Notes under the pieces: model-generated | The model's database searches: none | Told to the model about the DNA's origin: nothing | Seen by the model: the letters and a program-made list of their open reading frames with translations, nothing else | NCBI GenBank assembly: GCA_039798745.1 | Contig: JBDKFK010000004.1 | Location: 21,178-85,177, forward strand | Length of the DNA: 64,000 nucleotides | Direction of reading: 5' to 3' | DNA from: Candidatus Parcubacteria bacterium | GTDB lineage: Bacteria > Patescibacteriota > Microgenomatia > UBA1406 > GWC2-37-13 | In this document: one piece after another, positions 1-64,000 of the stretch | Layout of the letters: every line of letters begins with the position of its first letter | How positions within the stretch are numbered: position 1 is the stretch's first letter | Program-made: the position numbers and the translations under genes

Positions 1-286
1 TTTTAGTCATACTCTCTCAGGAGATGATATGCCTAAAACACAGGATCAGGTAGTGATTGACGAAAAGAAAAAAGATGAAGCTAATTCTAAACTTGACGAT
101 ATTATCATCGACGAGCTGAATCTTCCTTCACGCGTGATCAACGCCTTGTTAAGAGAGAATATTGAAACAGTCGCTGATCTTGTTAAACGTGGTCGAGAGA
201 AACTGGTTGGATTGAAGGGTGTTGGAAGAAAGTCCATAGATCTTATCGACGACGAGTTGAAAAAAATGGGAATTGAGTTACAATAA
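1..286 (+). CDS. rpoA: DNA-directed RNA polymerase alpha subunit, C-terminal part (5' end upstream of window)
   Basis: The frame is open from base 2. The translation ELNLPSRVINALLRENIETVADLV...LKGVGRKSIDLI is the helix-hairpin-helix alpha-CTD. rplQ follows, as in the conserved rpoA-rplQ order. Confidence 0.8.
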   Translation, partial: FSHTLSGDDMPKTQDQVVIDEKKKDEANSKLDDIIIDELNLPSRVINALLRENIETVADLVKRGREKLVGLKGVGRKSIDLIDDELKKMGIELQ

Positions 287-309
287 TAATTCCTGAAGAG
301 CACACAATT

Positions 310-759
310 ATGAAACACAGAGCCAATAAAATAAAATTTAAAGACGGAATCGACGCAAATAGAATGCTTATGAGAAAGCTGTTTATAAACTTTGTATCTC
401 ATGGACATTTAACCACCACTGAGAAAAAAGCAAAAGTGCTTAAATCATACATAGAAAAGCTGGTTGAAAAGACAAAGAAACAGACAGAAGCAGATAAGAA
501 TTATTTGCTCACTAAGGTCGCATCATCAAAGATTGTCGAGACACTCTTTAAACAAATAGGAGCGCAGATTGAGAATAGAATAGGCGGTTACGCACGTGTA
601 GAGAAGCTTCATGCACGGGTTTCAGACGGTGCTCCTATGGCTAAGGTTTCATGGTCAGTTCCTATGGTAAAAGAAGAACCAAAAGCAAAAGAAGTAAAAA
701 CCACAAAAAAACCAGTTAAAGACACAAAAGAAGTGGCACAGGTCCCCGCTGAAAAATAA
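310..759 (+). CDS. rplQ: 50S ribosomal protein L17
   Basis: 149 aa, directly after rpoA. The N-terminus MKHRANKIKF...RMLMRKL...HGHLTTTEKKAK and the GGYARV motif are typical of L17. It has a Lys-rich tail. Confidence 0.9.
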   Translation: MKHRANKIKFKDGIDANRMLMRKLFINFVSHGHLTTTEKKAKVLKSYIEKLVEKTKKQTEADKNYLLTKVASSKIVETLFKQIGAQIENRIGGYARVEKLHARVSDGAPMAKVSWSVPMVKEEPKAKEVKTTKKPVKDTKEVAQVPAEK

Positions 760-776
760 TTTATTCATTTGACATT

Positions 777-1208
777 ATGGCACAAATAAAGCAATCAACT
801 AAACCAGTTTCATCCAAGAGCATTAACAGAGAATGGCATATCATTGATATGAAAGATCAGGTACTAGGCCGCAGTGCAAATGAAATCGCTCAGCTTCTGC
901 AGGGAAAACATAAAACCAATTATGTAACCTACCTCGATATGGGAGACAACGTGGTAGTAATAAATGCCAAACTTTTGAAAGTAACAGGTAGCAAAACTGA
1001 CGATAAAATTTATACCTATTACTCAGGGTATCCGGGTGGTTTGAAGGAAGTGCCTTTAAAAACTCTTCTTGACCGAAAACCAAGTGAAGTAATTCGTCAC
1101 GCGGTATCTGGTATGTTACCAAAGAATAAACTTCGCGATAGAAGATTGGCACGGTTACATGTGTATGCAGATGAAAAACATCCACACGGTGACAAAATTA
1201 CCAAGTAA
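777..1208 (+). CDS. rplM: 50S ribosomal protein L13
   Basis: 143 aa. REWHIIDMKDQVLGRSANEIAQLLQGKHK and GMLPKNKL are L13 signatures. It forms the conserved rplM-rpsI pair. Confidence 0.95.
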   Translation: MAQIKQSTKPVSSKSINREWHIIDMKDQVLGRSANEIAQLLQGKHKTNYVTYLDMGDNVVVINAKLLKVTGSKTDDKIYTYYSGYPGGLKEVPLKTLLDRKPSEVIRHAVSGMLPKNKLRDRRLARLHVYADEKHPHGDKITK

Positions 1209-1238
1209 TTAATAATTTAAGTTAGTGAGTATTTGAAT

Positions 1239-1691
1239 ATGGCTAAAAAATCAAAAGATCTCCAATATTACGAAGCAGTTGGAAGACGCAAAACATCGGT
1301 AGCACGCGTACGACTTTATATTGCCGGTAAAGATAAGGCTGCCTCAGTAAAAGGCAAAAAATATACTGCCGGACAATTTATTGTTAACGGAAAACTTGCT
1401 ACTGAAGTATTTCCATCCCCATTTGAAACAAAGAAATATAGCCATCCTTTTGAACTGACAAATACTCAGGATAGATTTATTGTATCTGTTGTTACCAAAG
1501 GCGGAGGCAAGAACGGTCAGCTTGAAGCTATTATTCATGGCATATCCCGAGCGTTACTTATCGCTGAAACAGAATCAAGACCGGTATTAAAGCAGAACGG
1601 ACTTCTTACACGAGATCCACGCGCCCGAGAACGAAGAATGGTCGGTACCGGTGGAAAATCAAGAAAGCAGAAGCAGTCTCCAAAGCGCTAA
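1239..1691 (+). CDS. rpsI: 30S ribosomal protein S9
   Basis: GRRKTSVARVRLY, GGGKNGQLEAIIHGISRAL and the C-terminal TRDPRARERRMVGTGGKSRKQKQSPKR are S9 hallmarks. I prefer the ATG at 1239; the ORF track starts at the TTG at 1233. Confidence 0.95.
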   Translation: MAKKSKDLQYYEAVGRRKTSVARVRLYIAGKDKAASVKGKKYTAGQFIVNGKLATEVFPSPFETKKYSHPFELTNTQDRFIVSVVTKGGGKNGQLEAIIHGISRALLIAETESRPVLKQNGLLTRDPRARERRMVGTGGKSRKQKQSPKR

Positions 1692-1738
1692 TCGCATTAT
1701 GCCGTCAGCTATCTCGTCAGTCATATATAATATATGCT

Positions 1739-2638
1739 ATGAAAGATCTGTCGGTCATAATAGTTTCATATAACACCAAAGACATTACAAAGGATTGTCT
1801 TGATTCTTTGTTTGCCTCCTTTCATTCGATTGAGAAACATAATCCTTTTACCGCAGAAGTCATTGTTGTGGATAACGGATCACAGGATGGCTCACAGGAC
1901 ATGCTCACGGCCTATAAACACAGTTCCCGTTCCTTTACCTACTCATCTATTCTTCAAAAAAATAATACAGGTTTCTCAAAAGCGAATAATGTGGGGCTAT
2001 CAAAAGCAAACGGTAAATATATCTTATATCTTAACTCCGACGTAATCGTAAATAGTGTTAACTTTGCCGAGCTTGTAAAATACATGGACCACGACACTCT
2101 CATAGGCGCACTCACCGTACGGGTAAACCTTACGCATGGCGGTATAGATCCGGCGTCACATCGAGGGTTTCCTACAGCATGGCGGGCATTTTGCTACTAC
2201 GCAAGACTTGAAAAAATATTTGGATCGATACCCGTGTTTAATCGTATATTTGGAGGCTATCACCTTACCTATTTAAATCTGGATACAGTACATCAGATAG
2301 ACTCATGTACTGGCGCTTTCTTTATGGCGAGAGCATCTCTGTTACACGAAGTAAAGGGGTTTGACGAAACGTTTTTTATGTACGGTGAAGATCTTGATCT
2401 AGCTTACAGAATTAAGGAACGAGGATATAAAGTGCTTTATTATCCGCTGTATATAGTTACCCATCTTAAACACAAGAGCGGACTAAGCTCATCCAGCATC
2501 TCTACTGCCGGTAAAACAAAAGACTATTTCTACGACTCTATGAAGCTTTTTTACCGAAAACATTACGCGAAAGAAAGTCCTGCGTTTATCAATATGCTCA
2601 TGTATTTCTTTATTGATCTCAAAAAAAAACTATCATGA
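1739..2638 (+). CDS. Family 2 glycosyltransferase
   Basis: LSVIIVSYNTKD...VVDNGSQDGS...NTGFSKANN...YGEDLDL is the GT-A/GT2 pattern (DxD-type). It overlaps the next gene by 4 nt (ATGA). Confidence 0.85.
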   Translation: MKDLSVIIVSYNTKDITKDCLDSLFASFHSIEKHNPFTAEVIVVDNGSQDGSQDMLTAYKHSSRSFTYSSILQKNNTGFSKANNVGLSKANGKYILYLNSDVIVNSVNFAELVKYMDHDTLIGALTVRVNLTHGGIDPASHRGFPTAWRAFCYYARLEKIFGSIPVFNRIFGGYHLTYLNLDTVHQIDSCTGAFFMARASLLHEVKGFDETFFMYGEDLDLAYRIKERGYKVLYYPLYIVTHLKHKSGLSSSSISTAGKTKDYFYDSMKLFYRKHYAKESPAFINMLMYFFIDLKKKLS

Positions 2639-3732
2639 AAAAAATCGGCATTGACGCACGGCTATATTCTAAAACAGGGGTAGGCGTGTATATTCGTAAT
2701 CTTCTGCATCATCTTAGCCGTCAAAATCTGAGTGGTTTCCAGTACTATGTGTATTGCCTCAAGAGTGATCTGAGTGCTATTCAGTTGCCGAAAGACAAAT
2801 TCATTATAAGACCAGTCCCTTATCTATGGCATACATTTGGGGAGCAACTGGGATTTTGTCGCGCGTTAATGGCTGACAATCTTGATCTCATGCATTTTAC
2901 ATACTTCAGTTATCCGATACTCTATACTCGAAAATTTATCTCTACTATCCACGATATGATTTTGCTCCAGCATAAAACAGGGAAAGCCTCTATGCATAGT
3001 AACGCCTATTACGAGCTGAAACATATGGTATTTAGACATGTTTTCGCCACGCAAGTCAAACGTTCATTGGGTATTATAACACCAACAAATACTGTTAAAG
3101 ATCAAATAATATCAACGTTTGGAGATCAGTATAAAAATAAAATCAACACAATCTATGAGGGTCTTGACTATAAATTAACCGAAGCTAAACCTAATCAAAA
3201 ACTCAGAGCATTATACAAAAAACCATTTTTTATGTATGTGGGTAATTTCTATCCGCACAAAAATATTGAACAACTTGTGAGGGCATTTGAGAGTATAGAC
3301 AATCAATACGATCTCATTCTCATAGGTCCGGATGATTATTTTTCTCATCATACCGCGCGTATTGTGAAGCAACTGTCACTCTCTGACCGAGTTCATATGG
3401 TTCATAATGTATCTGAAGAAGATCTGGTATTTTATTATAAAAATGCAGAAGCTCTCGTCCATCCCTCTCTCTCGGAAGGGTTTGGTTTACCTCTTGTAGA
3501 AGCCGCTTATTTTGATCTTCCCGTAATTGCTTCGAACATACCCGTATTCCGAGAACTACTGGGCAATCAGTATCTTCGTTTTGATCCGCATGATAGCGCC
3601 TCTATTACAAAGACAATGAATCAACATTTGCACAAACCATTGCATCCGTCATATGATGAAATACTGAAAAAATGTTCATTTGACAAGATGACGAAAGATA
3701 TTAGCAAGTTATACGGGTCTTATTCAGCATAA
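2635..3732 (+). CDS. Family 1 (GT4-like) glycosyltransferase
   Basis: The C-terminal half has PSLSEGFGLPLVEAAYFDLPVIASN, the E-x7-E type GT-B motif. Confidence 0.8.
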   Translation: MKKIGIDARLYSKTGVGVYIRNLLHHLSRQNLSGFQYYVYCLKSDLSAIQLPKDKFIIRPVPYLWHTFGEQLGFCRALMADNLDLMHFTYFSYPILYTRKFISTIHDMILLQHKTGKASMHSNAYYELKHMVFRHVFATQVKRSLGIITPTNTVKDQIISTFGDQYKNKINTIYEGLDYKLTEAKPNQKLRALYKKPFFMYVGNFYPHKNIEQLVRAFESIDNQYDLILIGPDDYFSHHTARIVKQLSLSDRVHMVHNVSEEDLVFYYKNAEALVHPSLSEGFGLPLVEAAYFDLPVIASNIPVFRELLGNQYLRFDPHDSASITKTMNQHLHKPLHPSYDEILKKCSFDKMTKDISKLYGSYSA

Positions 3733-3735
3733 TTT

Positions 3736-4299
3736 ATGGATTTTACATTGTATTTAGTGAGGCATGGCCAATACGACAATCCGGAAAACATATATCCATT
3801 CCTTCTTCCGGTAACACTTTCTCGAGCAGGACGAGAGCATATAGGGAGAGTAGCACACTGGTTCTCACGCAATACGGTACCCAAAACGCAGATTATTACC
3901 AGCCCTGTCGTAAGAACCGTCCAGACGGCTGAAATTATAGCTGCGAGCTTACATTCTATGGTTACCGTAGATAGTAGACTTATAGAAACACAGTATTCGC
4001 AGCTGCAAGGAGTAACAATGCCGGAACATGATCCCTTTGGTACCTTTTATGAACAAGCGAAGATGGAGAGTTATGCGTCTATGCAACAACGAATGGTTGC
4101 AATATGGGAAGAAAAAAAATCTATGGGACGTGACTGCATTCTTATATCACATGGCGATCCCTTAACACTCCTCTACTATCACATAACGCAAAAAGTTCTT
4201 CCTTCCAGCATACGAAATGTTGAGGATAGCGTTCAGAAAGGGGAAGTAATAGTAGTACATTATATAAACAACACCCTTCATACGGTGAAACGAATATAA
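3736..4299 (+). CDS. Histidine phosphatase (phosphoglycerate-mutase-like) family protein
   Basis: The N-terminal LYLVRHGQ (RHG catalytic motif) and the later ISHGDPL histidine motif. Confidence 0.75.
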   Translation: MDFTLYLVRHGQYDNPENIYPFLLPVTLSRAGREHIGRVAHWFSRNTVPKTQIITSPVVRTVQTAEIIAASLHSMVTVDSRLIETQYSQLQGVTMPEHDPFGTFYEQAKMESYASMQQRMVAIWEEKKSMGRDCILISHGDPLTLLYYHITQKVLPSSIRNVEDSVQKGEVIVVHYINNTLHTVKRI

Positions 4300-4305
4300 C
4301 TCGAT

Positions 4306-5424
4306 ATGAAAAAAACTTCTAGTACTCATAAGATGGCGATTGTATATGACTGGATGGATAAGTGGGGAGGTGTTGAGAGGGTTTTACAGGTACTTCATGA
4401 AATGTATCCGCATGCCGTTTTTTACACATCTTACTATGACAGAGATAAGGCTCCCTGGGCACGATCATGGAATATACAAACTTCATTTATAGATAGACTG
4501 CCTTCTTTTATTAAGCACAGTAGAGTATTATCATTGGGACTGTACCCTTACGCGTTTGAGTCGTTTGACTTTTCCGCATATGATACGGTATTGTCTGTCA
4601 CCTCGTCATTTGCAAAAGGCATTATTACCCGGCCAGGTACTCGGCATATATCTTATCTCCTCACTCCTACGCGATATCTCTGGGTATATCCCGAAGTATA
4701 TTTTGGAACGGGAGTAAAAAAAGCGATAGGGATGAGTATGGCGGAGTCGCTGCGAGGCTGGGATTATGTTGCAGCTCAGCGTCCTGATGCTATTATCTCG
4801 CTATCAAATAAAGTCGCTGAACGTTGCCTAAAGTACTATAGAAGGTCTTCAGAAGTTATATATCCGCCATTTGATATGAACCACTGGGCAGGGCTTGCCG
4901 CGGCTCATACGCCACGCGAAGACTATTATCTGGTGGTATCCAGGCTCGAGCCGTATAAGAAGGTAGAGCTTGTCATTGAGGCCTTTAACAATACTCCTGA
5001 CCGCAGACTTGTGGTAGTAGGTAAGGGGACACGCGAAGATGCACTAAAAACCATGGCTGGTAGCAATATAAGCTTTCTCAAAGATCTCACCGATAAAGAA
5101 CTCGCAACTCATTATAAGCAAGCACGGGCGGTTATAATGATGCAGGAGGAGGATTTTGGCTATGTAAGCCTCGAAGCGCAGATGTTTGGGTGCCCTGTTA
5201 TTACCTATAAAAATAGTGGGGTCACGGAAACAATTGTGTCGGGTAAAACAGGCTTTCTTGTAGAGGATCAAACTGTATCATCGCTATCAGATACACTTGA
5301 AATATTTCATACTATATCATACAATTATAGAATTCCTAAGGCAGATAAGCTCAAAATTGAGCCTGAGCATTTTGCAAAGGAAGTATTTATGGATAAGATT
5401 GATAAGGTTGTTAATAATTATTAA
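4306..5424 (+). CDS. Family 1 (GT4-like) glycosyltransferase
   Basis: MQEEDFGYVSLEAQMFGCPVITYKNSG matches the GT-B EX7E region. Confidence 0.75.
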   Translation: MKKTSSTHKMAIVYDWMDKWGGVERVLQVLHEMYPHAVFYTSYYDRDKAPWARSWNIQTSFIDRLPSFIKHSRVLSLGLYPYAFESFDFSAYDTVLSVTSSFAKGIITRPGTRHISYLLTPTRYLWVYPEVYFGTGVKKAIGMSMAESLRGWDYVAAQRPDAIISLSNKVAERCLKYYRRSSEVIYPPFDMNHWAGLAAAHTPREDYYLVVSRLEPYKKVELVIEAFNNTPDRRLVVVGKGTREDALKTMAGSNISFLKDLTDKELATHYKQARAVIMMQEEDFGYVSLEAQMFGCPVITYKNSGVTETIVSGKTGFLVEDQTVSSLSDTLEIFHTISYNYRIPKADKLKIEPEHFAKEVFMDKIDKVVNNY

Positions 5425-5438
5425 TATACAATTAACAT

Positions 5439-6524
5439 ATGAAAGCAGTTATTTTTGCCGGAGGAGTAGGAACAAGACTATGGCCTTTGTCACGAAAAAA
5501 ATCCCCAAAACAGTTTGAAAGAATTGTTGGAGATAAGTCTACGTTGCAGTTGGCAGTTGAACGACTGTTACCAGAATTCAAACCTGAAGATATTTATATT
5601 TCCACAGGTAAGGGTTACGTTGATCTGGTTGCGTCTCAGCTAAACTTTATACCCAAAGAAAACATCATTGGCGAACCGTGTAAAAAAGATAACGGTCCTG
5701 CTGTTGGCTTTATGATGGGTTATCTTGCTAAAAAATTTCCGGAAGAACCTGTTATTATCCTCTGGAGCGATCATATAGTAAAGCATATAGAAAAATTCAA
5801 AAAGATCATTCTTACCGCAGGTAATATTGTCAGCGTAGAGAAGGACAGAATTGTTTTTATAGGTCAAAAACCAAGATTCGCTTCCGAGAATCTGGGTTGG
5901 ATTGAGACAGGTGTGGAAGTGAAGGAAAAAGATAAAGTTTCATTCCGTAGCTTTACAGGCTTTAAATATAAACCAAATCATGATCTGGCTCAAAAGTATT
6001 ATAGTGATTCTAAGTATTGTTGGAATCTCGGCTACTTTGTGAGTACACCCCGATTTATATACTCACTTTTTAAGAGATTTGCCCCTAAAGTGTACGAATT
6101 AAGTGAACATATTCTTGCCGAAAAAGATGCAGACTCATTTACCCGCGCCTTTGAAGAGTTCTATGCTCAGATGCCTGAGATCAACTTTGACAACGCGGTG
6201 CTGGAACAACTCGACAATAGTTACGCGTATGTGGTGATGGATGATATCGGATGGTCTGACGTAGGCGCGTGGGAAGCTCTTAAAGAAGCCCTCGAGGAAA
6301 AACGTGAAGATAATATTACAAAAGGACGTGTTATGCTTGAAGACTCGTCAGACAGCCTGGTGTACAACTTTGAAGATAATAAGATGGTTGTAGGTGTTGA
6401 TCTGGAAGATCTGCTCGTTGTGAATACTGGTGACGCGCTTTTGGTTGCGAAGAAGACCTCTGTTTCTAAAATTAAGAAACTTGTAGAGAGTTTTGCCGGT
6501 ACAGAACACGAGAAGTTAACTTAA
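5439..6524 (+). CDS. Sugar-1-phosphate nucleotidylyltransferase (mannose-1-phosphate guanylyltransferase-like)
   Basis: The N-terminal MKAVIFAGGVGTRLWPLSR is the GGxGTRLxPLS NTP-transferase loop. The length, 361 aa, fits ManC-type enzymes. Confidence 0.75.
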   Translation: MKAVIFAGGVGTRLWPLSRKKSPKQFERIVGDKSTLQLAVERLLPEFKPEDIYISTGKGYVDLVASQLNFIPKENIIGEPCKKDNGPAVGFMMGYLAKKFPEEPVIILWSDHIVKHIEKFKKIILTAGNIVSVEKDRIVFIGQKPRFASENLGWIETGVEVKEKDKVSFRSFTGFKYKPNHDLAQKYYSDSKYCWNLGYFVSTPRFIYSLFKRFAPKVYELSEHILAEKDADSFTRAFEEFYAQMPEINFDNAVLEQLDNSYAYVVMDDIGWSDVGAWEALKEALEEKREDNITKGRVMLEDSSDSLVYNFEDNKMVVGVDLEDLLVVNTGDALLVAKKTSVSKIKKLVESFAGTEHEKLT

Positions 6525-6574
6525 TGGCGGCGCGTAATGGCTATACCATTACAAAATTTGATACAATATAATTC

Positions 6575-7246
6575 ATGTCCGAAACAAAGTCTCCGTTTTC
6601 CGGGAGAATGTACTATACATATGTCAAACGGTTAGTAGATATAATACTCGCATTTATATTGATTATTATCTTCTTTCCTATTTGTCTTGTTGCTGCTGTC
6701 GCAATAAAACTCAACTCAAAAGGACCAGTATTTGCTGATGTGCCGGAAAGAGTTGGACAGAGTGGTAAAACGTTCCGGATGTATAAATTCAGATCAATGA
6801 TTGAGAACGCGCACCATATTCTACGAACCGACTCACGATTTCAACAGCTCTTTGATGAGTATAAGAAAGGAAGCTACAAGCTAAAGGAAGATCCTCGTAT
6901 TACGCAGGTCGGAAAATTTATAAGAAAACATTCAATAGATGAGATTCCCCAGTTTATTAACGTGCTGAAAGGGGATATGAGTATTGTAGGACCGCGCGCA
7001 TATTATCCAGACGAGCTTGAAAATCAGCAAAAAAAGTACCCTCAAACCAAGAGAATGGTAGCAAAAGTACTGTCTATAAAACCTGGCGTCACAGGGCTAT
7101 GGCAAGTTTCAGGGCGCTCTGAGATAAATTTTGATAAAAGAATTGCTATTGACGCTCGCTATGTAGATACGATATCATTATGGCAGGATTTAGAAATAAT
7201 TCTAAAAACTCCCACCATAATGCTCACCGGAAGAGGAGCAGTATAA
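6575..7246 (+). CDS. Polyprenyl-phosphate sugar phosphotransferase (bacterial sugar transferase family, WbaP/EpsL-like)
   Basis: An N-terminal TM helix followed by KFRSM...DEIPQFINVLKGDMSIVGPRA...PGVTGLWQV, the conserved family core. Confidence 0.85.
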   Translation: MSETKSPFSGRMYYTYVKRLVDIILAFILIIIFFPICLVAAVAIKLNSKGPVFADVPERVGQSGKTFRMYKFRSMIENAHHILRTDSRFQQLFDEYKKGSYKLKEDPRITQVGKFIRKHSIDEIPQFINVLKGDMSIVGPRAYYPDELENQQKKYPQTKRMVAKVLSIKPGVTGLWQVSGRSEINFDKRIAIDARYVDTISLWQDLEIILKTPTIMLTGRGAV

Positions 7247-7281
7247 TAACTTGTTAACACAATTGTAAATTCAATCTAATA

Positions 7282-9129
7282 ATGATTAAACCACTCTATA
7301 GAACTCAACCAAAGAAAGCAAAAAAAAATAAACTTAAGCTGCTCGTCATTCCTCTTCTTGTAGTCTTACTTTTCGCATATTTTTTTGTGTACCGACCTTA
7401 CACTAACATTAAAGCAAAAGGACTCGTACTGGTAGCCTCCGCGAAGCAATTAAAAGATGTGTTTAAGAAGAACGATATTGATCTCGTTAAGAAACAAATG
7501 GCAGATGTAAATGCAAAATATACTGATTTCGAAAAAGCATCAAAATCTGTATACTGGGCGGCATTTATACCATACGTGGGTGATTTTAAGAATGGTGTAG
7601 AGGCGGGAAATTATGTACTAAAGGCTGGTTCAGAAGCAGTGGAAGCAATATATCCATATGCGGATCTTATAGGTTTTAAAAAAGGACAAACGTCATTTGT
7701 AGAGAAATCTTCGGAAGATAGATTGCAGACAGCAGTGCTTACCCTTGACAAGGTTCTGGGCAAACTTGATTCTATATCAGCCAACATAGATGAGGCAGAA
7801 AAACGTATAGCCAAGATAAATCCTAGCCGGTATCCCGAAAAACTTGGAAAGACCGAGGTGCGGGCAAGAATAATCAACATAAAGGATCAGTTCCAGGGAG
7901 TAGCTTCACTGTTTGTGGATGCTAAACCATTTGTAAAAAACTTGCCAAATATTCTTGGCAAGGACAAAGAAAAAACATATCTCATTATTTTTCAGAATGA
8001 CAAGGAACGGAGAGCTACCGGAGGCTTCCTTACCGCTTACGCTGTGTTCAAGATAAAGAACGGAAAGATGAAGATTGAGAAATCAGCCGATATCTACAGT
8101 CTGGATGACAGTATCGCCGTGCATCCTCCAGCTCCTGCGCAGATTCTGACCTATCATAAGGGTGTTTCTAAGTTTTTTATACGTGATAGTAACCTTTCTC
8201 CTGATTTCGTGAAGTCTATAGAGCTATTTAACTCTCTTTACAAAAATAGTGGTGAGAAAGTAAATTACGACGGTATTATTTCTCTGGATTCTAAAGTGCT
8301 TGTAGATATGTTAACCATATTTGGAGATACAGAGGCTGATGGGATTGTTTTCTCAGCAAAAATAGATCAGCGTTGTGACTGCCCTGAAGTAATTTACAAG
8401 CTGTTCGATATGGTTGACCGTCCTGTAGGATATGTTAAAACGAACAGAAAAGGTATATTAGGCGATCTTATGTATGCGTTGTTCTACAAAGCCATAGGTT
8501 TCTCACCTTCAAAGTACTGGGGCACACTTGCGCAGACAATGTTCAAGAACATGGATGAAAAGCATATATTGTTGTACTTCACCGATCCACAGATTGAACT
8601 AGCCGTTGATAAACTCAACTACGCAGGCCGTATACGAAGCTTTGATGGAGACTATTTACACGTAAATAATGTAAATTTTGCAGGAGCAAAGTCGAATCTC
8701 TTCGTCAATGAAACAATCACTTCTAAAACTGATGGTAAAGACAGAGAAGTAAAGGTAGTATATCGCAATCCATATCCTCATTCCGACTGTAGCCTTGAAA
8801 GAGGAGGGCTATGTCTCAATGCCACACTAAGAAACTGGGTACGTGTGTATGTACCCAAGGGTTCCAAACTTAAGGAGTTTAAGGGGTCACTCATGAAGGT
8901 CAAGACATATGATGATCTCGATAAGACTGTCTTTGAGGGCTTCCTACAGGTAGTCCCGTTGGGTAAGGCAGAGATCAACGTTACGTATACTCTGCCAGAA
9001 TCAGTTAATTCTGATAATCTTATGATCCAGAAGCAGGCAGGCGTGCAGGGACAGAAATATACAGTGACCGTTGATGGAGACAAAGTGTATGACGGAGTGA
9101 TGGAGAAAGACCAAGTGTTTAAGAAGTAA
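7282..9129 (+). CDS. Membrane-anchored DUF4012-like protein
   Basis: An N-terminal TM helix and the FQNDKERRATGGF motif, recalled as QNxaExRatGG in the DUF4012 family. It lies at the end of the glycan cluster. Confidence 0.6.
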   Translation: MIKPLYRTQPKKAKKNKLKLLVIPLLVVLLFAYFFVYRPYTNIKAKGLVLVASAKQLKDVFKKNDIDLVKKQMADVNAKYTDFEKASKSVYWAAFIPYVGDFKNGVEAGNYVLKAGSEAVEAIYPYADLIGFKKGQTSFVEKSSEDRLQTAVLTLDKVLGKLDSISANIDEAEKRIAKINPSRYPEKLGKTEVRARIINIKDQFQGVASLFVDAKPFVKNLPNILGKDKEKTYLIIFQNDKERRATGGFLTAYAVFKIKNGKMKIEKSADIYSLDDSIAVHPPAPAQILTYHKGVSKFFIRDSNLSPDFVKSIELFNSLYKNSGEKVNYDGIISLDSKVLVDMLTIFGDTEADGIVFSAKIDQRCDCPEVIYKLFDMVDRPVGYVKTNRKGILGDLMYALFYKAIGFSPSKYWGTLAQTMFKNMDEKHILLYFTDPQIELAVDKLNYAGRIRSFDGDYLHVNNVNFAGAKSNLFVNETITSKTDGKDREVKVVYRNPYPHSDCSLERGGLCLNATLRNWVRVYVPKGSKLKEFKGSLMKVKTYDDLDKTVFEGFLQVVPLGKAEINVTYTLPESVNSDNLMIQKQAGVQGQKYTVTVDGDKVYDGVMEKDQVFKK

Positions 9130-9143
9130 TACAGACTCTGATT

Positions 9144-9671
9144 ATGTCACATAGTCTCAAGACAGATGCATTCGTGATGCGTAAGCGGGAGCTGTTGCAG
9201 AAGGATATCCTTATAAGTCTTTTTACCAAGGAACTTGGCAAAGTTACGGTGATTGCGAAAGGAATTAAGTCCATGACAAGTCGCCGTGGGCCACACCTAC
9301 AGACGGGAAATCTTATTAAGGTCATAATGAATGTAAAGAACGACTATAAATACCTTCAGCAAACAGAGCTTATCTCCGGTTTTTCTAATATAAAAGACGA
9401 TGCTAAGAAAACAGAGTATCTCTATCTGTATTTTTTCATTATCGATCGGCTCTTACCCGACGGCCAGCAGGAGAACGACATATTCCGTCTGACGCGTGCG
9501 TTTCTCAGTGAACTGTCAAGATCTGAGCAGTTTGGCCCCGAGGAGATATCAAAATATCTCAATATGATGCTAAGAATGCTGGGATATGCGCATGAGGAAA
9601 AGAGACTCATAGATCTTATACTTCTTATTGAGGAGACAATCCACGAAAAAATACCGTTTCATATTATATAA
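9144..9671 (+). CDS. recO: DNA repair protein RecO (short form)
   Basis: The N-terminal OB-fold pattern KTDAFVMRKRELLQKDILISLFTKELGKVTVIAKGIKS. At 175 aa it is short compared with typical RecO. Confidence 0.6.
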   Translation: MSHSLKTDAFVMRKRELLQKDILISLFTKELGKVTVIAKGIKSMTSRRGPHLQTGNLIKVIMNVKNDYKYLQQTELISGFSNIKDDAKKTEYLYLYFFIIDRLLPDGQQENDIFRLTRAFLSELSRSEQFGPEEISKYLNMMLRMLGYAHEEKRLIDLILLIEETIHEKIPFHII

Positions 9672-9721
9672 TTGACATATTAATGTATAGGCGACTGGAA
9701 TGCGTCTTTTTGTAATAAATT

Positions 9722-11083
9722 ATGGAAGAGATAGTATCACTGGCAAAGCGGAGAGGATTTTTCTTCCCATCATCGGAAATATATGGAGGGATGGCAAATA
9801 CCTGGGATTTTGGGCATTACGGCACCCTTTTGAAGAATAACCTTCGTGATCTATGGTGGAAGCGCTTCGTCCTGCAACGCGATAATATGGTTGGAATTGA
9901 CGCAAGCATATTTTTAAATCCTAAAGTCTGGGAAGCGTCGGGTCACGTGGCTGGTTTTACTGACGCGATGGTTGATTGCCGTAACTGTCATAACAGGACC
10001 CGGGCAGATCATCTTATTGAAGATCGCATTAAGGGAATGAAGGTGGAGGGTCTGCCGGTGGAGAAGCTCACCGAGATAATACGGGAACATAAGCTTACCT
10101 GCCCCAAATGTGGCTCAGCAGATTTCACCGATGTGCGGACATTTAACCTTCTCTTTCAGACACATATTGGCATAGTTGAAGAGAAAAAATCACTCGCGTA
10201 TCTACGAGGGGAAATCGCGCAAGGAATTTTCCTTAATTTTAAGAATACACTTAACTCAATGCGAGTACGCGTACCCTTTGGAATAGCTCAGCAGGGTAAA
10301 GCCTTCAGAAACGAAATAACCATGGGACAGTCTGTATTCCGCACTCTGGAATTTGATTTAATGGAGTTTGAATACTTTATACATCCCTCTACATGGGAAG
10401 AGACCTTTGAATACTGGAGTCGCGAAATGTGGCAGTTTGCAGTTGACCTGGGTATTGATGAAAAGAATCTCCGGTGGAGAGAACACGAAGAATTTGAGCG
10501 TTCTCATTATTCAAAACGTACTAAGGATATAGAATATAAGTTTTCTTTTGGATGGAAAGAAATGTGGGGACTCGCGTACAGAACTGATTTTGATCTTAGT
10601 AATCACGCAAAGAACTCGGGTAAAGATCTTACATATACCGACCCAAAGTCAGGAGAAAAGTATATCCCACACGTAATCGAACCGACCTTTGGTTTATCAC
10701 GTCTCACAGGAATAATCCTTAATGATGCGTATAGAGAAGAAGAAGTGAATGGTAAGCCACGCATATTCCTAAAACTGGCTCCGCATATAGCACCTATTAA
10801 AGTAGCCGTATTTCCTCTTCAGAAAGATGAAAAATTAGGTATTATCGCAAAGTCGCACTATGATTTGCTTAAAAAACATATGACTGCAGAGTTTGACGAC
10901 AATGGCAATATAGGTAAGATGTATCGCCGACAGGACGAAATAGGGACTCCATTTTGTGTAACCATAGATTATCAAACAGTTGAAGATGGCTCTGTAACGA
11001 TACGAGAGAGAGATACAATGAAGCAAGATAGAATTTCGGGAGAAACTCTATTACAATTTATAAGTGAAAGGGTGACGTTATAA
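9722..11083 (+). CDS. glyQS: Glycine--tRNA ligase (alpha2 type)
   Basis: LAKRRGFFFPSSEIYGGMANTWDFGHYG, FRNEITMGQSVFRTLEF and the C-terminal anticodon-binding region GKMYRRQDEIGTPFCVTID. Confidence 0.95.
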   Translation: MEEIVSLAKRRGFFFPSSEIYGGMANTWDFGHYGTLLKNNLRDLWWKRFVLQRDNMVGIDASIFLNPKVWEASGHVAGFTDAMVDCRNCHNRTRADHLIEDRIKGMKVEGLPVEKLTEIIREHKLTCPKCGSADFTDVRTFNLLFQTHIGIVEEKKSLAYLRGEIAQGIFLNFKNTLNSMRVRVPFGIAQQGKAFRNEITMGQSVFRTLEFDLMEFEYFIHPSTWEETFEYWSREMWQFAVDLGIDEKNLRWREHEEFERSHYSKRTKDIEYKFSFGWKEMWGLAYRTDFDLSNHAKNSGKDLTYTDPKSGEKYIPHVIEPTFGLSRLTGIILNDAYREEEVNGKPRIFLKLAPHIAPIKVAVFPLQKDEKLGIIAKSHYDLLKKHMTAEFDDNGNIGKMYRRQDEIGTPFCVTIDYQTVEDGSVTIRERDTMKQDRISGETLLQFISERVTL

Positions 11084-11095
11084 TTTACATTCATT

Positions 11096-11590
11096 ATGGA
11101 TAATACTGTCGCTCAGAAAAAATCGGGAAACACGCATCTTATTATCATCGGTGTGGCAATTGTGGTACTGGTGGGTATTGGTTTTATTATGATGAACGGA
11201 TCCAAGAAAACAGCTCAGCAATCACCTACAAAGAAATTAGATAATACCGAACTCATCCCCACTGTGGATGCCTCTGTTAAGGTTGATATAAAGCCTACAA
11301 ACGGGAGCAAGGAACTCGTTATCAGCGTAAAGAGTATGCCCAATGGCACAGAAACAGTTGATTACGAACTATCATACCAGACTGAGGGACAGGGACTTCA
11401 GGGTATCATAGGCACAGTAACGCCTAAAGAAGATGCCTCTAGTTTTACAGAATTTGAGAAGAAAGTAACGTTGGGCACATGTTCGTCAGGAACGTGCGTC
11501 TATCATAAGATCACCGGACCGATAAAAGTAAGTCTAAAGTTTGGAGGCTCTTATGGAGAGCGTCTGTATGAGAAAGACTATACATTATAG
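11096..11590 (+). CDS. Hypothetical membrane-anchored protein
   Basis: 164-aa ORF with one N-terminal TM helix (LIIIGVAIVVLVGIGFIMM). No motif recognised. Confidence 0.45.
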   Translation: MDNTVAQKKSGNTHLIIIGVAIVVLVGIGFIMMNGSKKTAQQSPTKKLDNTELIPTVDASVKVDIKPTNGSKELVISVKSMPNGTETVDYELSYQTEGQGLQGIIGTVTPKEDASSFTEFEKKVTLGTCSSGTCVYHKITGPIKVSLKFGGSYGERLYEKDYTL

Positions 11591-11681
11591 TTAAGAATTT
11601 CTACGTAAGCTAACTGCTACGTTTATATATTCGAAATTATTATATATTAAATGGTAAATAAGGGGAAAGGAGGTGTGTAAT

Positions 11682-11918
11682 ATGCCAAACATTAAATCAG
11701 CAAAGAAAAAAATGAGACAGGATGTGAAAAGAGAGACTGCAAATACGACCTATAGGAAATCGGTAAAACAATCTGTCAAAAATTTGAGTAAAATCAAAAC
11801 AGGCAAGTCTAAGGAGGAATTAAGTAAAGCTTATTCCGTTATTGATAAAGCCGTGAAACGGAAAGTACTGCACAAGAACAAGGCAGCTAGACTTAAAAGC
11901 CGAATTAGCAAGTCATAA
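11682..11918 (+). CDS. rpsT: 30S ribosomal protein S20
   Basis: MPNIKSAKKKMRQDVKR...NKAARLKSR. A strong SD (GGAAAGGAGGTG) precedes the ATG at 11682. Confidence 0.9.
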   Translation: MPNIKSAKKKMRQDVKRETANTTYRKSVKQSVKNLSKIKTGKSKEELSKAYSVIDKAVKRKVLHKNKAARLKSRISKS

Positions 11919-11926
11919 TTAAGAAG

Positions 11927-12481
11927 ATGAGATATCAAATCAATCTATTTCCACCTAAGGAACAGACGATTGTAGATAAAATAATTTACTTCTCATTTCA
12001 TCACTTGCGTTATATCCTCGTTATAACCCAACTAGTAATCATTGGGGTGTTCTTTTATCGCTTTAAAATCGATCAGGAGATTGTGGATCTGAAAGATAGT
12101 CTTAAACAGAAGGAAGAAATAATTACGGTTTCCAGCCCCCTTATACGTGATGTCCGGCTTATAGATACTCGATCTAATGCTATTAACTCCATATTGACAG
12201 AACAAATTGGAATCAATAGTATGTTGACATACATTCTAAGCCGCTTTCCCAAGGATCTTTCTCTTAATAAGATGGACATATCAAATAAAGGGGTAAGGTT
12301 TGAAGGCGTAACTTTCCGACCACACACGGTTCAATTGTTCTATAATCAGTTAAAGAGTGATAGTAAGTTCGGCATCATTAAGCTTGATACGTTGCGCAAG
12401 ACCGATGTCGGCTTTCAGTTTTCGTTCACTCTCACCAATTACGTTGCTCTAAAAAATGAACCGATCAAAAATCGTCGATAA
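11927..12481 (+). CDS. PilN-like type IV pilus assembly protein
   Basis: The N-terminal QINLFP motif (PilN INLLP) is followed by a single TM helix and a coiled coil. Confidence 0.5.
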   Translation: MRYQINLFPPKEQTIVDKIIYFSFHHLRYILVITQLVIIGVFFYRFKIDQEIVDLKDSLKQKEEIITVSSPLIRDVRLIDTRSNAINSILTEQIGINSMLTYILSRFPKDLSLNKMDISNKGVRFEGVTFRPHTVQLFYNQLKSDSKFGIIKLDTLRKTDVGFQFSFTLTNYVALKNEPIKNRR

Positions 12482-13052
12482 TCTGACTAATAAAAGGGTA
12501 AAAGACTATAGTTTTACTATAGCGTTTTTTCTTATATTCTCATTCTTTATCCTTTTCGCTATACGGCCTAATCTGGTTACGGTTTTTAGCCTCCAAAAAG
12601 AGCTGAATGACCTTCGTGTCCTGGACAACAACTACGAGAACGCTATTTTGAATATCGTACAACTTCAATCAATGGTTGAGGCTAATCGCAATAATCTTTT
12701 TCTTCTGGATCAATCCTTGCCTCAGATACCTCAGGTTAACAAAGTTATTGATGATCTTAATAAAGCAGCCTCAGATTCTGGTGTCCTCATAAAGAAGGTA
12801 GATATAGGCGAAGTAAACCTTAAAGTTGACAAAAGTAGTCGCGATACAAAGACATTTGCTGTAGATATAGAAACGGAGTCTGATTTTACTCAGGTACGTC
12901 GTTTTATTGATGTGTTTATGTCTCAACGGCGATTGAAGACAATGACTAACTTGAGTATTATAAAAGAAGTAGGTGGGTTTGGAGATAGTTTTGGATCTAG
13001 CGAATCTGCAATTCTCAAAATAAAGTTAGAAGTAGACGGACATTATCTATGA
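12456..13052 (+). CDS. PilO-like membrane protein
   Basis: A TM helix plus a coiled coil (LQKELNDLRVLDNNYENAI), directly after the PilN-like gene with a 26-nt overlap. The call rests on architecture only. Confidence 0.4.
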   Translation: MNRSKIVDNLTNKRVKDYSFTIAFFLIFSFFILFAIRPNLVTVFSLQKELNDLRVLDNNYENAILNIVQLQSMVEANRNNLFLLDQSLPQIPQVNKVIDDLNKAASDSGVLIKKVDIGEVNLKVDKSSRDTKTFAVDIETESDFTQVRRFIDVFMSQRRLKTMTNLSIIKEVGGFGDSFGSSESAILKIKLEVDGHYL

Positions 13053-13234
13053 ACCAACGTGAATTACTGATCCTGTCCGTGGGTATTTTTCTGACGATAG
13101 TTGCATGGATGATTATTGATCTCTATCATGTAAAGACTAATAACTCCTTTGATACCGCACTCAGACCTGTAACTATTCCACACTATAGCATTAACAGTAA
13201 AGTATTTAATAGTTTAAACGAAATGTCGGAATAA
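13049..13234 (+). CDS. Small membrane protein
   Basis: 61 aa with one TM helix. It overlaps the upstream gene by 4 nt. Confidence 0.35.
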   Translation: MNQRELLILSVGIFLTIVAWMIIDLYHVKTNNSFDTALRPVTIPHYSINSKVFNSLNEMSE

Positions 13235-13252
13235 TGATTTTGTACCGTACGT

Positions 13253-14584
13253 ATGTATAGTGATTTGTATTTTCGTCCTAAAAGACAGACTTCTGTTGTT
13301 CTTATTGTAATGGCCGCGGCTGCGGTTTCTCTTTTTGTGTTCTTCTTAAGCATGGGACCCACGAGTATTCCAACACGAGCTTCAAAGAAAACATTGGGGC
13401 GTCATGATGTAGTAAATTATTCAGCCCATCAAATAGGTGTTTTCTGGAAAACAGAAAAAGCCGAGGTGGGTTGGATCGCCTACGGAACAACGCCTCAGAA
13501 CCTAAATCAGATAGCTCTAGATGAACGCGATGTTGAGGCAAAAAAAAATACGGTAATGAACCATTTTGTGCTTCTGAAAAATCTAACGGAAAATACTACG
13601 TACTACTATAAAATAGTTACAAATGATGGACTTATTGGGCAAGGATCTGCGGCTCAGGCCTTTAGTTTTAAAACACTGCCTAACATAAGCAATCCATCAT
13701 CTGCAAAGCCTGCGTATGGCAAAGTGGTTCTGCCAAATGGTCAACCCGCTCAGGAATCGTTCGTAATTATTACAAAAGATGATACCTATCCACTTGTTAC
13801 AATGACTAAAATTACCGGAGAGTGGCTTATACCGCTTCAGTATGGTATTCAAAAGAGCACAGGTAAGGTAATAAGTTTTCAGCCGAGTGATGCTGTTTCT
13901 ATAGAAATAGTTGCAGATAATCAGGTCTCGGCACAGATAGACGCGATCATTAAAAATACGACACCGTTACCTCAGACTGTAGTGATGGGAAGGAATTACA
14001 CATTCATGAGTGATAGTAATGTACTGCCGGCATCTACGAGTGTAAACGGGACAGGCTCTAAACATACGGTAAGTGTGTTGTATCCAAAGGAAGGAGCGGT
14101 TGTACCGGGTTTCCGACCTCTGATTAAAGGCACGGCTGTTCCGGGAAAACAGGTGAAAATAAGTATTAACTCCAACCCTGGCTATGTATTTCAGCTTACT
14201 GCAGACGCAAAAGGAGAGTGGAATATATCATCGCCTATAACTATAGGAGCCGGTTCCTATATAATTACTTTGAAGACCATAGACGATTTTAACAGAGATG
14301 TTACATTGACAAGGAGATTTGTTATAGGCAAAAGTGGTGAGGCAGTTCTGGGTGATGCAACACCGTCGGGTACGATTACCACAACTCCTGAGATCAGTCC
14401 ATCGGTAACACCCGGAGGAACTACGGTAACGATAGAGCCGTCAGCTACAGAAACGCCAACAGCAAGCGTATCCGGGTCACTCTCACCAACGCCTACTCTT
14501 GTTGCAGGATTCAACAGTAATTTATTCCTCTATGGTAGCGCGGCTCTTATTATAATTGGTGCTGGAGTCATGTTTATATTCTGA
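13253..14584 (+). CDS. Surface protein with FN3-like and Ig-like domains and a C-terminal TM anchor
   Basis: It has an N-terminal TM helix. A VFWKTEKAEVGWIAYGT...TTYYYKIV segment looks FN3/PAP-N-like. A PGKQVKISINS...AKGEWNISSPI segment looks Ig-like. A Thr/Pro/Ser linker leads to a hydrophobic tail (AGFNSNLFLYGSAALIIIGAGVMFIF). Confidence 0.5.
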   Translation: MYSDLYFRPKRQTSVVLIVMAAAAVSLFVFFLSMGPTSIPTRASKKTLGRHDVVNYSAHQIGVFWKTEKAEVGWIAYGTTPQNLNQIALDERDVEAKKNTVMNHFVLLKNLTENTTYYYKIVTNDGLIGQGSAAQAFSFKTLPNISNPSSAKPAYGKVVLPNGQPAQESFVIITKDDTYPLVTMTKITGEWLIPLQYGIQKSTGKVISFQPSDAVSIEIVADNQVSAQIDAIIKNTTPLPQTVVMGRNYTFMSDSNVLPASTSVNGTGSKHTVSVLYPKEGAVVPGFRPLIKGTAVPGKQVKISINSNPGYVFQLTADAKGEWNISSPITIGAGSYIITLKTIDDFNRDVTLTRRFVIGKSGEAVLGDATPSGTITTTPEISPSVTPGGTTVTIEPSATETPTASVSGSLSPTPTLVAGFNSNLFLYGSAALIIIGAGVMFIF

Positions 14585-14585
14585 T

Positions 14586-15233
14586 ATGGACTTATTTGGT
14601 TACTTATCATCGATAAATAAAATAAGCATACTAGCGTTTATTGCCACGCTGGGATACCTTATTTATGAGGTAAGACTGCTTAAGAAGGAAAAACAAAAAA
14701 ATGTTAAGCCGGTTATCCCTCAATTTGACCAGGCAGCTACGCCTATCCCGATCGAAACACAGCAGATAGTTACTGACGAGATTGCTTCAAAGAAAAGTAA
14801 TTATCATAAGATTATGCTTACCGTACTTGTTGTAATGCTCGGATTTTTTGGTCTCACAACGATTCTTGGTTTTATAAATGCAGGCAAGGAAAAGGATAAT
14901 ACTGCCGCCAAGTCACAGGTAGTTGTTCAGGAAGTAAGATCGCAGGGTATTAAGGTATATGATTCTAAATGGGCTGAATTTAAGGATGACACGGTAACAG
15001 CAATCAATCCGGGAGATATTCTTTATATTGGTGTGTCTAATATACGTGGTACCGATGTAGATAAGGCGCGTATACGAGTTAATAAGGGACAGTGGACTCC
15101 GGAAACGATCACTGAAAAATATGATCAGCCACATAATGTATATTATGTGGAACATACCGTTGGTACAGGTGAGGCACAGTTGCAAATTGAGGCACAGCTG
15201 CACTCAAAGACTGATGGATGGCTGAGCGAATAA
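14586..15233 (+). CDS. Hypothetical membrane protein
   Basis: The ATG at 14586 comes right after the upstream stop (14582-14584). Two TM helices; no motif recognised. Confidence 0.45.
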   Translation: MDLFGYLSSINKISILAFIATLGYLIYEVRLLKKEKQKNVKPVIPQFDQAATPIPIETQQIVTDEIASKKSNYHKIMLTVLVVMLGFFGLTTILGFINAGKEKDNTAAKSQVVVQEVRSQGIKVYDSKWAEFKDDTVTAINPGDILYIGVSNIRGTDVDKARIRVNKGQWTPETITEKYDQPHNVYYVEHTVGTGEAQLQIEAQLHSKTDGWLSE

Positions 15234-15234
15234 T

Positions 15235-15837
15235 ATGGTAAGTACAAAAATGTTTATACAACGTTTGAAAAATTTGGATCGCAAGAAGTCATCGACCTAT
15301 ATAATCCTGGGATCCATACTATTACTGGTACTTATAATTATGAGCTTTAGCATGTTGCTGAGAGGCGACTCTGCATCAACCCCGCTCATTACCACTAAGC
15401 TGCGGGCTGCACTGTTGACATATAAACGGACGATAATCATTAAGGGCGCTACACCCACACCAATAGGTTCAGGAGGTTTGCCGGGAGAAGTGGGGGAGCT
15501 TACTCCGACGGGTCAGAAAACATTGCCGACAAGTATTCCTCTTGCTACCCGCACACCGGACTCAGCGACAAACGCACCCTCAGCGGGTAATGTAACTCCC
15601 ACTGACACTGTTATATTTGATGAAAATAATCCTGAAGATTCAGTAGCCCTGGAAGATCCCACAGAAACTCCGGCTGATTTGTTGGCTGAAGCGGCGACAG
15701 AAACTCCCGCAGAAGAAATAACAGAAGAAGAAAGTCCGACACAGGCAGCTACATTACCCGAGACAGGCTCAGTTCAGTATCCGATCATTTTGTTTATCAG
15801 TGCTACTGTGTTCTTATTTATCTCGTTCCTCTTTTAA
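15235..15837 (+). CDS. LPXTG-type cell-surface protein (candidate sortase substrate)
   Basis: It has an N-terminal signal/anchor and a Pro/Thr/Glu-rich low-complexity region. The C-terminus ATLPETGSVQYPIILFISATVFLFISFLF is LPETG plus a hydrophobic tail. Confidence 0.6.
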   Translation: MVSTKMFIQRLKNLDRKKSSTYIILGSILLLVLIIMSFSMLLRGDSASTPLITTKLRAALLTYKRTIIIKGATPTPIGSGGLPGEVGELTPTGQKTLPTSIPLATRTPDSATNAPSAGNVTPTDTVIFDENNPEDSVALEDPTETPADLLAEAATETPAEEITEEESPTQAATLPETGSVQYPIILFISATVFLFISFLF

Positions 15838-16862
15838 TTGCGCGAACATGCATCGCCTGATGTATTAAGAAGACAATATACCAGCTCATGGAATGCATCC
15901 CAGTCATTATTAGGGGGAATGAGCACGTACTGGCCATTATAATCGACACTCGAAGGTACTTCAAAATAATCGGCCGGCAATGTCACATTTTTCAGTAAAA
16001 AGTTCTTTGCCGTTCCTATATCTTTCGTGATTATAGCAAGCTGCTGATTGTTTATATCCCGCTCTACGAGTTTATTAAGTATTTCATATAAGCCAGTTAG
16101 TTCATTCAGATTCCTTTTTTTTAGAATGGTCAGAATATTGTTTTTTATGGCTGTAATCACTAACTGTTGTCGTTTACTACGTGCAAAATCGCTTCCTTCA
16201 GAGCCTATGGCATGACGTGAACGTACAAAGATGAGCGCGGTTTCTCCATCCATTTTAGTTGGTCCTTTTTCAAAGGTAACTGTTTTATAGCGACATCTAT
16301 ACTCAGGATCGCCGTTACACTCGTCGTTTTCTTTTCCCTCAATAGGATATTCTTTGTCTGTAAATGCATGTTCTACCTGTACCTCAATCCCCCCCATATA
16401 GTCTATAAGATCATTGAAGGTGCGGAAGCTTATTACAACACCATACTCTATGGGAATTCCAAGGATTCCTCCAACTTCTGCTTTGGCCAGTTTAAGGCCG
16501 CCGTTTTTTTGTTTTGCTTCCCCTATGGCATATGCTGTATTTATTTTCTGTTTTAATGTACTACTCCATACATCTCGGGGTAAGCCAATCGTTGATAGTT
16601 TATTTGTTTCAAAGTCGTAATGTATTACCATTATCGAGTCTGAGAGGTTTGGTCCTTCATGGTCACCTCCGGCTATACCAAGCAGAAGAATATTTATTTT
16701 GTTATCGACTGTTTCAACGGTATTGCCAGGAAAGAACGTCTTCCATATGGAAATATCAAGAGTACGGGTGACGAAAGTATAATATGGTTTTACCGTAACG
16801 TAGATAGTGCCAATAAACAATATTACAAACGCGAGTATACCGATCTTAAATTTTGCGTTCAT
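15834..16862 (-). CDS. LytR-CpsA-Psr (LCP) family protein
   Basis: A TM helix, then NILLLGIAGGDHEGPNLSDSIMVIHYD...RDVW and FVRSRH motifs. I prefer the ATG at 16862 (MNAKFK...), because the longer ORF to 16940 would overlap tpiA. Confidence 0.8.
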   Translation of the reverse strand: MNAKFKIGILAFVILFIGTIYVTVKPYYTFVTRTLDISIWKTFFPGNTVETVDNKINILLLGIAGGDHEGPNLSDSIMVIHYDFETNKLSTIGLPRDVWSSTLKQKINTAYAIGEAKQKNGGLKLAKAEVGGILGIPIEYGVVISFRTFNDLIDYMGGIEVQVEHAFTDKEYPIEGKENDECNGDPEYRCRYKTVTFEKGPTKMDGETALIFVRSRHAIGSEGSDFARSKRQQLVITAIKNNILTILKKRNLNELTGLYEILNKLVERDINNQQLAIITKDIGTAKNFLLKNVTLPADYFEVPSSVDYNGQYVLIPPNNDWDAFHELVYCLLNTSGDACSRN

Positions 16863-16869
16863 ATGACGG

Positions 16870-17544
16870 TTATGCCTGAGTACTAATGGAGTAAAACGCG
16901 TCGGGATCAAGAGAAGCTGTACCAATAAGGAGGCCATCAATATCCGGATGTTGCAGATACTCAGCGCATGTATCTGGATTTACGCTTCCGCCGTATATAA
17001 ATACTTTAGGTTGTTTTATCCCCAGGGCATCTTTTACCTGAAGAACTAGCTGAGCAGACGCATTTTTACCGGTACCTATAGCTTCAACTGGTTCATAAGC
17101 TATGTACTGGGAAAGTTCATGGACTTTATCATTTATGCCTCTTATGCATTGAATAGGTTGAATAACATGTTTTGAAGCGTTCATTATTTTGGCTGCTATA
17201 TCGTCTTCTGATTCGTTATACCATGAGCGGCGTTCGCTGTGGCCGATGATAACATACCTGACCAGACCTGCCAATGTGTTGGCCGCTACTTCGCCGGTAT
17301 AGTTACCGCCATCATATCTTGATACATCCTGGGCTGCTATATATATATTTTTTGTCTGTGGAAGTGATTGTTTTACAATAGGGATGAGGGGAAACGGTGG
17401 AGCGATTATTATACATACTTTATTTTCCGCAAGTGAAGCTTGTAGTTTGTTTCCATTGGATAATTTTTCGGAGAATTTGTTGCACCAGTTTGTGGCGTCG
17501 TCAGAGGTGAAATGTGCTTTCCAGTTAGCAATAATATATTTCAT
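16870..17544 (-). CDS. tpiA: Triosephosphate isomerase
   Basis: IIANWKAH, IIGHSERR, AYEPVEAIGTGK and IYGGSV catalytic and loop motifs. Confidence 0.9.
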   Translation of the reverse strand: MKYIIANWKAHFTSDDATNWCNKFSEKLSNGNKLQASLAENKVCIIIAPPFPLIPIVKQSLPQTKNIYIAAQDVSRYDGGNYTGEVAANTLAGLVRYVIIGHSERRSWYNESEDDIAAKIMNASKHVIQPIQCIRGINDKVHELSQYIAYEPVEAIGTGKNASAQLVLQVKDALGIKQPKVFIYGGSVNPDTCAEYLQHPDIDGLLIGTASLDPDAFYSISTQA

Positions 17545-17568
17545 AGTTGTATTGTATCATTATAGTCT

Positions 17569-19371
17569 ATGGATAATACCATATTCAAACATTTAAATAC
17601 AAAACAGAAAGATGCAGTGCTTCATGCCGATGGACCGTCAATCATTCTTGCAGGAGCTGGTTCAGGCAAGACGAGGGTACTCATACATAAAGTATTGCAT
17701 CTCATCAATAACAACAAGGTCGCGCCTGACTCAATTCTCATGATTACGTTCACAAACAAGGCTGCAAATGAGATGAAGGAGCGCATTGCTCATGCGCTCG
17801 TTTCACAGAAATATAATGGCATAGGATACGTAGGAACCTTTCATTCTTTCTGTGCTATGGTTCTCCGTCGTCAGTCTCAACATTTGGGTATAGATAATAA
17901 ATTTTCTATATACGATGGAGATGACCAGTCTACCGTTATACGCAGAATTCTTAGAGATCTTGATATTAAAAAATTTACTCCTTCATATTTTCTTAACAGA
18001 ATTTCTTCTGCCAAAAATCAACTGATACCGCCCGAAAGATACCTGAGTATATTTGCCGACTACGGCGCTCCTCTGGCATCTCAGGTGTATGATCAGTACG
18101 AGAAAGATCTTCGTAAAAATAACGCCTTAGATTTTGATGACCTCATCATGAAGACAATCGAAATATTTATAAAAAACCAGCAGGTGCTCGATATGTATCA
18201 GGATAGATATCGGTATATCATGGTTGATGAGTTCCAGGATACAAATGTGGCACAGTACAATCTCGCCAGATTGTTGGGGTCAAAGTACAAAAACATTACG
18301 GTAGTAGGAGATTTTTCACAGAGTATATATTCATGGCGAGGCGCCGACATCAGAAATCTGGAGAAGTTCAATGAAGATTTCCCGGGAACAGCAACATACC
18401 ATTTAGAGCAGAATTACAGAAGTTCTCAGAAAATTCTTGACTTTGCGTATGACGTAATCTCCAAGAATCAGACACATCCTGTGCTTCATCTCTTCACAGA
18501 AAATGAATCAGGAAAAGACGTTATTATTAATCAGTCTGAAAATGAACAGGATGAAGCAATCTATGTAGTACGGGAGATAGAAAGTCTGAAGAATTCTTCC
18601 ACCCCTTTTTCTTCATTTGCAGTGCTGTATAGAACAAATGCGCAATCCCGTGTGTTGGAAGAAGCATTTCTCCACTACGGAATTCCCTATATGCTCATCG
18701 GAGGTACAAGATTTTATGAACGTAAGGAGATCAAAGATATTCTTTCATATCTAAGACTATTTATAAATCCAAACGATGAAATTGCCTCAGAAAGAATAAA
18801 GAAGCTGGGTAAGAGAAAATGGGATGCTTTCAGAGCACTGTATCAGGAAATAGGCCTCAGCGAAGCGTATAAGGATATAAGTACTGTGGAGATTATGGAA
18901 AAAATATTTGAGAAAACAGGTTATCTTGAAATGTACGATATCCATGATGAGGAAGATTATGCGCGGTTGGAAAATATAAAAGAACTTAAGTCAGTAGCTG
19001 TTAAGTTTTCTGACATAGTGACGTTTCTTGAGCAGGTGGCACTTGTTGAATCTGAATATTTTGAGGGGGAGAAAAAAGGCGGTGCACGGGAAGGGGTGCG
19101 ATTAATGACGCTCCATCAGGCCAAGGGCCTTGAGTTTCCTTTTGTATTTATTGTCGGACTTGAGGAAGGAATACTGCCGCACTCCCGATCCGTTGACGAT
19201 ATCTTCGAGCTTGAAGAGGAGAGACGTCTGTTTTATGTTGGTATCACGCGGGCAAGGGAAAAATTATATATTACCTTCACAAAGAGAAGATTTATCTTCG
19301 GGAGAAGAAATGAGGCAATGAGATCGCGTTTTTTGGGTCAGGAGGATAAAGATCCAACCGACATATGGTGA
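17569..19371 (+). CDS. UvrD/PcrA-type ATP-dependent DNA helicase (short, 600 aa)
   Basis: LNTKQKDAV...ILAGAGSGKTRVL (Walker A), MVDEFQDTN, VVGDFSQSIYSWRGA, LEQNYRS, TLHQAKGLEF and YVGITRAR. Confidence 0.9.
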   Translation: MDNTIFKHLNTKQKDAVLHADGPSIILAGAGSGKTRVLIHKVLHLINNNKVAPDSILMITFTNKAANEMKERIAHALVSQKYNGIGYVGTFHSFCAMVLRRQSQHLGIDNKFSIYDGDDQSTVIRRILRDLDIKKFTPSYFLNRISSAKNQLIPPERYLSIFADYGAPLASQVYDQYEKDLRKNNALDFDDLIMKTIEIFIKNQQVLDMYQDRYRYIMVDEFQDTNVAQYNLARLLGSKYKNITVVGDFSQSIYSWRGADIRNLEKFNEDFPGTATYHLEQNYRSSQKILDFAYDVISKNQTHPVLHLFTENESGKDVIINQSENEQDEAIYVVREIESLKNSSTPFSSFAVLYRTNAQSRVLEEAFLHYGIPYMLIGGTRFYERKEIKDILSYLRLFINPNDEIASERIKKLGKRKWDAFRALYQEIGLSEAYKDISTVEIMEKIFEKTGYLEMYDIHDEEDYARLENIKELKSVAVKFSDIVTFLEQVALVESEYFEGEKKGGAREGVRLMTLHQAKGLEFPFVFIVGLEEGILPHSRSVDDIFELEEERRLFYVGITRAREKLYITFTKRRFIFGRRNEAMRSRFLGQEDKDPTDIW

Positions 19372-19433
19372 TGCGTTATGCTATAAAAAAGAGTATACTC
19401 AATGTATTATATTTAAGTTAACTCTTTATCTGT

Positions 19434-20585
19434 ATGAACCATTATAAAGGTTTGATAAGCTTGCTCTTCGTATTTTTTCTTTCATTTTTTATATTTGTTC
19501 GGCCAGCTTCTGCCATTACCTTAAAAGCCGATAAATCAGTTCATATAGAGCAAGATACAGTGGTTGATGGAAGCTTGTTTATAGCAGGCTCCACTATAAC
19601 GGTTGACGCAAATATTAATGGTGATGTTATCTGCGCGGGTCAGAATGTAACTCTTAATGGAGATGTAGAGGGTGATATTATCTGTGCGGCTCAGTCATTG
19701 ACTATAAACGGACACGTAAATGGTGATATCCGTACTGCGGTCCAGACACTTGAACTAAATAGCGTTGTAGAACATAACGTTTCGCTGTTTGGGCAAAAAG
19801 TAATGGTAAGTCGGGATGCTGTGGTAAGAGGAGAAATGTTTCTGGGATCACAGCAGGCAGTAATCGAAGGTTCAGTTGAGCGTGATGTAATGGGCGGCGC
19901 TGAGACGGTAGATCTACGCGGTCACGTAGGCAAAAATGTAAATCTGGATGTTGATGAGTTGATTGTGCACGAAGGGGCGAGTATATCGGGTAACCTTACA
20001 TACACAAGTGACCATAAAGCTCAGATCAATCAGGGAATAGTCGCTGGAAATGTACGACAGGAAATTCCGACCAGACCTGAAAAAAGAGAAAAATCTCCCC
20101 AACAGAAAACAGCGGGGTGGTTGGTTGGTAAGATTCTTGGAATACTATCATTCTCACTGTTAGGCCTGTTGCTCGTATATCTCTGGCCAAAAAAACTAAA
20201 AACTCTCTATGGAGAGATGGTTGATAATAAGGGAAGGTATATGCTGCACGGAGCCGTGGTTATGTTTCTTACGCCGATACTTGCGATCATAGTGGCCATT
20301 ACAGTAATTGGCTTGCCTCTCGCGTTCGTTATAATGCTTCTCTGGTTGGTTGCCCTTGTTGTAAGTAGAGTTCTGGTAGGGTTTGTTGTAGGGGAGTATA
20401 TACTGCGTCAATATTCCAAAAAATATAAAGAAAATGTATGGATAATAACGCTCCTTGGGATGACCGTAATCACGCTCGCCTTTGAAATACCATTCCTTGG
20501 ATGGTTACTATCGCTTGTCGCATTCTGGTGGGGCACAGGAGCTCTTGTCAATATGTTTAAGCCGGGAGAACATAAATCAAAATAA
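19434..20585 (+). CDS. Membrane protein with bactofilin-like beta-helix repeats fused to a polytopic C-terminal domain
   Basis: A signal/anchor, then repeated xNGDVxG/DIxCAAQ units (VDANINGDVICAGQNVTLNGDVEGDIICAAQSLTINGHVNGDI), then about 4 TM helices. Confidence 0.45.
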   Translation: MNHYKGLISLLFVFFLSFFIFVRPASAITLKADKSVHIEQDTVVDGSLFIAGSTITVDANINGDVICAGQNVTLNGDVEGDIICAAQSLTINGHVNGDIRTAVQTLELNSVVEHNVSLFGQKVMVSRDAVVRGEMFLGSQQAVIEGSVERDVMGGAETVDLRGHVGKNVNLDVDELIVHEGASISGNLTYTSDHKAQINQGIVAGNVRQEIPTRPEKREKSPQQKTAGWLVGKILGILSFSLLGLLLVYLWPKKLKTLYGEMVDNKGRYMLHGAVVMFLTPILAIIVAITVIGLPLAFVIMLLWLVALVVSRVLVGFVVGEYILRQYSKKYKENVWIITLLGMTVITLAFEIPFLGWLLSLVAFWWGTGALVNMFKPGEHKSK

Positions 20586-20629
20586 TTTGGGTACAACAAC
20601 CAACAAAATATATAGGTTATACTAGCATT

Positions 20630-21028
20630 ATGGCAGACTGGAAAAAGTGGTACGATCATCTTAAAAAACCGAGCTGGACGCCCAAGCCGGACACTATCAG
20701 TACCGTTTGGATGATTCTGTATCCTGTTATTTTTATAAGCTTCGGCATAGTTTTCTATCAGGCTTTTACAGGCGAAATATCGTGGATGTTAACGGTGCCA
20801 TTTTTTCTTAATCTCCTCTTTAATATCCTATTTACTCCATTATTCTTTGTGTTTGAAGACGTGTGGTTGGCTACGATAGACATATACCTTGTACTGTTGA
20901 CTATAATCTGGGCTATGATCACCATACTTCCGTATAATCCCCCTGTAGCATTCTCACAACTCCCTTACCTGGTCTGGATATGTATTGCTGCAACTCTGCA
21001 GACCTATATCTGGAAAGAGAATAGATAA
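20630..21028 (+). CDS. TspO/MBR family tryptophan-rich sensory protein
   Basis: WYDHLKKPSWTPKPDTISTVWMILYPVIFISFG plus further TM helices. At 132 aa it is slightly short for the family. Confidence 0.7.
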   Translation: MADWKKWYDHLKKPSWTPKPDTISTVWMILYPVIFISFGIVFYQAFTGEISWMLTVPFFLNLLFNILFTPLFFVFEDVWLATIDIYLVLLTIIWAMITILPYNPPVAFSQLPYLVWICIAATLQTYIWKENR

Positions 21029-21051
21029 TTACTGCTATAATAATCTAGCAT

Positions 21052-21414
21052 ATGTTAAATAAACAGTTTAGAAGTATCATAGAACGTTTGAATACTTTCA
21101 GAGATGAACGTGACTGGGATCAGTTTCATCATCCAAAAGATCTTGCTGAGGGGTTGGTTATAGAGGCTGGCGAAGTATTGGAGCATTTCTTATGGAAAAA
21201 TAATGTGGAGCTGGAAGAGCATTTCAAAAATAAAGAAAACAAAGCTGAGTTAGCCGCAGAGCTAGCTGATACATTACATTTTATTCTTCTCCTGGCCGAA
21301 AAGTTGCAGATTGATCTTGATGAGGCTACAAAGGCAAAACTTGTAGAAAGTGGTAATAAATATCCTATTGAAAAATCCAAAGGGCGTGCGGTGAAATATA
21401 CTAAGCTGACATAG
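21052..21414 (+). CDS. MazG-like nucleotide pyrophosphohydrolase
   Basis: FRDERDWDQFHHPKDLAEGLVIEAGEVLEHFLWK...ELADTLHFIL shows the EExxE/D-type MazG helices. Confidence 0.8.
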   Translation: MLNKQFRSIIERLNTFRDERDWDQFHHPKDLAEGLVIEAGEVLEHFLWKNNVELEEHFKNKENKAELAAELADTLHFILLLAEKLQIDLDEATKAKLVESGNKYPIEKSKGRAVKYTKLT

Positions 21415-21480
21415 TCTGTTCCTATACTATTGAGTTGCTCTTCGTAATTAATTATACTGATATTATAGTTTCTTATATTT

Positions 21481-21903
21481 ATGGCAGAACAAAAAACGCC
21501 CGGATTTCTCGAGCAGTTACAACTAAAAAATAGATTAGAGCAGGTTACAGGAGGCCCTCCAGAAAAATCCAAAGTTGAACAAGCAGTGGTGGGAGAACAA
21601 GGCGAGGCTGAGGGCAAAACTACATTTCAGAAAACGTTGCAGAGAATGCAAGAAATCGCAAACAAAATAATCGCTGATGAGGCAGAACAAGCTAAGATTG
21701 CCAAGAGAAAAGCTGCTGAGCAACAGAGTGCAGTAAGCGATCAGGTACAGTATGATTCGGTACTTGCAATGATCAATCGATCTCTTGCAGCTGGAGGGAG
21801 AGTTGACGCTGTTACCCCTCAGCCTGCAGCTGCAGATCAAGATAACATAAAGGTTTCTCCGGCAAATCAGGCTTTTCTTGAAGGCCGGGGACAAATAAAG
21901 TAA
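21481..21903 (+). CDS. Hypothetical protein
   Basis: 140-aa ORF, charged and coiled-coil-like. No motif recognised. Confidence 0.35.
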   Translation: MAEQKTPGFLEQLQLKNRLEQVTGGPPEKSKVEQAVVGEQGEAEGKTTFQKTLQRMQEIANKIIADEAEQAKIAKRKAAEQQSAVSDQVQYDSVLAMINRSLAAGGRVDAVTPQPAAADQDNIKVSPANQAFLEGRGQIK

Positions 21904-21936
21904 ACGGACAGATGCAATAAATGCTAGAATGATAGT

Positions 21937-22641
21937 ATGAACCGACCTTTGTTGTTAGCTACGCTTAGTATTGTTGCTGTGAGCCTTTTGCTGCCCCTAT
22001 TCGCTTTTTTTCCTTATCATTATTTATATCTGGAGCACTTGCCCGAGGTAGAGGCGCGCAAGACGTATTTTGGTTACAGCAATGGTGTTACTGTGGAACA
22101 TGGATGTCCTCATATCTGTATGCGAGCAAATATTTTGAGCGATATTGATTATGTGGAACTCTATAAAGACAGCATAAAGTTCTTTAGAATCGAGTATGAC
22201 GCGCTTACAAACGATCAAGACGCGGACTATATTCGATATGTATTTACTAACAGCGACGCTTCTACTGTAGTGGTGGATGATTCTGTAGATAAACCTTCAT
22301 GGTGGGGACATCTAAAAACAGGTCAATGGATTCCCTTGCCCGGATCGATAAGTCTGCAGAATAGACATAAGTTTGACCTTCAGATTTTCTTAAGCCTTAC
22401 CCAGGTACAAAAGGCCGAACGGATAGGTATAGATGACACCCGCAAATCGAACGGAACGATTGGTATTAAGGTTGAACCGATTCCGGATGTATCGTATACC
22501 AATCAGTCTAAAGTTATAGGATTTCAACAGAAAATTCCATGGAAAATAACAGCACGAACGGACAAAGGTGTTGTAAATGTAGCTGATGAAATAGCCATAC
22601 AGGATTCACATTTTTCCATCGGATCATGGCAAAAAGATTGA
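21937..22641 (+). CDS. Hypothetical membrane-anchored protein
   Basis: 234-aa ORF with an N-terminal TM helix. Confidence 0.4.
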   Translation: MNRPLLLATLSIVAVSLLLPLFAFFPYHYLYLEHLPEVEARKTYFGYSNGVTVEHGCPHICMRANILSDIDYVELYKDSIKFFRIEYDALTNDQDADYIRYVFTNSDASTVVVDDSVDKPSWWGHLKTGQWIPLPGSISLQNRHKFDLQIFLSLTQVQKAERIGIDDTRKSNGTIGIKVEPIPDVSYTNQSKVIGFQQKIPWKITARTDKGVVNVADEIAIQDSHFSIGSWQKD

Positions 22642-22663
22642 GTAACCTGCTATACTTCATTCA

Positions 22664-23224
22664 ATGAGGAAATCAGTGGCATTTTTTATCTACAATATAG
22701 CCATATGTATTACAGTCTTATTATTCTCCGCTGTAGTATCGGAAGCCGCAACCTTACAGTTGAAAAGATCTGGCATGAAAGATATATCTAAAGGAAGTAC
22801 GTTTTCGCTACCAGTGACAATTGATACAAAAAATGAATCTATAACCGGCGCGGACGCCATTATATTATATGATCCTGAGATGCTTACATTTGTCTCCGCG
22901 GATGATGATAAATTTTTCCCTTTTTTTACCTATAAACACGAGTCCGGTTCTATTAGAGCGTCTGGAGTGATAACTGATATAAAAGAACTCAAGACCGGGT
23001 CGGGAGGTATGACCACTCTCAAGTTTAAGGCGATAAAAAGTGGTCAGACTAAGGTTCAGATATTCTGTGATACTTCAACAAATGATACTTCAAAAATAAT
23101 ACTTTCCGATCTTGACGCCACTAATATTATTAACTGTAAAGATATAGACGACCAAACATTACATATCGTTTCTGAAGGTTTTGTTGCTACGGTTACCAAA
23201 TTTCTTTTTGGTTGGTGGAAGTGA
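22664..23224 (+). CDS. Secreted cohesin-like domain protein
   Basis: A signal peptide, then ATLQLKRSG...GSTFSLPVTIDTKNESITGADAIILYDPEMLTFVS, which is the cohesin-domain pattern. Confidence 0.5.
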   Translation: MRKSVAFFIYNIAICITVLLFSAVVSEAATLQLKRSGMKDISKGSTFSLPVTIDTKNESITGADAIILYDPEMLTFVSADDDKFFPFFTYKHESGSIRASGVITDIKELKTGSGGMTTLKFKAIKSGQTKVQIFCDTSTNDTSKIILSDLDATNIINCKDIDDQTLHIVSEGFVATVTKFLFGWWK

Positions 23225-23226
23225 TT

Positions 23227-23418
23227 ATGAAACGTTCATTTATACTCAAACACAGAAAAATTGTAGCCTGGACTCTCGTTTCTACAGGTGTTATTGTTGC
23301 TCTCGTTAAGAGTGACATTGCAAATCTTACAGTATATCGAGCGCTTGATAATTTTTGGCCTTTCTTCCTTACAACGTTGGGGTTTTATCTCCTTTGGGCA
23401 AAGCACGATAAAACATAA
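23227..23418 (+). CDS. Small membrane protein
   Basis: The ATG at 23227 follows the upstream stop. Two hydrophobic helices. Confidence 0.3.
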   Translation: MKRSFILKHRKIVAWTLVSTGVIVALVKSDIANLTVYRALDNFWPFFLTTLGFYLLWAKHDKT

Positions 23419-23518
23419 AAAATATGTACTTTTATTAACAAATAGTATATAATTTCTACATACTTATCGTCTTCGGATTCTGCATTCCGATTGAGTGGTG
23501 AGTCGATCATTTACATTA

Positions 23519-23531
23519 ATGAAAGCGCTTC
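23519..23531. repeat. Left copy of a 13-bp perfect inverted repeat (ATGAAAGCGCTTC) flanking the GC-rich ORF
   Basis: The exact reverse complement GAAGCGCTTTCAT is at 24413-24425. Confidence 0.7.
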
Positions 23532-23551
23532 CTATTGCTCCTTTACTATGT

Positions 23552-23606
23552 AAAAGACGCCAGACTTGAATATGCTCTCTGGATGTGTTCATGTCCGGCG
23601 TCTTTT
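23552..23606 (+). promoter_or_regulatory. Large hairpin immediately upstream of the SD of the GC-rich ORF
   Basis: AAAAGACGCCAGAC (23552-23565) pairs with GTCCGGCGTCTTTT (23593-23606) at 13 of 14 positions, with a 27-nt loop. TTTTATAATGAAAGGAG follows. Confidence 0.45.
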
Positions 23607-23629
23607 ATAATGAAAGGAGTGCCCCCTCT

Positions 23630-24403
23630 ATGGTTCTACGCCGAAAACCTGCCGGCCTGTCAATGTGTCTGCTCCTCTTGCTGACAGTATTGACGGGAAT
23701 GACCGCACACCCCGTTCGGGCGCAACAGTTTTCACCAAGCGTTCACCTACAGCCTGCGGGAATCCAATCGGACCCATCAACCGCTTCGTCGGGAACTATC
23801 ACCGTTTCATCTCCCTGGGATGGCCAGGCAATATATCTCCCACCCGGACAGAGCACAGCCCTATGGATAACGGGGACTGCCTCTGTGAGTGATGGTGAGA
23901 TAGCGGTACAGATCAAGATAGACAACGAAGCAGGTGGTCGCAACGCTGAGGTCGACGCAACCGGAAACTGGAGCTATCAGTGGTCAGTTCCTGCCGACAC
24001 GTCGTTAGGCCCTCACACCATTATGGCAACCCTCAACAACGGTTTGGCAGCGGTTGAAGTCCACTTTCGGTTTATCAATACGCCGCCAGGTGATATTGCT
24101 CTGACTGCTCCTCTACCGGGTACAGTATACCGCGTACCTGACAAGGGCAGCATCAATATCCGCGTTACTGGAACTGCCACCTCCAGTAGCACCCCTATCG
24201 GAGTATCCCTATATTTCGATGGGGATCCAACTCCACATCCTGCTAGCATAGTTGGCGATACGTGGAGCTATACCTGGACAGTGAATTCATCAACTCGACT
24301 CGGTCGTCGTACGATTCGGGTCGTGTTAAACAATGGTGAAGCATATGTGCAGGTAGAGGTACGGCTTGTCCGGCAGCTCTTTATACCTCTGATAGAGAGA
24401 TAA
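23630..24403 (+). CDS. Secreted protein with two tandem Ig-like repeats (compositionally foreign, GC-rich)
   Basis: An AAAGGAG SD lies 10 nt before the ATG at 23630. The signal peptide is MVLRRKPAGLSMCLLLLLTVLTGMTAHPVRA. There is an internal duplication: ...TGTAS..I.V......A.VD.TGNWSYQWSV...LGPHTI.ATLNNG.A.VEV versus ...TGTAT...VGDTWSYTWTV...LGRRTIRVVLNNGEAYVQVEV. GC is clearly above the neighbouring genes. Confidence 0.65.
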   Translation: MVLRRKPAGLSMCLLLLLTVLTGMTAHPVRAQQFSPSVHLQPAGIQSDPSTASSGTITVSSPWDGQAIYLPPGQSTALWITGTASVSDGEIAVQIKIDNEAGGRNAEVDATGNWSYQWSVPADTSLGPHTIMATLNNGLAAVEVHFRFINTPPGDIALTAPLPGTVYRVPDKGSINIRVTGTATSSSTPIGVSLYFDGDPTPHPASIVGDTWSYTWTVNSSTRLGRRTIRVVLNNGEAYVQVEVRLVRQLFIPLIER

Positions 24404-24412
24404 CGGATATCC

Positions 24413-24425
24413 GAAGCGCTTTCAT
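24413..24425. repeat. Right copy of the 13-bp inverted repeat
   Basis: GAAGCGCTTTCAT is the reverse complement of 23519-23531. Confidence 0.7.
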
Positions 24426-24426
24426 C

Positions 24427-24458
24427 GACAGACGCCGAGCTTTAGCTCGGCGTCTGTC
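24427..24458. terminator. Perfect 14-bp hairpin between convergent genes (candidate bidirectional terminator)
   Basis: GACAGACGCCGAGC, loop TTTA, GCTCGGCGTCTGTC. The stop codon and the last 4 codons of the minus-strand methyltransferase lie inside it. Confidence 0.65.
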
Positions 24459-25413
24459 TCACATTCGATCGCAGTTTACGCATTTTTGCCACAAAAAATC
24501 CCTCCATTGTAGCACTGGGAGTTATTCTTAACGTATGTTTCAAATCCTCGCCAAGTTTTTTATGCTTCCATTCGGTAATGCCGGAGGAAAAGGGTAGTGA
24601 AGGCAGATCAACTGAGAGTATTTCTAAATTCCCTTTTTCTTTTGTCATAATCCATTCAATCGCTTCTTCATTTTCTTCGGGAGCAAGCGTACATGTAGAA
24701 TATACAATAATGCCTCCTGGTTTTGTAGCGCTTACCGCTGAACGAAGCATCCATTTCTGCTGCTGAGCTAATCGTTTAATCTGCTTTAGAGACCAGTTGG
24801 CATAGGTTGAAGCATCATGTACGTTAAATGTTCCTTCCATACTACATGGCGCATCGAGTAAGGTGCGATCAAAATATTCAATATAATGCTTCCACGCAAC
24901 CTCTGCAGGATACGATTTGACGTGAGTATTTGTAATACCATAACGATCAAGGTTTGCCTGAAGTTTGTATAGACGTGTCCTGCTTATGTCGTTTGCAACT
25001 ATCTCACCGGTATTTTCCATAAGGGCTGCTATCTGTGTTGTCTTACTTCCCGGTGCTGAGGTAAGGTCAAGGATGCGTTCATTTTTTTGTGGATCTAGAA
25101 CAAGTGGTGGGATCATGCTGGAAAGGTTTTGTATATAAAAGTATCCTTTTTCATACTCAGGTAGTTCAGTTAATGTTCTTGCCGATGAACCATGCACTAT
25201 TAACGCATCATTCCACCATGGCACAGGCTCAGCTGTAATCTGTTCACGACGTAGCATAGTCTGGATCTCACTCATTGTTGATTTAATCGTATTAACACGA
25301 AGTGAAACAGGTCGGTTGTAGCTGAATTTTTCGGCTACCTGTTGTTGATCGTGGAGGGAGAGTATTTTTTGAGCACGAGAAAGGAAATCTTCAGATATAT
25401 TGAGATCATTCAT
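24442..25413 (-). CDS. RsmB/NOP2/Sun-family RNA cytosine-C5 methyltransferase
   Basis: ILDLTSAPGSKTTQIA (SAM motif I), NDISRTRL, LLDAPCSMEGT (motif IV, PC) and YSTCTLAPEENE (motif VI, TC). Confidence 0.85.
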   Translation of the reverse strand: MNDLNISEDFLSRAQKILSLHDQQQVAEKFSYNRPVSLRVNTIKSTMSEIQTMLRREQITAEPVPWWNDALIVHGSSARTLTELPEYEKGYFYIQNLSSMIPPLVLDPQKNERILDLTSAPGSKTTQIAALMENTGEIVANDISRTRLYKLQANLDRYGITNTHVKSYPAEVAWKHYIEYFDRTLLDAPCSMEGTFNVHDASTYANWSLKQIKRLAQQQKWMLRSAVSATKPGGIIVYSTCTLAPEENEEAIEWIMTKEKGNLEILSVDLPSLPFSSGITEWKHKKLGEDLKHTLRITPSATMEGFFVAKMRKLRSNVRQTPS

Positions 25414-25419
25414 AATCTA

Positions 25420-28400
25420 TTATTCTTCGTTCGCAATAATTCCAAGTTTGGGGAATATCAATGATGACTTGGGACGATATATTTCACCGTCGGTAATATG
25501 ATACACGATATAAGGGAGAGTTAGTGTTCCTGATTCCGCATTGGCGTCAAAATATACTGATTGTTCAGTATAGTCAGAGGCTGATATATAGGTTTGTTTA
25601 TACGATTCCGCTTCCGGGTATATACTCCGTAACATATTCTGATACTCAGGACTATTATTTGAGTCCTGATTAAGGTACATAAAGCCCGGAGGTATCATAT
25701 CGTAGAGCTGAAATTCAGTATAGCTGAGATCATCTGGCTCATAGATATGTGTCACCGGATTAATGGCAAGAAGCTCTATAATGCCGGAACTGCCTGTTTC
25801 TATCCGTTTTATACGCTTACCATCATCGAGCGACCGATAGGAACGAACAAAACCAGTAATTACATGTTTTGCGGCAGTTGTTTTTTTTGTTCGGCTCCCT
25901 AACTCAACAGTTGATAGAGATGTGTATATAGGCAACCCTTCGTTATGCTTCATCTCTACTGTTATTTTATCGTTGGAGAAGTTGATGGCATGATAATCTG
26001 CGCTAAAACCGCCATTGTACTGATCATCAGATGTTCGCTCATATATTTTTTTATCATTAAGATACAGTGTGGCAACAGGAGTATCAAAATCAAGATTTCG
26101 CCTTAGAGCGTGTCTCACGCCAGCGACAAGAGCAAGATAGGGGTTATTGCTGTAGTATGACATATACTGATAACTGAGCCCTTTCACTGCTTTATCCGCA
26201 TCTTCAGGAGATCCGTATAAGATCATTGCCAATGCCGGCAATGAACGAGTATATTGAGAGGGTGTTGACCAAAAATATCTATCGTCACTTGAAGGGACTG
26301 TAAGCGATCTCAACGATTCAAGTGCTTTTTTATCTCCTCTCATAGCTTTTGACGCGTAACAGCTTGATATGTATGCGTTCGTACAATCATTGCCATCGCC
26401 ATAGCCCAAAAGCCATCGCTTAATAACGGATTCTTCATCAGTTTTAAAAAACGCGACTTCGTTGTTTGCTACTGAGGTTGATATTTTTTTTACTATATCA
26501 GAAGCGTTTAATATTTCATCCAGAACACCGTTGGATAGAGCTTCTTTCAAACCTATTCCTATCATTGTGGTATATAAGCCATCTGATTCTTTTGCATATG
26601 TATCAGGATGTGTCCACCATATGTTTTTTTGCGTTGTTTCGAGACGTTTTTCTAGGATATCCGCAATTTTAGTGCGTAAACTATTTTTTACATGAGCATA
26701 TTTATACAATGACGGAGCTATATATCCATTTTTTGTCTGAGCCAATATTATTGAGGATGCATAGATACGTAACGCGTCTGATGTTGAACCGTAGTAAAAC
26801 GGAGATGAGAGATCATTATAGCTTGTCTGAGAGAGCATGGTTGCAACATGGGGTGCCACACGTACCGACAGGGTGTTTACATCTAATCCCGGATGTTTTG
26901 CGTTATATGTATAGGTATAACCGTTTTCATATTGCATCCAATCAGTGACTATATCTTCACGAGGAAGAAGAGGTTGCTTTACTAGGACTGAGTCGAGTAT
27001 GTTGCCTGAGGCTGTATCTTTGAGTTCGTATGTAATACTAACTTCATTTTTGTTGCTATTCAGCGCCACGGGCAGAAGTACTGTTTCAAAATCATTGTTA
27101 GCTATCTTTATTGATTTTTCGACACTCCCTTTAAGTTCTTTTACGCTCAGCTTCATGGTGGCCTGTATCTCGCGGCCGGAATTATTCTGTACAAGTGCCG
27201 TCATAACCGGCTTGTCGTTCTGGTAATAGTATTTGGAAAGCGCGGGTATAATAACAACATCCTTCTTTGAGATGAACTCGGCGATGCTCTGTCCGAACTG
27301 TGACTGTTTAGTTGACGCAACTACCTGAGAGGTAAAGGTAGTTGTATTGTCTGGCAGTTTAAAGCTTACTGAAGCAATACCCTGTTCGTTTGTCTTCACG
27401 TGAGGATTCCAATAAGCGGTATCAACAAAGTTATGTCGAGGGTCCATGCCTTTTTCATTGTGGACGTAAATACCCTCAGCTATAAATGTATGTGTAGTCG
27501 CTGTGGTTAGATTGTAAACAACATACTGCCCTGTATGATGGGTTATAGAATCTATTACAACAGCTTCTCCGTCTTTGTTAATGAGTTTATCACCTATGCG
27601 TGCCTGAGAGGCAGTCTGCCAGGTCCCATTTAGATAGATGCGGTGAATAGGCGTAACATTGAGCGAGCCGTTAATCGTAAGATATTCATCAACAACATGC
27701 CGGAATGTTCTGGTTACTTTGTCATTGATGAGCCGTCCATTCTGAGGGTTTTCAAAGGTTGAAATAACATCGCCCACCATAACATCTTCAATAGATTTGA
27801 GTGTCCCATCAGCCATAAGGATAGTCGTTCCTGCGACAAAACATCCACCACCTCCGCCTCCGCTCTGTTTGTAAATACCTGTTAATGAATCGAAATGAGA
27901 AACATATAAGTAATAGTTATTCTGGTTGTAAAATGATCCGAAGATATTTCCGAGATCGCCCGCAATTTGCAGCACTGCGCTGTCTATTACAGACAGGGAG
28001 GTATCTGCAGATACAGGCTTGTCCTCTGAATTTTTGGTACTTATTGTCGCTTTGACGGTATCTCCAGGTTTATACTCCGATTTATCAAATGCTACCGATG
28101 TTTTGAGTTTGTACAGCTCTGGGTCTACCGAAACAATAGCCTGGGACTGGACTATTTTACCCTCATGCACCGAAAATAAGTTTATACCTATAGATCCCGC
28201 CGATGTCGGACTGATAGGAATTTTGATCTCAAATGAATTAGGGTTCTGTTTTGATATTCGAAAGGTATCTATTGAGGTAGTATATCCGGGCGCTGTGGTA
28301 ATAATTGTGGCGGTATCTGAGAGATCAAAGTCTGCTCGTACATTGACTGTTGCTTCCTCGCCCGGTTGGTATGTGCTCTTTTGTGTGGTCATCTTAATAG

Positions 28401-30615
28401 ATGCGGTTGGTTGTTGTACTACATACTCCTGTTTGTTCCCTATATAAACGGTGTGGCTTGCAGTTACTGTATTTCCACGTTCATCCGTTCCTTTTGCCGT
28501 AATTTCGTAGCTTCCGGTATCTTTATACGGCAAATCAAGGGGTATCGTGCCTTCGGCGCTTACGCTCGCTGACTTGGATGTAATAAGTGTTTTATTACTG
28601 TAATCAATTATTTTGTGAAGCGTTATATCCAGAGTTGTTTTTGTATAGGGTTCTCGTTCTTTTTTGTGATCAAGAACATGTATTGTTCCTTTGATCCCAT
28701 CTTCGACATTGCTTTCAACTTTATCAAAGAATAAAGCAAACTCTCCTCTATGGACAAGTTTAATGAGTTTTCCTATCGAAGGAGCCGCTCCTATTTTGGG
28801 TGTTACCTCGAGCGTAATGTACTGACTCTGGTCAAATTTTAGAAGATCTGTTGAAAATGATATCTGAGCTTTACCTTTAGCATCAAATGTGCCGCTGCCG
28901 GTTGTCAACTCTTCTCCATAACCATAAGATGAAAAGTTTTCACCCGGAAGTTGCTCATGGTTTCGGTCCCGTTCTTCATAATAGCTATTAGCTAGTACAC
29001 GGTATGTAAACGCCGCATTGGTAAGCGGCTGTCCATACAAAGTACGCGCAGATACAGTGATATGGGCTGTATCTTTGCTTATGTATTCTTTTTCAGATGT
29101 AGTCGCGGTAATTTCTAAGTCAGGTTTATGGTAAGACTCTATAAGAAGTTCCTGAGTATGAATCTGAGTATATGTATCTTTCTGTTTTCTGTAATAAATA
29201 ATGCGAGGAAATCCGTGAATCTCTTTTGGCAAATCAATATCGGCAGATATGGTACCGTTTTCATCAAGCTGTGTTTCAGTATACTGGGTGTGGTCGGTAT
29301 CTTTTACGGAAGAGCTGCTATCAAGATACTGATAATAGATTGCGCCTTCCGGGATTTTGTATTCACCCTTTTCACGAAGCCTTACTATAGTTTTTGTATG
29401 TACGGTATCACCAGGTTTATATACAGGCCTATCAGTATATGAGTATATAGAATAGTGATTGTTTACCAGCTCATAATAACGATCGGTGTAGGAGATGGCG
29501 AAGTTATTGTTACTACCCGTTATTACAAAATCGATACTGGTGTCATTATTCCTTTTATATATGCCATCCTTATCGGTAGTGCCCTGTCCTATAAGCTTAG
29601 GTGTGTTGTTAAGAGCATAGTAACTAACAGGTAATCCAGGCAGAGATTTTCCCTGCATATCCGTAGTCCATACGATCGAGCTGTCGTTATCCATAAATAC
29701 CTGATTTACATGGTCAGTCACATTAATTATAAGATCTTCGGTGTTGTGTGGACTGGTTAGTTTGACGTAGTATAGACCTGATTGTTGGAACGCGGGAATA
29801 TCTATGGAAATTCGCTCACTTGAGCCGTTACTGGCATTGGGTTGAGCATCAAAAGAGAGAATCTCATGTTGCTCAGGTTTCTGTTCGAAATAATACATAA
29901 GCTCCCATCTGTAGTCGTTTTTATACTGGAAGTAATTTACTACCTGGGATACCTCTGCAGGGAATACGGATACATGAATTGGCTGAGTATTATCGCTATA
30001 TGTTGTGCCACTTCCATAGTTTGCATAATACAGTTCCAGATTGCTTGGTTCGTTCACTCGTACGTTCAGCAGTTTATAATTGCTGTTCAGAGCTTGTGCA
30101 TCTTTGGATACTGTTCTAAACAGAATAACCTTATTTGAATTAATTGACTCACCTGATGCTGAAGTTATACCTTTATTGATGGTAATTTTATATACCGTAT
30201 CATACATAAACTGTTGTGGAAAGGAGTTTTGCTGAGTTTTGCCGGAGGTGAATGAGATGACTTGTTTATTTGGTTCCAGACGCCAGCTTCCTTTTATAGA
30301 CGGAGAGATACTGAAGTATTTTGTTATATCTTTTTCAGATATATTCAGTGGCTTGGAAAAAACAAACGTAGGCTCACCATTTACGGGAAACGATGTCGAC
30401 TGATCGTCTGGGGAGCTTTCGACTAACTCAAATTTAATATCCTTTTTGAGTAGTTTATCTGAAGGTCTTCGTGGTGTTGAAGACTTATTTATATAGAGCC
30501 CCACTGCAAGAGCACCGATTATGAGTAGGAACGGTACTACAAAGCGGAATATATGATGACCTTTGTTGTGCGGGCCTTCGGCAATCAACAATAAATCATC
30601 CTCATCAGTCTGCAT
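25420..30615 (-). CDS. Giant membrane-anchored alpha-2-macroglobulin-like protein interrupted by a Hint domain
   Basis: 1731 aa with an N-terminal TM helix and many Ig-like (MG-like) segments with YKPGDTV-type strands. After residue 1053 comes PRHNFVDTAYWNPHVKTNEQGIASVSFKLPDNTTTF, the conserved A2M-family segment. No CxEQ thioester motif occurs in the translation. Confidence 0.7.
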   Translation of the reverse strand: MQTDEDDLLLIAEGPHNKGHHIFRFVVPFLLIIGALAVGLYINKSSTPRRPSDKLLKKDIKFELVESSPDDQSTSFPVNGEPTFVFSKPLNISEKDITKYFSISPSIKGSWRLEPNKQVISFTSGKTQQNSFPQQFMYDTVYKITINKGITSASGESINSNKVILFRTVSKDAQALNSNYKLLNVRVNEPSNLELYYANYGSGTTYSDNTQPIHVSVFPAEVSQVVNYFQYKNDYRWELMYYFEQKPEQHEILSFDAQPNASNGSSERISIDIPAFQQSGLYYVKLTSPHNTEDLIINVTDHVNQVFMDNDSSIVWTTDMQGKSLPGLPVSYYALNNTPKLIGQGTTDKDGIYKRNNDTSIDFVITGSNNNFAISYTDRYYELVNNHYSIYSYTDRPVYKPGDTVHTKTIVRLREKGEYKIPEGAIYYQYLDSSSSVKDTDHTQYTETQLDENGTISADIDLPKEIHGFPRIIYYRKQKDTYTQIHTQELLIESYHKPDLEITATTSEKEYISKDTAHITVSARTLYGQPLTNAAFTYRVLANSYYEERDRNHEQLPGENFSSYGYGEELTTGSGTFDAKGKAQISFSTDLLKFDQSQYITLEVTPKIGAAPSIGKLIKLVHRGEFALFFDKVESNVEDGIKGTIHVLDHKKEREPYTKTTLDITLHKIIDYSNKTLITSKSASVSAEGTIPLDLPYKDTGSYEITAKGTDERGNTVTASHTVYIGNKQEYVVQQPTASIKMTTQKSTYQPGEEATVNVRADFDLSDTATIITTAPGYTTSIDTFRISKQNPNSFEIKIPISPTSAGSIGINLFSVHEGKIVQSQAIVSVDPELYKLKTSVAFDKSEYKPGDTVKATISTKNSEDKPVSADTSLSVIDSAVLQIAGDLGNIFGSFYNQNNYYLYVSHFDSLTGIYKQSGGGGGGCFVAGTTILMADGTLKSIEDVMVGDVISTFENPQNGRLINDKVTRTFRHVVDEYLTINGSLNVTPIHRIYLNGTWQTASQARIGDKLINKDGEAVVIDSITHHTGQYVVYNLTTATTHTFIAEGIYVHNEKGMDPRHNFVDTAYWNPHVKTNEQGIASVSFKLPDNTTTFTSQVVASTKQSQFGQSIAEFISKKDVVIIPALSKYYYQNDKPVMTALVQNNSGREIQATMKLSVKELKGSVEKSIKIANNDFETVLLPVALNSNKNEVSITYELKDTASGNILDSVLVKQPLLPREDIVTDWMQYENGYTYTYNAKHPGLDVNTLSVRVAPHVATMLSQTSYNDLSSPFYYGSTSDALRIYASSIILAQTKNGYIAPSLYKYAHVKNSLRTKIADILEKRLETTQKNIWWTHPDTYAKESDGLYTTMIGIGLKEALSNGVLDEILNASDIVKKISTSVANNEVAFFKTDEESVIKRWLLGYGDGNDCTNAYISSCYASKAMRGDKKALESLRSLTVPSSDDRYFWSTPSQYTRSLPALAMILYGSPEDADKAVKGLSYQYMSYYSNNPYLALVAGVRHALRRNLDFDTPVATLYLNDKKIYERTSDDQYNGGFSADYHAINFSNDKITVEMKHNEGLPIYTSLSTVELGSRTKKTTAAKHVITGFVRSYRSLDDGKRIKRIETGSSGIIELLAINPVTHIYEPDDLSYTEFQLYDMIPPGFMYLNQDSNNSPEYQNMLRSIYPEAESYKQTYISASDYTEQSVYFDANAESGTLTLPYIVYHITDGEIYRPKSSLIFPKLGIIANEE
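27457..27843 (-). other. Mini Hint / bacterial-intein-like autoprocessing domain (residues 925-1053 of the macroglobulin-like protein)
   Basis: The N-terminal block is CFVAGTTILMADGTLKSIEDVMVGDVI (Cys codon at 27843-27841). The C-terminal block is VYNLTTATTHTFIAEGIYVHN (Asn codon at 27459-27457). SGGGGGG precedes it and Glu follows it. At about 129 aa there is no room for an endonuclease. Confidence 0.8.
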
Positions 30616-30659
30616 ATATTCATTGTAGTGATATGCTGCGACATGTCAAGATCCAGGAT

Positions 30660-31202
30660 TTACTGTTCGAATGCCGGAAAGTCTTCATCTCCGTTGGCAG
30701 ACTTGGCATTGTCGTTAAGCCATTCAACATGTGTACATCCAGTTGCTTCTTTTTTCACACGGTCCCAGCCGGCTGTACTACATTTTTTCATGCGTTTACC
30801 GTTGGCTGTTGTTACGAGAAGCAGTGGTTGTCCGCATTCGGGACATTCTTCTTTCAATGTTTCTTTGGTGCCGTTAAACCACTCAACATAATCACAACCC
30901 GTTGCTTTTTTTGCGTCACGATCCCAACCTGAAGTGCTGCATTTTTTTAGTTTTTTTCCGTTCCTGGTGGTCATCATTACTAAAGGATTTCCACATTTGG
31001 GACATTTTTCATCCAGCTCTTCGGGCGTTGCTTCAATCCATTTAACATAGTCACAGCCCTCGACCTGACGGGTTTCTCTATTCCAGGATCCTGCTGAGCA
31101 TCTCTGGAGTTTTTTTCCTGACGGAGTCTCGGTAACAGGTGACAGGGGAGATCCGCATTTTGGACAAGTATCTGGGTTAGTGGTTTTAGATTCTTTTTTC
31201 AT
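30660..31202 (-). CDS. Protein with three tandem 4-Cys zinc-ribbon repeats (topoisomerase-type C4 finger-like)
   Basis: The three repeats are: CPKCGSPLSPVTETPSGKKLQRCSAGSWNRETRQVEGCDYVKW; CPKCGNPLVMMTTRNGKKLKKCSTSGWDRDAKKATGCDYVEW; CPECGQPLLLVTTANGKRMKKCSTAGWDRVKKEATGCTHVEW. I prefer the ATG at 31202 to the TTG at 31259. Confidence 0.6.
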   Translation of the reverse strand: MKKESKTTNPDTCPKCGSPLSPVTETPSGKKLQRCSAGSWNRETRQVEGCDYVKWIEATPEELDEKCPKCGNPLVMMTTRNGKKLKKCSTSGWDRDAKKATGCDYVEWFNGTKETLKEECPECGQPLLLVTTANGKRMKKCSTAGWDRVKKEATGCTHVEWLNDNAKSANGDEDFPAFEQ

Positions 31203-31259
31203 AGTGATTAATAAGTGTATAGACTCTTCAAGTATTTTGCAATCGCATATACTCTTCAA

Positions 31260-32516
31260 TTAGAATTCATTTTGTTGAACTCTACACGTTTTGGGTACGT
31301 ATGTGTAGCTCCATTTTGATAATTTTTCCAGTGGACAGTTTACCTCAAATGCGTTACGGAACACCCGCGACTGAAAGACAAAATACGTGCGCATATCATA
31401 GAGAATGGAAAAGAGTACAAGGCATGCTATACATATAAATACTGGTTTTTGAAATCCGGTGATTTTTATCTGAGAGAGCATGATTACTCCGTTGCCAATA
31501 AAGTAAATTATGCCCGGTAGTGCGGTAAATGTTCTTAACATATTAGGGTTATCAGATAAAGGTGTAAGTAGAGTGGGTATAATCGCTATAGCTATATAGA
31601 AAAGAAAGAGAAGAGAGTATCGGTCACGCTTTATATAGAATATCCGGATCAATCCCGAAATAAAAAAAAGGCTCATCACTATATTCAGAGCGGGCTTACC
31701 CGGATAGTTATGTCTGCCATTCATATCCCCTTTGGTAAATAACATCTGAGCCGATTTAAGTGTATTTTGGCCAACAATAGACACTTTGCCTAAACTGTTT
31801 ATACGATTATTTGTAAGGACCGATACCTGAGACATACGTACATCAGGATGACGGGTAAAATAAATTACTAAGGGCGCTATAATTATTGTTAATACAACAA
31901 CATACATTGCAAATGTTTTTCGCCGCATGAAAAAGATATACGAAAGAGGCACAAGGAAAAAAATCCTTCCCGGCAAGTACGAATAAAACGCGAGTCCGGC
32001 GAACACTGCACTTATAACTGCATATATTCGATTACTGTGCTTTGAGTTTTCAAACATAAAGTAGATTGAAAAAAGCTCAAGAGTAAGTAAAAAAGTCGCC
32101 TCAAAAGAAAAGCGGCTAAAGTTGAGGTACCACCGAGTTGTGATAAGGAGCAGCGCGAATATAAAAGCAATATAGTTTGTTTTGAAAATAAGCTTTATTA
32201 TCAAGAAGAAAACTGCAATGTTGATAATGCCAAATAAGGCCGCAGGTAAGCGTAGCGCAAACACTGTGGTGTCGAACAGTTTGAACGACGCAAGTATAAG
32301 ATAGTAGTAAGGAGTTGCATGTCCAGTCGCGAGCGGACTATACAAAGTAAAAGGATGAGTGCCCAGATATGTTGCAAGCTGTGTAGAGTCAACTTCGTCA
32401 AATGCAAGGTTTTGGGGGATAGAAGAAAATTTGTAGAAAACGAGAACAGCTGAGATGAGCATGAGCAGACTTATATACACCCAGGCTGGGATAGCTTCAA
32501 TCTTTTTCAGATTCAT
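31260..32516 (-). CDS. Polytopic GT-C membrane glycosyltransferase (family 39 / ArnT-PMT-like)
   Basis: More than 8 TM helices, and a first-loop acidic motif NLAFDEVDSTQLA typical of the ArnT/PMT fold. Confidence 0.5.
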   Translation of the reverse strand: MNLKKIEAIPAWVYISLLMLISAVLVFYKFSSIPQNLAFDEVDSTQLATYLGTHPFTLYSPLATGHATPYYYLILASFKLFDTTVFALRLPAALFGIINIAVFFLIIKLIFKTNYIAFIFALLLITTRWYLNFSRFSFEATFLLTLELFSIYFMFENSKHSNRIYAVISAVFAGLAFYSYLPGRIFFLVPLSYIFFMRRKTFAMYVVVLTIIIAPLVIYFTRHPDVRMSQVSVLTNNRINSLGKVSIVGQNTLKSAQMLFTKGDMNGRHNYPGKPALNIVMSLFFISGLIRIFYIKRDRYSLLFLFYIAIAIIPTLLTPLSDNPNMLRTFTALPGIIYFIGNGVIMLSQIKITGFQKPVFICIACLVLFSILYDMRTYFVFQSRVFRNAFEVNCPLEKLSKWSYTYVPKTCRVQQNEF

Positions 32517-32575
32517 GCTCTTAGTTTATCATGAACTAATGTGAATAGAATTGACTATGAATTCATGAGAGTGTT

Positions 32576-34201
32576 ATGATGAAATATTCTGTAATTTCTA
32601 TGTTAACACCACAGACAATAGCCTATTTGAAGCAATGTAAAATGCTTCTCAAAACATACGAGGAAGTTGAGACGGAACTTCGCATGCATAATTGGGACGA
32701 TCATTCGTTGGAGGAGGTACGACAGTGGTATTATGAGCCATTCAATGAAATACACGATGCGCACACCCACGGGCATAATGTGCGTTTATGGAAAATTCTT
32801 ATCATTGGTTCAGCGCTCACGGTATGGTCGGTGATCAGCATACTCCTTTTATTAGTGGCATATGAAAAGATATCCACGGGTAGAGAAAACATTGATCGGA
32901 CGATATCTAATTTTATTGTAGGACTGCCCTTCATGCCAAAGACTGTCAGGTATGTTCTTGAACACTCAATTGCAAAAAGCAGCGCGGCAAAAAAAGCTAC
33001 TCTCGATGTATCTGTAGCTCTTGATTACGATGGGCTGAACGGTCTTACCGGACTCACGTCATTTGACGCTGCGGTAAACGGACCATTTGATTTTACAAAT
33101 GTTAAAAAGCCGCAAATGTCATTTAACATTTCCATAACAAAAGATTTTAATATGGATCTGCGATTAAAGAATTCGATGACCTACTTCAAGGTTAATAAAC
33201 TGCCGATCTATGTAACCGCGTTATTAGGATCACAGGCAGAGATAGTAGAAAAATATAAGAGCCGATGGATTTCGTATGACACAACACCACTGGAAACCGA
33301 GGCACGTAAAAGTATGGATACCCTATCTCCGCAAAAATCACCAACCGAAAAACTGAATGAGGCCATTTATACGCGACTTATAAAAAAACAAATACTTCCA
33401 AGAATAAAAATGGAAAAGCTGAAGGAAGCAGACACCAAACTATACAAGTTGCATCTTGATATAACCAAGGATTTGGTAAATACTATCGAAGATGAACTTA
33501 CAAAGACAAACAAAAACAACGTAAAGGACGATATACCCACCTATGGTACAAAATTTAAAACAGCAGATTACATTGATACATCGTATGTTGATATGTGGAT
33601 TAATGCCAACGACTACTATATTTCCAAGATCGTATTTTCGGTAAAAACCAAAGAGCTAGGGGATACATCATCTTCTAGCAGCAATTCCCTGGGATATATT
33701 CCAGGCGTTGAATCTTCAGGAGGCACTGTGTCCATGGTTCTTGCAATAGCTTATTCTGATTACGGTAAAGATGTTACCATCGAAGTCCCCTCGGATGCCA
33801 TAACATTTGAAGATTTTTACAAGGAGATTACAAATGACTACATTAATAAGCAAAACGCGATCGCTATGGCTGCACGGGTAAAATATGATATATCGACTAT
33901 TCAGTATGCTGCTATCCGTTATTACACGCGCACCGGTTTATATCCAGAAACAATAGCCCAACTTGTTAACGAAGGGGAGTTAACAGCAGAGTTTGAGGCT
34001 GTGGCCGGCACAGAGCGAATTTATCTCAAAGCTCTGGGTCCTGACAAGATAGTAATATACTCACTTGTTGAGGATCCTTCCAATACTGCAGCTCCGTATG
34101 CGGCAATAGTAGTGAGTTCAGAGGATGGCACAAACATGCCTTATGTAAGAAATTACACGAAGATTGAACTGAGTGGACTTATCGGAATGCCTATACAATG
34201 A
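32576..34201 (+). CDS. Hypothetical membrane-anchored protein
   Basis: 541 aa with one TM helix near residue 80. The C-terminal AIRYYTRTGLYPETIAQLVNEGEL resembles pseudopilin-like helices only loosely. Confidence 0.4.
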   Translation: MMKYSVISMLTPQTIAYLKQCKMLLKTYEEVETELRMHNWDDHSLEEVRQWYYEPFNEIHDAHTHGHNVRLWKILIIGSALTVWSVISILLLLVAYEKISTGRENIDRTISNFIVGLPFMPKTVRYVLEHSIAKSSAAKKATLDVSVALDYDGLNGLTGLTSFDAAVNGPFDFTNVKKPQMSFNISITKDFNMDLRLKNSMTYFKVNKLPIYVTALLGSQAEIVEKYKSRWISYDTTPLETEARKSMDTLSPQKSPTEKLNEAIYTRLIKKQILPRIKMEKLKEADTKLYKLHLDITKDLVNTIEDELTKTNKNNVKDDIPTYGTKFKTADYIDTSYVDMWINANDYYISKIVFSVKTKELGDTSSSSSNSLGYIPGVESSGGTVSMVLAIAYSDYGKDVTIEVPSDAITFEDFYKEITNDYINKQNAIAMAARVKYDISTIQYAAIRYYTRTGLYPETIAQLVNEGELTAEFEAVAGTERIYLKALGPDKIVIYSLVEDPSNTAAPYAAIVVSSEDGTNMPYVRNYTKIELSGLIGMPIQ

Positions 34202-34211
34202 TCATACATAT

Positions 34212-34574
34212 TCAGTTCCAACGGCGATCCTCTTCATTTTGTTGAATATAGTCTAGGACTGCCGACTTGTTTACAACAAAATTGTCTCCTGTTGCTGCCA
34301 TTGAAACAAGTCCCATTTCATGGAGTTGTTTCATAATTCTTACTGATTTGGCATGTTCACAGTTAAGGTAATGCTGCATTTGCTGTATAGTGACCTGATC
34401 AACAGAGTTAAGTATGGCCACAGCTTTTGGGATAGCTCCCTGGTCGTTTCCTTCTATTCCGGTTACAACCTCTTCATCTGCTTCAGCCGTAACGTACAAA
34501 TCTTCCTCTATCTGAGAGATGCGTTCTTCCAGATCATTAATTTTTTTGAGAATTTCCTTCAGAAGATCTTCCAT
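34212..34574 (-). CDS. Small protein with an FtsK-gamma-like winged helix
   Basis: An N-terminal coiled coil. The C-terminal VTIQQMQHYLNCEHAKSVRIMKQLHEMGLV resembles the FtsK gamma wHTH (SxLQRxLxIGYxRAxxIxDxLE..GIV). Confidence 0.35.
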   Translation of the reverse strand: MEDLLKEILKKINDLEERISQIEEDLYVTAEADEEVVTGIEGNDQGAIPKAVAILNSVDQVTIQQMQHYLNCEHAKSVRIMKQLHEMGLVSMAATGDNFVVNKSAVLDYIQQNEEDRRWN

Positions 34575-34626
34575 AATACTACAATGATACTACGTTTTGT
34601 TCTATTTGACAATCTAAAACATAAGT

Positions 34627-35346
34627 TTACCTTCTGCGGTGATTGATTATCTTCAGGAGTATTACTGTTACCATATGCACCGCTATAGTGATAAACAACA
34701 TAGTATCAATTCGTTCGATATAGGGGTTTGCTGCTGAAAGAAGAGAGAGCGGAGAGAGTCTACCGCCGCCGAGCAATGAAAGAGGGTTGATTTTAAATAT
34801 AAAGAACAGTCCCGCAATGATAATTATTATTGGCAGTATATAAACGAAATCAATAAGGTCCTGGCGTGAGGAAAACATCATCGTTGATACAACCAGAAGT
34901 ATGTATACAGATGCTATATTAACCCAGATGTTTGGAGAGGGGAATATACGAAAAGCAGAAAACACAAGAAAGAACACTACTCCTGCTATTACAGGCGCAA
35001 CACCCACAAGGATTCCTCTGAAGAAATCTTTTCGTATATATATTACCTTACCCAGTTTCAACTCATTGCCTTTCCATTCAGGCAGAAGATGGAGAGATTT
35101 TACTTCCAGCAAGAGAAGTATTGCCGCTCCGTAGTGAGCCAGTTCGTGCAGGAGAGTTCCGGGAAAAAAAAAGAACGCGATAAGTATATATACGTGGCGA
35201 TCTTTGTAAAATGTCCTTTGAAGGAGACGAAACAAACCATTGAGCGTGAATCTTGATAATATATAGAGAAGAACAATGCTTCCAATCATGATAAGCAATG
35301 GTTGTGCCGGGTGCATGTATACATTGTAGCGTATAGAGCGGTCCAC
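34627..35346 (-). CDS. Polytopic membrane protein with an HExxH motif (putative zinc metalloprotease)
   Basis: LLHELAHYGAA sits within a TM-rich 239-aa protein. Confidence 0.45.
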   Translation of the reverse strand: MDRSIRYNVYMHPAQPLLIMIGSIVLLYILSRFTLNGLFRLLQRTFYKDRHVYILIAFFFFPGTLLHELAHYGAAILLLLEVKSLHLLPEWKGNELKLGKVIYIRKDFFRGILVGVAPVIAGVVFFLVFSAFRIFPSPNIWVNIASVYILLVVSTMMFSSRQDLIDFVYILPIIIIIAGLFFIFKINPLSLLGGGRLSPLSLLSAANPYIERIDTMLFITIAVHMVTVILLKIINHRRR

Positions 35347-35365
35347 TATGCTATCATATATCTAT

Positions 35366-35713
35366 ATGAATAATGTATGCTTGATAGATAAACATTGTAA
35401 GCCATGCGAGGGAGGCGTTCCTCCTCTGAGCCAGGAAGAAGTAACGCGCCTTTCTTCGGAACTGAAACTTGAGTGGAACGTGACGGAAGGTAAAAAAATA
35501 TCACACCTATTTAAGTTTAAAGATTTTGTACAGGCTATAGCATTTGTTAATGCTATCGTCCCGCTCGCCGAGCAGGAAGGTCATCATCCTGATATCCAGA
35601 TCTCTTATAATAAGGTAACTATCGATTTATGGACGCATGCTATAGGCGGGCTCTCAGAAAATGACTTTATATTAGCATCTAAAATAGAAGCTCTTGATTT
35701 AGCAAAAGCCTGA
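35366..35713 (+). CDS. 4a-hydroxytetrahydrobiopterin dehydratase (PCD/DCoH)
   Basis: EGHHPDIQISYNKVTIDLWTHAIGGLSENDFILASKI is the PCD core. I take the ATG at 35366. Confidence 0.85.
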   Translation: MNNVCLIDKHCKPCEGGVPPLSQEEVTRLSSELKLEWNVTEGKKISHLFKFKDFVQAIAFVNAIVPLAEQEGHHPDIQISYNKVTIDLWTHAIGGLSENDFILASKIEALDLAKA

Positions 35714-35731
35714 TGCTATTATCTTGATAAT

Positions 35732-36361
35732 ATGTCTAAATATCTGATAGAGTTTTTGGGAGCATTCTTTTTGGTTCTTACAATTGCACTCTCTGCAAAT
35801 CCGCTCGCGATTGGCGTGGTACTTGTGGCAATGGTTTATATGGGTGGATATATCTCTGGAGCTCACTATAATCCTGCTGTAACTCTTGCCGTATATCTTC
35901 GTGGAAAAATAGAGCTCGTCCCTGCGCTGCTTTATATGCTGTTTCAGATTCTCGGAGGATTTGTTGCGGCCTTAGTGGTGGGGTATGTGAGCGGTAAAAT
36001 GTTTACACCTGCCCCGGGACCGGAAGTTACCGGACAAGCAGTTTTTCTCATAGAGGCGCTCTACACCTTTGCGTTGGCTACGGTGGTTCTTCATGTCGCA
36101 ACATCGGTGGGAACTGAGGATAATGAATATTATGGGTTAGCGATAGGATTTACTGTTATGGCTGCCGCATTCGCTGGAGGTCCTGTTTCGGGTGGTGTAT
36201 ATAATCCCGCCGTCGCTATAGGACCTATGCTGCTGGATACCGCAAACATAGGAGCGAATACTTCACATTTATTGCTATATATCCTTGGACCTTTGACCGG
36301 CGGAGCGCTCGCAGGGCTTACATACAACGCGATGACGGGGTCAAAGATTAGAGGAAAATAA
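35732..36361 (+). CDS. MIP-family channel (aquaporin/glycerol facilitator-like)
   Basis: Two NPA boxes: SGAHYNPAVTLA and SGGVYNPAVAIG. Six TM helices. Confidence 0.9.
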   Translation: MSKYLIEFLGAFFLVLTIALSANPLAIGVVLVAMVYMGGYISGAHYNPAVTLAVYLRGKIELVPALLYMLFQILGGFVAALVVGYVSGKMFTPAPGPEVTGQAVFLIEALYTFALATVVLHVATSVGTEDNEYYGLAIGFTVMAAAFAGGPVSGGVYNPAVAIGPMLLDTANIGANTSHLLLYILGPLTGGALAGLTYNAMTGSKIRGK

Positions 36362-36407
36362 CTGAGTGTAAAAACCCTCAATATGTGATACAATATATAT
36401 CACAATA

Positions 36408-36430
36408 GGCAGGCTTACTGGCCTGTCTTT
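36408..36430 (+). terminator. Candidate intrinsic terminator after the aquaporin gene
   Basis: GGCAGGC, loop TTACTG, GCCTGTC (one G.U pair), followed by TTTCTTATT. Confidence 0.5.
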
Positions 36431-36496
36431 CTTATTACTAAATATTAGTGCCGAATACTGCTACGTATCAGTTATTCTGCCGGTTTATATATCATT

Positions 36497-38323
36497 ATGG
36501 AAATTCGTAATATCGCTATTATTGCGCACGTAGATCACGGTAAGACTACACTGGTCGACGCTTTATTAAAACAGACTCACACATTCAGAGATAATCAACG
36601 CGAGATGACTCAGGATCTTATTATGGATTCCAACGATCTGGAACGCGAAAAGGGCATTACTATACTTGCAAAAAATACCTCGGTTTTTTATAAAGACGTT
36701 AAGATCAATATTATTGATACTCCCGGCCATGCAGACTTTGGTGGTGAGGTTGAGCGTGTTATTAACATGGCAAGTGGCGCGATTCTTCTTGTAGACGCAG
36801 CCGAAGGACCGTTACCTCAAACCAAGTTTGTACTTAAAAAAGCTTTGGAAGCTAAGCTTAAGGTAATACTTATTATTAATAAAATCGACAAAAAGGATGC
36901 TCGCCCCATGGAAGTGATTCGACTGGTAGAAGATCTGTTCCTTGAGTTGGCACAGGATGATGACGCTCTGCACTTTCCCATACTTTATGCAGTCGGGAGA
37001 GACGGCAAGGCATTTTTAGAGTTACCTGAAAATTATACAAGCGACACACCAGGAGATCTCTCACCGTTATTTGATACTATTCTAAAAGAACTTCCTAACA
37101 GCGCAATAAATGAAAATGAGCCATATCAGATGGTTGTTTCTACTCTAGATTACGATAATTACGTGGGTAAATTATGTATCGGAAAAGTAACCCGTGGAAC
37201 TCTAGAAAAAGGTAAATCTATAGTACTGGTGAACGAAAAAGGAATTATCGGCACATACAAAGCTTCAAAACTCTATACAAGCATGGGCTTGCAGAGACTG
37301 GAAGTAGATAAGGTAACCTCAGGAGACATCATTGCTATTGCAGGTATTCCAGAGATGACCATAGGACAGACCGTAACTGACCCTGCAACACCAGAAGCGT
37401 TGCCAAGTATAAATGTTGAAGACCCAACAATCAAAATAAGTTTGGGACCGAATACCAGTCCATTTGCCGGTAAAGAAGGTAAATTTTCTACCTCCCGCCA
37501 GATACGTGAAAGACTTATGAAGGAAAAAGAGACCAATCTGGGTCTGAGAATTGAAGATGAAGAAGAGGGTGTTGGCTTTACCGTGCATGGTAGAGGAGAG
37601 TTACATTTAGCTGTTCTTATTGAGACAATGCGCCGTGAAGGATTTGAAATGCAGGTGTCTAAACCGCACGTAATCTACAAAACTATCGATGGACAGGTAT
37701 GCGAGCCATTTGAAGAAGTAACTATAGACGTTCATCAGGATTTTGTCGGTATCGTATCGGAGGAAATGGGAAAACGTAAGGCTATAATGCAGGATATGGT
37801 AAAAGATCACAACGACAATACACGTCTTACCTATAAAATATCTAGTCAGAATCTTATCGGTATTCGTAATACCTTACTTACTAAAACAAGAGGTACCGCC
37901 ATTCTTAATACATATCTGCTGGGATACGAACCCAAAGGTACTAAAATGGAAAATATTAGAAACGGTGCTCTTATCGCAGTAAAGCCGGGAACAACGTTGG
38001 GATATGGTATCGCGAATGCTCAGGATCGTGGTACATTGTTTATAGGTACCGGAGTTGATGTGTATGAAGGGATGATAGTTGGAGTAGCCAGTAAAGTACA
38101 AGATATTGAGGTTAATGTCTGTAAAGAAAAACAACTTACCAATAACCGTTCATCCGGTGAAGGGGTAAATATACAGCTTACTCCGCCCACACCTATGAGT
38201 CTCGAGCAGAGTCTGGATTTCATCAATGATGACGAACTTCTGGAAGTAACGCCTCTCAATCTGCGTATGAGAAAACGTGGACTTACGGCGTCTGCGAGAC
38301 GGGTACAAAAAAGACAAGACTAA
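36497..38323 (+). CDS. typA: Translational GTPase TypA/BipA
   Basis: IRNIAIIAHVDHGKTTLVDALLKQ, DTPGHADFGGEV and NKIDK. The length of 608 aa and the domain order are typical of BipA. Confidence 0.95.
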   Translation: MEIRNIAIIAHVDHGKTTLVDALLKQTHTFRDNQREMTQDLIMDSNDLEREKGITILAKNTSVFYKDVKINIIDTPGHADFGGEVERVINMASGAILLVDAAEGPLPQTKFVLKKALEAKLKVILIINKIDKKDARPMEVIRLVEDLFLELAQDDDALHFPILYAVGRDGKAFLELPENYTSDTPGDLSPLFDTILKELPNSAINENEPYQMVVSTLDYDNYVGKLCIGKVTRGTLEKGKSIVLVNEKGIIGTYKASKLYTSMGLQRLEVDKVTSGDIIAIAGIPEMTIGQTVTDPATPEALPSINVEDPTIKISLGPNTSPFAGKEGKFSTSRQIRERLMKEKETNLGLRIEDEEEGVGFTVHGRGELHLAVLIETMRREGFEMQVSKPHVIYKTIDGQVCEPFEEVTIDVHQDFVGIVSEEMGKRKAIMQDMVKDHNDNTRLTYKISSQNLIGIRNTLLTKTRGTAILNTYLLGYEPKGTKMENIRNGALIAVKPGTTLGYGIANAQDRGTLFIGTGVDVYEGMIVGVASKVQDIEVNVCKEKQLTNNRSSGEGVNIQLTPPTPMSLEQSLDFINDDELLEVTPLNLRMRKRGLTASARRVQKRQD

Positions 38324-38329
38324 ACGAGG

Positions 38330-38578
38330 GTGTATAATAAGGGTATGTCAGGAGAACGTGGTTCTGCATATTCGCCGGAACTATCAGAGCGTGAGTTAGC
38401 AGATGCTGCTAAGCGCGCTGATGAAATGAGAGAGCTTGTTACTTCACGTGCCGATCTTCGCCAACTCGAAGAAAATATAGCTAATATATTTTCTGCTGTT
38501 GAGCTGGGTATTATTCCTTGGGATATCGCGATACGTGTACTTCATGGGCTATCTACCGTGAGTTTTGACGAAACCTAA
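38330..38578 (+). CDS. Hypothetical small protein
   Basis: 82-aa ORF with no motif. It overlaps the 3' end of the convergent gene. Confidence 0.25.
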   Translation: MYNKGMSGERGSAYSPELSERELADAAKRADEMRELVTSRADLRQLEENIANIFSAVELGIIPWDIAIRVLHGLSTVSFDET

Positions 38579-40061
38579 AAATGTGGTAGTTTTCTATCTT
38601 CTTTATGTATTGGAGGTTTTTATAAAATGTGGGCGCGCGAATTTTATAGTCTTCAATCTGAGGATCTACCAGCGATACAAAGTGAGGAGTGCCGTATTGC
38701 TTAAAAAATGTACGAAACGAAGAGTCGCTGATGGGCATGACGTAGGTACTCATTGCGGCAAATGGTTCGTTTATAATCCAGTGTACCGGATAAATTCCAG
38801 GAGCATTCCCGACCAGTTTATATAGAGTGTGAGATGCGTTGAGAAATGTATATTTTGGTTGAAGTACGAAACTGTTATAGCCCCACCATATGTTGAGAAC
38901 TATGTCTGCTCCTACACAAAGACCAATGACCGTTATATAAAGATTCCCGTAGATCGTTGACATATCTTTCACGCGCTTCCGGCGAAAGAGCGAGGCAACA
39001 ATTATTATAATCGGAACGATCGCGGAAATGAGAAACCGCGCATACTTGTCGGGCATTGAAAACATATGAACCAGGAATAACACCAGCCATAACGCCGCGA
39101 GCGAGGCAATAGATATTTCATATGAGCGGCGCTTGTTTAGATGAAAGTATAAGGCGGCAATAACTCCTCCTATAAGTGTTGGCATGTAGGTCCAAAATGG
39201 AGAAACTACAACAAGGCGCAGTTGTGTAATAGCGTATGACGGTACAAAGAGCGCCAGCCGAGGACGATTGCCGCCGATTGTTGCTTTGTAATTAGCATAC
39301 CAGATATCCTGGTTTGGAGCCCAGATATGTACAGCATATAAGAGCATGCATATCGAAAGTATAAACATGAATCCAACAGTTATATGTAGATATTTTTTCA
39401 CATTCTTTGTTTGTACGAAGTCATATAACCACGAAATAACAATTACCCCCAGAATGCCGGCTCCCGATTGTTTTGTAAAAAATGCAAGCATAAAGCATAG
39501 AGCTGTAATAGATCCCCACATAACGTATTTCCGACTAGATTTGAGCGTCATATAACAGGCAATGAATGTAACCAGAGAAAACAACACCATCGTGCTTTCG
39601 GGAAGCGCAGATCGGCTTATTGCAATACTGAAGTAGTTAAGGGATAGTAACAGTACTGCGACTGCAGATGGTAGAGTGCCCCATACCACATATAAAAATC
39701 CACCGAGAATAGCGATAGTAAGTGTAGAAGAGACTATTGAAACGGCACGGAACCCATAGTTATGCAAGTCGAATACGTAGAGTCCTGCTACTTGAAGTCG
39801 AGGATATACGGGCATTATAGCTCCGTAACTGAGAGAATCTTTGTTCCAGCTGTTGTACAGATAGTAATTTCTAGCAGCGTACGAGTGCAAGCCCTCATCT
39901 TCTGTATTTATAAAACGATCTGAGAAGGGATCTGCCTGCGGATGAACAACTCGGAAGAATATACCAAGAAACAAGCCACTGATAGTTATAAATAGAAGCA
40001 ATTTTCCTGTCATACTCTTCATACGTACCCGTATATTACCGTTATTCATTTTATTTTGCAA
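38553..40061 (-). CDS. Polytopic GT-C membrane glycosyltransferase (family 39 / ArnT-PMT-like)
   Basis: About 12 TM helices. The first loop [16 protein letters not shown] carries the DE(G) motif of the fold. Confidence 0.5.
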
Positions 40062-40077
40062 TTTGTATAATGATCAT

Positions 40078-40683
40078 ATGAAAGTACCCATGAAGGATAA
40101 AGAAGGGAATACAATGACCATTGAAGTGTTTATAACAAAAGCGTTGAACCGTTTTCTTAATATAGTGCTTGAATGTAATATCTTTCTTCTTACCTTGTTT
40201 GGATATATACCGTCACACTTCATACGAAAATGTGTGTACCGTTTAAGCGGCATAACCATAGGCAAAGGATCGACTATTCATATGGGTGCGAAGTTTTATG
40301 ACCCTGTTAATATTACTATCGGAGAAGACACAATAATAGGCGAGGGTGCGGTTCTGGACGGAAGGGATGAACTCACTATAGGTAATCATGTAGATATCGC
40401 ATCTGAAGTAATGATCTATAACTCCCATCATGATATAAATGATGAGCACTTTTCTGCTATATCCGCGCCTGTCGTAATTGAAGATTATGTTTTTATAGGA
40501 CCGCGCGCGATTATCTTACCCGGTGTTACGATCGGTAAAGGCGCGGTTGTAGCCGCAGGAGCTGTTGTTACTAAGCATGTTCCTGATGGAGTTGTAGTAG
40601 GTGGTGTTCCAGCAAAGAAAATAAGTGAACGGAAGCTGAAGACATTTCAGTATAAACTAGGAAGAGCTCGCTGGTTTAGGTAA
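40078..40683 (+). CDS. Hexapeptide-repeat (LbH) acyltransferase
   Basis: Repeated [LIV]G-x4 turns: [15 protein letters not shown]...[41 protein letters not shown]. Confidence 0.8.
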
Positions 40684-40690
40684 CCTTCAT

Positions 40691-42103
40691 TTAATCTGCC
40701 TGTCCTACAAGAAATACTGCCTGCCATGGACGGTACGCTGACACAAATGTATCGGAGATGATAGTTTGGTTGTCGCGTGTTACTTTGTAGTTGAATGTTG
40801 CTCTGGCGCCCGGAGCTGACCAATCTACCTGTTTTACTACACCCTTTTTAAGGGTTGGATCATCCTGGTATGCGGGCGGCGGAGGCGGTTGGTTATTGGA
40901 AACTACCGGCTTTGATATCTCCACGGACCGATTATCTTTTTTGCCATACATCTTAAAAGTTAGTATATTATTCTCTTCGTCTACTGCGGTAAGTATGAGG
41001 ATGGAGGATGGAGTGTCGTTTTTTATTTTAAGATCCACAGTTGGCGCAAACACAGTCGCGTCGAGTCCGGGTGCTGCATCGTTTTCGTAGTAATGTACTC
41101 GATAAGCATGCGCGTGTCGTTCGATAATAGGTAGCCCCGCGTTCATAGCTGCTCTAAAGAGCGTTGTGGAAACCTGACATACACCGCCGCCATCGCCTAA
41201 CACAGTCTTTCCATTTTTTATGATGTATGCCGGTTGGTAGCCTGTAAGGGCCGAGATGTCTCCTATAGTATCAACAAAGGAGAATACTTTATCTTTGGGT
41301 ATAAGCACTCCATTGAATTTTGACGCAGCCAGTATAACATTATGAACACGTCCCGGAATAGAGCCGCTATAGTCGGACTGTCCTTCAGCAATCAGTTCTT
41401 CAATACCGAATTGGTTAGCCTCACTTAACGTTATCTCCGGTTCAATAACAGAGTCTACAAGAGCAATTTGTATATTCCCGGGTTTTTGTTTCAGGTCACG
41501 GATCCGTAGGTCGATATCTTTGAGTAATTTATCACTGTTAAGTTTGAGTCCTTTTTCTTCCTGTCTGAATGTAACAACACGTCCATCTTTGAAATCAAAA
41601 AGCGCGTTTTTGGCCGGTTTGTTATAGCTTTCTTCAATATCTTCTATAAACTCAGTGACAGGTGTCTTATCGTACTGGACCGAAGTGGAAAACTCGAACT
41701 TTGCAAGCTTTAAGAGAGATGAGAGTTTTTGATATATCCGGGTTGAGGCATTTGGTGTTCTTCCAATAAGAAACGCGCGATCCACCATATCCCTGCCGTT
41801 TATACTTACCTGCAGAGCTGTAGCCTCAAATGTTGCTATGGGTTCGTTATGATATAGAACCATCATGCGCGTTGACTTAAGATCTTCATTTCTATTGTTG
41901 AAAGTCTTCATGAGCTCCTGCTTTGTTTTTTCTCCTACATTTCGGCCGTCTATATATACATTAGGATATACTCGGTCTGCAAGGTAGGCTTGTTTCTTGA
42001 GAAATAGGTGTATCCCAAAAACAGCCAGTGCAATAAGAATGAATCCAATGATTACGATGTTACGTACTATGAATGTGTCTTTTTCTCCGCGATTTGCTAT
42101 CAT
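40691..42103 (-). CDS. VanW-family protein
   Basis: An N-terminal TM helix and FSFVDTIGDISALTGYQPAYII...GGGVCQVSTTLFRAAMNAGLPIIERHAH. The start is uncertain (42103 or 42145). Confidence 0.75.
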   Translation of the reverse strand: MIANRGEKDTFIVRNIVIIGFILIALAVFGIHLFLKKQAYLADRVYPNVYIDGRNVGEKTKQELMKTFNNRNEDLKSTRMMVLYHNEPIATFEATALQVSINGRDMVDRAFLIGRTPNASTRIYQKLSSLLKLAKFEFSTSVQYDKTPVTEFIEDIEESYNKPAKNALFDFKDGRVVTFRQEEKGLKLNSDKLLKDIDLRIRDLKQKPGNIQIALVDSVIEPEITLSEANQFGIEELIAEGQSDYSGSIPGRVHNVILAASKFNGVLIPKDKVFSFVDTIGDISALTGYQPAYIIKNGKTVLGDGGGVCQVSTTLFRAAMNAGLPIIERHAHAYRVHYYENDAAPGLDATVFAPTVDLKIKNDTPSSILILTAVDEENNILTFKMYGKKDNRSVEISKPVVSNNQPPPPPAYQDDPTLKKGVVKQVDWSAPGARATFNYKVTRDNQTIISDTFVSAYRPWQAVFLVGQAD

Positions 42104-42109
42104 ACATTT

Positions 42110-43630
42110 ATGGACAATAATAAAACAAATTCCGGTGGAAATCAATCACCGGATGACTTCGAACAGCCGAAGCCGATCTTTGAAAGCGTCCCAGTAGAGG
42201 AAACCCCTGCTGAAAACCCTAGCGCAGGCATGCAACCAGAAGAGCTTGCGCCTGAAGTAGCAACTAGCGATGAAGCTTTCTCCAGTGCACCTCCTCCTAT
42301 GCCTCCCGAATTTGGCGGCCCACCTGCAGATGATAACAAAACTAAATATATTATTATTGGCGGCGCCGTGCTCTTTTTTATTATTATCCTCGTTATTTTG
42401 TTGCGTCTTATTTTTGGAGGAAAAAAAGAGGTCGCGACACAACCTGTTGTTCTTTCATACTGGGGCTTGTGGGAAGATACAGCCGTTTTTAAGCCGTTGA
42501 TTGATGAATATCAGAAAAAATATCCCAATGTTACTATTAATTACGAAAAATGGAATCCTCAGGACGATTATAGACAAAAACTCATAGCGCGAAGTAAGAA
42601 CGGAAAAGGCCCTGACATCTTTAGATTTCATAATACCTGGCTTCCGCAGCTTAATGAAATTGCGGCACCGCTGCCCGCGAGTATTATGACCAACGATGAG
42701 TTTGAGAAAACATTTTATCCAATTCATGCTCAGGATCTGAAAGTAGATACCTATTATTACGGACTGCCGTTGGAAATAGATGGGCTCGTGCTTATATACA
42801 ACGATACTCTTTTTGCCAATGCCGGCATAAATAAAGCACCTTCTAACTGGGATGAGCTGATTAACGATGTAGAAAAATTAACGGTTAAGGATAAAGACGG
42901 AAAATTGATAACCTCGGGTGTCGCTATAGGAACTGCGGGAAATGTGGAGCATTTTTCTGAGATTTTTGGTCTTATGCTCAGACAGAACGGCGGCGATATG
43001 AAGAGCCTCAATCAACAAGAAGCAGTCCAGACACTTGAAGTCTATCGTAAATTCGCGGAACCGCCTAACCCTTTCTGGGATGAAACCATGCCTAACTCTA
43101 TAACAGCATTTATTCAGGAAAAGGTTGCTATGATACTTGCCCCATCGTGGCAGGTTGCTGTAATAAAAACCGCAAACCCAGATCTGAAAATAAAAGTTGC
43201 TGAAGTGCCAAACGTGCCTGGTGCTGAGAATATATCTATGGCTAATTATTGGGTTGAGGGTGTATCGAAGGTCAGTAAGAACCAGCTTGAAGCCTGGAAG
43301 TTTCTCCGTTTTCTTGTAGAGAAAGAGAATATGACAAAATTATATGAACTTCAAAGCAAAACGAGACTTTTCGGTGAACCATATTCCCGTATCGATCTGG
43401 CAGATAAACTGGACAAAGATCCCTATGTCGGCGCTGTTATTCGTCAGGGTAAAAATTATTTTTCCTATCCCATGGTTACCCGCACATATGACAGCGGACT
43501 CAACGACCAAATAGTAAATTATCTGCGAGACGCGATCAACGCAACCGAAAATGGCGTATCCTATCAGGAAGCTTTGCAGACTGCAAAAAAAGGTATTGAT
43601 ACTGTTCTGGATACATATAAAATTAAATAG
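42110..43630 (+). CDS. ABC-transporter extracellular solute-binding protein (family 1-like) with a disordered N-terminus and TM anchor
   Basis: A Pro/Glu-rich N-terminus and a TM helix. The body shows YWGLWEDT...YQKKYPNVTINYEK...GKGPDIFRFHNTWLPQL, the sugar-type SBP pattern. The start is uncertain. Confidence 0.65.
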   Translation: MDNNKTNSGGNQSPDDFEQPKPIFESVPVEETPAENPSAGMQPEELAPEVATSDEAFSSAPPPMPPEFGGPPADDNKTKYIIIGGAVLFFIIILVILLRLIFGGKKEVATQPVVLSYWGLWEDTAVFKPLIDEYQKKYPNVTINYEKWNPQDDYRQKLIARSKNGKGPDIFRFHNTWLPQLNEIAAPLPASIMTNDEFEKTFYPIHAQDLKVDTYYYGLPLEIDGLVLIYNDTLFANAGINKAPSNWDELINDVEKLTVKDKDGKLITSGVAIGTAGNVEHFSEIFGLMLRQNGGDMKSLNQQEAVQTLEVYRKFAEPPNPFWDETMPNSITAFIQEKVAMILAPSWQVAVIKTANPDLKIKVAEVPNVPGAENISMANYWVEGVSKVSKNQLEAWKFLRFLVEKENMTKLYELQSKTRLFGEPYSRIDLADKLDKDPYVGAVIRQGKNYFSYPMVTRTYDSGLNDQIVNYLRDAINATENGVSYQEALQTAKKGIDTVLDTYKIK

Positions 43631-43670
43631 CCTAATACCTATTCAGGTTCTGTTACAATAGTTACATACT

Positions 43671-45869
43671 ATGTTTCTATCATCATTATTCTCGAAGTAT
43701 AAGAAAAGCAAAGAATATTATTTTGGACTCTTTCTCAAAGGCGACGAAGCAGTTGGTTTGGTATTTGAGGTATCCGAAAATAATCTTATAATTCTGGACA
43801 CCGAGCGATCTTCGTATTCGAACGGATGGGAAAATATTGTAGAAGATATAGACGATCTTATCTTCAAACTCGAAAGTAAGACAAAACAACATCTTAAGGA
43901 TGTTATTTTCTTTACCTACTCTTATTTCATAGACGAAAACTCTCATGAAATAAAGCAGCCCTACAAAGATATTATTAAGTCTCTTCTCAAAAAACTTGAG
44001 CTTAAACCGCTGGGTTATATTGAGTGTTTTGAGGCAGTAGCCTCATACCTGGGAAGAAGAGATAATATACCTCTCAATGCAATCCTTATAGAGCTTGATA
44101 AGCATAATGTAGATATCTGTATATACAAAAGCGGACGCAAAATATTTGCCAAAAATTCTTCGAGAACTAATAACCTCATAGAAGATATGACATCAATGTT
44201 TGATGTACTGAAAGGGCAGGTGTTGCCTTCACGTATTGTGTTGTACGACGCTGCCGATCTACACGATGAGTCAACCAAGATAATTGCGCATAAATGGGAC
44301 GAGGAAATTTTTGTGCAACCTCCCAGAGTGGAGGTTGTGAAAGAAGATAAACTGTATAAAGAACTAGGAGAAATTTTTGTGCAGCAGCTCTTCGCTGATA
44401 GTTCGGAGAGCAACATGCAGGATGTTACCACAGAACCCGCTGAAACTATCGCTGAAGATCCTGAATCTGAACCTGAGAACACTGTTCCTGCCAGCGAAGA
44501 AGAACCAGCAGAAACTACGGTTGTAGAAACACCTCATGTCGCGGGGGGAGTGATGGGATTTGTAATCGGTAAAGATATTAGTGCTTCCAAATCTGTACAA
44601 CCCAAACAGGCAGAGGTGTCGCAGGAATCATCGTTTGGTGCGGAGACAGATAGCGAGGAAGTTACAGGTATCTCACGTGCTCCCCGCAAGTCATTTATAT
44701 TTCCTACTATACGTATGCCACATATACAGATGAAAGGTTTTTTCAAATACGCGTGGATTGTCGGTATTATTATGATAGTCGCTTCCCTTTTTTCTATTGA
44801 GTACTATTTCCACAAAGCACACTTAACGGTACTTCTCCCTGCAAAATCACTCTCAAAAAAGATTGATATCAATACCACCATAGGATCTACTTCTTCCACG
44901 GGGCCAAATATATTAACGGGCACATATACCGCATCGGTAGATGACAGTTCATCAACTACCGGCAAAAGAGATTTGGGAGAGAAAGCGCGAGGTGATGTAA
45001 TGCTTCATAATTTTAGCGACTCTGACAAACTTATATCAAAAGGAACAGTGCTGGTAACAGAAGGGAAAAGTTTTGTGCTTGATCAGGATGTTAAAATTGC
45101 TTCAGCCAGCGAAAGTATTGTTGACGGTGGTCTGGTAAAACAGCCGGGTAAATCTAAAGGTACCGTGCTTGCCTCCACACTTGGTCCTGAAGGAAATATA
45201 GCAAAAAGTAAAAGGTTTGCTATCGGAGATTTGCCATCATCCACATATTTTGCCATTAATGAGAGCGCCTTCTCGGGCGGGACGCGTAAGTCAATAAAGA
45301 CTGTTTCGCGCGATGATATAGAGGGGCTAAAAAAGAGCGCACTTGAGAAAGCAAAAAAAGAAAACGGCGAGGAGATCAAAAAGAAACTGGGGAAAAATGA
45401 TGTGCTCATTGATGCGTTAACAGAAGCTGCTGTTTCTGATTCAACACTTTCAAAAGAACTCGGCGAAGAAGCTGATGAACTGACTATGCAGGCTAAGGTT
45501 GATCTGACCTACTATTATTTTGATGGCGATCAGTTAAAAAAAGAGCTGGCTGAGGACATGAAAGCCGAGGCTCCTTCTGACTTCCAGATAGTGACAGACA
45601 AGCTAACCTTTAGTTTTGACAATGTAAAGAAAGATGAGGATGATGTCTCAATGGTCGTAAATGCTCATACGGTATCTGTCAAAGAAGTATCTACCGAGGC
45701 AATTTTATCTAAGGTGATAGGTAAAAAGAAGTCAGATCTTGATTCGGTGTTAAGAAGCGAGAACGGAGTTTCAGGATATCATGTGGATATAAAATCTCCT
45801 ATTGTTGTATTGGATCAATGGATGCCGTTTTTCAAAAACAATATCAAGCTTGACACATCCACCCTGTAA
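43671..45869 (+). CDS. Large hypothetical membrane protein (possible actin-like/FtsA-PilM-like N-terminal domain)
   Basis: 732 aa. The N-terminal ~230 aa have a weak ASKHA-like pattern (AILIELDKHNVDICIYKSGR). An acidic linker and a central TM helix follow, then an extracytoplasmic domain. Confidence 0.4.
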   Translation: MFLSSLFSKYKKSKEYYFGLFLKGDEAVGLVFEVSENNLIILDTERSSYSNGWENIVEDIDDLIFKLESKTKQHLKDVIFFTYSYFIDENSHEIKQPYKDIIKSLLKKLELKPLGYIECFEAVASYLGRRDNIPLNAILIELDKHNVDICIYKSGRKIFAKNSSRTNNLIEDMTSMFDVLKGQVLPSRIVLYDAADLHDESTKIIAHKWDEEIFVQPPRVEVVKEDKLYKELGEIFVQQLFADSSESNMQDVTTEPAETIAEDPESEPENTVPASEEEPAETTVVETPHVAGGVMGFVIGKDISASKSVQPKQAEVSQESSFGAETDSEEVTGISRAPRKSFIFPTIRMPHIQMKGFFKYAWIVGIIMIVASLFSIEYYFHKAHLTVLLPAKSLSKKIDINTTIGSTSSTGPNILTGTYTASVDDSSSTTGKRDLGEKARGDVMLHNFSDSDKLISKGTVLVTEGKSFVLDQDVKIASASESIVDGGLVKQPGKSKGTVLASTLGPEGNIAKSKRFAIGDLPSSTYFAINESAFSGGTRKSIKTVSRDDIEGLKKSALEKAKKENGEEIKKKLGKNDVLIDALTEAAVSDSTLSKELGEEADELTMQAKVDLTYYYFDGDQLKKELAEDMKAEAPSDFQIVTDKLTFSFDNVKKDEDDVSMVVNAHTVSVKEVSTEAILSKVIGKKKSDLDSVLRSENGVSGYHVDIKSPIVVLDQWMPFFKNNIKLDTSTL

Positions 45870-45898
45870 CAAGTATATTCATATATCCATACAGACTT

Positions 45899-46648
45899 AT
45901 GGCCCTCTATACATATTTAAAAGAACATAATACGCGTAAAAGACAGATGGTTCACATGATGTCTTATATCTCATTAATAATGGGCTCTCTTCTTCTGTTC
46001 TGGGCTTTCTATCCGATCATATCGTTTGAGGTGTACGCTCGGCTTTTTATCCAGCGGAATGTCGCCAGTCCCATACCGCATACCGAGATTGCGACTTCGC
46101 TCAAAGCGGCCGATTCGGTGTTGGGTAATTACGACGTCTATTCGTCAAACCTGCGCGATTTTGTACAGGCAAACCTATGGTTTCCAAGCAAACCGCAGAC
46201 GAAACCATCAGAAAAAATTGATGTAAAAGACTATTATATTTCGATCCCAAAGCTAAACATTTCCGCGGCGCATGTGGTAGTAGGTGGCACGGACCTCGCG
46301 TCCAGTCTCATTCACTACATACCTACCTCATTACCGGGTGAATACGGGAATGTTTCAATCTTCGGCCATTCGACACTTCCCCAACTATACAATCAGAAAG
46401 ACTATAAAACTATTTTTACGTACCTGCCATCGCTCGAAAAGGGTGATACAGTGATTGTGAAGATGGGCGAGCTTGAATATGAATATGAGGTGTACGATAT
46501 GTTCGTGGTAAAGCCTGACCATATCTCCGTACTTGAACAAAAATACGACGCTTCTTATCTTACACTCATAACATGCGTGCCTCCGGGTACATTCTGGAAC
46601 AGACTGGTAGTGCGCTCAAAACTTAAGAATCTTCCGAGTACTCCGTAA
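45899..46648 (+). CDS. Sortase family transpeptidase
   Basis: A TM anchor, the catalytic His context NVSIFGHST, Cys in LTLITCVPPG, and Arg in NRLVVRSK. Confidence 0.8.
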   Translation: MALYTYLKEHNTRKRQMVHMMSYISLIMGSLLLFWAFYPIISFEVYARLFIQRNVASPIPHTEIATSLKAADSVLGNYDVYSSNLRDFVQANLWFPSKPQTKPSEKIDVKDYYISIPKLNISAAHVVVGGTDLASSLIHYIPTSLPGEYGNVSIFGHSTLPQLYNQKDYKTIFTYLPSLEKGDTVIVKMGELEYEYEVYDMFVVKPDHISVLEQKYDASYLTLITCVPPGTFWNRLVVRSKLKNLPSTP

Positions 46649-46737
46649 CGAATTATCTGTATGTAACTCATACATCTGTCGAATCTGATCAAATTAGCTT
46701 CATTGATAACGATTTAAAACCATGATAAAATACGGCC

Positions 46738-49104
46738 ATGAGGTATGTAAGCAACATTAACAATATTCTTTCAAAAATGGTAAAGTGGCCATCACGGACA
46801 CTTTTTTTCTTACTCTACCTATGTATACAGTTTGTTATAGCAATAGGAGAAGTTACTAAACTTCTTGCAATAATCCCCTTCAGAATTTTTACCTGGGTAG
46901 TCAGCGTAATCTATAGGTTGGAAGGAATACTCATGGTAAAGATTAAGAAAATACGTTTTTTTAAGCCTGTATTCAGTATTCGTTTACCCAAATTTCCCCG
47001 TATCAAAAAGAAAGCTGCTTCACGAAGTCTGGTACGTAAGTTTTTTTCACGGAGTATGTCCGGTTTGATCAAACTTATACGTGGAGTGGTCCGTTTTTTT
47101 GTTTTTGTGGTTCGTCTGCCTATAGTGGTTATACGAAGTATATTTCCGGAGAGAGTTCGGATTTTTCTTCTGGGTTTTATAGTGTGCCTGATTTTTTTGG
47201 CTTTTTATCAGATGTATCTTACGGTCAAAGAGTTACCTACGCCCAAGGATATCGGTAAATTAAACTACTCTCTGTCAACGCATCTGTATGACCGCAAAGG
47301 CAAATTACTTTATGAGGTATATCGTGACGAAAATCGGACTCCCGTGAAGCTTAAGGATTTGCCCTGGTATGTTACAAAGGCCGCCATTTCGATAGAAGAT
47401 AAAGATTTTTATCGTCACGGAGGCGTTTCTATATATTCAGGAATTCTGAGAGCCTTTAAGGATATGGTAGTTACACAAACACTTCAGGGAGGGTCTACTC
47501 TTACTCAACAGTTAGTGAAAAGTGCCCTTCTCACCCCTGAGCGAACGATTCAAAGGAAAGTAAAGGAAATTATATTAGCATTATGGACAGAACAGGTTTA
47601 CTCAAAAGATCAGATACTGGAAATGTATCTCAATCAGGTCCCCTACGGCGGTTCTTCCTATGGACTTGAAGAAGCATCACAAACCCATTTCAATAAACAT
47701 GCAAGAGAGCTTAGTCTCCCTGAAGCCGCTTTACTGGCCGGTTTGCCTCAGGCACCGTCTCTATACTCTCCGTTTCTCAACCCTGAACTTGCGATAAGCC
47801 GCAGAAATGATGTGCTGGACAGAATGTATTCGTATGGCTATATAAAGAAAGATGACTATACTAAAGCACGAAAAACTGCCTTAGGGATAACTCCTCCGAA
47901 TACATTTATCAAAGCTCCTCACTTTGTATTCTATGTAAAAAGCCAGTTGGAGCAAATATATGGTCCTCACAAAGTAGAAGAGGGTGGTCTGAGAGTTTAT
48001 ACAACATTAGATCTTGAAGTTCAGCAACAGGCCGAGAAAATTCTTAGGGAAGAGCTCGCTAAAGTGGAGAATCTTCATATAACCAATGGCGCCATTCTGG
48101 TGACCCGTCCTGCGACAGGAGAAATACTGGCTATGGTTGGATCCAAAGATTACTTCGCGAGCCCTGACGGCGCCTTTAATGTGGTTACAGCACTACGTCA
48201 GCCGGGGAGTTCGATAAAGCCGGTAACATACTCCCTTGCTCTTCAGAAGGGATATACCACGGCTTCTATAATTGACGATTCCCCCATTTCATATAAATCC
48301 GACAGCGGTGAGGTATACAGACCGGTAAACTACGACGGAAGGTTTCATGGAAAAGTGAGTCTGAGGATGTCTCTCGCTAATTCATACAATATCCCTGCGG
48401 TAAAAGTACTCAATTCTCTGGGTGTTGATAAGTTTGTCGATTATGCTGAGAAGTTGGGAATCACATCATGGAACGACCGCTCAAGATATGGCCTATCTCT
48501 TACACTGGGAGGAGTAGAAGTGCCCATGATGGATATGGCTACAGCCTACGGTGTGTTCGCTAACGCTGGTAAGAAAGTTCGTCCCACATATATTTCATAT
48601 ATAGAAGACTATAAGAGTAACGCGTTATCGTTCCCTGAGCCCATGAGCACACATGTTTTGGACAGTGGTGTTGCTTATATAATGTCGGACATCCTCTCAG
48701 ATAACTTTGCTCGGCTGCTCGCGTTTGGCCCTAACTCCGCGCTCGAGATACCGGGATATAAAGTTGCCGTAAAAACCGGTACAACAGACGAAAAGAAAGA
48801 TAACTGGACCATAGGCTATACACCGCAGTATTTAGTAGCCGTCTGGGTAGGTAATAACGATAACTCTCCTATGAATCAGTATCTTGCTTCGGGTATAACC
48901 GGAGCCGCTCCGATATGGAATAGAGTAATGAGCTATATGCTCAAGCAGTATGACAAAGATCATAGCTGGTTTCAGCTTCCTGAGAATGTAGTTTCGAAAA
49001 CCTGCTACTTTGGAAGAAAAGAATACTTTATACGCGGCACAGAGTCTGTCGCGCCCTGTACACGTGTTGAGAACACATCTCCAAAACCCTCTGCTTTTAA
49101 CTGA
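46738..49104 (+). CDS. Class A penicillin-binding protein (transglycosylase/transpeptidase)
   Basis: GT51 motifs ISIEDKDFYRHGG, GGSTLTQQLVK and RKVKE. Transpeptidase motifs SSIKP (SxxK), SYN (SxN) and KTGTT. Confidence 0.9.
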   Translation: MRYVSNINNILSKMVKWPSRTLFFLLYLCIQFVIAIGEVTKLLAIIPFRIFTWVVSVIYRLEGILMVKIKKIRFFKPVFSIRLPKFPRIKKKAASRSLVRKFFSRSMSGLIKLIRGVVRFFVFVVRLPIVVIRSIFPERVRIFLLGFIVCLIFLAFYQMYLTVKELPTPKDIGKLNYSLSTHLYDRKGKLLYEVYRDENRTPVKLKDLPWYVTKAAISIEDKDFYRHGGVSIYSGILRAFKDMVVTQTLQGGSTLTQQLVKSALLTPERTIQRKVKEIILALWTEQVYSKDQILEMYLNQVPYGGSSYGLEEASQTHFNKHARELSLPEAALLAGLPQAPSLYSPFLNPELAISRRNDVLDRMYSYGYIKKDDYTKARKTALGITPPNTFIKAPHFVFYVKSQLEQIYGPHKVEEGGLRVYTTLDLEVQQQAEKILREELAKVENLHITNGAILVTRPATGEILAMVGSKDYFASPDGAFNVVTALRQPGSSIKPVTYSLALQKGYTTASIIDDSPISYKSDSGEVYRPVNYDGRFHGKVSLRMSLANSYNIPAVKVLNSLGVDKFVDYAEKLGITSWNDRSRYGLSLTLGGVEVPMMDMATAYGVFANAGKKVRPTYISYIEDYKSNALSFPEPMSTHVLDSGVAYIMSDILSDNFARLLAFGPNSALEIPGYKVAVKTGTTDEKKDNWTIGYTPQYLVAVWVGNNDNSPMNQYLASGITGAAPIWNRVMSYMLKQYDKDHSWFQLPENVVSKTCYFGRKEYFIRGTESVAPCTRVENTSPKPSAFN

Positions 49105-49412
49105 TTATTTTTCTTACAAAGCACTTTCATATTTCTTACATAACTCTTATCACTGATTGAGAAAATGGTTAAATGATTGGTAATTACAACAAAAATATAG
49201 GATTAATAACTTTGTTATCAATACCATCTTTAAACGTAGATAAAAATACTTAACTCTTATTTTTCTGATATGTAAAACTGAAGATTTGAGTTAAGAGCAA
49301 CGTGCTAAAAATAACAAAGTGATAAAGAATATTACTCAACAAGTGTCCCATATTAATTGTGCTCATGCATCGTTAATAGGACAAAGCGTTCATTATAAGT
49401 TGTTCTGAAACT

Positions 49413-50708
49413 ATGATTAAACATTATTCACGTACTCTATTAACGACAGTATTGCTCTTAACTGCAGTTGCCTACCCATTTAGTTTCTATACTCCTGTAC
49501 TTGCAAATACTGCTACTCAAAATGCTCTAAGGTCATCAATAATGCAGGGAATACAGTCAGATATAAATGCGTCAAATAATACTACAAATATCATAAATTC
49601 AGGGGACAATACTGATATCGATACAAATGCAAACTCAAGCTCACAAACAACGGTACATAATCAAAATACAGCGCAAGTAAATCAGCAGATTGATGCTCAC
49701 GCAAATACAGGCAACAATGAAGCCAGCCGTAACATTAGCATCGGAGGTAATGCAGGGATTATTATGACAGGTAATGCTGCCGTTAACACTCAGCAAATAG
49801 TGAATGCGAACGATAATGTTACAGCCATCTCAGGAGGAGGTACGTACGGAAGTAATAATACAGATATTGTTAATACGGGAGACGGAGTAGACGCATCAAC
49901 TTCATCACAATCCAAACGCAGTACTCTGGTCAATAATGATAACACTCTCGTTGTCAACCAAACTGCAAACACATCCGCGAATACGGGGAATAATAGGGCT
50001 GATCGGAATATCAGCATAGGAGGAGTGTCAGGCGCAATCCTTACGGGTAACGCGTCTACTAACTCAAGCTTCTTACTCGCAGGCAATGGTTCAGTGGCGT
50101 TGGTGGGGGGAGTGGAGAACGGAAATGGTCCGGGCACCGGCGCTTCAATAATACTTACTAATACTGGTGATCGTGGTAGATTCGGATCACACAGTACACA
50201 TGCTAGCGCTCTTACTGTGAATAATACAAATAACGCGCAGGTATCTCAGTCCTGCGGGAGTTTATTTGGCTGCAGCGCGATTACAGGAGGAAATAGTTCA
50301 GATCGAGGAATAGCACAAGGCGGGAATGCCGGAGTAATTCAAACGTCCAATGCAGTAGTAAACGTAGTGCTCTATGCTCAAGCTAATACCAATAGAACAG
50401 CAGTTTCCGGTACAGGTAAGGGAACATCTTCTCAGAATAATACAAATGTCATGAATACAGGAGATGATGTAAGTATTCAAACAGGATCCAATGACAGCAA
50501 TACAACCCATGTAAATAACACAAATAACGCATTTATAGATCAGGCCATTAATGCTGTCGCGGATACAGGTAACAATCATGCAAATAGAAATATCAGTATA
50601 GGTGGTGACGCAGGTTTGATACGCACAGGAAATGCCGTGATAAACGCGATTACCGTAGCAGATGTAAACGGTAACGGTACCGAGATTGGGATTCCAACAG
50701 GTAACTAA
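49413..50708 (+). CDS. Secreted Asn/Thr/Gly-rich protein with four ~95-aa repeats (paralog 1)
   Basis: A signal peptide, then four units each holding N[ST]GD...V.N.N.A.V.Q...A.(A/I)(N/D/T)(T)G(N/G)N...RNISIGG.AG.I.TGNA..N. Examples: ANTGNNEASRNISIGGNAGIIMTGNAAVN, ANTGNNRADRNISIGGVSGAILTGNASTN and ADTGNNHANRNISIGGDAGLIRTGNAVIN. Confidence 0.6.
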   Translation: MIKHYSRTLLTTVLLLTAVAYPFSFYTPVLANTATQNALRSSIMQGIQSDINASNNTTNIINSGDNTDIDTNANSSSQTTVHNQNTAQVNQQIDAHANTGNNEASRNISIGGNAGIIMTGNAAVNTQQIVNANDNVTAISGGGTYGSNNTDIVNTGDGVDASTSSQSKRSTLVNNDNTLVVNQTANTSANTGNNRADRNISIGGVSGAILTGNASTNSSFLLAGNGSVALVGGVENGNGPGTGASIILTNTGDRGRFGSHSTHASALTVNNTNNAQVSQSCGSLFGCSAITGGNSSDRGIAQGGNAGVIQTSNAVVNVVLYAQANTNRTAVSGTGKGTSSQNNTNVMNTGDDVSIQTGSNDSNTTHVNNTNNAFIDQAINAVADTGNNHANRNISIGGDAGLIRTGNAVINAITVADVNGNGTEIGIPTGN

Positions 50709-50766
50709 ACCGTATTTATAGCGCATTTATTATTTATTAGTTCTCGATGGAAAGGGGGTGAATAGA

Positions 50767-51981
50767 ATGAGAATACTTAAAACAAACACGTTGGTTTCAT
50801 TGCTGACCGCGGCTTCAATCGCCGTTGCTCCTGGTTTAGCTTTTGCTGACAATGGTACTGCTGTGATCAACAGCGGTGACAATGCTTCAGTTACAAGCTC
50901 GACTAACCAGACATCACATGTTGCTGTTTCCAATAGTAACACCGCGTTTACAACCCAATCAGTCAATGCCGATGCTAATTCTGGTGGAAACACTGCAAAT
51001 AGTAACATTGGTTTGAATGGTGGAGGCGGGACTATCCTTACTGGAGCAGCCAATATCGGAGCGCAGATGGGAGTCAATGCAAACCACAATGTAACGAGTG
51101 TTAGCGGTGCTACTTCACCCGCAAGCTCAAACGTAACCGATGTAGTTAATACGGGTGACAACGCCCATGTTAACACTACGGCAAACACCTCGAATGTCGT
51201 ACAGGTTGACAACTCAAATGTTGCGGCTGTCGAACAGGCATTTAAGGCGAAAGCAAACTCCGGTTTGAACGTTGCCAATAAAAATATTGGCGGTGGAACA
51301 ATCGGAACTGGTGGTGCCAATATAGGCGCAACAATGGGTACAGATGTGAACCATAACACAACTTCTGTAGGAGGTTTTGGCGGTCTTTCGGGACTGTCAA
51401 ATGGTCTGGTGAATGGTACAAGTATCACCAATACTGGTGATCACTCAACCGTGCATTCATCAGCAAACTCTAACTCTACTGTTGGAGTTTCCAACTACAA
51501 TCATGCACTCGTTAATCAGGGTTTCTTTGGCGCTTCTAACACCGGTAAAAATGCAGCCAACTCTAATATCGGAGGCGGTTTGATTGGAACTGGTGCAGCC
51601 AATGTCGGTGCGACAATGGGCGTTTCTGCAAACTCAAACGTCACAGGTATCGACAGCAGTTGGTCTGGTGGATTAGGTACTTTGATGTCAGGCGATAACC
51701 TGCATGATATCATAAATACCGGAGATTCACTTGACTCAAATACATCGGTGAATAATACTTCATCAGTCGGTGTATCAAACTCACAGTTTTTGGCTTCCAC
51801 TCAGTATCAATGGTCGCATAGTAATAGCGGCTTAAACGATGCAGTTTCTAATATAGGAGGAACTGGAATCGGTACAAGTGTAGCCAATGCTGGTGGTACA
51901 TTCGGAATAGCAGGTAACACCAATCTTACAGGTATTGGTGGTTTCTTTGGTGATTTACTATCACTTATGGGAATGTTTTAA
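50767..51981 (+). CDS. Secreted Asn/Thr/Gly-rich protein with four repeats (paralog 2)
   Basis: A GGGGG-type SD precedes the ATG at 50767 and there is a signal peptide (...APGLAFA). The four units resemble INSGDNASV...ANSGGNTANSNIGLNGGGGTILTGAANIGAQMGVNANHNVTSV. Confidence 0.6.
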   Translation: MRILKTNTLVSLLTAASIAVAPGLAFADNGTAVINSGDNASVTSSTNQTSHVAVSNSNTAFTTQSVNADANSGGNTANSNIGLNGGGGTILTGAANIGAQMGVNANHNVTSVSGATSPASSNVTDVVNTGDNAHVNTTANTSNVVQVDNSNVAAVEQAFKAKANSGLNVANKNIGGGTIGTGGANIGATMGTDVNHNTTSVGGFGGLSGLSNGLVNGTSITNTGDHSTVHSSANSNSTVGVSNYNHALVNQGFFGASNTGKNAANSNIGGGLIGTGAANVGATMGVSANSNVTGIDSSWSGGLGTLMSGDNLHDIINTGDSLDSNTSVNNTSSVGVSNSQFLASTQYQWSHSNSGLNDAVSNIGGTGIGTSVANAGGTFGIAGNTNLTGIGGFFGDLLSLMGMF

Positions 51982-52011
51982 CGAATTATAGGGTTTAACA
52001 TATATGTTTGC

Positions 52012-52037
52012 CGCCCCGGGGATGCATACCCGGGGCG
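52012..52037 (+). terminator. GC-rich hairpin after paralog 2
   Basis: CGCCCCGGG, loop GATGCATA, CCCGGGGCG: a 9-bp perfect stem with no clear T-tract. Confidence 0.5.
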
Positions 52038-52105
52038 AGCCCTAGTAGCTAAGTTCAGAGCTTCGTGATATAATAATCCGCTTCATTATGAATTGATGGA
52101 ATAGC

Positions 52106-53938
52106 ATGATGTATAAACGAATTGTACTGGTCATGTTTTTACTGCTGCGCGTATATGTAAGTTCAATGTATGTGTTTGCTTATGCGGAAGATACCGTGAC
52201 TACCGAAGAGGCTACTCCTACTCCAGTTGCTATTATTGATTCCGAAGCACAAGAAGAGAATGTCCTACCTACCGAAGAAGAATCTAGTGCGGAACAAACA
52301 ACTGACGAGCCTTCTGAGAGTGTAACTAACAACAATAGTTCCGAGATCAATAATGAAACTGAGGCATCATCTACAACAGGCGATAATACTGATATTACTA
52401 CAATCGACGAAACAGTTATCGAAACGGGAACTGCTTCGGCCTCTGTTGATGTAGTTAATAATGTTAATGAAAACGTAACTGGTTCGGAAATCAGCGTTAG
52501 TGAGCATAATGTACTTGAAGATCATGAAGGGATAATAGATCTCACCCAACCGCCTGCTTCATGTAATGTATCAACAGATAGCGCAACGCTTCATAGCGAT
52601 GTTTCTCATACCAATAATGCTGTAATTACCAACGATATTACTGTAACAGCGAGCACTGGCAATAATAGTGCTAGTGCGACAGAGGCTGCCATTTTAACCG
52701 GAGATGCCGATATTGATATAGATGTTATCAATGTAGCTAACACAAACATTACGGGAGATTGCGCGCACTACGGCATAGTAAATATTATGAATGAGCAGAA
52801 GGGTGATATTATTTTGCCGTATGAAGGGGATATGGTGAATTCCCAAAGTTCCGCATCTTCCGAGGTCGTAAATGCAAACAACGTGGAGCTTGAGACAAAT
52901 ATTATGGCCAAAGCAGAGACCGGCGAAAACAGCGCACAGATTATACAGACTGGAGATAGTACCATTACCGTGCGACAGATAGATTCGGTGAATACTAATA
53001 TATCAGGAAATAACTGGATTATTGTACGGGTTAACGGAACAGATTTGTGGACGGGGGACTTTGTGGGATGGAAGGGCAATATTACGCGTGGTGATAATTA
53101 TGCCCTCGCCTGGACAGAGATACCATTTGAACAAGGCCAAGCATCGTCGTCAGTAACAAATACCAATACCAGTGCTGTTACAAACAATATTCGCGCAACA
53201 ACACATACAGGTAATAATGCGGCGACAGGAGCAAACTCTTCGGTGCGTACGGGTGACGCACATATAGATGTAGATATCCTTAATATACTTAATACCAATA
53301 TTACCGGCAGCTACTGGTATTACGAAATGATTAACATATTGGATACATTCGTTGGCAATATCGTTTTTCCCCGACCTGATCTACAGGTTTCTATTGGTTC
53401 CAACACGTTATCTGCGCATACGGGCGACGAAGCATCGTATACAGTTTCATACGCGGATAGCGGTACACTCTGGGCTGAGGAGGTAGTTGTAGAAGTACAG
53501 CTGCCGCCAAGTGCTGAGCTTCGCTCTATGTCATCGGGTGGAACGTTTTCGAATGGTGTTATACGCTGGAACCAAGGTTTATTAAAGGCCGGCGGAGGTG
53601 GCACAGTGTCATTTGTTATGAAACTCGAAGCCGGTTCGACAGATAACAGATGGAGAACGCAAGCAACAATACATTCGAATACTCAAGAACCGAACCAGAT
53701 TAATAATATGGCTGAAAGTTTCATTACAAACATCCTACCGACCTTACCATCAACTCAGACTCAGCCAGTAGTTATAGTTACCGTACAACCATCAGTAACA
53801 CCGTTTATAAACGCTCGGGTATCCAAAGCACAACAATCAGTGCTGGCAGCGAAAGATATCGCCTCAACAACAGATAAAAAGGGATCGTTAGTAGTACATA
53901 CCAAGATAAAACTACACAGCGCAGTCGCGCGCAATTAG
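52106..53938 (+). CDS. Secreted repeat protein (paralog 3) with a C-terminal DUF11-like domain
   Basis: It has a signal/anchor and an acidic linker. Repeats carry (A/T)xTG(N/E)N(S/A)A....TGDA.IDIDV.N..NTNITG. The C-terminal ASYTVSYADSGTLWAEEVVVEVQLPPSAEL...VIRWNQGLLKAGGGGTVSFVMKLE resembles the DUF11 repeat. Confidence 0.55.
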   Translation: MMYKRIVLVMFLLLRVYVSSMYVFAYAEDTVTTEEATPTPVAIIDSEAQEENVLPTEEESSAEQTTDEPSESVTNNNSSEINNETEASSTTGDNTDITTIDETVIETGTASASVDVVNNVNENVTGSEISVSEHNVLEDHEGIIDLTQPPASCNVSTDSATLHSDVSHTNNAVITNDITVTASTGNNSASATEAAILTGDADIDIDVINVANTNITGDCAHYGIVNIMNEQKGDIILPYEGDMVNSQSSASSEVVNANNVELETNIMAKAETGENSAQIIQTGDSTITVRQIDSVNTNISGNNWIIVRVNGTDLWTGDFVGWKGNITRGDNYALAWTEIPFEQGQASSSVTNTNTSAVTNNIRATTHTGNNAATGANSSVRTGDAHIDVDILNILNTNITGSYWYYEMINILDTFVGNIVFPRPDLQVSIGSNTLSAHTGDEASYTVSYADSGTLWAEEVVVEVQLPPSAELRSMSSGGTFSNGVIRWNQGLLKAGGGGTVSFVMKLEAGSTDNRWRTQATIHSNTQEPNQINNMAESFITNILPTLPSTQTQPVVIVTVQPSVTPFINARVSKAQQSVLAAKDIASTTDKKGSLVVHTKIKLHSAVARN

Positions 53939-54003
53939 CAGGATTAGTAGTGAGTCTTGCGGGTTTTATGTTTATTATCTATAAACTCAGAAAAGGAGTT
54001 GAA

Positions 54004-54432
54004 TTACCTTTCATCAAATAGTTTACTGAATAAATTTTTCAGAAATGATTGTACGCTTTCAGCTATTCCCGAACCCATTTTTTCAGTATCGTCAGAAGGT
54101 AATGGCACAGCAGTGGGTGATGGTTTTAACGTCGGAGTAGGCGACATACTCTGAGTGGTAGACTCAATAACTTTTTTTTCACCGTTCACGGTAACTTCTG
54201 TTTTCTTTTGGATTGTAGTAGTACTCGTGCTGCTGCTCTCTACACGATTCTGCATAGTTACACTTGCTTCGGAACCGTCGGATGATTCGACATGCGTTTC
54301 AACGGTGCTATGTACCTGGCCGTTGTTGATTGATACGTTTGAGTTTGTATTAACGTAGGCATTTCCCGTATTTATAACGAGAAGTGTGACCGGCATGACC
54401 ACAAAACTAGCGAATAGTTTATTCACATGCAT
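54004..54432 (-). CDS. Hypothetical secreted Ser/Thr-rich protein
   Basis: 142 aa with an N-terminal hydrophobic signal (FASFVVMPVTLLVINTGNA). Confidence 0.4.
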   Translation of the reverse strand: MHVNKLFASFVVMPVTLLVINTGNAYVNTNSNVSINNGQVHSTVETHVESSDGSEASVTMQNRVESSSTSTTTIQKKTEVTVNGEKKVIESTTQSMSPTPTLKPSPTAVPLPSDDTEKMGSGIAESVQSFLKNLFSKLFDER

Positions 54433-54455
54433 ACCTTATTATACTCGTTTGAAGA

Positions 54456-55577
54456 CTATCGGGTGTACTTTTTTTCAATATATTCATCACGCGACGTTTT
54501 GTACGCGGTAAAGAAATCTAGGCTATCTGAAGTATCGATACGATGTGAGTTGATGAATTTTATAAAATCCTGGAGAGACTGAAGAATATTGTCCGTATTA
54601 TGTTTAAATATCTGATCATGCATCTCAATATTGCCACTTGCTAAGCGCGTTGTAGTTTCAAAGCCACTCCCGGCAAGCTCCATAATCTCTTCATAATCGG
54701 TGGCAATAAACGCGAACATATAAACTGAAACAAGGAATACAAGATGTGATACTACTGCCACATTACGGTCGTGTGCTACTGCGTCTGAGACTACGGGGGT
54801 TCCGCCCAGATATTTGATTACATCTTTTAATGTGTCCACGGTAGAGTTCTTATTATGCTCATGAGGTGTAATAACCCATGGATTATGCAGAAATAACGAG
54901 GCTTTTGATGCCTTATATCCTGATTTTTCTGAGCCTGCCATCGGATGAGTGGGAACAAATTCAACCTGTGCGTTTGTCATCTTCATAAACTCTTCGCTGA
55001 TCGAGGATTTAACACTGGCAACATCTATTACAACAAGCCTCTGGGTTCTCCCCGACGCATAGGATGCAATTGAATGCGCGATTGAGATAATTGTATCTAT
55101 AGGTGAGGCGATTACAACAAGATCACACGTTTCAACCAGTGTACGCATGTCAACTTCTTTGGTGATTGTTTTGGTATCTCTGGGTGGATTTTTTAGAAGA
55201 GAATAGATCGGCAAATCCGCATTTTTTGCTCGCAAAGCCTTTGCTATCGAGCCTCCAATTAACCCAAGTCCAATTATTCCAATCTGAGAATAGGGGAGGG
55301 TATCATACGCAAATAGTTGCTGAGGGGCTTTGCACGAGGCTATTACTGATCTGTAGATTGGTTCAATATATTCTTTCAGGAGTGGATCATCTATCTGTTG
55401 TTCCAGTTTTTGGATGAGGGCTTGCTCACGGACTGTATCAGTTATAGGTGCATTATTCCTTTTTTTTACAGCACCCACCTCTTTTGCTATTTCGAAGCGT
55501 TCGGTAAGGAGCTCTGCTATCTGTTTATCAATCGCGTCCAGACGCGTACGAAGAGGACTAAGATCACTACCACTCAT
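54456..55577 (-). CDS. tyrA: Bifunctional chorismate mutase / prephenate dehydrogenase
   Basis: The N-terminal CM type 2 helix is LRTRLDAIDKQIAELLTERFEIAKEVGAVK. A Rossmann IGIIGLGLIGGSIAKAL follows, then the prephenate dehydrogenase body (HPMAGSE). It overlaps pheA by 4 nt. Confidence 0.8.
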   Translation of the reverse strand: MSGSDLSPLRTRLDAIDKQIAELLTERFEIAKEVGAVKKRNNAPITDTVREQALIQKLEQQIDDPLLKEYIEPIYRSVIASCKAPQQLFAYDTLPYSQIGIIGLGLIGGSIAKALRAKNADLPIYSLLKNPPRDTKTITKEVDMRTLVETCDLVVIASPIDTIISIAHSIASYASGRTQRLVVIDVASVKSSISEEFMKMTNAQVEFVPTHPMAGSEKSGYKASKASLFLHNPWVITPHEHNKNSTVDTLKDVIKYLGGTPVVSDAVAHDRNVAVVSHLVFLVSVYMFAFIATDYEEIMELAGSGFETTTRLASGNIEMHDQIFKHNTDNILQSLQDFIKFINSHRIDTSDSLDFFTAYKTSRDEYIEKKYTR

Positions 55578-56416
55578 AGTGTTTTTTCTGATTTATAAAA
55601 CCCCAAAACCTGGAGAGTAATGGTATATTTTCTCAGTTCGTTAAAAACATTATCTATTGCCTGTATATCTCCTTTAGGAAACTCAAAATCTACGTAGAAG
55701 ATATATTCAAATGGTTTTGCCTGTATAGGTCTTGACTCTATTTTTGTAAGATTATAGTCCTGGTCTGCAAGAATTTTGAGTGTGTTCATAAGGCTTCCCG
55801 GGACATGAGAAAGCGTAAACATTATGGAACATTTATTTGAATCATCTGCGAACGAGCGGTTTTTTGAAAGAACAAGAAAACGGGTATAGTTGATGACGTG
55901 ATCCTGAATATTAGTTTTTATTATGGTGAGCCCGTACATATCGGCCGCCTCGCGATTTGCGATCGCGGCAATAGTAGGATTCTGCAATTCACTTACGTAT
56001 TTTGCTGCAGATGCTGTATCGCCGTAGGCAATTTTTTCTATGTGTGGATATTTTTCAAAAAATAGATTGCATTGCTCAAGGGCTTTGGGGTGGGAATATA
56101 CCTTTTTTATTTCCTGCAATGCTTTTTCCGAAGTATCGAGCGGATTTTTTATCATGAGATGATGCTCTACTTTAAGATAGAGTTCTCCTATGGCATTTGC
56201 TTTGTATTCGCTCAGATAATCGTAGTTATCATAGATTGATCCTGCGAGACTATTCTCAATTGGGATAATTCCAAACTCCGCCGTGTTTTCCCTAAGGGCG
56301 TCAAATATGCCCTTAAAGTTTTCGTAGCCACTAAATGATGCATCCGACCCAAAATATTTAAGTGCTGCTGAGTAGGAGAACGAGCCTGGTATTCCAAGAT
56401 ATGCTACCTTATTCAT
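55574..56416 (-). CDS. pheA: Prephenate dehydratase
   Basis: MNKVAYLGIPGSFSYSAA, a TRF motif (NYTRFLVL), and an ACT domain with ESRP (KIESRPI). I prefer the ATG at 56416 to the upstream GTG. Confidence 0.85.
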   Translation of the reverse strand: MNKVAYLGIPGSFSYSAALKYFGSDASFSGYENFKGIFDALRENTAEFGIIPIENSLAGSIYDNYDYLSEYKANAIGELYLKVEHHLMIKNPLDTSEKALQEIKKVYSHPKALEQCNLFFEKYPHIEKIAYGDTASAAKYVSELQNPTIAAIANREAADMYGLTIIKTNIQDHVINYTRFLVLSKNRSFADDSNKCSIMFTLSHVPGSLMNTLKILADQDYNLTKIESRPIQAKPFEYIFYVDFEFPKGDIQAIDNVFNELRKYTITLQVLGFYKSEKTL

Positions 56417-56460
56417 AGTATTGTTATATTCTAAATCCGCAACTGATAAATAGCAAATCA

Positions 56461-57456
56461 CTACGCGGCACGGTTTGCATAGCGCTGAGCTCTTTGGACA
56501 GGTTCTGTCTGAACATTGGTGTCAGGGGTTTGCAGCTGGCGGAACGTTGCAAGCTGTTTTACTAGATGGTCAAGCTCTAACAGGGTTATGTGTTGTTGAG
56601 TATCGGTTTTGGAAGTTCCTACCTCAATAAGAATACCATCATAGAGAAATGTGCCGTCACCAGTTTTCATCCGCATGGCTGCTACCGTAGCAGCAACAAT
56701 TTCATCACGCAGTTTGGGCCCGTAAATATGACTGGGATCAAAGTATAGCTTTGCTCCGGTTGCGAGCTTGGTTCGAAGGGCTATTGTATGTACGGGATAA
56801 TTGCGGAAACTGCCTTTTCCATGGACATCAACCCCACGATGAATAAGCACTACATCTCCATCGGTATTTCCTATGTACGTTTTTAAACCGGCCCATGTTT
56901 TTTCCATGGTCGTTTGGCCGGCATACGCATCGGAGTCAGCACGTGACAGCTCATCGCCAACCCACTTGCCGTTTTTTATACCTACGTGCCATCCGTTACG
57001 TTTGGCGAATAGAGCCATTTCGTGTATCTGCCAACCCAGTTGGTTCACAGCGGGATTCCATGGCATAAGTTTGCCCCGGGGAACACGTTTTTCATAGCTA
57101 GGAAGTTGCAGGGAGGGCATCATTACTTCGGTCGCGACTATCATGCCTGTTTTTTTTACCACCTCTTCGGCAATAGTTACGCTTGGCGCGATCTGAAAAT
57201 CACGGTTACTTCCTCCTTGTGCAAGGATCTCCATGTTCGCCGCCAGGGTGAGGCTATCGAGTCCCATGTTTGAAGGATCTGCCATTAACTCGGTCCGTGA
57301 CTTGAGGCCTACTATACGTGTGCCGGCTATAGCCTGTTGATGGCGTCCGTGCATGTTGGTAACTTCGATCTGGGACAACGCCATAACTTCGTTGATGTTG
57401 TGTTCATCAATGGAGCATGGCCCGGCGATGATTGTACACGTTTGTGCTGTATTCAT
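56461..57456 (-). CDS. 3-deoxy-7-phosphoheptulonate (DAHP) synthase, type I-beta-like
   Basis: MNTAQTCTIIAGPCSIDE resembles the IIAGPCSVES start of class I-beta DAHPS/KDO8PS-fold enzymes, with a GLKSRT (KPRT-like) motif. It is first in the operon with pheA and tyrA. The ATG at 57456 is chosen because the 37-codon extension to 57567 runs through the leader hairpins. Confidence 0.65.
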   Translation of the reverse strand: MNTAQTCTIIAGPCSIDEHNINEVMALSQIEVTNMHGRHQQAIAGTRIVGLKSRTELMADPSNMGLDSLTLAANMEILAQGGSNRDFQIAPSVTIAEEVVKKTGMIVATEVMMPSLQLPSYEKRVPRGKLMPWNPAVNQLGWQIHEMALFAKRNGWHVGIKNGKWVGDELSRADSDAYAGQTTMEKTWAGLKTYIGNTDGDVVLIHRGVDVHGKGSFRNYPVHTIALRTKLATGAKLYFDPSHIYGPKLRDEIVAATVAAMRMKTGDGTFLYDGILIEVGTSKTDTQQHITLLELDHLVKQLATFRQLQTPDTNVQTEPVQRAQRYANRAA

Positions 57457-57523
57457 AGGTATTGTGAAATTTATAATAAGCGCCGCTACCGGACTTCGCC
57501 TTTTGATAGATGGCTTCGCCCGG

Positions 57524-57569
57524 TTATGGCCTGTAATCCGCTGAACACTCGGCGGATTACAGGCCATAA
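57524..57569 (-). promoter_or_regulatory. 18-bp near-perfect hairpin between the attenuator terminator and the DAHP synthase start
   Basis: ATGGCCTGTAATCCGC (57526-57541) pairs perfectly with GCGGATTACAGGCCAT (57552-57567), with a 10-nt loop. Two more A-T pairs extend the stem outward. Confidence 0.5.
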
Positions 57570-57592
57570 AAAAACCCGCCTTGTGAGCGGGG
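57568..57592 (-). terminator. Attenuator terminator (segments 3:4 + U7)
   Basis: Minus strand reads CCCCGC-UCACAAG-GCGGG-UUUUUUU (plus-strand A7 at 57568-57574). It lies inside a 5' leader, not after a gene. Confidence 0.6.
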
Positions 57593-57614
57593 TTGGGATT
57601 GTGCTTTTTAGTAC

Positions 57615-57701
57615 TTAGAGTTTAGTCATAGTACCTCCCTCCCCGCTAAGCGGGTAGAAAAACCAAAAATAAAAGCTGGAGGCAGCTGATACTAATCTCA
57701 T
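57615..57701 (-). CDS. Aromatic-amino-acid leader peptide (28 aa): MRLVSAASSFYFWFFYPLSGEGGTMTKL
   Basis: ATG at 57701-57699 and TAA at 57617-57615. There are seven consecutive aromatic codons at 57674-57654. An in-frame ATG at 57707 would add MY. It lies upstream of the alternative hairpins and of the aroG-pheA-tyrA operon. Confidence 0.6.
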   Translation of the reverse strand: MRLVSAASSFYFWFFYPLSGEGGTMTKL

Positions 57702-57709
57702 GTACATAC

Positions 57710-57738
57710 ATGATATACCGATATTATGTGATAGTCAA
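57710..57738 (-). promoter_or_regulatory. Sigma70-like promoter for the leader and aromatic operon
   Basis: Minus strand has TTGACT (57738-57733), a 17-nt spacer and TATCAT (57715-57710). The predicted TSS is within a few nt of the leader ATG, so the mRNA may be leaderless. Confidence 0.45.
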
Positions 57739-57797
57739 ATCAACATGCCTTAAGCATATGTAAAAGACAAAGCACGTTTATTGTAGACGATATGCAA

Positions 57798-57826
57798 TTG
57801 AGGACAGTCAAAAGGCGGTGTGTAAT
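57798..57826 (+). promoter_or_regulatory. Possible promoter for the TasA-like operon
   Basis: TTGAGG (57798-57803), a 17-nt spacer and TGTAAT (57821-57826), followed by the SD AAAGGAGGTG before the ATG at 57856. Confidence 0.3.
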
Positions 57827-57855
57827 GAGACATATATGAAAGGAGGTGAAACATA

Positions 57856-58410
57856 ATGAAGCGCAAAATTATGAGTATGATCGCGGCAGTCGCGATACTG
57901 GCAGGTTCCACTGGCGCTGTTTATGCGTACTTTAGCACGACACTTACCAGTGTTAACAACGTTTTTGCTTCGGGCAAGATGGAAATGCAGCTGTCTAAAG
58001 ATAATACTACGTTTACCGAAACGGTATCTGCCGCATTTGGAGGAACGGGCCTGATGCCGGGAACGTGTCTACAGCCCGGGACCTTGTATATTAAAAATAC
58101 AGGAACGGTGAACGGTAATCATATCGATCTAACGGCCAACAATACCAATGTGTCGCTAGCATCGTACCTTAAGCTGGATACGATTACGTACGATGGCATA
58201 GGGGTTACGGTGACTGACGCAAATAGTAATGGATTTGTTGACCTTGATGACCTCAAAACATCGGGCGCTCACAATCTGGCACTGACAGATAAAAATATAG
58301 CTCATCCGCTCGTGATGAAGCTCTGCCTCGATAGTTCCGCGACCAATGCACAGCAGGAACAGACCAATACTATGGAGCTCAGTGTAGTGTTGGATCAGGG
58401 ACCTCATTAA
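57856..58410 (+). CDS. TasA/camelysin-like secreted protein with a SipW-class signal peptide
   Basis: MKRKIMSMIAAVAILAGSTGAVYAYFSTTLTSVNNVFASGKMEM matches the G(T)xAYFSD...N.F.(S/T)G pattern of the TasA/CalY family. LMPGTC...YIKNTGTVN matches the family's PGD...N.G strand. Confidence 0.6.
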   Translation: MKRKIMSMIAAVAILAGSTGAVYAYFSTTLTSVNNVFASGKMEMQLSKDNTTFTETVSAAFGGTGLMPGTCLQPGTLYIKNTGTVNGNHIDLTANNTNVSLASYLKLDTITYDGIGVTVTDANSNGFVDLDDLKTSGAHNLALTDKNIAHPLVMKLCLDSSATNAQQEQTNTMELSVVLDQGPH

Positions 58411-58469
58411 CTCAGAGATATACCGGTAACTGGAAAGCCAACCTCCGGTTGCCGGTATTTCCTTGAGAT

Positions 58470-59156
58470 ATGAACTCTATAGCAGTTATATTCATCGGAT
58501 ATATAGTGTTGTTAATGGCGATACCGTATGCTCACGCATTTTTTCAACATACGAGTAAGGTAGTCGACAACTCGTTTGTAAGCGGAACATTTGTCTCACC
58601 TTCTGTATCTCCTACCGTTTCTGTGTACGCTCCACATGCGGGTGATATTGTAATAAACGAGATAAACTGGGGAGGCAGTCGTTTATCGACAAGCGATGAG
58701 TGGCTCGAGCTGCGTAATATGCGCGATATAGAGATTGATATCGGCGGATGGACACTAGAGAATCTGGGAGGATCTGCATCAGCGAGCGCAACGATAACTG
58801 TTCCTCAGGGTAAAGTAATACCGGCTAAAGGATACTTTCTTATCGCGAACGCAGCAACGATATCTTCAAAAATAAATGTAACTCCTGATGTTATTACGAC
58901 TGCCATAAGTTTACTCGACACCGGAGAGGAGATACGGTTGCGGTCAATAAGCGGAGTTGTAATAGATATAGCTAATAGAACCGGCGCGTGGTTTAGGGGA
59001 AGCAAAACACCGGTATATAAATCTATGGAGCGGAAAGATCCTCCAGCTAACGGTGCGGATGTAGTAAACTGGCAGGACGCATCCACTCACACGGGCATGG
59101 ATGCAAGCGGCAGCATAGACGAGTACGGTACACCGAGTAATCCAAACGGCATATGA
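58470..59156 (+). CDS. Secreted lamin-tail-domain (LTD) protein with a TasA-type N-terminus
   Basis: The N-terminus AHAFFQHTSKVVDNSFVSGTF is the same signal class. GDIVINEINWGGS...SDEWLELRNMRDIEIDIGGWTLEN is the LTD signature. Confidence 0.6.
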   Translation: MNSIAVIFIGYIVLLMAIPYAHAFFQHTSKVVDNSFVSGTFVSPSVSPTVSVYAPHAGDIVINEINWGGSRLSTSDEWLELRNMRDIEIDIGGWTLENLGGSASASATITVPQGKVIPAKGYFLIANAATISSKINVTPDVITTAISLLDTGEEIRLRSISGVVIDIANRTGAWFRGSKTPVYKSMERKDPPANGADVVNWQDASTHTGMDASGSIDEYGTPSNPNGI

Positions 59157-59638
59157 AAACGATCATAGGTATGATACTTATTGTTTCGATGCTAATCTAT
59201 CCTACCGCTCTGTCAGCTCATTCGCGGCATGACTATGAAACAGATAAGGTCGCTCCACTTTTTACCCTCTCAAACATGCTCCCTGGGGCTCATGTGCAGA
59301 AAAGTATGAAGGTGGTTAACAAACTATCTAATCCGCAGAAGATTAGCGTATACGCGACTCTAAAAAATTCTAAAGGCAGATTGAAGAATGTCCTCCATTT
59401 AGCAATCTTCATGGATAAAAACAATATAAAATCAATCTCTTTTATCGAATTATTAGCCAAACCTATAGATATTGGATCACTCAAACCTGGTGAGGCCAGA
59501 ACAGTAGTTTTTGATGTGGAGATGCCTGCTTCTGCAGGAAATAAGTACCAGCAGAGTAGCGTGGTATTTGATCTTCATGTTGGTATGAGTGGCCCTTCCA
59601 AACACCGACATCATTTTTGGCAACGCTGGAGATGGTAA
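59153..59638 (+). CDS. Secreted TasA-like accessory protein
   Basis: A signal peptide, then LFTLSNMLPGAHVQKSMKVVN, resembling the NxxPGD...V.N strand of the camelysin/TasA fold. It overlaps the upstream gene by 4 nt. Confidence 0.4.
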   Translation: MKTIIGMILIVSMLIYPTALSAHSRHDYETDKVAPLFTLSNMLPGAHVQKSMKVVNKLSNPQKISVYATLKNSKGRLKNVLHLAIFMDKNNIKSISFIELLAKPIDIGSLKPGEARTVVFDVEMPASAGNKYQQSSVVFDLHVGMSGPSKHRHHFWQRWRW

Positions 59639-59650
59639 CAGTCGTATAAT

Positions 59651-60847
59651 ATGCATATCATGAAACCACTCAATAAGAACGTGCTTAATACTCAACTTTC
59701 AGCTATTAAAGAAATCCTTATGCTGGCGGCAAAGACCGAGGGAATAGTTTCGCTTGCATGGGGATTGCCCCTGTATGAATTGGATGAAACTGTTAAAGCA
59801 GATATGATAAAGGCAGTTTCTTCAGTCGCGGGTATTAATAAGTATGCGCCTTTCCCTGGTCTACCGGCGTTAAGAACTACATTAGTAGAAAATCTTAACC
59901 GTGAGTATAAACACAATCTGTCTGTTGATAATGTACTCATTACAAACGGAGCGATAGAGGCTTTATTTATTATTTGTATGACACTCCTGAATGCCGGTGA
60001 CGAGGTTATTATTCCATCGCCCTTTTTTTCAGGACAGATGGAACAGGTATCGCTTATGGGCGCGAGGGTAGTGAATGTTCCGCTGCACGAAGATACCGGT
60101 TGGTCGCTTGATATTGAGGAGCTACGAAATGCAATAACCGATAAAACAAAAGCAATCCTTATAACAAGTCCGAATAACCCCACAGGGTCTGTATATGATA
60201 AAAAAGTATTCGACGAGCTTGTCGCGATTGCCCATGAGCACGACATATTTATTATCTCAGATGAAACGTATAACTTTTTGTCCTATGGAGAGAGAGCATA
60301 TTCATTACTGGAATACAGGATAGAGCCGCATTTTATTACCGTACGATCTTTCTCAAAACAATACGCAATGACGGGTATGAGAGTAGGCTATGTATTAGCA
60401 GATATTTCGCTTATGCATAATATTATGAAAGCGCATGACGCATCGGTAGCTGCTGTCACTACTATTTCACAGTACGCGGCGCTTGCAGCAGCCGATCATT
60501 TTCCGCAGGCGACAGCAGAAACGTATCTGAAAGAGTTTAGAGAAAAACGTCAGCTTGTGATGGATGAACTAACAAAATATTCTGATGTGTTGAGTTTTAC
60601 CGAACCGGCAGGCGCATTTTATATCATGCCTAAATATCATCTTGATATGAAAAGTATGGACCTTGCAAGAGAATTAGTAGATAATGCGAAAGTAGCGGTA
60701 GTTCCGGGAAGCGGATTTGGCGAAGCCGGGGAATATCATCTGCGTTTATCATTTGCAGGAAAAAATGAGGACATTGTTGAGGGAGTAAAAAGAATTGGTG
60801 AGTATTTGAGAAAAGTTGGTAAGGATGCCGAAACAAGTTCGGTATGA
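59651..60847 (+). CDS. Class I/II pyridoxal-phosphate aminotransferase (aspartate/aromatic type)
   Basis: ITNGAIEAL, SPNNPTGSVY, and SFSKQYAMTGMRVGY (PLP-Lys in SxSK). Confidence 0.9.
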   Translation: MHIMKPLNKNVLNTQLSAIKEILMLAAKTEGIVSLAWGLPLYELDETVKADMIKAVSSVAGINKYAPFPGLPALRTTLVENLNREYKHNLSVDNVLITNGAIEALFIICMTLLNAGDEVIIPSPFFSGQMEQVSLMGARVVNVPLHEDTGWSLDIEELRNAITDKTKAILITSPNNPTGSVYDKKVFDELVAIAHEHDIFIISDETYNFLSYGERAYSLLEYRIEPHFITVRSFSKQYAMTGMRVGYVLADISLMHNIMKAHDASVAAVTTISQYAALAAADHFPQATAETYLKEFREKRQLVMDELTKYSDVLSFTEPAGAFYIMPKYHLDMKSMDLARELVDNAKVAVVPGSGFGEAGEYHLRLSFAGKNEDIVEGVKRIGEYLRKVGKDAETSSV

Positions 60848-60882
60848 CAATTAACTTGTCATTCCGAATTTATTTCGGAATC
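60845..60882. repeat. Two-hairpin module, left copy (H1 TGACAA/TTGTCA; H2 ATTCCGAA/TTCGGAAT)
   Basis: H1 is at 60845-60861 and H2 at 60861-60881. An inverted, structurally conserved copy is at 63321-63359. Confidence 0.7.
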
Positions 60883-60892
60883 TAGTAAATAT

Positions 60893-60910
60893 GAAACCGG
60901 AAGAATGAAC
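60893..60910. repeat. Left copy of the 16-18 bp inverted repeat GAAACCGGAAGAATGAAC
   Basis: AACCGGAAGAATGAAC (60895-60910) has its exact reverse complement at 63375-63390. Confidence 0.75.
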
Positions 60911-60942
60911 CGACAAGGGGTACCGGCTGGTACCCCTCGTCG
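60911..60942 (-). terminator. 14-bp hairpin after the last gene of the GC-rich operon
   Basis: Plus strand reads CGACAAGGGGTACC, loop GGCT, GGTACCCCTCGTCG. On the minus-strand RNA the single mismatch becomes a G.U pair. Confidence 0.55.
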
Positions 60943-60961
60943 TAAAAACGGCGAATTACGA

Positions 60962-61547
60962 TTAGAACTCGACTGCGGTTCTCAACCTGTCGTTGAGCGC
61001 CTTCGAGGCCTCGTCGTCGAATTGCCCACTGTGGCCGATGATCTTCGCCAATGGGTAGTTAGGATCATCATCGAATCGGCCAAAGATAATGCGTTTCCAG
61101 GTATGGACTTCGTTGTGCTGGAAGTGCTGCACACGGCACCATGCCATGGTAACACTGATGGTAAACCGCACATCAACGTCATGGCTGTCTTCAGCATGTT
61201 CGCGCAGGAAGCACTGCAGCTCCCACAGGAGATCATACATCTCCTCGTCGTTGAATCGTCGCTCGCTGAGGAGCTTACGGCGTACCGACTGATTCAGAGC
61301 TTCAGTCTGGGTTTGATCCACCGCGAAGTCGGCCACATGAACCACAAGCTGCGGTGTTGCCGAGCAGATTGGCGCGCTCGAACGTGTGGTTGTATGATCG
61401 TCCTTCGACGAGCGCTTGCACAAACTGTTTGCTTTCTGCATCCACCTTTTGCGACGGAATCATATTGCGAATCAGATATTCGAGAAGCGACCAGTACACC
61501 GACTCGGCTCGCTTGAGCTCCATGCCACCGAGTGAGTTGGTAGACAT
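60962..61547 (-). pseudogene. Frameshifted paralog of the 61609-62199 gene (unknown function)
   Basis: An SD (AAAGGAG) precedes the ATG at 61547 and opens an 81-codon frame (MSTNSLGGMELKRAESVYW...ERANLLGNT). The protein-like sequence continues in the +1 frame (PQLVVHVADFAVDQ...ALNDRLRTAVEF, stop at 60962). The two frames overlap at 61302-61441. The joined length, about 196 aa, equals that of the neighbour. Confidence 0.5.
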
Positions 61548-61566
61548 TGCGGTCTCCTTTCATATA

Positions 61567-61597
61567 GCAAGAGGTCCCGCGACGCGGGACCTCTTGC
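61567..61597 (-). terminator. Perfect 14-bp intergenic hairpin
   Basis: GCAAGAGGTCCCGC / GCGGGACCTCTTGC with a 3-nt loop. It lies between the stop at 61609 and the next SD. No T-tract. Confidence 0.45.
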
Positions 61598-61608
61598 AGT
61601 TTGATTGA

Positions 61609-62199
61609 CTAGAACTCGACGACCTTACGGAACCGATCGTTAAGCTCCTGAGTCAACGCGGTGATCGTAGCTCCCGTGATCTGGTTGACCGCCGTGCAAA
61701 TATTGCCGGCGGCATCGATCTGGTGAAACTTGAGCGTTACCTGGCGCCGGTACATAGTATGCTCGTGGTTGGCAGAGCCAAACAGCGTGCACGCCAGTGC
61801 GATGCCAAAGTTACGGCCAAGCTCATTCGGTCGAGCTTCTTTCTCTGCGATAAGGAAGCTTTCGATCTCGTCAGCCAGAAGCATGATCTCGATGTCCTCG
61901 AAGCGCAGCGATTGCAAGCCCGCACGCACACCAACATCTAGCATGTGCGTGAGGCTGGTTATCACTCCGCCCGAAGTCGCGAACGCGCGGGCTGTAGGCT
62001 GGTAGGGTTTGAAGAACTCTACCTGCACCCGGTGGAGGCTCCACTGGTTGATGGAACGCACCGGAAGCGAAACTGTTGTTTCGTTCTGCAAAGCTGCGCG
62101 CAGCGCCTCCCACTCGAGCTGAGTGGGGTACACAAGGTTGTTGCTGATAAAGAAGGCCTTGAGAGCCCTCTCTACCAGCGCCGTCCGTCGGGTGTTCAT
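61609..62199 (-). CDS. Hypothetical protein, 196 aa (GC-rich operon gene 3)
   Basis: An AAGGAGG SD lies 7 nt before the ATG. It ends ...ELNDRFRKVVEF, like the downstream frameshifted gene. No family recognised. Confidence 0.6.
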   Translation of the reverse strand: MNTRRTALVERALKAFFISNNLVYPTQLEWEALRAALQNETTVSLPVRSINQWSLHRVQVEFFKPYQPTARAFATSGGVITSLTHMLDVGVRAGLQSLRFEDIEIMLLADEIESFLIAEKEARPNELGRNFGIALACTLFGSANHEHTMYRRQVTLKFHQIDAAGNICTAVNQITGATITALTQELNDRFRKVVEF

Positions 62200-62223
62200 A
62201 GACGAGAACCTCCTTAGCGGAGA

Positions 62224-62243
62224 GGGAGGCTGGTTAGCCTCCC
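62224..62243 (-). terminator. Intergenic hairpin GGGAGGCT/AGCCTCCC
   Basis: An 8-bp perfect stem with a 4-nt loop, between the stop at 62257 and the SD of the next gene. Confidence 0.4.
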
Positions 62244-62256
62244 TTCCATAATGCGC

Positions 62257-62712
62257 TTACAGCGCGTGGACGTTGAAGTACTTCTCGTGTTCGTAGTAGA
62301 CAACATGGTCGGCCGACAAAACAGGCGCGTGCGGTGTATTCCGCATCCACGCCAGCTGTGTCGAATTCCACACCTCTACCTCACCGTTCCCGATGAGCCT
62401 TGCTGTGACGAAATGCCACTTGAAGCGCGGCTTGTGTGCGCCGGCCTCGTGGATCTCGAACCCAACAAGCTCAATTCTGAGTACGGTGCTGCGAGCAGCG
62501 TTTTCCAGCATGACCAGCCGCTCCAACCGACGGTAGTTGAAATTCCCGTCGGTATGCCAAGGCCCATCCTCCGTCCCCTCCGCTTTCATGGAGTCGAATG
62601 AGGGGATGCGATCGGTGTCTTGGCAGATTCGTGCCCAGACCTGCAGCGCGAAGCTGAGGTCGGGGTAGATTCTCGAGCTAAAGCGTGGCTGCTCACTGCG
62701 ATGCTTGGTCAT
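62257..62712 (-). CDS. Hypothetical protein, 151 aa (GC-rich operon gene 2)
   Basis: An AAGGAGG SD precedes the ATG at 62712. The protein is Trp/His-rich and no family is recognised. Confidence 0.55.
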   Translation of the reverse strand: MTKHRSEQPRFSSRIYPDLSFALQVWARICQDTDRIPSFDSMKAEGTEDGPWHTDGNFNYRRLERLVMLENAARSTVLRIELVGFEIHEAGAHKPRFKWHFVTARLIGNGEVEVWNSTQLAWMRNTPHAPVLSADHVVYYEHEKYFNVHAL

Positions 62713-62728
62713 GAAGTCACCTCCTTTT

Positions 62729-63097
62729 TCAGTTCCACCGGCTGTTGAAGACCGGTAGAATCCACACTAAACCATCCATCGTCTGACCGGCGCCGACAAC
62801 TGTCCACTCCTCACCTTCGTGAGGCTGACATTTCCCCCACGTGGGGTGGGGGAGGCATACCATTGGTGTGCCTGCGTCGTCGTCGTTGTACATGTCCAGC
62901 GAGATAGCCACAAGGCGGCCACCCTGGCGCACAAAATGCACCGTGGTGTCGGCTTGGCCGGCAGCCTGTTTGCGGCGGGCACCCTTCAGTGCCCACTCGC
63001 ACATCTGCAAGCGCTGGGTTTCGGCCAAGGCCTCAAGCTGCGCAGCGGCAGCGGCGTGCTCCTCGAGGAGTCGCAGATCGATAGGTAGTGATTGCAT
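62729..63097 (-). CDS. Hypothetical protein, 122 aa (GC-rich operon gene 1)
   Basis: An AAAGGAG SD precedes the ATG at 63097. An Ala-rich N-terminal helix is followed by a beta-rich C-terminus. No family recognised. Confidence 0.55.
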   Translation of the reverse strand: MQSLPIDLRLLEEHAAAAAQLEALAETQRLQMCEWALKGARRKQAAGQADTTVHFVRQGGRLVAISLDMYNDDDAGTPMVCLPHPTWGKCQPHEGEEWTVVGAGQTMDGLVWILPVFNSRWN

Positions 63098-63146
63098 TAC
63101 AGTCTCCTTTCCGGTCCGCCCGTTGGGCGAGACCTATCACGAGTAG

Positions 63147-63168
63147 CCAGGTGCCAGGCGGCACCTGG
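63147..63168 (-). promoter_or_regulatory. Perfect 9-bp hairpin in the 5' leader of the GC-rich operon
   Basis: CCAGGTGCC, loop AGGC, GGCACCTGG. Confidence 0.4.
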
Positions 63169-63320
63169 TGCGGCAGCTGTAGGTTCCCGGAGATGGGTTC
63201 CAACCGCTTTGGAGCGTTCAGCATGCCTACGGATTGGATACCGCGACAGATGGTGTCTCTTTTCCGATCCTCTGCCGGGATCGGAACGTAACCCACAAAA
63301 GTGAGGCAAAGAGCCATCTG

Positions 63321-63359
63321 GATCCCGAACTAAATTCGGGATGACAATAACCCTTTGTC
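63321..63359. repeat. Two-hairpin module, right (inverted) copy (H2' ATCCCGAA/TTCGGGAT; H1' GACAA/TTGTC)
   Basis: The hairpin order is reversed relative to 60845-60882. H2 carries a compensatory T-A to C-G change, and the loops differ. Confidence 0.7.
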
Positions 63360-63374
63360 TCACCTTGTGAGTGT

Positions 63375-63393
63375 GTTCATTCTTCCGGTTTTC
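63375..63393. repeat. Right copy of the inverted repeat (GTTCATTCTTCCGGTTTTC)
   Basis: 63375-63390 is the exact reverse complement of 60895-60910. Confidence 0.75.
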
Positions 63394-63612
63394 AAGGAAC
63401 CAAAAGACTTTTGAGGCATAGCTACCTCATGCGTGTGTGGTAGTGCCTAAAATATACCTATAGTATAGCAAATAACGAATAAATACACAATCGATATGTA
63501 TATTGTATCTAGGGGTGAAATAAAGCTATATACGAGTATAGGTTAACATTTTGCAGGAATTCACGCAGAAGATGTGGGTAGAGTGTAGAGCAATCGAGAG
63601 AGGAAATAGGGG

Positions 63613-63648
63613 CCGGAACAGCAGGACAACGTTGTCCTGCTGTTCCGG
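63613..63648 (-). terminator. 36-bp perfect palindrome / hairpin after the last (partial) GC-rich gene
   Basis: CCGGAACAGCAGGACAAC | GTTGTCCTGCTGTTCCGG, 10 nt after the stop at 63658. Confidence 0.55.
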
Positions 63649-63657
63649 TAGACGCGA

Positions 63658-64000
63658 CTAGCGGAAGACGATCCGCGTCCGCGGCGTGTAGTCGAACCGA
63701 GCGCTGCTCGGTTTGCCACTCACGCTGCGAGGCTGGTTAGGCTGCAGCCGGGTAGCCGTCGGAGCATCCTGGCGCTGAGGCGCGGGAGCATCGTGGGTAC
63801 GCTTTTCCTGCGCGCGGCGCGCGATCAGCACGATTTCGGCCAGGCCGTTGGCGATGGCTAGCTCGTACGTATCCGCGCAGCGGATCTCGTTGGCGAGCGC
63901 CTCCGCCTCATCGGTCTGTCCCGAGTCCATGAGCCGGGCCCAGGTAGATCGCAGCTTGACGAGCTCTGGCGTGACCACTTTGGTTCCGGGCAGAATGATC
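63658..64000 (-). CDS. Hypothetical protein (GC-rich; 5' end may lie beyond the window)
   Basis: The stop is at 63658-63660. A GTG at 63978 is a possible start, but the frame stays open to base 64000. The translation is ...LANEIRCADTYELAIANGLAEIVLIARRAQEK... with a disordered basic tail. Confidence 0.45.
   Translation of the reverse strand, partial: IILPGTKVVTPELVKLRSTWARLMDSGQTDEAEALANEIRCADTYELAIANGLAEIVLIARRAQEKRTHDAPAPQRQDAPTATRLQPNQPRSVSGKPSSARFDYTPRTRIVFR

What the first reader, a model, noticed from the sequence alone, without database searches (positions are those of the whole stretch)
23473..24458. Single-gene GC-rich island flanked by a 13-bp perfect inverted repeat and strong hairpins, abutting the 3' end of the RsmB-like gene
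The ORF at 23630-24403 encodes a secreted protein with two tandem Ig-like repeats and is visibly more GC-rich than its neighbours. It has its own AAAGGAG SD. It is bracketed by ATGAAAGCGCTTC (23519-23531) and the exact inverse GAAGCGCTTTCAT (24413-24425). Upstream is a 13/14-bp stem with a 27-nt loop (23552-23606) ending in TTTT right before the SD. That stem looks like a terminator or attenuator placed in a 5' leader. Downstream is a perfect 14-bp hairpin (24427-24458) sharing the core AGACGCC with the upstream stem. The last four codons and the stop of the convergent methyltransferase (...QTPS*) are encoded by one arm and the loop of that hairpin. This suggests the hairpin-bearing DNA was joined onto the end of a resident gene. 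A small TCGGA/TCCGA hairpin (23473-23490, containing CATTCCGA) resembles the H2 hairpin (CATTCCGAA) bordering the GC-rich block at 60.86 kb. That hints that both foreign segments use related border elements.
Basis: partly seen in the sequence, partly recalled or inferred. Interest (0 to 1): 0.6.

Follow-up and report, generated by a model that had tools for sequence, protein, structure and literature searches.

The report
Self-contained GC-rich gene unit, complementary ends
A gene for a secreted two-domain Ig-like protein sits in its own promoter-to-terminator unit whose two ends match perfectly; it is not a recent foreign insert but one of at least 23 GC-rich units built this way in this small (candidate-phyla-radiation-like) genome, and I found no published description of that design.

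Summary
The "freshly inserted island" reading does not hold. The same gene lies between the same neighbours in three diverged relatives (67-90% aa identity). It has the same GC (0.53) there, although synonymous divergence reaches about 1. About 70% of the GC excess comes from amino-acid composition. No donor, empty site, target duplication or mobility gene was found.

The 13-bp inverted repeat is real. One arm lies in the 5' leader and the other in the 3' UTR. Both arms carry the same paired change in the most distant relative. Full-length mRNA folds pair them with probability near 1.

Genome-wide, 23 of 108 GC-rich islands have a perfect border repeat of 13 bp or more, against 6 of 1080 control segments. 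These units share a layout: promoter, leader hairpin, arm, hairpin, ORF(s), complementary arm.

The upstream hairpin hides the ribosome-binding site in all three orthologues. The downstream hairpin is a co-varying terminator-like stem without a U-tract, shared with the convergent rsmF-like gene. The shared AGACGCC and CATTCCGA motifs are chance matches.

My best reading is that the arms close the mRNA into a loop.

The parts
23414..23453 (+). Promoter. A conserved A-rich/-35-like block (CATAAAAAATATGTACTT, 23414-23431), a variable spacer, and an extended -10 (AATAGTATATAAT, 23441-23453; TATAAT at 23448-23453).
   Evidence: Both blocks are identical in L003 and L005 while the spacer between them differs. 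The same TAGTATATAAT-type box recurs in front of other units. TATA[AC]T lies 71 nt upstream of the 5' arm, within the class range of 67-97 nt.
23462..23503 (+). 5'-terminal stem-loop of the leader (P1).
   Evidence: Present in the MFE and centroid folds. Nearly invariant in L003 and L005.
23519..23531 (+). 5' arm ATGAAAGCGCTTC. It begins with the ATG of a 16-codon leader ORF (23519-23569, MKALPIAPLLCKRRQT*).
   Evidence: Exact IR. Mostly unpaired when the leader is folded alone. Paired with the 3' arm at p 0.83-1.0 in the full mRNA fold. In the leader ORF, window and L003 differ by 6 synonymous and 2 non-synonymous changes (read). L005 has a 10-codon ORF starting at the same ATG.
23537..23620 (+). 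Long leader hairpin (core arms 23551-23570 / 23588-23607, then UUUU). Its base is extended by pairing of an anti-SD stretch (GCUCCUUU, 23537-23544) with the SD region (AAAGGAGU, 23613-23620).
   Evidence: Leader fold -59.4 kcal/mol, z -5.1. GGAG has unpaired probability of 0.01 or less in the window, 0.23 or less in L003, and 0.00 in L005. The partner sequences differ between the three.
23630..24403 (+). Gene for a secreted protein with two tandem Ig-like (Big_7) domains, 257 aa.
   Evidence: dN/dS is 0.24-0.30.
24413..24425 (+). 3' arm GAAGCGCTTTCAT, lying in the 3' UTR between the stop codon and the terminator hairpin.
   Evidence: Exact complement of 23519-23531. In L005 both arms changed together (ATGAAAACGC / GCGTTTTCAT), and its predicted helix is 11 bp, a bulge, then 5 more pairs.
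24427..24458 (.). Perfect GC-rich hairpin without a U-tract, between the convergent genes. It holds the last codons and the stop of the rsmF-like gene.
   Evidence: L005 has a 16-bp stem of entirely different sequence at the same place.
24442..25413 (-). Convergent RsmF/RsmB-family rRNA m5C methyltransferase gene (a neighbour, not part of the unit).
   Evidence: Pfam Methyltr_RsmB-F E 1.6e-47 and RsmF_N. Sources name its homologues 16S rRNA (cytosine1407-C5)-methyltransferase.

Best explanation
Window 23414-24458 is a vertically inherited, self-contained expression unit. It encodes a lineage-restricted secreted protein made of two Ig-like domains, probably a cell-surface or adhesion protein.

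Shown:
- The unit has its own conserved promoter and a leader of about 170 nt.
- The leader contains a 5' stem-loop and a long hairpin that hides the Shine-Dalgarno sequence.
- A 13-nt stretch of the leader is exactly complementary to a stretch of the 3' UTR.
- A hairpin without a U-tract is shared with the convergent rsmF-like gene.
- The unit is one of at least 23 GC-rich units in this genome with the same layout: promoter, leader hairpin, arm, hairpin, ORF(s), complementary arm.
- Its GC-richness is held at a stable level rather than being a leftover of recent transfer.

Inferred:
- The two arms pair in the mRNA and close the message into a loop.
- In the closed form both ends are tied up. 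That would protect them from exonucleases, or create a double-stranded RNase III site.
- Here the closed form also covers the AUG of the short leader ORF.
- That ORF runs across the anti-SD stretch. Translating it would free the main ribosome-binding site, so the closed, SD-hidden message would be silent and the open one translated.
For: Vertical inheritance:
- Gene order is the same (cohesin-domain gene, 63-aa membrane gene, unit, convergent rsmF) and ORF GC is 0.53 in four contigs from three lineages.
- Divergence matches the neighbours (90% aa for Ig, 91% for RsmF), with no identity breakpoint at the borders.

Composition:
- Expected GC from the amino-acid content alone is 0.50, at the 98.8th percentile of ORFs.
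- Codon choice adds only 0.03, at the 88th percentile.
- GC3 is 0.50-0.52 in all three lineages at dS of about 0.9-1.0.

Arms:
- They are exact in the window and in L003. They changed together in L005 (G-C to A-T).
- Both lie inside the predicted transcript.
- Full-length folds pair them (p 0.83-1.0; L005).

Class:
- Border IR of 13 bp or more: 23 of 108 islands, against 6 of 1080 random segments and 22 of 1281 mismatched island borders.
- Promoter distance from the arm is shared, and a hairpin follows the arm.
- The 3' layout arm-then-hairpin is also seen at C20 and C6.
- Orthologues of a typical unit (C42) keep their 15-nt arms at 56-82% aa identity while the hairpins co-vary.

SD hiding occurs in all three orthologues. 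RNase III is encoded in the genome.
Against: - No RNA data exist. The pairing is a thermodynamic prediction, and long-range predictions are unreliable.
- Only three lineages are available, so covariation rests on one double change plus an L005-specific extension.
- The arms end abruptly, with no G-U-tolerant extension. That pattern suits DNA sites as well as RNA helices.
- This unit's arm lacks the purine core (CGRGAG) seen in most units, and the upstream 'signal' is too weakly defined to test.
- The leader ORF has no Shine-Dalgarno sequence, and its peptide is not conserved in L005.
- 13 bp is short for RNase III.
- An ancient acquisition from a GC-rich source is not excluded. The protein is poor in Lys (1.2% against 6.9%) and rich in Gly/Ala/Arg/Pro.
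Confidence: 0.5

Rival explanations
1. Invertible segment (phase variation). The two arms are crossover sites for a site-specific recombinase. Flipping 23532-24412 relative to the fixed promoter would switch the surface protein on and off. The other GC-rich units would be flipped by the same enzyme.
For: - The inverted repeats are perfect and sharply bounded, with the promoter outside them.
- Many units share a core motif in the arm, as expected for one recombinase.
- The two arms changed together in L005, as expected if recombination keeps them identical.
- The product is a secreted Ig-like protein.
- The genome encodes two tyrosine and two large serine recombinases.
Against: - Orientation is the same in five independent assemblies from three lineages (window, L003, L004, L010, L005).
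- All of about 27 units in this assembly have their ORFs in sense with the promoter.
- No recombinase gene lies near the unit, and no small Hin-type invertase was found.
- The extra pairs in the L005 helix include a G-U pair, which would be a mismatch in DNA.
Confidence: 0.13
2. Horizontally acquired island or cargo-carrying mobile cassette with terminal inverted repeats. A GC-rich donor gene, together with its hairpins, was inserted next to rsmF.
For: - GC is 0.53 in a 0.40 context, and the amino-acid composition resembles that of GC-rich genomes.
- The gene is almost an orphan: 3 homologues among 5.8 billion proteins.
- It is bracketed by an inverted repeat.
- GC-rich islands in this assembly lie at contig ends 6 times more often than expected, which suggests a strain-variable gene pool.
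Against: - The position and composition are the same in three lineages at dS of about 1.
- There is no target-site duplication, transposase, integrase or tRNA at the borders, and no second copy of the unit.
- No donor was found.
- The promoter is of the host's own type and lies outside the repeat.
- The arms are unit-specific rather than family-identical.
- The rsmF tail inside the hairpin is conserved in L005.
Confidence: 0.1
3. Ordinary gene with a chance repeat. The 13-bp IR has no function. The hairpins are just a leader structure and a terminator.
For: 13-bp inverted pairs within 6 kb are common: 171 in the genome, against my estimate of about 136 expected from uniform base frequencies. 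The 13-mer also occurs once more, as part of a 17-mer, inside an unrelated coding region on C16.
Against: - The chance of a border IR of 13 bp or more is 0.56% per segment, against 21% observed for GC-rich islands.
- Both arms are conserved in L003, and they changed together in L005, where the surrounding non-coding DNA is only about 69% identical.
Confidence: 0.07

Closest known systems
hok/sok-type fold-back inhibition (5' tac element paired with 3' fbi element of full-length hok mRNA; from my own knowledge of the literature)
   Same: The extreme 5' and 3' parts of one mRNA pair over a long distance. The closed form is stable and translationally inert, with the ribosome-binding site hidden in the leader structure.
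   Different: hok is a toxin mRNA of about 400 nt that is activated by 3' trimming and controlled by an antisense RNA. Here the message is about 1 kb and encodes a secreted Ig-like protein. No antisense partner is known, and the design is used by dozens of unrelated GC-rich units.
icaR mRNA 3'UTR-5'UTR pairing in Staphylococcus aureus (from my own knowledge)
   Same: A short 3' UTR motif pairs with the 5' UTR of the same mRNA. It blocks translation initiation and creates an RNase III substrate.
   Different: In icaR the 3' motif pairs with the Shine-Dalgarno sequence itself. Here it pairs about 95 nt upstream, on the start of a leader ORF, and a separate hairpin hides the SD.
RNase III processing stems formed by distant complementary flanks (16S/23S rRNA precursors, phage T7 early mRNAs)
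   Same: Complementary sequences bracket a whole functional RNA and define its ends. The genome encodes RNase III.
   Different: Those stems are longer (20 bp or more). Here the stem is 13 bp (12-18 bp across the class) with sharp edges, and cleavage is untested.
Invertons (fimS, hin/hix, Bacteroides Mpi-controlled invertible regions)
   Same: Short perfect inverted repeats bracket a segment next to a fixed promoter. A shared core motif occurs across many loci in one genome.
   Different: Only one orientation was ever seen, no invertase gene is adjacent, and the segment holds a whole gene with its leader rather than a promoter.
Pfam Big_7 (PF17957) bacterial Ig-like domain proteins
   Same: The protein scores above the curated cut-off and folds as two beta-sandwiches.
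   Different: It is a short stand-alone two-domain protein. Its full-length family has only three known members.

Membership tests
Pfam Big_7 / bacterial Ig-like domain protein | Profile match above the curated cut-off | tested here: met
   39.4 bits against a cut-off of 24.1, E 1e-9, two stretches.
Pfam Big_7 / bacterial Ig-like domain protein | Beta-sandwich fold, here in tandem | tested here: met
   The AF2 model has two all-beta domains, with pLDDT 75-91 over residues 50-250. Top Foldseek hits are tandem FN3/Ig modules at E 2e-8.
Sec-secreted protein | N-terminal signal peptide with a cleavage site | not testable with these tools
   The sequence shows RRK, a hydrophobic core LLLLLTVLTGM, and VRA|QQ. 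All are conserved in the three orthologues. No signal-peptide predictor was available.
Recently acquired genomic island | Atypical composition | tested here: met
   GC 0.53 against 0.40 locally. About 70% of the excess comes from amino-acid content.
Recently acquired genomic island | Absent from close relatives (an empty site exists) | tested here: not met
   Present at the same site in all three related lineages found. The more distant genomes have no synteny.
Recently acquired genomic island | Mobility genes, tRNA or direct repeats at the borders; an identifiable donor | tested here: not met
   None at the borders. No donor in four searches.
TIR transposon / MITE-like cassette | Terminal inverted repeats | tested here: met
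   13-bp perfect IR.
TIR transposon / MITE-like cassette | Target-site duplication and multiple copies | tested here: not met
   There is no direct repeat outside the arms. The 13-mer occurs 3 times in the genome and the unit occurs once.
Inverton | Inverted repeats flanking a segment beside a fixed promoter | tested here: met
Inverton | Both orientations present in a population | tested here: inconclusive
   Five assemblies show one orientation.
Inverton | Dedicated invertase nearby | tested here: not met
   The recombinase genes lie only on C7, C8, C9 and C37, not near C4:44.7 kb.
Intrinsic terminator (downstream hairpin) | GC-rich stem conserved as a structure | tested here: met
   -33 kcal/mol, z -4.1. 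L005 has a different sequence forming a 16-bp stem.
Intrinsic terminator (downstream hairpin) | U-tract after the stem | tested here: not met
   No T-run follows the stem on either strand, and the terminator scan did not report it.
Known cis-regulatory RNA (riboswitch, leader, thermometer) in Rfam | Covariance-model match at the gathering score | tested here: not met
   The best hit scored 28.7 bits against a gathering score of 47, and it covers the 3' hairpin only.
GC-rich units with complementary ends (class defined here and in earlier scan notes) | Perfect complement joining the two borders of a GC-rich, lineage-restricted gene block | tested here: met
   13 bp. The class rate is 21% against 0.56% in controls.
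GC-rich units with complementary ends (class defined here and in earlier scan notes) | Own promoter about 65-100 nt upstream of the 5' arm, and a hairpin after the arm | tested here: met
   TATAAT at -71. P1 lies before the arm and the long hairpin after it.
GC-rich units with complementary ends (class defined here and in earlier scan notes) | Conserved signal (ACCTT / CTTTGACA-like) abutting the arm, and a purine core CGRGAG in the arm | tested here: inconclusive
   The unit has CATTTACAtta before the arm (L005: CTTTTAAAgtg), which resembles C51 and C25b. The arm has no CGRGAG core, and the motif is too loose for a score.

The most novel reading that the evidence does not exclude
This lineage, and by earlier unverified scan notes other Patescibacteria, keeps its GC-rich, strain-variable orphan genes in a dedicated kind of gene unit. 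Each unit has its own promoter, a structured leader, and two ends that are exactly complementary to each other but differ from unit to unit. The complementary ends would be the cis-signature of one common mechanism. That mechanism could be closure of the mRNA into a loop for controlled stability and translation, or unit-level DNA exchange or inversion. The Ig-protein unit would be a fixed, conserved member in which both arms clearly lie inside the transcript.
Probability: 0.4. Interest if true: 0.8.

Novelty: new variant of a known kind. Interest (0 to 1): 0.6.

Why it matters
If the arms really pair in the RNA, this genome uses long-range 5'-3' closure of mRNAs as a routine design for a whole class of genes, at least 23 units. 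In model bacteria such closure is known only from isolated cases (hok, icaR).

The class covers the GC-rich, mostly orphan genes, which sit at contig ends far more often than expected in this assembly. That pattern suggests they are the strain-variable part of an ultra-small, probably host-attached bacterium's genome. The finding therefore bears on how such organisms express, and perhaps exchange, surface and accessory genes.

It also carries a practical warning. GC-rich composition plus flanking inverted repeats would normally be read as a recent mobile insertion. Here the composition is stably maintained and the unit is inherited vertically.

Tried and rejected
- Empty site: the same-genus genomes G001 and G002 have only 54-56% RsmF identity and a different gene order, so they are uninformative.
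- Donor search: a word-indexed search, an exhaustive profile search and scans of GTDB genomes and JGI metagenomes found only the three orthologues plus generic multi-Ig proteins.
- Further copies of the leader: DNA-pattern scans of both large collections found none.
- Rfam: no family matched.
- Phage-type RNA polymerase as the driver of the purine-rich arm motif: no hit, but the control genomes did not respond either, so this is uninformative.
- G-U bias in helix extensions as an RNA signature: the arms end abruptly and show no signal.
- Purine-rich arm always at the 5' end: I first took this as evidence for an RNA-level function, then withdrew it. An inverted repeat reads the same inward from both ends, so the observation carries no information.
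- Recombination tract explaining the low dS of the Ig gene: sliding identity shows no breakpoint at the unit borders.
- AGACGCC and CATTCCGA as shared border motifs: both occur at chance frequency, and AGACGCC is not conserved in L005.
- Literature: two full-text searches found no description of such units.
Full report
**What is there**

- The ORF 23630-24403 encodes 257 aa. It starts with a Sec-type N-terminus (RRK, a hydrophobic core, then VRA|QQ) followed by two repeats of about 98 aa.
- Pfam Big_7 matches twice (E 1e-9).
- An AlphaFold model built from the three known orthologues gives two beta-sandwich domains (pLDDT 74, and 75-91 over the domains).
- Foldseek finds tandem FN3/Ig modules first.
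- ORF GC is 0.53. The neighbours are at 0.37-0.41 and the 1.6-Mb, 55-contig genome is at 0.429.
- The 13-bp inverted repeat, both hairpins, the SD, and the rsmF-like stop codon inside the downstream hairpin are as described. The upstream stem is longer than stated: 20-nt arms at 90% complementarity.

**Not a recent insertion**

- Among 5.8 billion proteins only three homologues exist, one of them a shorter call of the window's own gene.
- Their contigs (L003/L004, later L010, and L005) show the same order: cohesin-domain gene, 63-aa membrane gene, this gene, convergent rsmF-like gene.
- They show the same contrast in GC: 0.53 in the ORF against 0.39-0.42 in most flanks.
- Protein divergence matches the neighbours (Ig 90%, RsmF 91% between window and L003/L010). 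A sliding identity plot shows no breakpoint at the unit borders.
- To L005, dS is about 0.98, yet GC3 is 0.50-0.52 in all three lineages while neighbouring genes have 0.32-0.38. The composition is therefore held at its own level and is not a decaying foreign signal.
- Using the codon usage of the genome's ordinary genes, the amino-acid content alone predicts GC 0.50 (98.8th percentile). Codon choice adds only 0.03 (88th percentile).
- The protein is poor in Lys, Phe, Tyr and Ile and rich in Thr, Ser, Gly, Ala, Pro and Arg. An ancient origin in a GC-rich genome therefore cannot be excluded.
- No donor was found.
- No empty site is available. The nearest genomes without the gene have 54-56% RsmF identity and no synteny.
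- dN/dS of 0.24-0.30 shows a working gene.

**The regulatory parts**

- Upstream, two blocks are identical in all lineages while the spacer between them varies: CATAAAAAATATGTACTT and AATAGTATATAAT. That is the pattern of a promoter. The same extended -10 recurs elsewhere in the genome.
- The leader of about 170 nt folds far better than shuffles (-59.4 kcal/mol, z -5.1). It forms a 5' stem-loop (23462-23503), a small hairpin, and a long hairpin followed by UUUU.
- The base of the long hairpin is extended by pairing of GCUCCUUU (23537-44) with the SD region.
- The SD core GGAG is paired in the leader folds of all three orthologues, although the partner sequence differs: GCUCCUUU, a C-run, and GGUUCC.
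- No Rfam family matches.
- The downstream hairpin has no U-tract on either strand. In L005 it is replaced by a 16-bp stem of unrelated sequence at the same place, with the rsmF-like gene again ending in it (...SNVRQVRHA*). It is a conserved structure shared by the convergent genes, not a recent joint.
- The shared AGACGCC is absent from the L005 hairpin and occurs 103 times in the genome. CATTCCGA occurs 32 times. Both are at or below chance expectation.

**The inverted repeat**

- Taken alone, a 13-bp inverted pair is unremarkable: 171 such pairs within 0.3-6 kb.
- Three things make this one real.
  1. It joins the 5' leader to the 3' UTR, so both arms lie inside the predicted transcript.
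  2. It is unchanged in L003. In L005 both arms carry the same paired change (ATGAAAGCGC to ATGAAAACGC, and GCGCTTTCAT to GCGTTTTCAT), although non-coding DNA there is only about 69% identical.
  3. Folding the whole mRNA pairs the arms with probability 0.83-1.0. The L005 mRNA forms an 11-bp helix plus a bulge and 5 further pairs of lineage-specific sequence, one of them G-U.
- The 5' arm begins with the ATG of a 16-codon leader ORF that runs across the anti-SD stretch and into the hairpin.
- Window and L003 differ in that ORF by six synonymous and two non-synonymous changes. Three of the eight also fit the hairpin.
- L005 has a 10-codon ORF from the same ATG with a different peptide. There is no SD in front of it, so I treat the leader ORF as a candidate only.

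**A genome-wide class**

- Of 108 islands (500 bp or more, GC 0.50 or more), 23 have a perfect inverted repeat of 13 bp or more joining their two borders, and 29 have one of 12 bp or more.
- Of 1080 random segments of the same lengths, 6 and 38 do.
- Pairing the left border of one island with the right border of another gives 22 of 1281 at 13 bp or more. The complementarity is therefore specific to each unit.
- The units share a layout:
  - a TATA(A/C)T promoter 67-97 nt upstream of the arm (here 71 nt);
  - often a leader hairpin;
  - a loose ACCTT/CTTTGACA-like signal;
  - the arm, many with a purine core CGRGAG;
  - a strong hairpin and GC-rich ORFs;
  - a strong 3' hairpin and the complementary arm.
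- Ten proteins from such units have no Pfam family, apart from sub-threshold zinc-ribbon hits in one of them.
- Most units have the 3' hairpin before the arm. This unit, C20 and C6 have the arm before the hairpin.
- Orthologues of a typical unit (C42) at 56-82% aa identity keep the 15-nt arms almost unchanged, while both hairpins co-vary.
- The Ig unit fits the class in layout but lacks the purine core.
- Earlier notes describe similar units in Shapirobacteria and Saccharibacteria (e1-1576304, e1-1286674). I did not test those.
- Two literature searches found no description.

**How it most likely works**

- I favour pairing of the arms in the mRNA (about 50%).
  - The closed message would have both ends tied up and its ribosome-binding site hidden.
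  - Opening it, or translating the leader ORF that the closing helix covers, would free the SD.
  - RNase III is encoded and could cut the closing helix, although 13 bp is short.
- DNA inversion (about 13%) fits the sharp perfect repeats and the shared core.
  - It is weakened because only one orientation appears in five assemblies, and all of about 27 units are in the sense orientation.
  - No invertase gene is adjacent.
- A mobile cassette or recent island (about 10%) and pure chance (about 7%) are disfavoured for the reasons given above.

**Verdict**

- The "foreign island joined to rsmF" reading is only partly supported.
- The gene is a new member of a known protein kind.
- The unit design is a new variant of known long-range 5'-3' mRNA pairing, used here as a family-wide design.

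Noticed in passing
whole genome (G000), e.g. C42:1636-2599, C25:20475-22139, C7:39427-41696, C24:13342-15504, C4:82071-84568 (= window 60894-63391): At least 23 GC-rich islands are bracketed by unit-specific perfect inverted repeats of 13-18 bp, and many arms share a CGRGAG purine core. They share the layout promoter, signal, arm, hairpin, ORFs, hairpin, arm. Ten proteins tested from these units have no Pfam family above threshold.
   Followed up: partly
all 55 contigs of G000: 58 of 110 contig ends are GC-rich (0.50 or more over the terminal 400 nt), against 8.9% of all 400-nt windows. The assembly breaks preferentially inside GC-rich islands, which suggests strain-level variation there.
   Followed up: no
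G000 C16:18788-18804: The 17-mer ATGAAAGCGCTTCCTAT, which is the 5' arm plus 4 nt, occurs once more. It lies in frame (MKALPI) inside a large ORF with dockerin-like repeats. About 0.2 such matches are expected by chance, so it is probably a coincidence.
   Followed up: partly
window 23630-24403 compared with 20630-23418: Synonymous divergence between the window and L003 is about 3 times lower in the Ig gene (dS 0.17) and rsmF (0.23) than in the six upstream genes (0.42-0.70). There is no identity breakpoint. This may reflect selection on synonymous sites in the GC-rich gene, or a method bias.
   Followed up: partly
L015:1-1260 compared with G000 C42:1560-2600: In the L005-type lineage the orthologue of unit C42 carries an extra 68-aa ORF inside the same 15-nt arms. 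The content of a unit can therefore change while its arms stay fixed.
   Followed up: no
window 24442-24470 and L005: The rsmF-like protein of this lineage has a C-terminal extension of about 7 residues (SNVRQ...) that runs into the hairpin. Same-genus homologues end earlier, at ...KMRKIIQS.
   Followed up: no

Follow-up and report, generated by a model that had tools for sequence, protein, structure and literature searches.

A complete mini Hint domain of 129 residues occupies, as profile mapping and a structural model indicate, the bait-region position of an alpha-2-macroglobulin-like (A2M) protein of 1731 aa encoded in the window, the 64,000-nt stretch of a Candidatus Parcubacteria contig analyzed here. 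The best explanation as a whole is that a Hint domain was probably inserted once into the Gly-rich bait loop of an A2M in some ancestor belonging to the Patescibacteria (CPR), and has since been inherited vertically as an autoprocessing module of the bacterial-intein-like (BIL) type. The arrangement is kept across hundreds of CPR lineages and is apparently previously undescribed; no relevant paper linking macroglobulins with an intein, BIL or Hint turned up, which is absence of evidence within the collection searched only.

Table 1 Features of the Hint-bearing A2M gene, with positions in the window.
Feature	Residues	Positions	Strand	Basis or remark
Whole gene, Hint-bearing alpha-2-macroglobulin-like protein	1731 aa	25420..30615	minus	ORF list, Pfam and family profile
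N-terminal hydrophobic segment, FRFVVPFLLIIGALAVGLYI, predicted membrane anchor/export signal	23-42	30490..30549	minus	sequence reading
A2M bait-region domain (Pfam A2M_BRD), N-terminal flank of insertion	740-884	27964..28398	minus	1e-14, full-length model match
N-linker, predicted disordered, YKQS + Gly6, last residue Gly924 (Gly-1)	912-924	27844..27882	minus	pLDDT < 50, model residues 178-188
Gly6 run		27844-27861	minus	translation
Mini Hint / BIL-type domain	925-1053 (129 aa)	27457..27843	minus	Pfam, NCBIfam, PDB sequence matches, AF2, Foldseek
Cys925, predicted N-terminal nucleophile	925	codon 27841-27843	minus	translation
Block B, T988-P-I-H991 (TxxH)	988-991	27643-27654	minus	translation
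VYNLTT block		27502-27519	minus	translation
His1052-Asn1053, C-terminal block	1052-1053	27457-27462	minus	Asn1053 codon 27459-27457
C-flank motif Glu-Lys-Gly (+1 to +3)	1054-1056	27448..27456	minus	Glu1054 codon 27456-27454; Lys1055 codon 27451-27453
C-linker, predicted disordered, GMDPRHNFV	1056-1064	27424..27450	minus	pLDDT < 50, model residues 322-330
A2M domain (Pfam PF00207), C-terminal flank of insertion	1066-1155	27151..27420	minus	7e-11
Degenerate thioester site, YYGSTSD	1274-1280	26776..26796	minus	aligned to PYGC[VI]EQ of relatives (alignment A1)

Translation of the minus strand across both junctions (27400-27900) gives ...YKQSGGGGGG|CFVAGTTILMADGTLKSIEDVMVGDVI...VYNLTTATTHTFIAEGIYVHN|EKGMDPRHNFVDTAYWNPH, and the enclosed domain carries intein-like blocks A, B, F and G, with no room for a homing endonuclease. 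The best Pfam match was PT-HINT at residues 933-1053, scoring 38.5 bits in the full protein and 44.8 bits with the Hint alone (gathering threshold 27.7); Hom_end_hint and Vint scored 37 and 28.6 bits, and the NCBIfam model intein_Cterm scored 24.9 against a cut-off of 15.6. The domain was modeled by AF2 with a pLDDT of 85-95, and the best Foldseek matches of the model were BIL domains, 2lwy from C. thermocellum (TM 0.84, rmsd 1.8 Å) and 6y75, BIL2 of Tetrahymena (TM 0.79). By sequence, the best PDB match was 8w20, with 2lwy also matched, and the nearest relatives outside A2Ms were the PT-HINT domains of polymorphic toxins.

Pfam domains of the 1731-aa protein were Big_5, MG2, A2M_BRD, PT-HINT and A2M, and the layout of a type I bacterial A2M was present (MG array, bait-region domain, A2M domain and TED/CTMG region). 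A family profile built from 19 sequences matched E. coli ECAM/YfhM over nearly its full length (E = 4e-95), and was required because phmmer, run against the PDB with the full protein as a single query, matched the Hint only and no A2M. The approximately 680 aa after the Hint aligned with ECAM through to its C-terminus. The Hint was the sole unaligned gap between the two profile matches (5a42 chain residues 886-938), a gap that an offset estimate places at about 925-977 in native numbering and that covers the disordered bait Arg923-Leu942. The bait-region position is also supported by the AF2 model, in which the confident Hint lies between two low-confidence linkers with MG-type flanks outside (A2M_BRD flank pLDDT 80-96). 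Residues R1060, F1063 and D1065, next to the insertion, are invariant in alignment A1. The protein contains only three cysteines (925, 1411 and 1419). It is predicted to be exported and membrane-anchored from its single N-terminal hydrophobic stretch, which orthologs share, with ambiguous charges around the segment.

A word-indexed search with the junction alignment as query yielded nothing beyond short fragments and PT-HINT proteins and missed the full-length family, which was recovered by an exhaustive HMMER search giving 915 clusters (50% identity) at E ≤ 1e-30. Among the best 150 of these 915 clusters, nearly all from Patescibacteria/CPR, 144 were A2Ms of approximately 1.6-1.9 kaa with the same insertion, matching over flank, Hint and flank in one stretch. 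The Hint was 129 aa long in 119 of 149 best matches of the exhaustive search, a recurrence of length and site well beyond chance. Hint-bearing A2Ms were present in 75 GTDB species representatives, counted with the narrower alignment A3, and almost all of these belonged to CPR phyla. A sequencing or assembly artefact was ruled out by 228 independent homologs.

The initial annotation had read from the letters a complete mini Hint at residues 925-1053 with the same Cys and Asn codons, too short at about 129 aa for an endonuclease, preceded by Gly6, followed by a non-nucleophilic Glu at +1 and typical of BIL domains; translation, length, Pfam, NCBIfam and the nearest solved structures (2lwy and 6y75) agree with it on each of these points, as the ECAM mapping and the model do on its placement of the insertion in the bait region. 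It had also proposed Hint and A2M profile searches, a structural model and a survey of homologues, and these bore out its reading of the domain and of the insertion site: PT-HINT exceeded the gathering threshold with A2M_BRD and PF00207 on the flanks, the modeled Hint lay between predicted disordered linkers, and the insertion recurred in the 144 clusters above. Three points are additional to that annotation, namely the large CPR-wide family, the near-invariance of Lys at +2, and the continuous Gly-rich linker of Hint-less relatives.

The catalytic residues and both flanks are strongly conserved. Cys1, TxxH and the terminal HN were found in all 144 relatives compared, Gly at -1 in 228 of 228, Gly at -2 in 132 of 144 and Gly at +3 in 131 of 144. 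Lys at +2 was present in 227 of 228, the exception being P0404 with Ile at +2 and Lys at +5. Position +1 was Asp in 71, Gln in 35, Glu in 19, Gly in seven, Ser in six and Asn in four of the 144 relatives (D/Q/E in 125), so that it was non-nucleophilic in approximately 95%, with Ser or Thr in P0008 and about 5% of relatives. Conserved catalytic residues would also be expected of a tolerated intein-like passenger that must be excised for host function.

Among orthologs, the Hint is better conserved (52-62% identity) than the host protein (29-38%), and Hint and flank distances covary (Mantel r = 0.37, reached by none of 999 permutations). Relatives without the Hint fall within the Hint-bearing group (50-56% identity), and a quick NJ tree indicated about nine independent losses of the Hint. 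The site was inspected in ten Hint-less relatives, and all of them had a continuous AE+GGGGG[D/E/N]xR linker without the xKG motif, the Lys having been lost along with the Hint in each.

We found no CxEQ motif anywhere in the 1731-aa protein, as the initial annotation had noted, and the aligned site reads YYG-STSD. CxEQ was kept in 74 of 137 Hint-bearing A2Ms, and its presence or absence was perfectly clade-specific; the Hint therefore predates thioester loss or is independent of it. That annotation had also put forward the Hint thioester as a functional stand-in for the missing CxEQ warhead, an idea that is not supported, given these 74 proteins. Exactly two cysteines were found in 39 of the 74 CxEQ-positive proteins and exactly one in 16 of the 63 CxEQ-negative ones, these being presumably Cys1 of the Hint, plus the thioester Cys where CxEQ is present. 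The A2M layout is present and CxEQ is absent; type II A2Ms (MagD/YfaS) combine these with a protease-cleavable bait. Here the bait loop holds a Hint, and proteins with a thioester are among the closest relatives, which argues for a CPR lineage with CxEQ loss and against membership of the proteobacterial type II clade. The window lineage is one of several with secondary loss of CxEQ.

From the chemistry of the Hint family we infer the following course, and likewise the outcome (ligation, cleavage or transfer) among family members. After export and folding, Cys925 would attack the carbonyl of Gly924 in an N-S acyl shift, giving a Gly thioester, and cyclization of Asn1053, assisted by His1052, would break the Asn1053-Glu1054 bond. 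Without Cys, Ser or Thr at +1 no branched ester would form, and the thioester would be resolved by an amine or by water. The outcome we favor, at somewhat less than an even chance, is self-excision of the Hint with re-ligation of the A2M halves. Re-ligation could proceed through the ε-amine of Lys1055, giving an isopeptide as in Tetrahymena BIL2, which joins a Lys ε-amine to the C-terminus in this way (PMC8616854), or through the new α-amine of Glu1054, a route suggested for A-type BILs. BILs have no +1 nucleophile; those of type A end in His-Asn and are able to splice by amine attack, with cleavage products dominating (PMC4031507). Either route would restore a continuous Gly-rich bait resembling that of the Hint-less relatives, although Lys at +2 could have a catalytic or structural role instead of a nucleophilic one.

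The main rival, which we regard as less likely but as the most serious, is programmed self-cleavage without ligation. Cutting of the bait by the Hint at one or both junctions would leave two non-covalently held chains, as in furin-processed C3/C4 or bait-cleaved MagD, or would set off the A2M conformational change without a prey protease. The dominance of cleavage products in A-type BILs and the view of PT-HINT domains as releasing peptidases favor cleavage over ligation. The insertion site is moreover the place where A2Ms are cut, the Hint is flanked by predicted disordered linkers on both sides, and MagD cut at its bait stays together as two fragments (PMC5764988). Constitutive cutting of the bait would, however, discharge the trap upon folding in the 74 CxEQ-positive relatives, and the unbroken Gly linker of the nested Hint-less relatives suggests that a continuous chain is the functional state. 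Simple hydrolysis would also need neither a near-invariant Gly at -1 nor Lys at +2.

A more speculative and rather improbable version makes these proteins self-firing CPR macroglobulins, in which the Hint, and not a prey protease or convertase, breaks the bait autocatalytically and conditionally (in response to pH, metal, thiol or contact, for example). CxEQ would thereby be exposed in the relatives that have it and could bind covalently to a target or to the surface of a host, and relatives encoded immediately downstream of ECF sigma factors would link the event to signaling; in a sub-variant, Lys1055 would capture the Gly924 thioester and staple the halves by an isopeptide.

Less probable again is that the Hint is a mere passenger, a mini-intein that is selfish or decaying, does nothing for its host and is kept only since precise deletion is rare. 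It has the intein-like blocks without an endonuclease, the roughly nine losses that leave a functional-looking Gly linker indicate that the host can dispense with it, and Ser or Thr occurs at +1 in P0008 and a small minority of relatives. The overwhelmingly non-nucleophilic +1 position argues against this reading, as does conservation of the Hint above that of its host throughout its length. Insertion in the most variable loop of a fast-evolving, predicted surface-exported host is the pattern of BILs and not of inteins, and PT-HINT and BIL domains are closer relatives than inteins.

Least probable of all, and in our judgment very unlikely, is the proposal of the initial annotation that the Gly924-Cys925 thioester serves as a warhead or anchor compensating for the missing CxEQ, so that a Lys of the attacking protease or an amine of a cell wall or host surface resolves it and the N-terminal 924 residues become tethered in a Hedgehog-, sortase- or BUBL-like manner: Gly-Gly ahead of Cys1 would be an unhindered acyl donor, the protein does lack CxEQ, and BIL2 passes a Gly-Gly-ending N-extein to lysines of other proteins, but the coexistence of Hint and intact CxEQ in most relatives means that the Hint did not evolve as a replacement, the near-invariant Lys two residues from the scissile junction would out-compete outside nucleophiles, and the N-terminal fragment is already predicted to be membrane-anchored.

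Among known systems the Hint is closest in structure to 2lwy, which we take to be a type A BIL specifically (Dassa 2004, Aranko 2013). The two share 30% identity (phmmer 1.4e-7, profile 5e-17), and RecA mini-inteins are more distant (about 2e-5), so BILs are nearer than inteins. Like A-type BILs, it is a mini Hint with an N-terminal Cys, TxxH and C-terminal His-Asn and without a +1 nucleophile, in a variable region of a bacterial protein whose export is predicted here. BILs typically occupy variable regions of bacterial proteins that are secreted or non-conserved (PMC7765530), and the Hint lies in the bait loop of a Cys-poor, predicted membrane-anchored A2M. Unlike A-type BILs, which are scattered in hypervariable proteins, it has an A2M host with the bait region as its site, near-invariant flanks (Gly-Gly before and x-Lys-Gly after) and clade-wide CPR inheritance. 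The Tetrahymena BUBL BIL2 (6y75/6tmm) shares the fold and, in its crystallized C1A construct, Gly-Gly right before position 1. BIL2 resolves its thioester by a Lys ε-amine to form an isopeptide, the chemistry that Lys at +2 suggests here. BIL2, however, is eukaryotic and cytoplasmic, has ubiquitin-like flanking domains and conjugates to other proteins. Activation by zinc is reported for BIL2.

PT-HINT domains (PF07591) gave the best Pfam match, include the nearest non-A2M sequence relatives, and yielded the best PDB sequence match, 8w20. They sit immediately upstream of a C-terminal toxin that they are thought to release (PMC3482391), whereas here an A2M body of about 680 aa follows; their +2 position is Cys in 44 of 65 relatives, again a nucleophile, in place of the Lys found here. 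Class 1 mini-inteins (Mtu RecA, 2in0/3ifj) share Cys1, TxxH and His-Asn and align over the full length (about 1e-5). Such inteins occur in conserved sites of housekeeping proteins, often with a homing endonuclease. The Hint described here has neither a +1 Cys, Ser or Thr nor an endonuclease, lies in the variable bait loop of a host other than an intracellular housekeeping protein, and is distributed clade-wide rather than sporadically.

What defines alpha-2-macroglobulins and complement proteins is a bait or linker whose cutting requires an external protease. In the C3 structure, and in C4 and C5, a linker and an anaphylatoxin domain stand at the place equivalent to that of the Hint, and the match of the family profile on C3 resumed at about residue 795, past the ANA domain. 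Complement proteins resemble the Hint-bearing A2M in that an extra domain is inserted, and the chain matured or activated by proteolysis, where the halves of the bait-bearing MG domain meet, but here the domain is a Hint instead of an anaphylatoxin and cleavage would be autocatalytic, not by furin or convertase. Bacterial A2Ms, both type I with a thioester (ECAM/SaA2M) and type II without one (MagD/YfaS), have in common with it the MG array, the bait-region domain, the A2M domain and a CUB/TED/MG-like C-terminal region. They differ in being periplasmic lipoproteins, whereas this protein has a predicted N-terminal membrane anchor, belongs to a CPR organism, carries a predicted folded autoprocessing domain in the bait loop, which is present in relatives with and without a thioester, and lies in no pbpC- or mag-type operon.

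At the point where A2M baits are cut, an entire bacterial radiation carries a domain predicted to cleave itself and to form a thioester. If the Hint splices, it would be an intein-like element of an exported protein that is large, ancient and inherited vertically, and that possibly uses Lys-isopeptide chemistry; this would broaden the known biology of BILs, a group with natural roles that are little understood. If it cleaves, it would be a protease-independent trigger of an A2M-type conformational switch and would give the superfamily a regulatory principle that is new to it. With its 129 aa and fixed flanks (GG|C...HN|xKG), the unit could become a compact protein-engineering tool for ligation without nucleophilic side chains, and the A2M-Hint is among the few widely conserved, experimentally approachable features of CPR surface proteins.

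The genomic surroundings were also inspected. The pbpC partner of type I bacterial A2Ms was absent beside the gene and the six-gene mag/yfa operon of type II was absent at the locus; an Rfam search of the window gave no match, and the window contains no Memo or sigma neighbors. In some relatives the gene follows immediately after that of an ECF sigma factor, including loci with the order ECF-sigma, A2M-Hint, Memo, and Pfam gave no match to an anti-sigma domain in these A2M-Hint proteins. The neighbors in the window encode RsmB, a Zn-ribbon protein and a PMT_2 glycosyltransferase, of which RsmB and the Zn-ribbon protein are common only to very close relatives and are uninformative.

Translation of positions 27400-27900(-) placed the Hint domain (residues 925-1053) of the window's alpha-2-macroglobulin (A2M)-like protein between the junctions ...YKQSGGGGGG|CFVAGTTILMADGTLKSIEDVMVGDVI...NVTPIHRIY...VYNLTTATTHTFIAEGIYVHN|EKGMDPRHNFVDTAYWNPH, and the codons of Cys925, Asn1053 and Glu1054 fell exactly where the initial annotation had put them. 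Pfam profiles recovered both the Hint and the A2M domains, and the intein C-terminal model of NCBIfam exceeded its own cut-off. Translation, Pfam and NCBIfam thus bore out in full the complete Hint domain first read from the sequence, and the feature is real, statistically beyond doubt. The protein contains three Cys in total (0.17%, compared with 0.53% in the window's remaining long ORFs), and a check of its whole sequence confirmed the claimed absence of the thioester motif CxEQ.

Features of the A2M-like protein and of nearby genes in the window
Feature	Position	Strand	Remark
A2M-like ORF	25420..30615	(-)	encodes 1731 aa
MG2 + Big_5	further upstream than A2M_BRD		Pfam
A2M_BRD	aa 740-884		Pfam
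PT-HINT	aa 933-1053		Pfam, above gathering threshold
A2M domain	aa 1066-1155		Pfam
Bactofilin-domain protein	19434-20585	(+)	383 aa
Small predicted secreted protein	22664-23224	(+)	
Small predicted secreted protein	23585-24403	(+)	
Zn-ribbon protein	30660-31259	(-)	199 aa

A family profile built from 19 sequences matched ECAM/YfhM, the A2M of E. coli, with E=4e-95 in two stretches, pairing residues 89-885 of the 5a42 chain with profile positions 126-885 and residues 939-1611 with positions 1059-1728. The sole unaligned gap holds the Hint (profile ~908-1036) and corresponds to about native ECAM residues 925-977, the offset being estimated from the 5a42 and 4rtd chain lengths. The bait-region domain of ECAM is situated inside MG8 (PMC4498604). 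An AlphaFold2 model of residues 735-1165 (mean pLDDT 83) positioned the Hint (85-95) between two linkers, 912-922 (YKQSGGGGGG) and 1056-1064, which were the only parts with pLDDT <50. Foldseek indicated that the flanks resemble A2M, ECAM, SaA2M and C3, and that the Hint resembles the bacterial intein-like (BIL) domain of C. thermocellum (2lwy; TM 0.84, rmsd 1.8 A) and Tetrahymena BIL2 (6y75; TM 0.79). The proposed location at the bait position is therefore backed by both sequence (the gap against ECAM) and structure.

The best Pfam model for the Hint was PT-HINT, and its best PDB sequence match was 8w20 (5e-9), a 1368-aa chain deposited as "Intein C-terminal splicing domain-containing protein", followed by the C. 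thermocellum BIL 2lwy (1.4e-7); canonical RecA mini-inteins reached about 2e-5. The sequence and structure tests run placed the domain within the Hint superfamily and the A-type BILs. It differs from canonical inteins in lacking a +1 nucleophile and from toxin PT-HINTs in its architecture. The nearest non-A2M proteins were polymorphic-toxin HINT proteins. PT-HINT domains are viewed as peptidases releasing toxins (PMC3482391). Both groups carry a nucleophile two residues past the scissile Asn, Cys in 44/65 of the toxin HINTs (P0093-P0165; HN|xC) and Lys in the A2M family; a role for a +2 nucleophile in PT-HINT processing is apparently undiscussed in the PT-HINT literature consulted. Large Cys-rich proteins among the census matches (P0172, P0176, P0177, P0181, P0183, P0249) carry tandem Hints in 3 to 13 matched stretches, and some neighbouring Hints lie just two or three residues apart (e.g. 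...AHN|KG|CFLPETP in P0181).

A CPR-wide family of A2Ms carries a BIL-type Hint as a fixed part of the bait loop, marked by the distinctive signature GG|C...HN|xKG. The first homologue search found the same insertion in proteins just 27-39% identical to the window protein, two of them labelled Roizmanbacteria and Peregrinibacteria by their sources. An exhaustive HMMER search, in which a profile of 269 positions spanning the Hint and both flanks was run over 1.84 billion cluster representatives, returned 915 proteins at E<=1e-30. Among the best 150 of these, 144 were A2Ms bearing the insertion, matched by the whole profile in one stretch and mostly 1640-1900 aa long. Because matches to the Hint alone or a flank alone were ~1e-25 or weaker, most of the 915 would be expected to carry the full arrangement. 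When the species representatives of GTDB were scanned for one motif, G[IVF]YVHN[DE]K, 75 loci were returned, almost all from Patescibacteria (CPR), including Levyi-, Roizman-, Shapiro-, Collierbacteria, WWE3, Peregrini-, Peri-, Gracili-, Magasanik-, Falkow- and Uhrbacteria and Parcubacteria. Many TPA MAG records (L004, L006-L009, L011, L016, L018, L021 and others) are titled Gammaproteobacteria or Pseudomonadales despite a CPR-type gene, and two carry the archaeal titles 'Methanoperedens' and 'Nanoarchaeia'; such titles are doubtful and probably stem from mislabelling or mis-binning of the assemblies, not from the true hosts. Source annotations of A2M-Hint proteins read merely "MG2 domain-containing", "YfaS" or "hypothetical". 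We found no paper in the searchable literature on inteins, BIL or Hint domains joined to macroglobulins, where the arrangement appears undescribed; its experimental tractability is high.

Cys1, TxxH, His-Asn, Gly-1 and Lys+2 were each present in 144/144 A2M-Hints among the best 150 census proteins, Gly-2 in 132/144 and Gly+3 in 131/144, and the +1 residue was D71, Q35, E19, G7, S6 or N4. A second, independent set gave Gly-1 in 84/84 and Lys+2 in 83/84, with P0404 (AHN|DIGGKD) as the lone exception. The Hint was 129 aa long in 119/149 census proteins. Identity to the window's orthologs was 52-62% for the Hint and 29-38% for the remaining protein, and over 137 family members the mean distance was smaller for the Hint (0.55) than for the flanks (0.74). 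Hint and flank distance matrices co-varied (Mantel r=0.37, reached by 0/999 permutations), which is consistent with co-inheritance of Hint and host. A2M-Hint proteins are Cys-poor, with exactly two Cys in 39/74 thioester-bearing and exactly one in 16/63 thioester-less members, presumably Hint Cys1 plus the thioester Cys where present.

The initial annotation had further suggested that the Hint serves as a replacement warhead for the missing CxEQ, which is not supported, as 74/137 Hint-bearing proteins keep this motif. Clustering of the 137 proteins by their flanks gave six clusters, with CxEQ in every member of two (65 + 9) and in no member of four (37 + 18 + 7 + 1), the window's included. The aligned thioester site in the window's lineage reads YYG-STSD, and CxEQ was lost there secondarily. 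Since the classical A2M thioester and the Hint coexist in the majority, an origin of the Hint as a thioester replacement is ruled out.

A search from P0011, a Hint-less protein with CxEQ, gave as best match P0311, also Hint-less (69% identity), followed by the Hint-bearing P0312-P0316 (50-56%). Other Hint-less proteins (P0362, P0383/4, P0385/6, P0387, P0398, P0399, P0402) were scattered among Hint-bearing ones. Fitch parsimony on a quick NJ tree of proteins stripped of the Hint required ~9 presence/absence changes, P0404 being counted as Hint-bearing. One gain followed by repeated precise losses would be the natural reading, because there is no endonuclease and the site and flanks are always identical. 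The ten Hint-less proteins open to inspection at the site read AE[KRMG]GGGGG[D/E/N]xR..F.D, and Lys was absent there from all ten. In the closest pair, Hint-bearing P0313 has AERGGG|C...HN|EKGMDRTIFKD and Hint-less P0011 has AERGGGGGGG-DRTVFKD. As x-Lys-Gly is missing at the site in these ten, this motif travels with the Hint as part of the autoprocessing unit, not of the A2M. The continuous Gly-rich linker is evidently a functional bait state. In the wider A2M branch of Hint-less relatives (P0011, P0012, P0018, P0025, P0362, P0383-P0386, P0398, P0399) the bait is a homopolymer of 5-7 Gly, often after Ala-Glu and a basic residue, an unusual composition for a protease trap; this branch includes non-CPR members source-named Anaerolineae or Chloroflexota.

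In BILs, the missing +1 nucleophile precludes a branched ester, and splicing proceeds by thioester formation, Asn cyclisation and attack by the freed amine (PMC4031507). Tetrahymena BIL2 joins the N-extein C-terminus to a lysine epsilon-amine by an isopeptide (PMC8616854). Gly-Gly directly precedes position 1 in the crystallised BIL2 construct. By analogy, the window protein would undergo an N-S acyl shift at Gly924-Cys925 and cyclisation of Asn1053, after which the Lys1055 epsilon-amine or the Glu1054 alpha-amine would resolve the thioester, giving self-excision with re-ligation. We favour this route tentatively, at slightly under even confidence, because thioester-bearing relatives would otherwise be discharged on folding, the linker is continuous in Hint-less relatives, and Gly-1 and Lys+2 are fixed. 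Cleavage is generally dominant in characterised BILs, which counts against re-ligation; resolution by water, yielding a two-chain or self-triggered A2M, is the main alternative and somewhat less likely. Resolution of the Gly924 thioester by an outside nucleophile is improbable.

In many other CPR lineages (loci L012-L075), an ECF sigma-70 gene lay directly upstream of the A2M-Hint gene (32/75 loci, e.g. L038 3911-4480) and a membrane-anchored Memo-like gene (PF01875) directly downstream (47/75, e.g. L026 10120-11058), its start codon often overlapping the A2M-Hint stop codon. Both were on the A2M strand and occurred in CxEQ+ and CxEQ- lineages alike. At most inspected sigma-linked loci the predicted A2M-Hint N-terminus is cytoplasmic (60-120 aa) and followed by a TM helix, an anti-sigma-like topology; no anti-sigma domain was matched by Pfam in these proteins. 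Both neighbours are absent from the window, where the A2M gene is flanked by RsmB (downstream), the Zn-ribbon protein and a PMT_2 glycosyltransferase, with no pbpC or mag-type operon around it. A 99%-identical A2M copy in GCA_964596635.1 (L076) adjoins the same Zn-ribbon and RsmB genes. The Zn-ribbon protein, encoded directly upstream of the A2M, is made of three repeats of a CxxC...C unit and resembles the zinc fingers at the C-terminus of topoisomerase I (weak match to PF01396). Of the two small predicted secreted proteins encoded just beyond the downstream end of RsmB, one has a cohesin domain (PF00963, 6e-8) and the other two Big_7 Ig-like repeats, and this pair also adjoins the A2M copy in GCA_964596635.1. 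A further window protein combines an N-terminal bactofilin domain (PF04519, 1.3e-9) with ~250 aa that have no Pfam match.

What the first reader, a model, noticed from the sequence alone, without database searches (positions are those of the whole stretch)
49413..53938. Three adjacent paralogous secreted proteins built from ~95-aa Asn/Thr/Gly-rich repeats with a conserved xTG(N/G)NxA...TG(N/D)A core
ORFs 49413-50708, 50767-51981 and 52106-53938 all start with signal peptides and share a repeat architecture. Each unit has an N(T/S)GD(N/D) strand, then a V.N.N.A.V.Q strand, then A(N/D)TG(N/G)N.A.RNI(S)IGG..G.I.TG.A..N, then VNAN.NVT..SG. Paralogs 1 and 2 each contain four units. Paralog 3 has longer units (ASTGNNSASATEAAILTGDADIDIDVINVANTNITGD, AETGENSAQIIQTGDSTITVRQIDSVNTNISGNN, THTGNNAATGANSSVRTGDAHIDVDILNILNTNITGS) and ends in a DUF11-like domain. 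The repeats have almost no charged or large hydrophobic residues, which suggests a beta-solenoid or fibre-forming surface polymer. A 308-bp AT-rich region (49105-49412) precedes the locus, and a GC hairpin (52012-52037) follows paralog 2. I cannot place the repeat in a named family from memory.
Basis: seen in the sequence. Interest (0 to 1): 0.6.

Follow-up and report, generated by a model that had tools for sequence, protein, structure and literature searches.

The report
Uncatalogued CPR surface-protein hairpin-repeat cassette
Three neighbouring genes of an ultra-small (CPR/Patescibacteria) bacterium encode secreted proteins built from a long beta-hairpin repeat found in no domain or structure database, which belongs to a family of thousands of proteins that probably form part of these poorly understood bacteria's cell surface.

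Summary
Three adjacent + strand ORFs (49413-50708, 50767-51981, 52106-53938) encode signal-peptide proteins built from a shared Asn/Thr/Gly-rich unit of about 85-98 aa. P1 and P2 each have four units. P3 also has four, not three, followed by a DUF11 domain (now called CLIPPER).

No Pfam, NCBIfam, PDB-sequence or Foldseek match covers the unit. It is not disordered. AlphaFold2 gives confident all-beta models, with unit cores at pLDDT 85-98 and a pTM of 0.74 for P3. Independent coevolution analysis recovers one long antiparallel ladder per unit.

P1/P2-type and P3-type units are homologous (hhalign 96%, E 3.7e-9). A profile of the unit finds 2,155 protein clusters, and every named one is from CPR bacteria.

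The P1-P2-P3 gene order recurs in several Microgenomates lineages. Many P1 homologues add a Pro/Thr stalk and an LPxTG sortase signal, and some P3 homologues end in a membrane helix. The three proteins in this window have no such anchor.

The most likely reading is a lineage-specific cell-surface coat or adhesin cassette. Whether the hairpins stack like solenoid rungs or polymerise into fibres is unresolved.

The parts
49105..49412 (.). 308-bp AT-rich spacer upstream of P1. It is the presumed promoter/leader region, but no element was identified in it.
   Evidence: Sequence read. GC is 0.32. It is 93.5% identical to the close relative L018. There is no Rfam match at E<=1 and no + strand sigma-70-like site in the consensus scan.
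49413..50708 (+). P1, 431 aa. Signal peptide, then a low-confidence N-terminal segment (aa ~33-56), then four hairpin units (aa 57-148, 149-244, 245-342, 343-431; nt 49581-49856, 49857-50144, 50145-50438, 50439-50705). It has no C-terminal anchor and ends ...EIGIPTGN.
   Evidence: AF2 mean pLDDT is 72.4, pTM 0.61, unit cores 85-98. There is no Pfam, NCBIfam or PDB hit. 95 homologues were found, none with a Pfam domain and all named ones 'hypothetical'. dN/dS against L018 is 0.22.
50767..51981 (+). P2, 404 aa (407 from GTG 50758). Signal peptide, then four hairpin units starting straight after the cleavage site (aa 30-122, 123-216, 217-311, 312-404). A conserved hydrophobic/aromatic C-terminal tail (...GFFGDLLSLMGMF) spans nt ~51937-51978.
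   Evidence: Orthologues in L005-L008, L019 and L020 carry equivalent tails...IMDMLFFWLS...MWDSFMSMFN...GLDVLAFLLGS...FSDVLALWLLGSM. The 3' half differs by 16-18% at nucleotide level from L018. dN/dS is 0.20.
52012..52037 (+). GC hairpin between P2 and P3. The 9-bp stem is 52012-52020 / 52029-52037 and the 8-nt loop is 52021-52028. No T-tract follows.
   Evidence: It is conserved in L018, and only one similar hairpin exists elsewhere in the genome.
52066..52074 (+). Extended -10-like element TGATATAAT, 32 bp upstream of the P3 start. It may be a separate promoter for P3.
   Evidence: Read directly from the sequence and conserved in L018. This is an inference only; the consensus scan, which requires a -35 hexamer, did not list it.
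52106..53938 (+). P3, 610 aa. In order:
- signal peptide
- acidic low-confidence linker (aa ~28-66)
- four P3-type hairpin units, each with a Trp/Phe-rich extra mini-hairpin (aa 67-150, 159-243, 245-340, 341-424; nt 52304-53377)
- CLIPPER/DUF11 Ig-like domain (aa 425-537; nt 53378-53716)
- disordered basic tail (aa 551-610)
   Evidence: Pfam PF01345 at E 6.9e-11. AF2 mean pLDDT is 82.6, pTM 0.74, and above 90 across most of aa 70-545. Foldseek hits cover only the Ig-like C-terminal domain, including 9IFR at TMt 0.75. 120 homologues were found across Patescibacteria. The position aligned to the isopeptide lysine is Ile (plus the sequence).
53938..53960 (+). Terminator-like hairpin (8 pairs) followed by GGGTTTTATG, at the end of P3.
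   Evidence: Consensus scan only.
45899..46648 (+). Sortase gene two genes upstream. This is context only, and it probably serves other substrates.
   Evidence: Pfam Sortase at E 1.4e-24. It falls below every NCBIfam class cutoff. None of P1-P3 has a sorting signal. The genome's candidate substrates lie elsewhere: C9 with IPKTG+TM and C15 with LASTG+TM. A sortase is directly adjacent to the cassette in L019 but absent next to L005-L008.

Best explanation
P1, P2 and P3 are the products of a conserved three-gene cassette, specific to Patescibacteria, that encodes cell-surface proteins.

Shown:
- All three proteins are built from one uncatalogued module.
- The core of the module is a single long antiparallel beta-hairpin or arch. 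A first strand V-x-N-x-N-x-A-x-V-x-Q leads to a tip that carries the A-x-TG-x-N-x-A and I-x-TG-(N/D)-A motifs, and a return strand ends in N-x-N-x-T.
- The module folds with high predicted confidence, and coevolution supports the fold.
- Four modules per protein are predicted to pack into one rigid body.
- The gene order P1-P2-P3 recurs in several Microgenomates lineages.
- In relatives, P1-type proteins often carry a Pro/Thr stalk plus an LPxTG sortase signal. P3-type proteins carry a CLIPPER stalk domain and often a membrane helix or a peptidoglycan-binding domain.

Inferred:
- After Sec export the three proteins stay on the monoderm cell envelope as a coat or adhesin set.
- P3 acts as the base, through its CLIPPER stalk and basic tail.
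- The anchorless P1 and P2 are held non-covalently. They would pair the exposed beta-edges of their homologous modules, and possibly use P2's conserved hydrophobic tail, with P3 or with each other.
- Their fast protein evolution fits exposure to hosts, phages or the environment.
For: ORFs and signal peptides are confirmed. The unit repeats four times in each protein.

The two unit types are homologous. hhalign gives 96% probability and E 3.7e-9 over 56 columns, and the unit HMM scores far above shuffled controls.

AF2 models are all-beta. P1 unit cores reach pLDDT 85-98 with pTM 0.61. P3 has mean pLDDT 82.6 and pTM 0.74. These pTM values are too high for independent beads on a string.

Mean-field DCA on 384 P1-type units gives an antiparallel ladder with i+j of about 106-109. 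DCA on 260 P3-type units gives the same topology with i+j of about 66-70.

At least 40 of 90 P1-family proteins end in LPxTG plus a hydrophobic stretch plus a basic tail.

P3 has a CLIPPER domain (fold match to 9IFR). CLIPPER is a stalk domain of fibrillar adhesins (PMC12617251). P3 homologues carry fn3, PG_binding_1 and CARDB domains.

The same gene order occurs in L006, L007, L008, L018, L019 and L020.

The module profile finds 2,155 clusters, and every named one is CPR.

Against a close relative, dN is 0.035-0.060 for P1 and P2 compared with 0.002-0.011 for neighbouring genes. dN/dS is about 0.2, so selection is still purifying.
Against: In this genome none of the three proteins has a covalent or membrane anchor, and no long anchored paralogue exists elsewhere in the genome. 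Retention on the cell is therefore assumed, and they could simply be released.

The proposed hetero-association is pure inference, and no multimer prediction was possible.

The distribution is patchy. It occurs in 4 of 25 genomes of the window's own family, 0 of 2 in the same genus, and 14 of 301 in a phylum sample at E<=1e-5. It is therefore an accessory feature, not a core envelope component.

Sortase adjacency is inconsistent between loci.
Confidence: 0.58

Rival explanations
1. The modules form an open-ended cross-beta polymer, like a functional amyloid. Each ~60-95-residue module would be one giant rung (a beta-arch) that stacks in register on the next. The exposed top and bottom edges would let P1, P2 and P3 subunits add end-on into a fibre or sheath. 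Anchored paralogues (LPxTG long forms, P3) would act as the cell-bound template. The logic matches chaplins (long anchored plus short secreted forms) and curli CsgB/CsgA.
For: - The same residues are invariant across all 12 units (V25, N27, N29, G44, N46, I61, T63, A66, N77, N79), as expected for Asn/Thr ladders.
- A-to-C strand couplings use only one face of strand A.
- AF2 strand A is a continuous 31-residue strand while its hairpin partner covers only about 16-18 residues, so it needs another partner.
- pTM values imply that the units pack together.
- Adjacent-unit DCA is enriched for in-register couplings: 21-22 of the top 30, against 8 and 14 for units two and three apart.
- The only Foldseek hits for P1 are FapC amyloid structures.
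- P2 starts its first unit right after the signal peptide, with no cap.
- Long anchored and short free paralogues coexist in the family.
Against: - The FapC hits are not significant (E>4, TM<=0.14).
- Most of the in-register coupling persists between non-adjacent units (positions 27, 50, 79), so it largely reflects subfamily differences rather than contact. The comparison is also confounded by different alignment depths.
- There is no Curlin_rpt, chaplin or Fap Pfam match, and no nucleator or secretion accessory genes lie nearby.
- AF2 models a closed monomer.
- No coordinates were available to check the direction of hydrogen bonding.
Confidence: 0.2
2. The three proteins are independent, non-interacting binding proteins, for example adhesins for host glycans or other surfaces. 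They are neighbours only because of tandem duplication. The flat Asn/Thr-rich sheets would be the ligand-binding faces.
For: The outward faces are polar and variable, and protein evolution is fast. P3-type proteins look like fibrillar adhesins with a head-like body on a CLIPPER stalk. CPR bacteria are commonly epibionts that need host-attachment proteins (PMC11623550 and PMC8080830, seen).
Against: The strict P1-P2-P3 order is kept across lineages whose proteins are only 33-50% identical. This points to functional coupling rather than recent duplication. P2's conserved C-terminal tail and lack of any anchor suggest a docking partner. No ligand-binding domain is recognisable.
Confidence: 0.12
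3. The proteins are subunits of a sortase-polymerised, Gram-positive-type pilus assembled by the nearby sortase.
For: A sortase lies two genes upstream, and its best but sub-threshold NCBIfam match is class C. A sortase is directly adjacent in L019. Long P1 homologues carry LPxTG.
Against: P1, P2 and P3 here have no sorting signal. P1 and P2 contain almost no lysine (0.7% and 1.2%) and no recognisable pilin motif. They lack the CnaA/CnaB Ig-like pilin folds. No sortase flanks the cassette in L005-L008. In L019 the sortase has its own small FAGTG substrate.
Confidence: 0.04
4. The proteins are Pam-type CPR pili (PamA/PamB-like donor-strand-exchange pilins), or simply low-complexity, disordered or mucin-like glycoproteins with no defined fold.
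For: Pam pilins are CPR-specific and are reported in Microgenomatia (PMC13278184). The composition is strongly biased toward N/T/S/G and is rich in N-x-S/T.
Against: Pam pilins are two-domain Ig-like proteins with paired cysteines and PapD-like chaperones in the operon. P1 and P2 have no Ig-like domain, zero to two cysteines, and no chaperone-like neighbours. Disorder is contradicted by AF2 confidence and by the coevolution ladders.
Confidence: 0.03

Closest known systems
Fibrillar adhesins with CLIPPER (DUF11, PF01345) stalks, e.g. Acinetobacter silvestris B9T28_05395 (PDB 9IFR; PMC12617251)
   Same: P3 is secreted and carries a genuine CLIPPER domain. It passes the Pfam threshold and Foldseek matches 9IFR at TMt 0.75. 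The domain sits between an N-terminal body and a C-terminal tail. Homologues add fn3, CLIPPER_2, CARDB and PG-binding domains or membrane anchors.
   Different: P3 has only one CLIPPER copy, and the position aligned to the isopeptide lysine is Ile. The 350-residue N-terminal body is built from the uncatalogued hairpin module and matches no adhesin head. P1 and P2 have no CLIPPER domain at all.
Chaplins of Streptomyces (long ChpA-C anchored by sortase, short ChpD-H secreted), and curli CsgA/CsgB or Fap FapC/FapB functional amyloids
   Same: The family logic is shared. Paralogues built on one repeat occur as long wall-anchored forms (LPxTG) and short free forms encoded side by side. The repeats are Asn/Gln/Gly/Ala-rich strand-turn-strand units with a G-x-N-x-A-like motif. 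FapC was the only, non-significant, fold hit.
   Different: There is no sequence or profile match (Pfam gives nothing at E<=1). The units are 3-4 times longer, at 85-98 aa compared with about 20-40. No nucleator or secretion genes are nearby. Amyloid or polymer behaviour is untested. CPR cells are monoderm with a different envelope.
Pam pili of CPR bacteria (PamA/PamB; bioRxiv 10.64898/2026.03.03.709456, PMC13278184)
   Same: Both are CPR-specific, Sec-secreted, abundant-type surface structural proteins encoded by paralogous neighbouring genes, and both are reported in Microgenomatia.
   Different: Pam pilins are two-domain Ig-like proteins assembled by donor-strand exchange with membrane-anchored PapD-like chaperones. 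The proteins here are tandem long-hairpin repeats with no Ig-like pilin domain and no chaperone genes.
LPxTG sortase-anchored Gram-positive surface repeat proteins (e.g. SasG/Aap rod-like G5-E repeats)
   Same: Long P1 homologues have the classic layout: signal peptide, tandem beta-rich repeats, Pro/Thr stalk, LPxTG, hydrophobic helix and basic tail.
   Different: The repeat fold has no match to G5/E or to any other solved repeat (Foldseek found none). The copies in this window lack the anchor.

Membership tests
CLIPPER / DUF11 (PF01345) | Sequence match to the Pfam model above the gathering score | tested here: met
   P3 aa 425-537 scores 42.9 bits against a cutoff of 24.6, E 6.9e-11. P1 and P2 have no match.
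CLIPPER / DUF11 (PF01345) | CnaA-like Ig beta-sandwich fold | tested here: met
   The Foldseek search with the P3 model hits 9IFR at E 3e-6, TMt 0.75, 125 columns. It also hits CARDB 3IDU at TMt 0.75.
CLIPPER / DUF11 (PF01345) | Intramolecular isopeptide bond (Lys in the first strand, Asn, catalytic Asp). This is present in many members but not all. | tested here: not met
   The family profile aligns its consensus 'PDlwvgKs' to 'VDVVK' of 9IFR. The window's P3 reads PDLQVSIG, with Ile at that position. The paper notes that isopeptide-less members exist, so this does not exclude membership.
Sortase substrates (LPxTG cell-wall sorting signal) | C-terminal LPxTG-like motif, then a hydrophobic helix, then a basic tail | tested here: not met
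   The window's P1, P2 and P3 lack it. At least 40 of 90 P1-family homologues have it, as LPATG, LPTTG, LPMTG and others.
Curli (Curlin_rpt PF07012) / Fap / chaplin (PF03777) functional amyloids | Profile match to the repeat, and dedicated nucleator/secretion genes in the operon | tested here: not met
   Pfam finds no family at E<=1 for P1 or P2. FapC structures match only at E>4. The neighbours are a PBP1A, a sortase and aromatic amino-acid genes.
Beta-solenoid (generic architecture) | Successive repeats stacked in register by parallel inter-repeat hydrogen bonding | tested here: inconclusive
   Adjacent-unit DCA is enriched for i-to-i couplings (21-22 of the top 30). Much of that signal persists for units two or three apart, where 8 and 14 of the top 30 are in register and positions 27, 50 and 79 stay strong. 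pTM 0.61-0.74 implies packed units.
Pam pili (PamA/PamB) | Two-domain Ig-like pilin with a donor strand, and PapD-like chaperones in the operon | tested here: not met
   The P1 model is four repeated hairpin units with no Ig-like domain. No chaperone-like Pfam family occurs in the neighbouring genes. Direct comparison with the PamA/PamB sequences was not possible.
Sortase-dependent pilins | Pilin-motif lysine, CnaA/CnaB folds, LPxTG, and an adjacent class C sortase | tested here: not met
   P1 and P2 have 0.7% and 1.2% Lys, no LPxTG and no Ig-like fold. The sortase scores 65 bits against a class C cutoff of 160.
S-layer proteins | Very high expression, a lattice-forming protein, and known anchoring domains (e.g. 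SLH) | not testable with these tools
   No SLH or other anchoring domain was found by Pfam.

The most novel reading that the evidence does not exclude
The hairpin module is the building block of a surface polymer specific to Patescibacteria that has not been described before. Each 60-95-residue module would be one giant Asn-laddered cross-beta rung. P1, P2 and P3 would co-stack end-on into a fibre, sheath or S-layer-like film. That polymer would be tethered, depending on lineage, by an LPxTG-anchored long form, a membrane helix, or the CLIPPER-bearing P3. This would be a new class of functional-amyloid-like envelope structure in monoderm ultra-small bacteria.
Probability: 0.2. Interest if true: 0.8.

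Novelty: new variant of a known kind. Interest (0 to 1): 0.52.

Why it matters
CPR/Patescibacteria make up a large share of bacterial diversity and live mostly as epibionts. Apart from type IV pili and the recently described Pam pili, the proteins that form their cell surface are almost unknown.

This module defines a family of more than 2,000 protein clusters that has no Pfam model and no structural relative. It sits in a conserved three-gene cassette with recognisable anchoring variants. It is therefore a concrete, testable candidate for a major envelope or host-contact structure.

The module is also a clean target for a new domain-family definition and for structure determination. Its long Asn-laddered hairpin geometry could be of interest as a protein-material scaffold.

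Tried and rejected
1. Named-family assignment. Pfam and NCBIfam at E<=1 gave nothing for P1 or P2 and only DUF11 for P3. Ten further module-bearing proteins gave no Pfam hit on the module.

2. Solved-structure relatives. PDB sequence search gave nothing. The family profile reached only the CLIPPER domain. Foldseek against the PDB and BFVD gave nothing for the repeat body.

3. Sortase-substrate idea for this locus. I rejected it because none of the three proteins has a sorting signal, and the genome's few candidate substrates lie elsewhere.

4. An anchored long paralogue elsewhere in the genome. None was found.

5. Pam-pilus identity. I rejected it on architecture.

6. RNA element in the 308-bp spacer or elsewhere in the locus. 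There is no Rfam match at E<=1.

7. The GC hairpin as a repeated mobile element. Only one other similar hairpin exists in the genome.

8. Named taxonomic distribution through the search for related loci.

10. Stacked versus side-by-side hairpins, tested with adjacent-unit DCA and n+2 / n+3 controls. The result was inconclusive.

Full report
**Observation**

The three + strand ORFs are present exactly as described: P1 at 49413-50708 (431 aa), P2 at 50767-51981 (404 aa, or 407 aa from GTG 50758) and P3 at 52106-53938 (610 aa). Each N-terminus reads as a classical Sec signal peptide on inspection. No signal-peptide predictor was available.

Motif scans and an alignment of the excised units confirm four units of about 92-98 aa in P1 (starting at aa 57, 149, 245, 343) and four in P2 (aa 30, 123, 217, 312). 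Pairwise unit identity is 26-53%.

Composition is as described for P1 and P2 but not for P3, which is fairly acidic.

The DUF11 domain (aa 425-537), the 308-bp AT-rich spacer and the GC hairpin at 52012-52037 are all real. The hairpin has no T-tract. An extended -10-like TGATATAAT lies at 52066-52074, just ahead of P3. Both elements are conserved in a close relative.

**Is the repeat more than biased composition?**

Yes. An HMM built from the P1/P2 units scores the P3 repeat region at 35.6 bits. One thousand shuffles of that region average -26.2 bits (sd 4.3) and peak at -10.3.

A profile-profile comparison of 403 P1-family units against 294 P3-family units gives 96% probability and E 3.7e-9 over a 56-column core. 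Across all 12 units in the window, V25, G44, N46, T63 and N77 are invariant, and N27, N29, I61, A66 and N79 are nearly so.

**Known families**

Pfam and NCBIfam find nothing for P1 or P2 even at E<=1, and only DUF11 for P3. Ten other proteins carrying the module have no Pfam hit on it either. PDB sequence searches are empty.

PF01345 has been renamed CLIPPER. It is a CnaA-like Ig stalk domain of fibrillar adhesins that often carries an isopeptide bond (PMC12617251). In the window's P3 the position aligned to the isopeptide lysine is Ile (plus the sequence), so this copy is probably an isopeptide-less variant.

**Structure**

AlphaFold2 with family alignments gives all-beta models.
- P1: mean pLDDT 72.4, pTM 0.61, unit cores at 85-98, and inter-unit linkers below 50.
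- P3: mean pLDDT 82.6, pTM 0.74, and above 90 across most of aa 70-545.

Each unit has one long strand of 21-31 residues, a tip bearing the TGxNxA...TG(N/D)A motifs, and a return strand.

Foldseek finds no significant PDB match for the repeat body.
- For P1 there are only two FapC amyloid entries, at E>4.
- For P3 all 78 significant hits are alignments of about 125-145 columns to Ig-like domains. These include CLIPPER 9IFR and CARDB 3IDU, both at TMt 0.75, so they match the C-terminal domain only.
- BFVD also gives nothing.

I could not access model coordinates, so I tested the topology independently with mean-field DCA.
- 384 P1-type units give a clear antiparallel ladder: 37-72, 29-79, 31-75, 33-76, 41-68, 44-63, 46-61 and 48-59, with i+j of about 106-109.
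- 260 P3-type units give the same ladder (i+j of about 66-70), plus a second short hairpin in their Trp/Phe-rich extension.

The module is therefore a genuinely folded long hairpin or arch. This removes the 'disordered low complexity' alternative.

**Stacked or side by side?**

Evidence that favours in-register stacking:
- The couplings use only one face of strand A.
- The ladder-type residues are invariant in every unit.
- pTM is too high for independent beads.
- In P1, strand A is longer than its hairpin partner.
- DCA on concatenated adjacent units puts 21-22 of the top 30 inter-unit couplings in register, against a 5% background.

The control weakens this. Units two and three apart keep much of the same signal: 8 and 14 of the top 30 are in register, and positions 27, 50 and 79 remain strong. 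A large part is therefore subfamily signal, and the alignment depths also differ. I treat the solenoid question as open, leaning slightly toward stacking.

**Family and context**

P1 has 95 homologues in the word-indexed search. All are unannotated, and the named ones are Roizmanbacteria or Microgenomates. P3 has 120 homologues across Patescibacteria, including Giovannonibacteria, Taylorbacteria, Nomurabacteria and Paceibacterota. These carry DUF11, fn3, PG_binding_1, CARDB and DUF7507 domains.

An exhaustive profile search with the 12-unit alignment finds 2,155 clusters at E<=1e-3, 1,078 at E<=1e-10 and 176 at E<=1e-30.

Among 90 P1-family proteins, the unit counts and anchors fall into two groups.
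- 41 are four-unit proteins without an anchor, like P1 and P2 here.
- At least 40 have (mostly) five or six units, a Pro/Thr stalk, and an LPxTG motif followed by a hydrophobic helix and a basic tail.

Gene order is conserved.
- A long LPxTG P1-type, a three-unit P2-type and a CLIPPER P3-type occur together in L006, L007 and L008. In L005 an IS1595 transposase interrupts the third gene.
- A short P1-type, a four-unit P2-type and a P3-type occur together in L018, L019 and L020.

P2 orthologues always end in a short hydrophobic/aromatic tail. Some P3 orthologues end in a membrane helix.

A sortase is two genes upstream here and directly adjacent in L019, where it has its own small FAGTG substrate. 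It is absent next to L005-L008. In the window's genome none of P1-P3 has a sorting signal, and there are no further paralogues.

The distribution is patchy: 4 of 25 genomes of the window's own family, 0 of 2 in the same genus (those two are 83-87% complete), 4 of 16 in the rest of the order, and all 3 genomes of a family in another class.

**Evolution**

The comparison is with a close relative that has identical gene order (L018).

| Gene(s) | dN | dN/dS |
|---|---|---|
| P1 | 0.035 | 0.22 |
| P2 | 0.060 | 0.20 |
| P3 | 0.015 | 0.58 (few changes) |
| sortase, PBP1A, upstream 732-aa gene | 0.002-0.011 | 0.01-0.07 |

The repeat proteins change 3 to 30 times faster at the protein level than their neighbours but remain under purifying selection. 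Substitutions avoid the invariant motif positions.

Divergence stops abruptly at about window position 52570, inside P3. Downstream of that point the two genomes are essentially identical.

**Interpretation**

The best-supported reading is a Patescibacteria-specific cell-surface cassette. It encodes three Sec-exported proteins built from an uncatalogued long-hairpin module, each packing four modules into a rigid beta body. Lineage-specific anchoring comes through LPxTG/sortase, a membrane helix, or CLIPPER and PG-binding domains.

For this genome I infer that P3 is the base and that the anchorless P1 and P2 associate with it non-covalently.

The main rival is more novel: the modules are giant cross-beta rungs that polymerise end-on, following chaplin- or curli-like logic. 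Independent adhesins, sortase pili, Pam pili and disorder are less likely or excluded.

I found no publication describing the module.

Earlier unchecked AI notes from this scan describe what appears to be the same family in other CPR genomes. They disagree with each other on hairpin versus solenoid. They are not independent evidence.

**Limits**

- I had no model coordinates and no multimer prediction.
- Organism names are available for only a minority of hits.

Noticed in passing
window ~52570 (inside P3); comparison with L018: There is a sharp divergence boundary. To the left, the window and the close relative L018 differ by about 4-18% per 250 bp, and dS is 0.16-0.30 in the sortase, PBP1A, P1 and P2 genes. 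To the right of about 52570 they are essentially identical: one mismatch up to 54500, and dS of 0 in the 142-aa ORF, tyrA, pheA and the DAHP synthase gene. This looks like a recent recombination or sweep breakpoint inside a surface-protein gene.
   Followed up: partly
window 51250-51999 (P2 units 2-4): This is the most divergent stretch of the locus against L018, with 29-46 mismatches per 250 bp. The first 500 bp of P2 are far more conserved, at 5-7 mismatches per 250 bp. The variation is localised within one gene.
   Followed up: partly
window 54004-54432 (- strand): A 142-aa ORF runs convergent with P3. It has an N-terminal hydrophobic segment, a Ser/Thr-rich body and a stretch INTGNAYVNTNSNVSI that resembles the module's return strand. 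The unit HMM does not detect it, and Pfam gives only noise. It is 100% identical in L018.
   Followed up: partly
L005 11140-12525 (CP065004.1, Ca. Roizmanbacteria) compared with L006: In the complete Roizmanbacteria genome the P3-type gene is cut to 239 aa by an IS1595-family transposase. A near-identical metagenome contig (L006) has the intact 569-aa gene. The cassette can evidently lose its third member.
   Followed up: partly
L019 5791-6903: A 186-aa secreted protein ends in FAGTG plus a transmembrane helix and a basic tail. A 181-aa sortase follows it, and both sit directly upstream of a short-P1/P2/P3 trio. This looks like a separate sortase-substrate pair travelling with the cassette.
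   Followed up: no
window 43671-45869 (+): A 732-aa protein with no Pfam family on record lies immediately upstream of the sortase. It is conserved in L018 at 97.7% amino-acid identity with dN/dS of 0.07. Its function is unknown.
   Followed up: no
window 57856-58410 (+): The protein has a weak Peptidase_M73/camelysin match and a SipW-type signal-peptide match, both just below their thresholds. It belongs to the TasA-like operon already noted by another first-stage finding, and so marks a second, unrelated candidate surface-fibre system in the same window.
   Followed up: no
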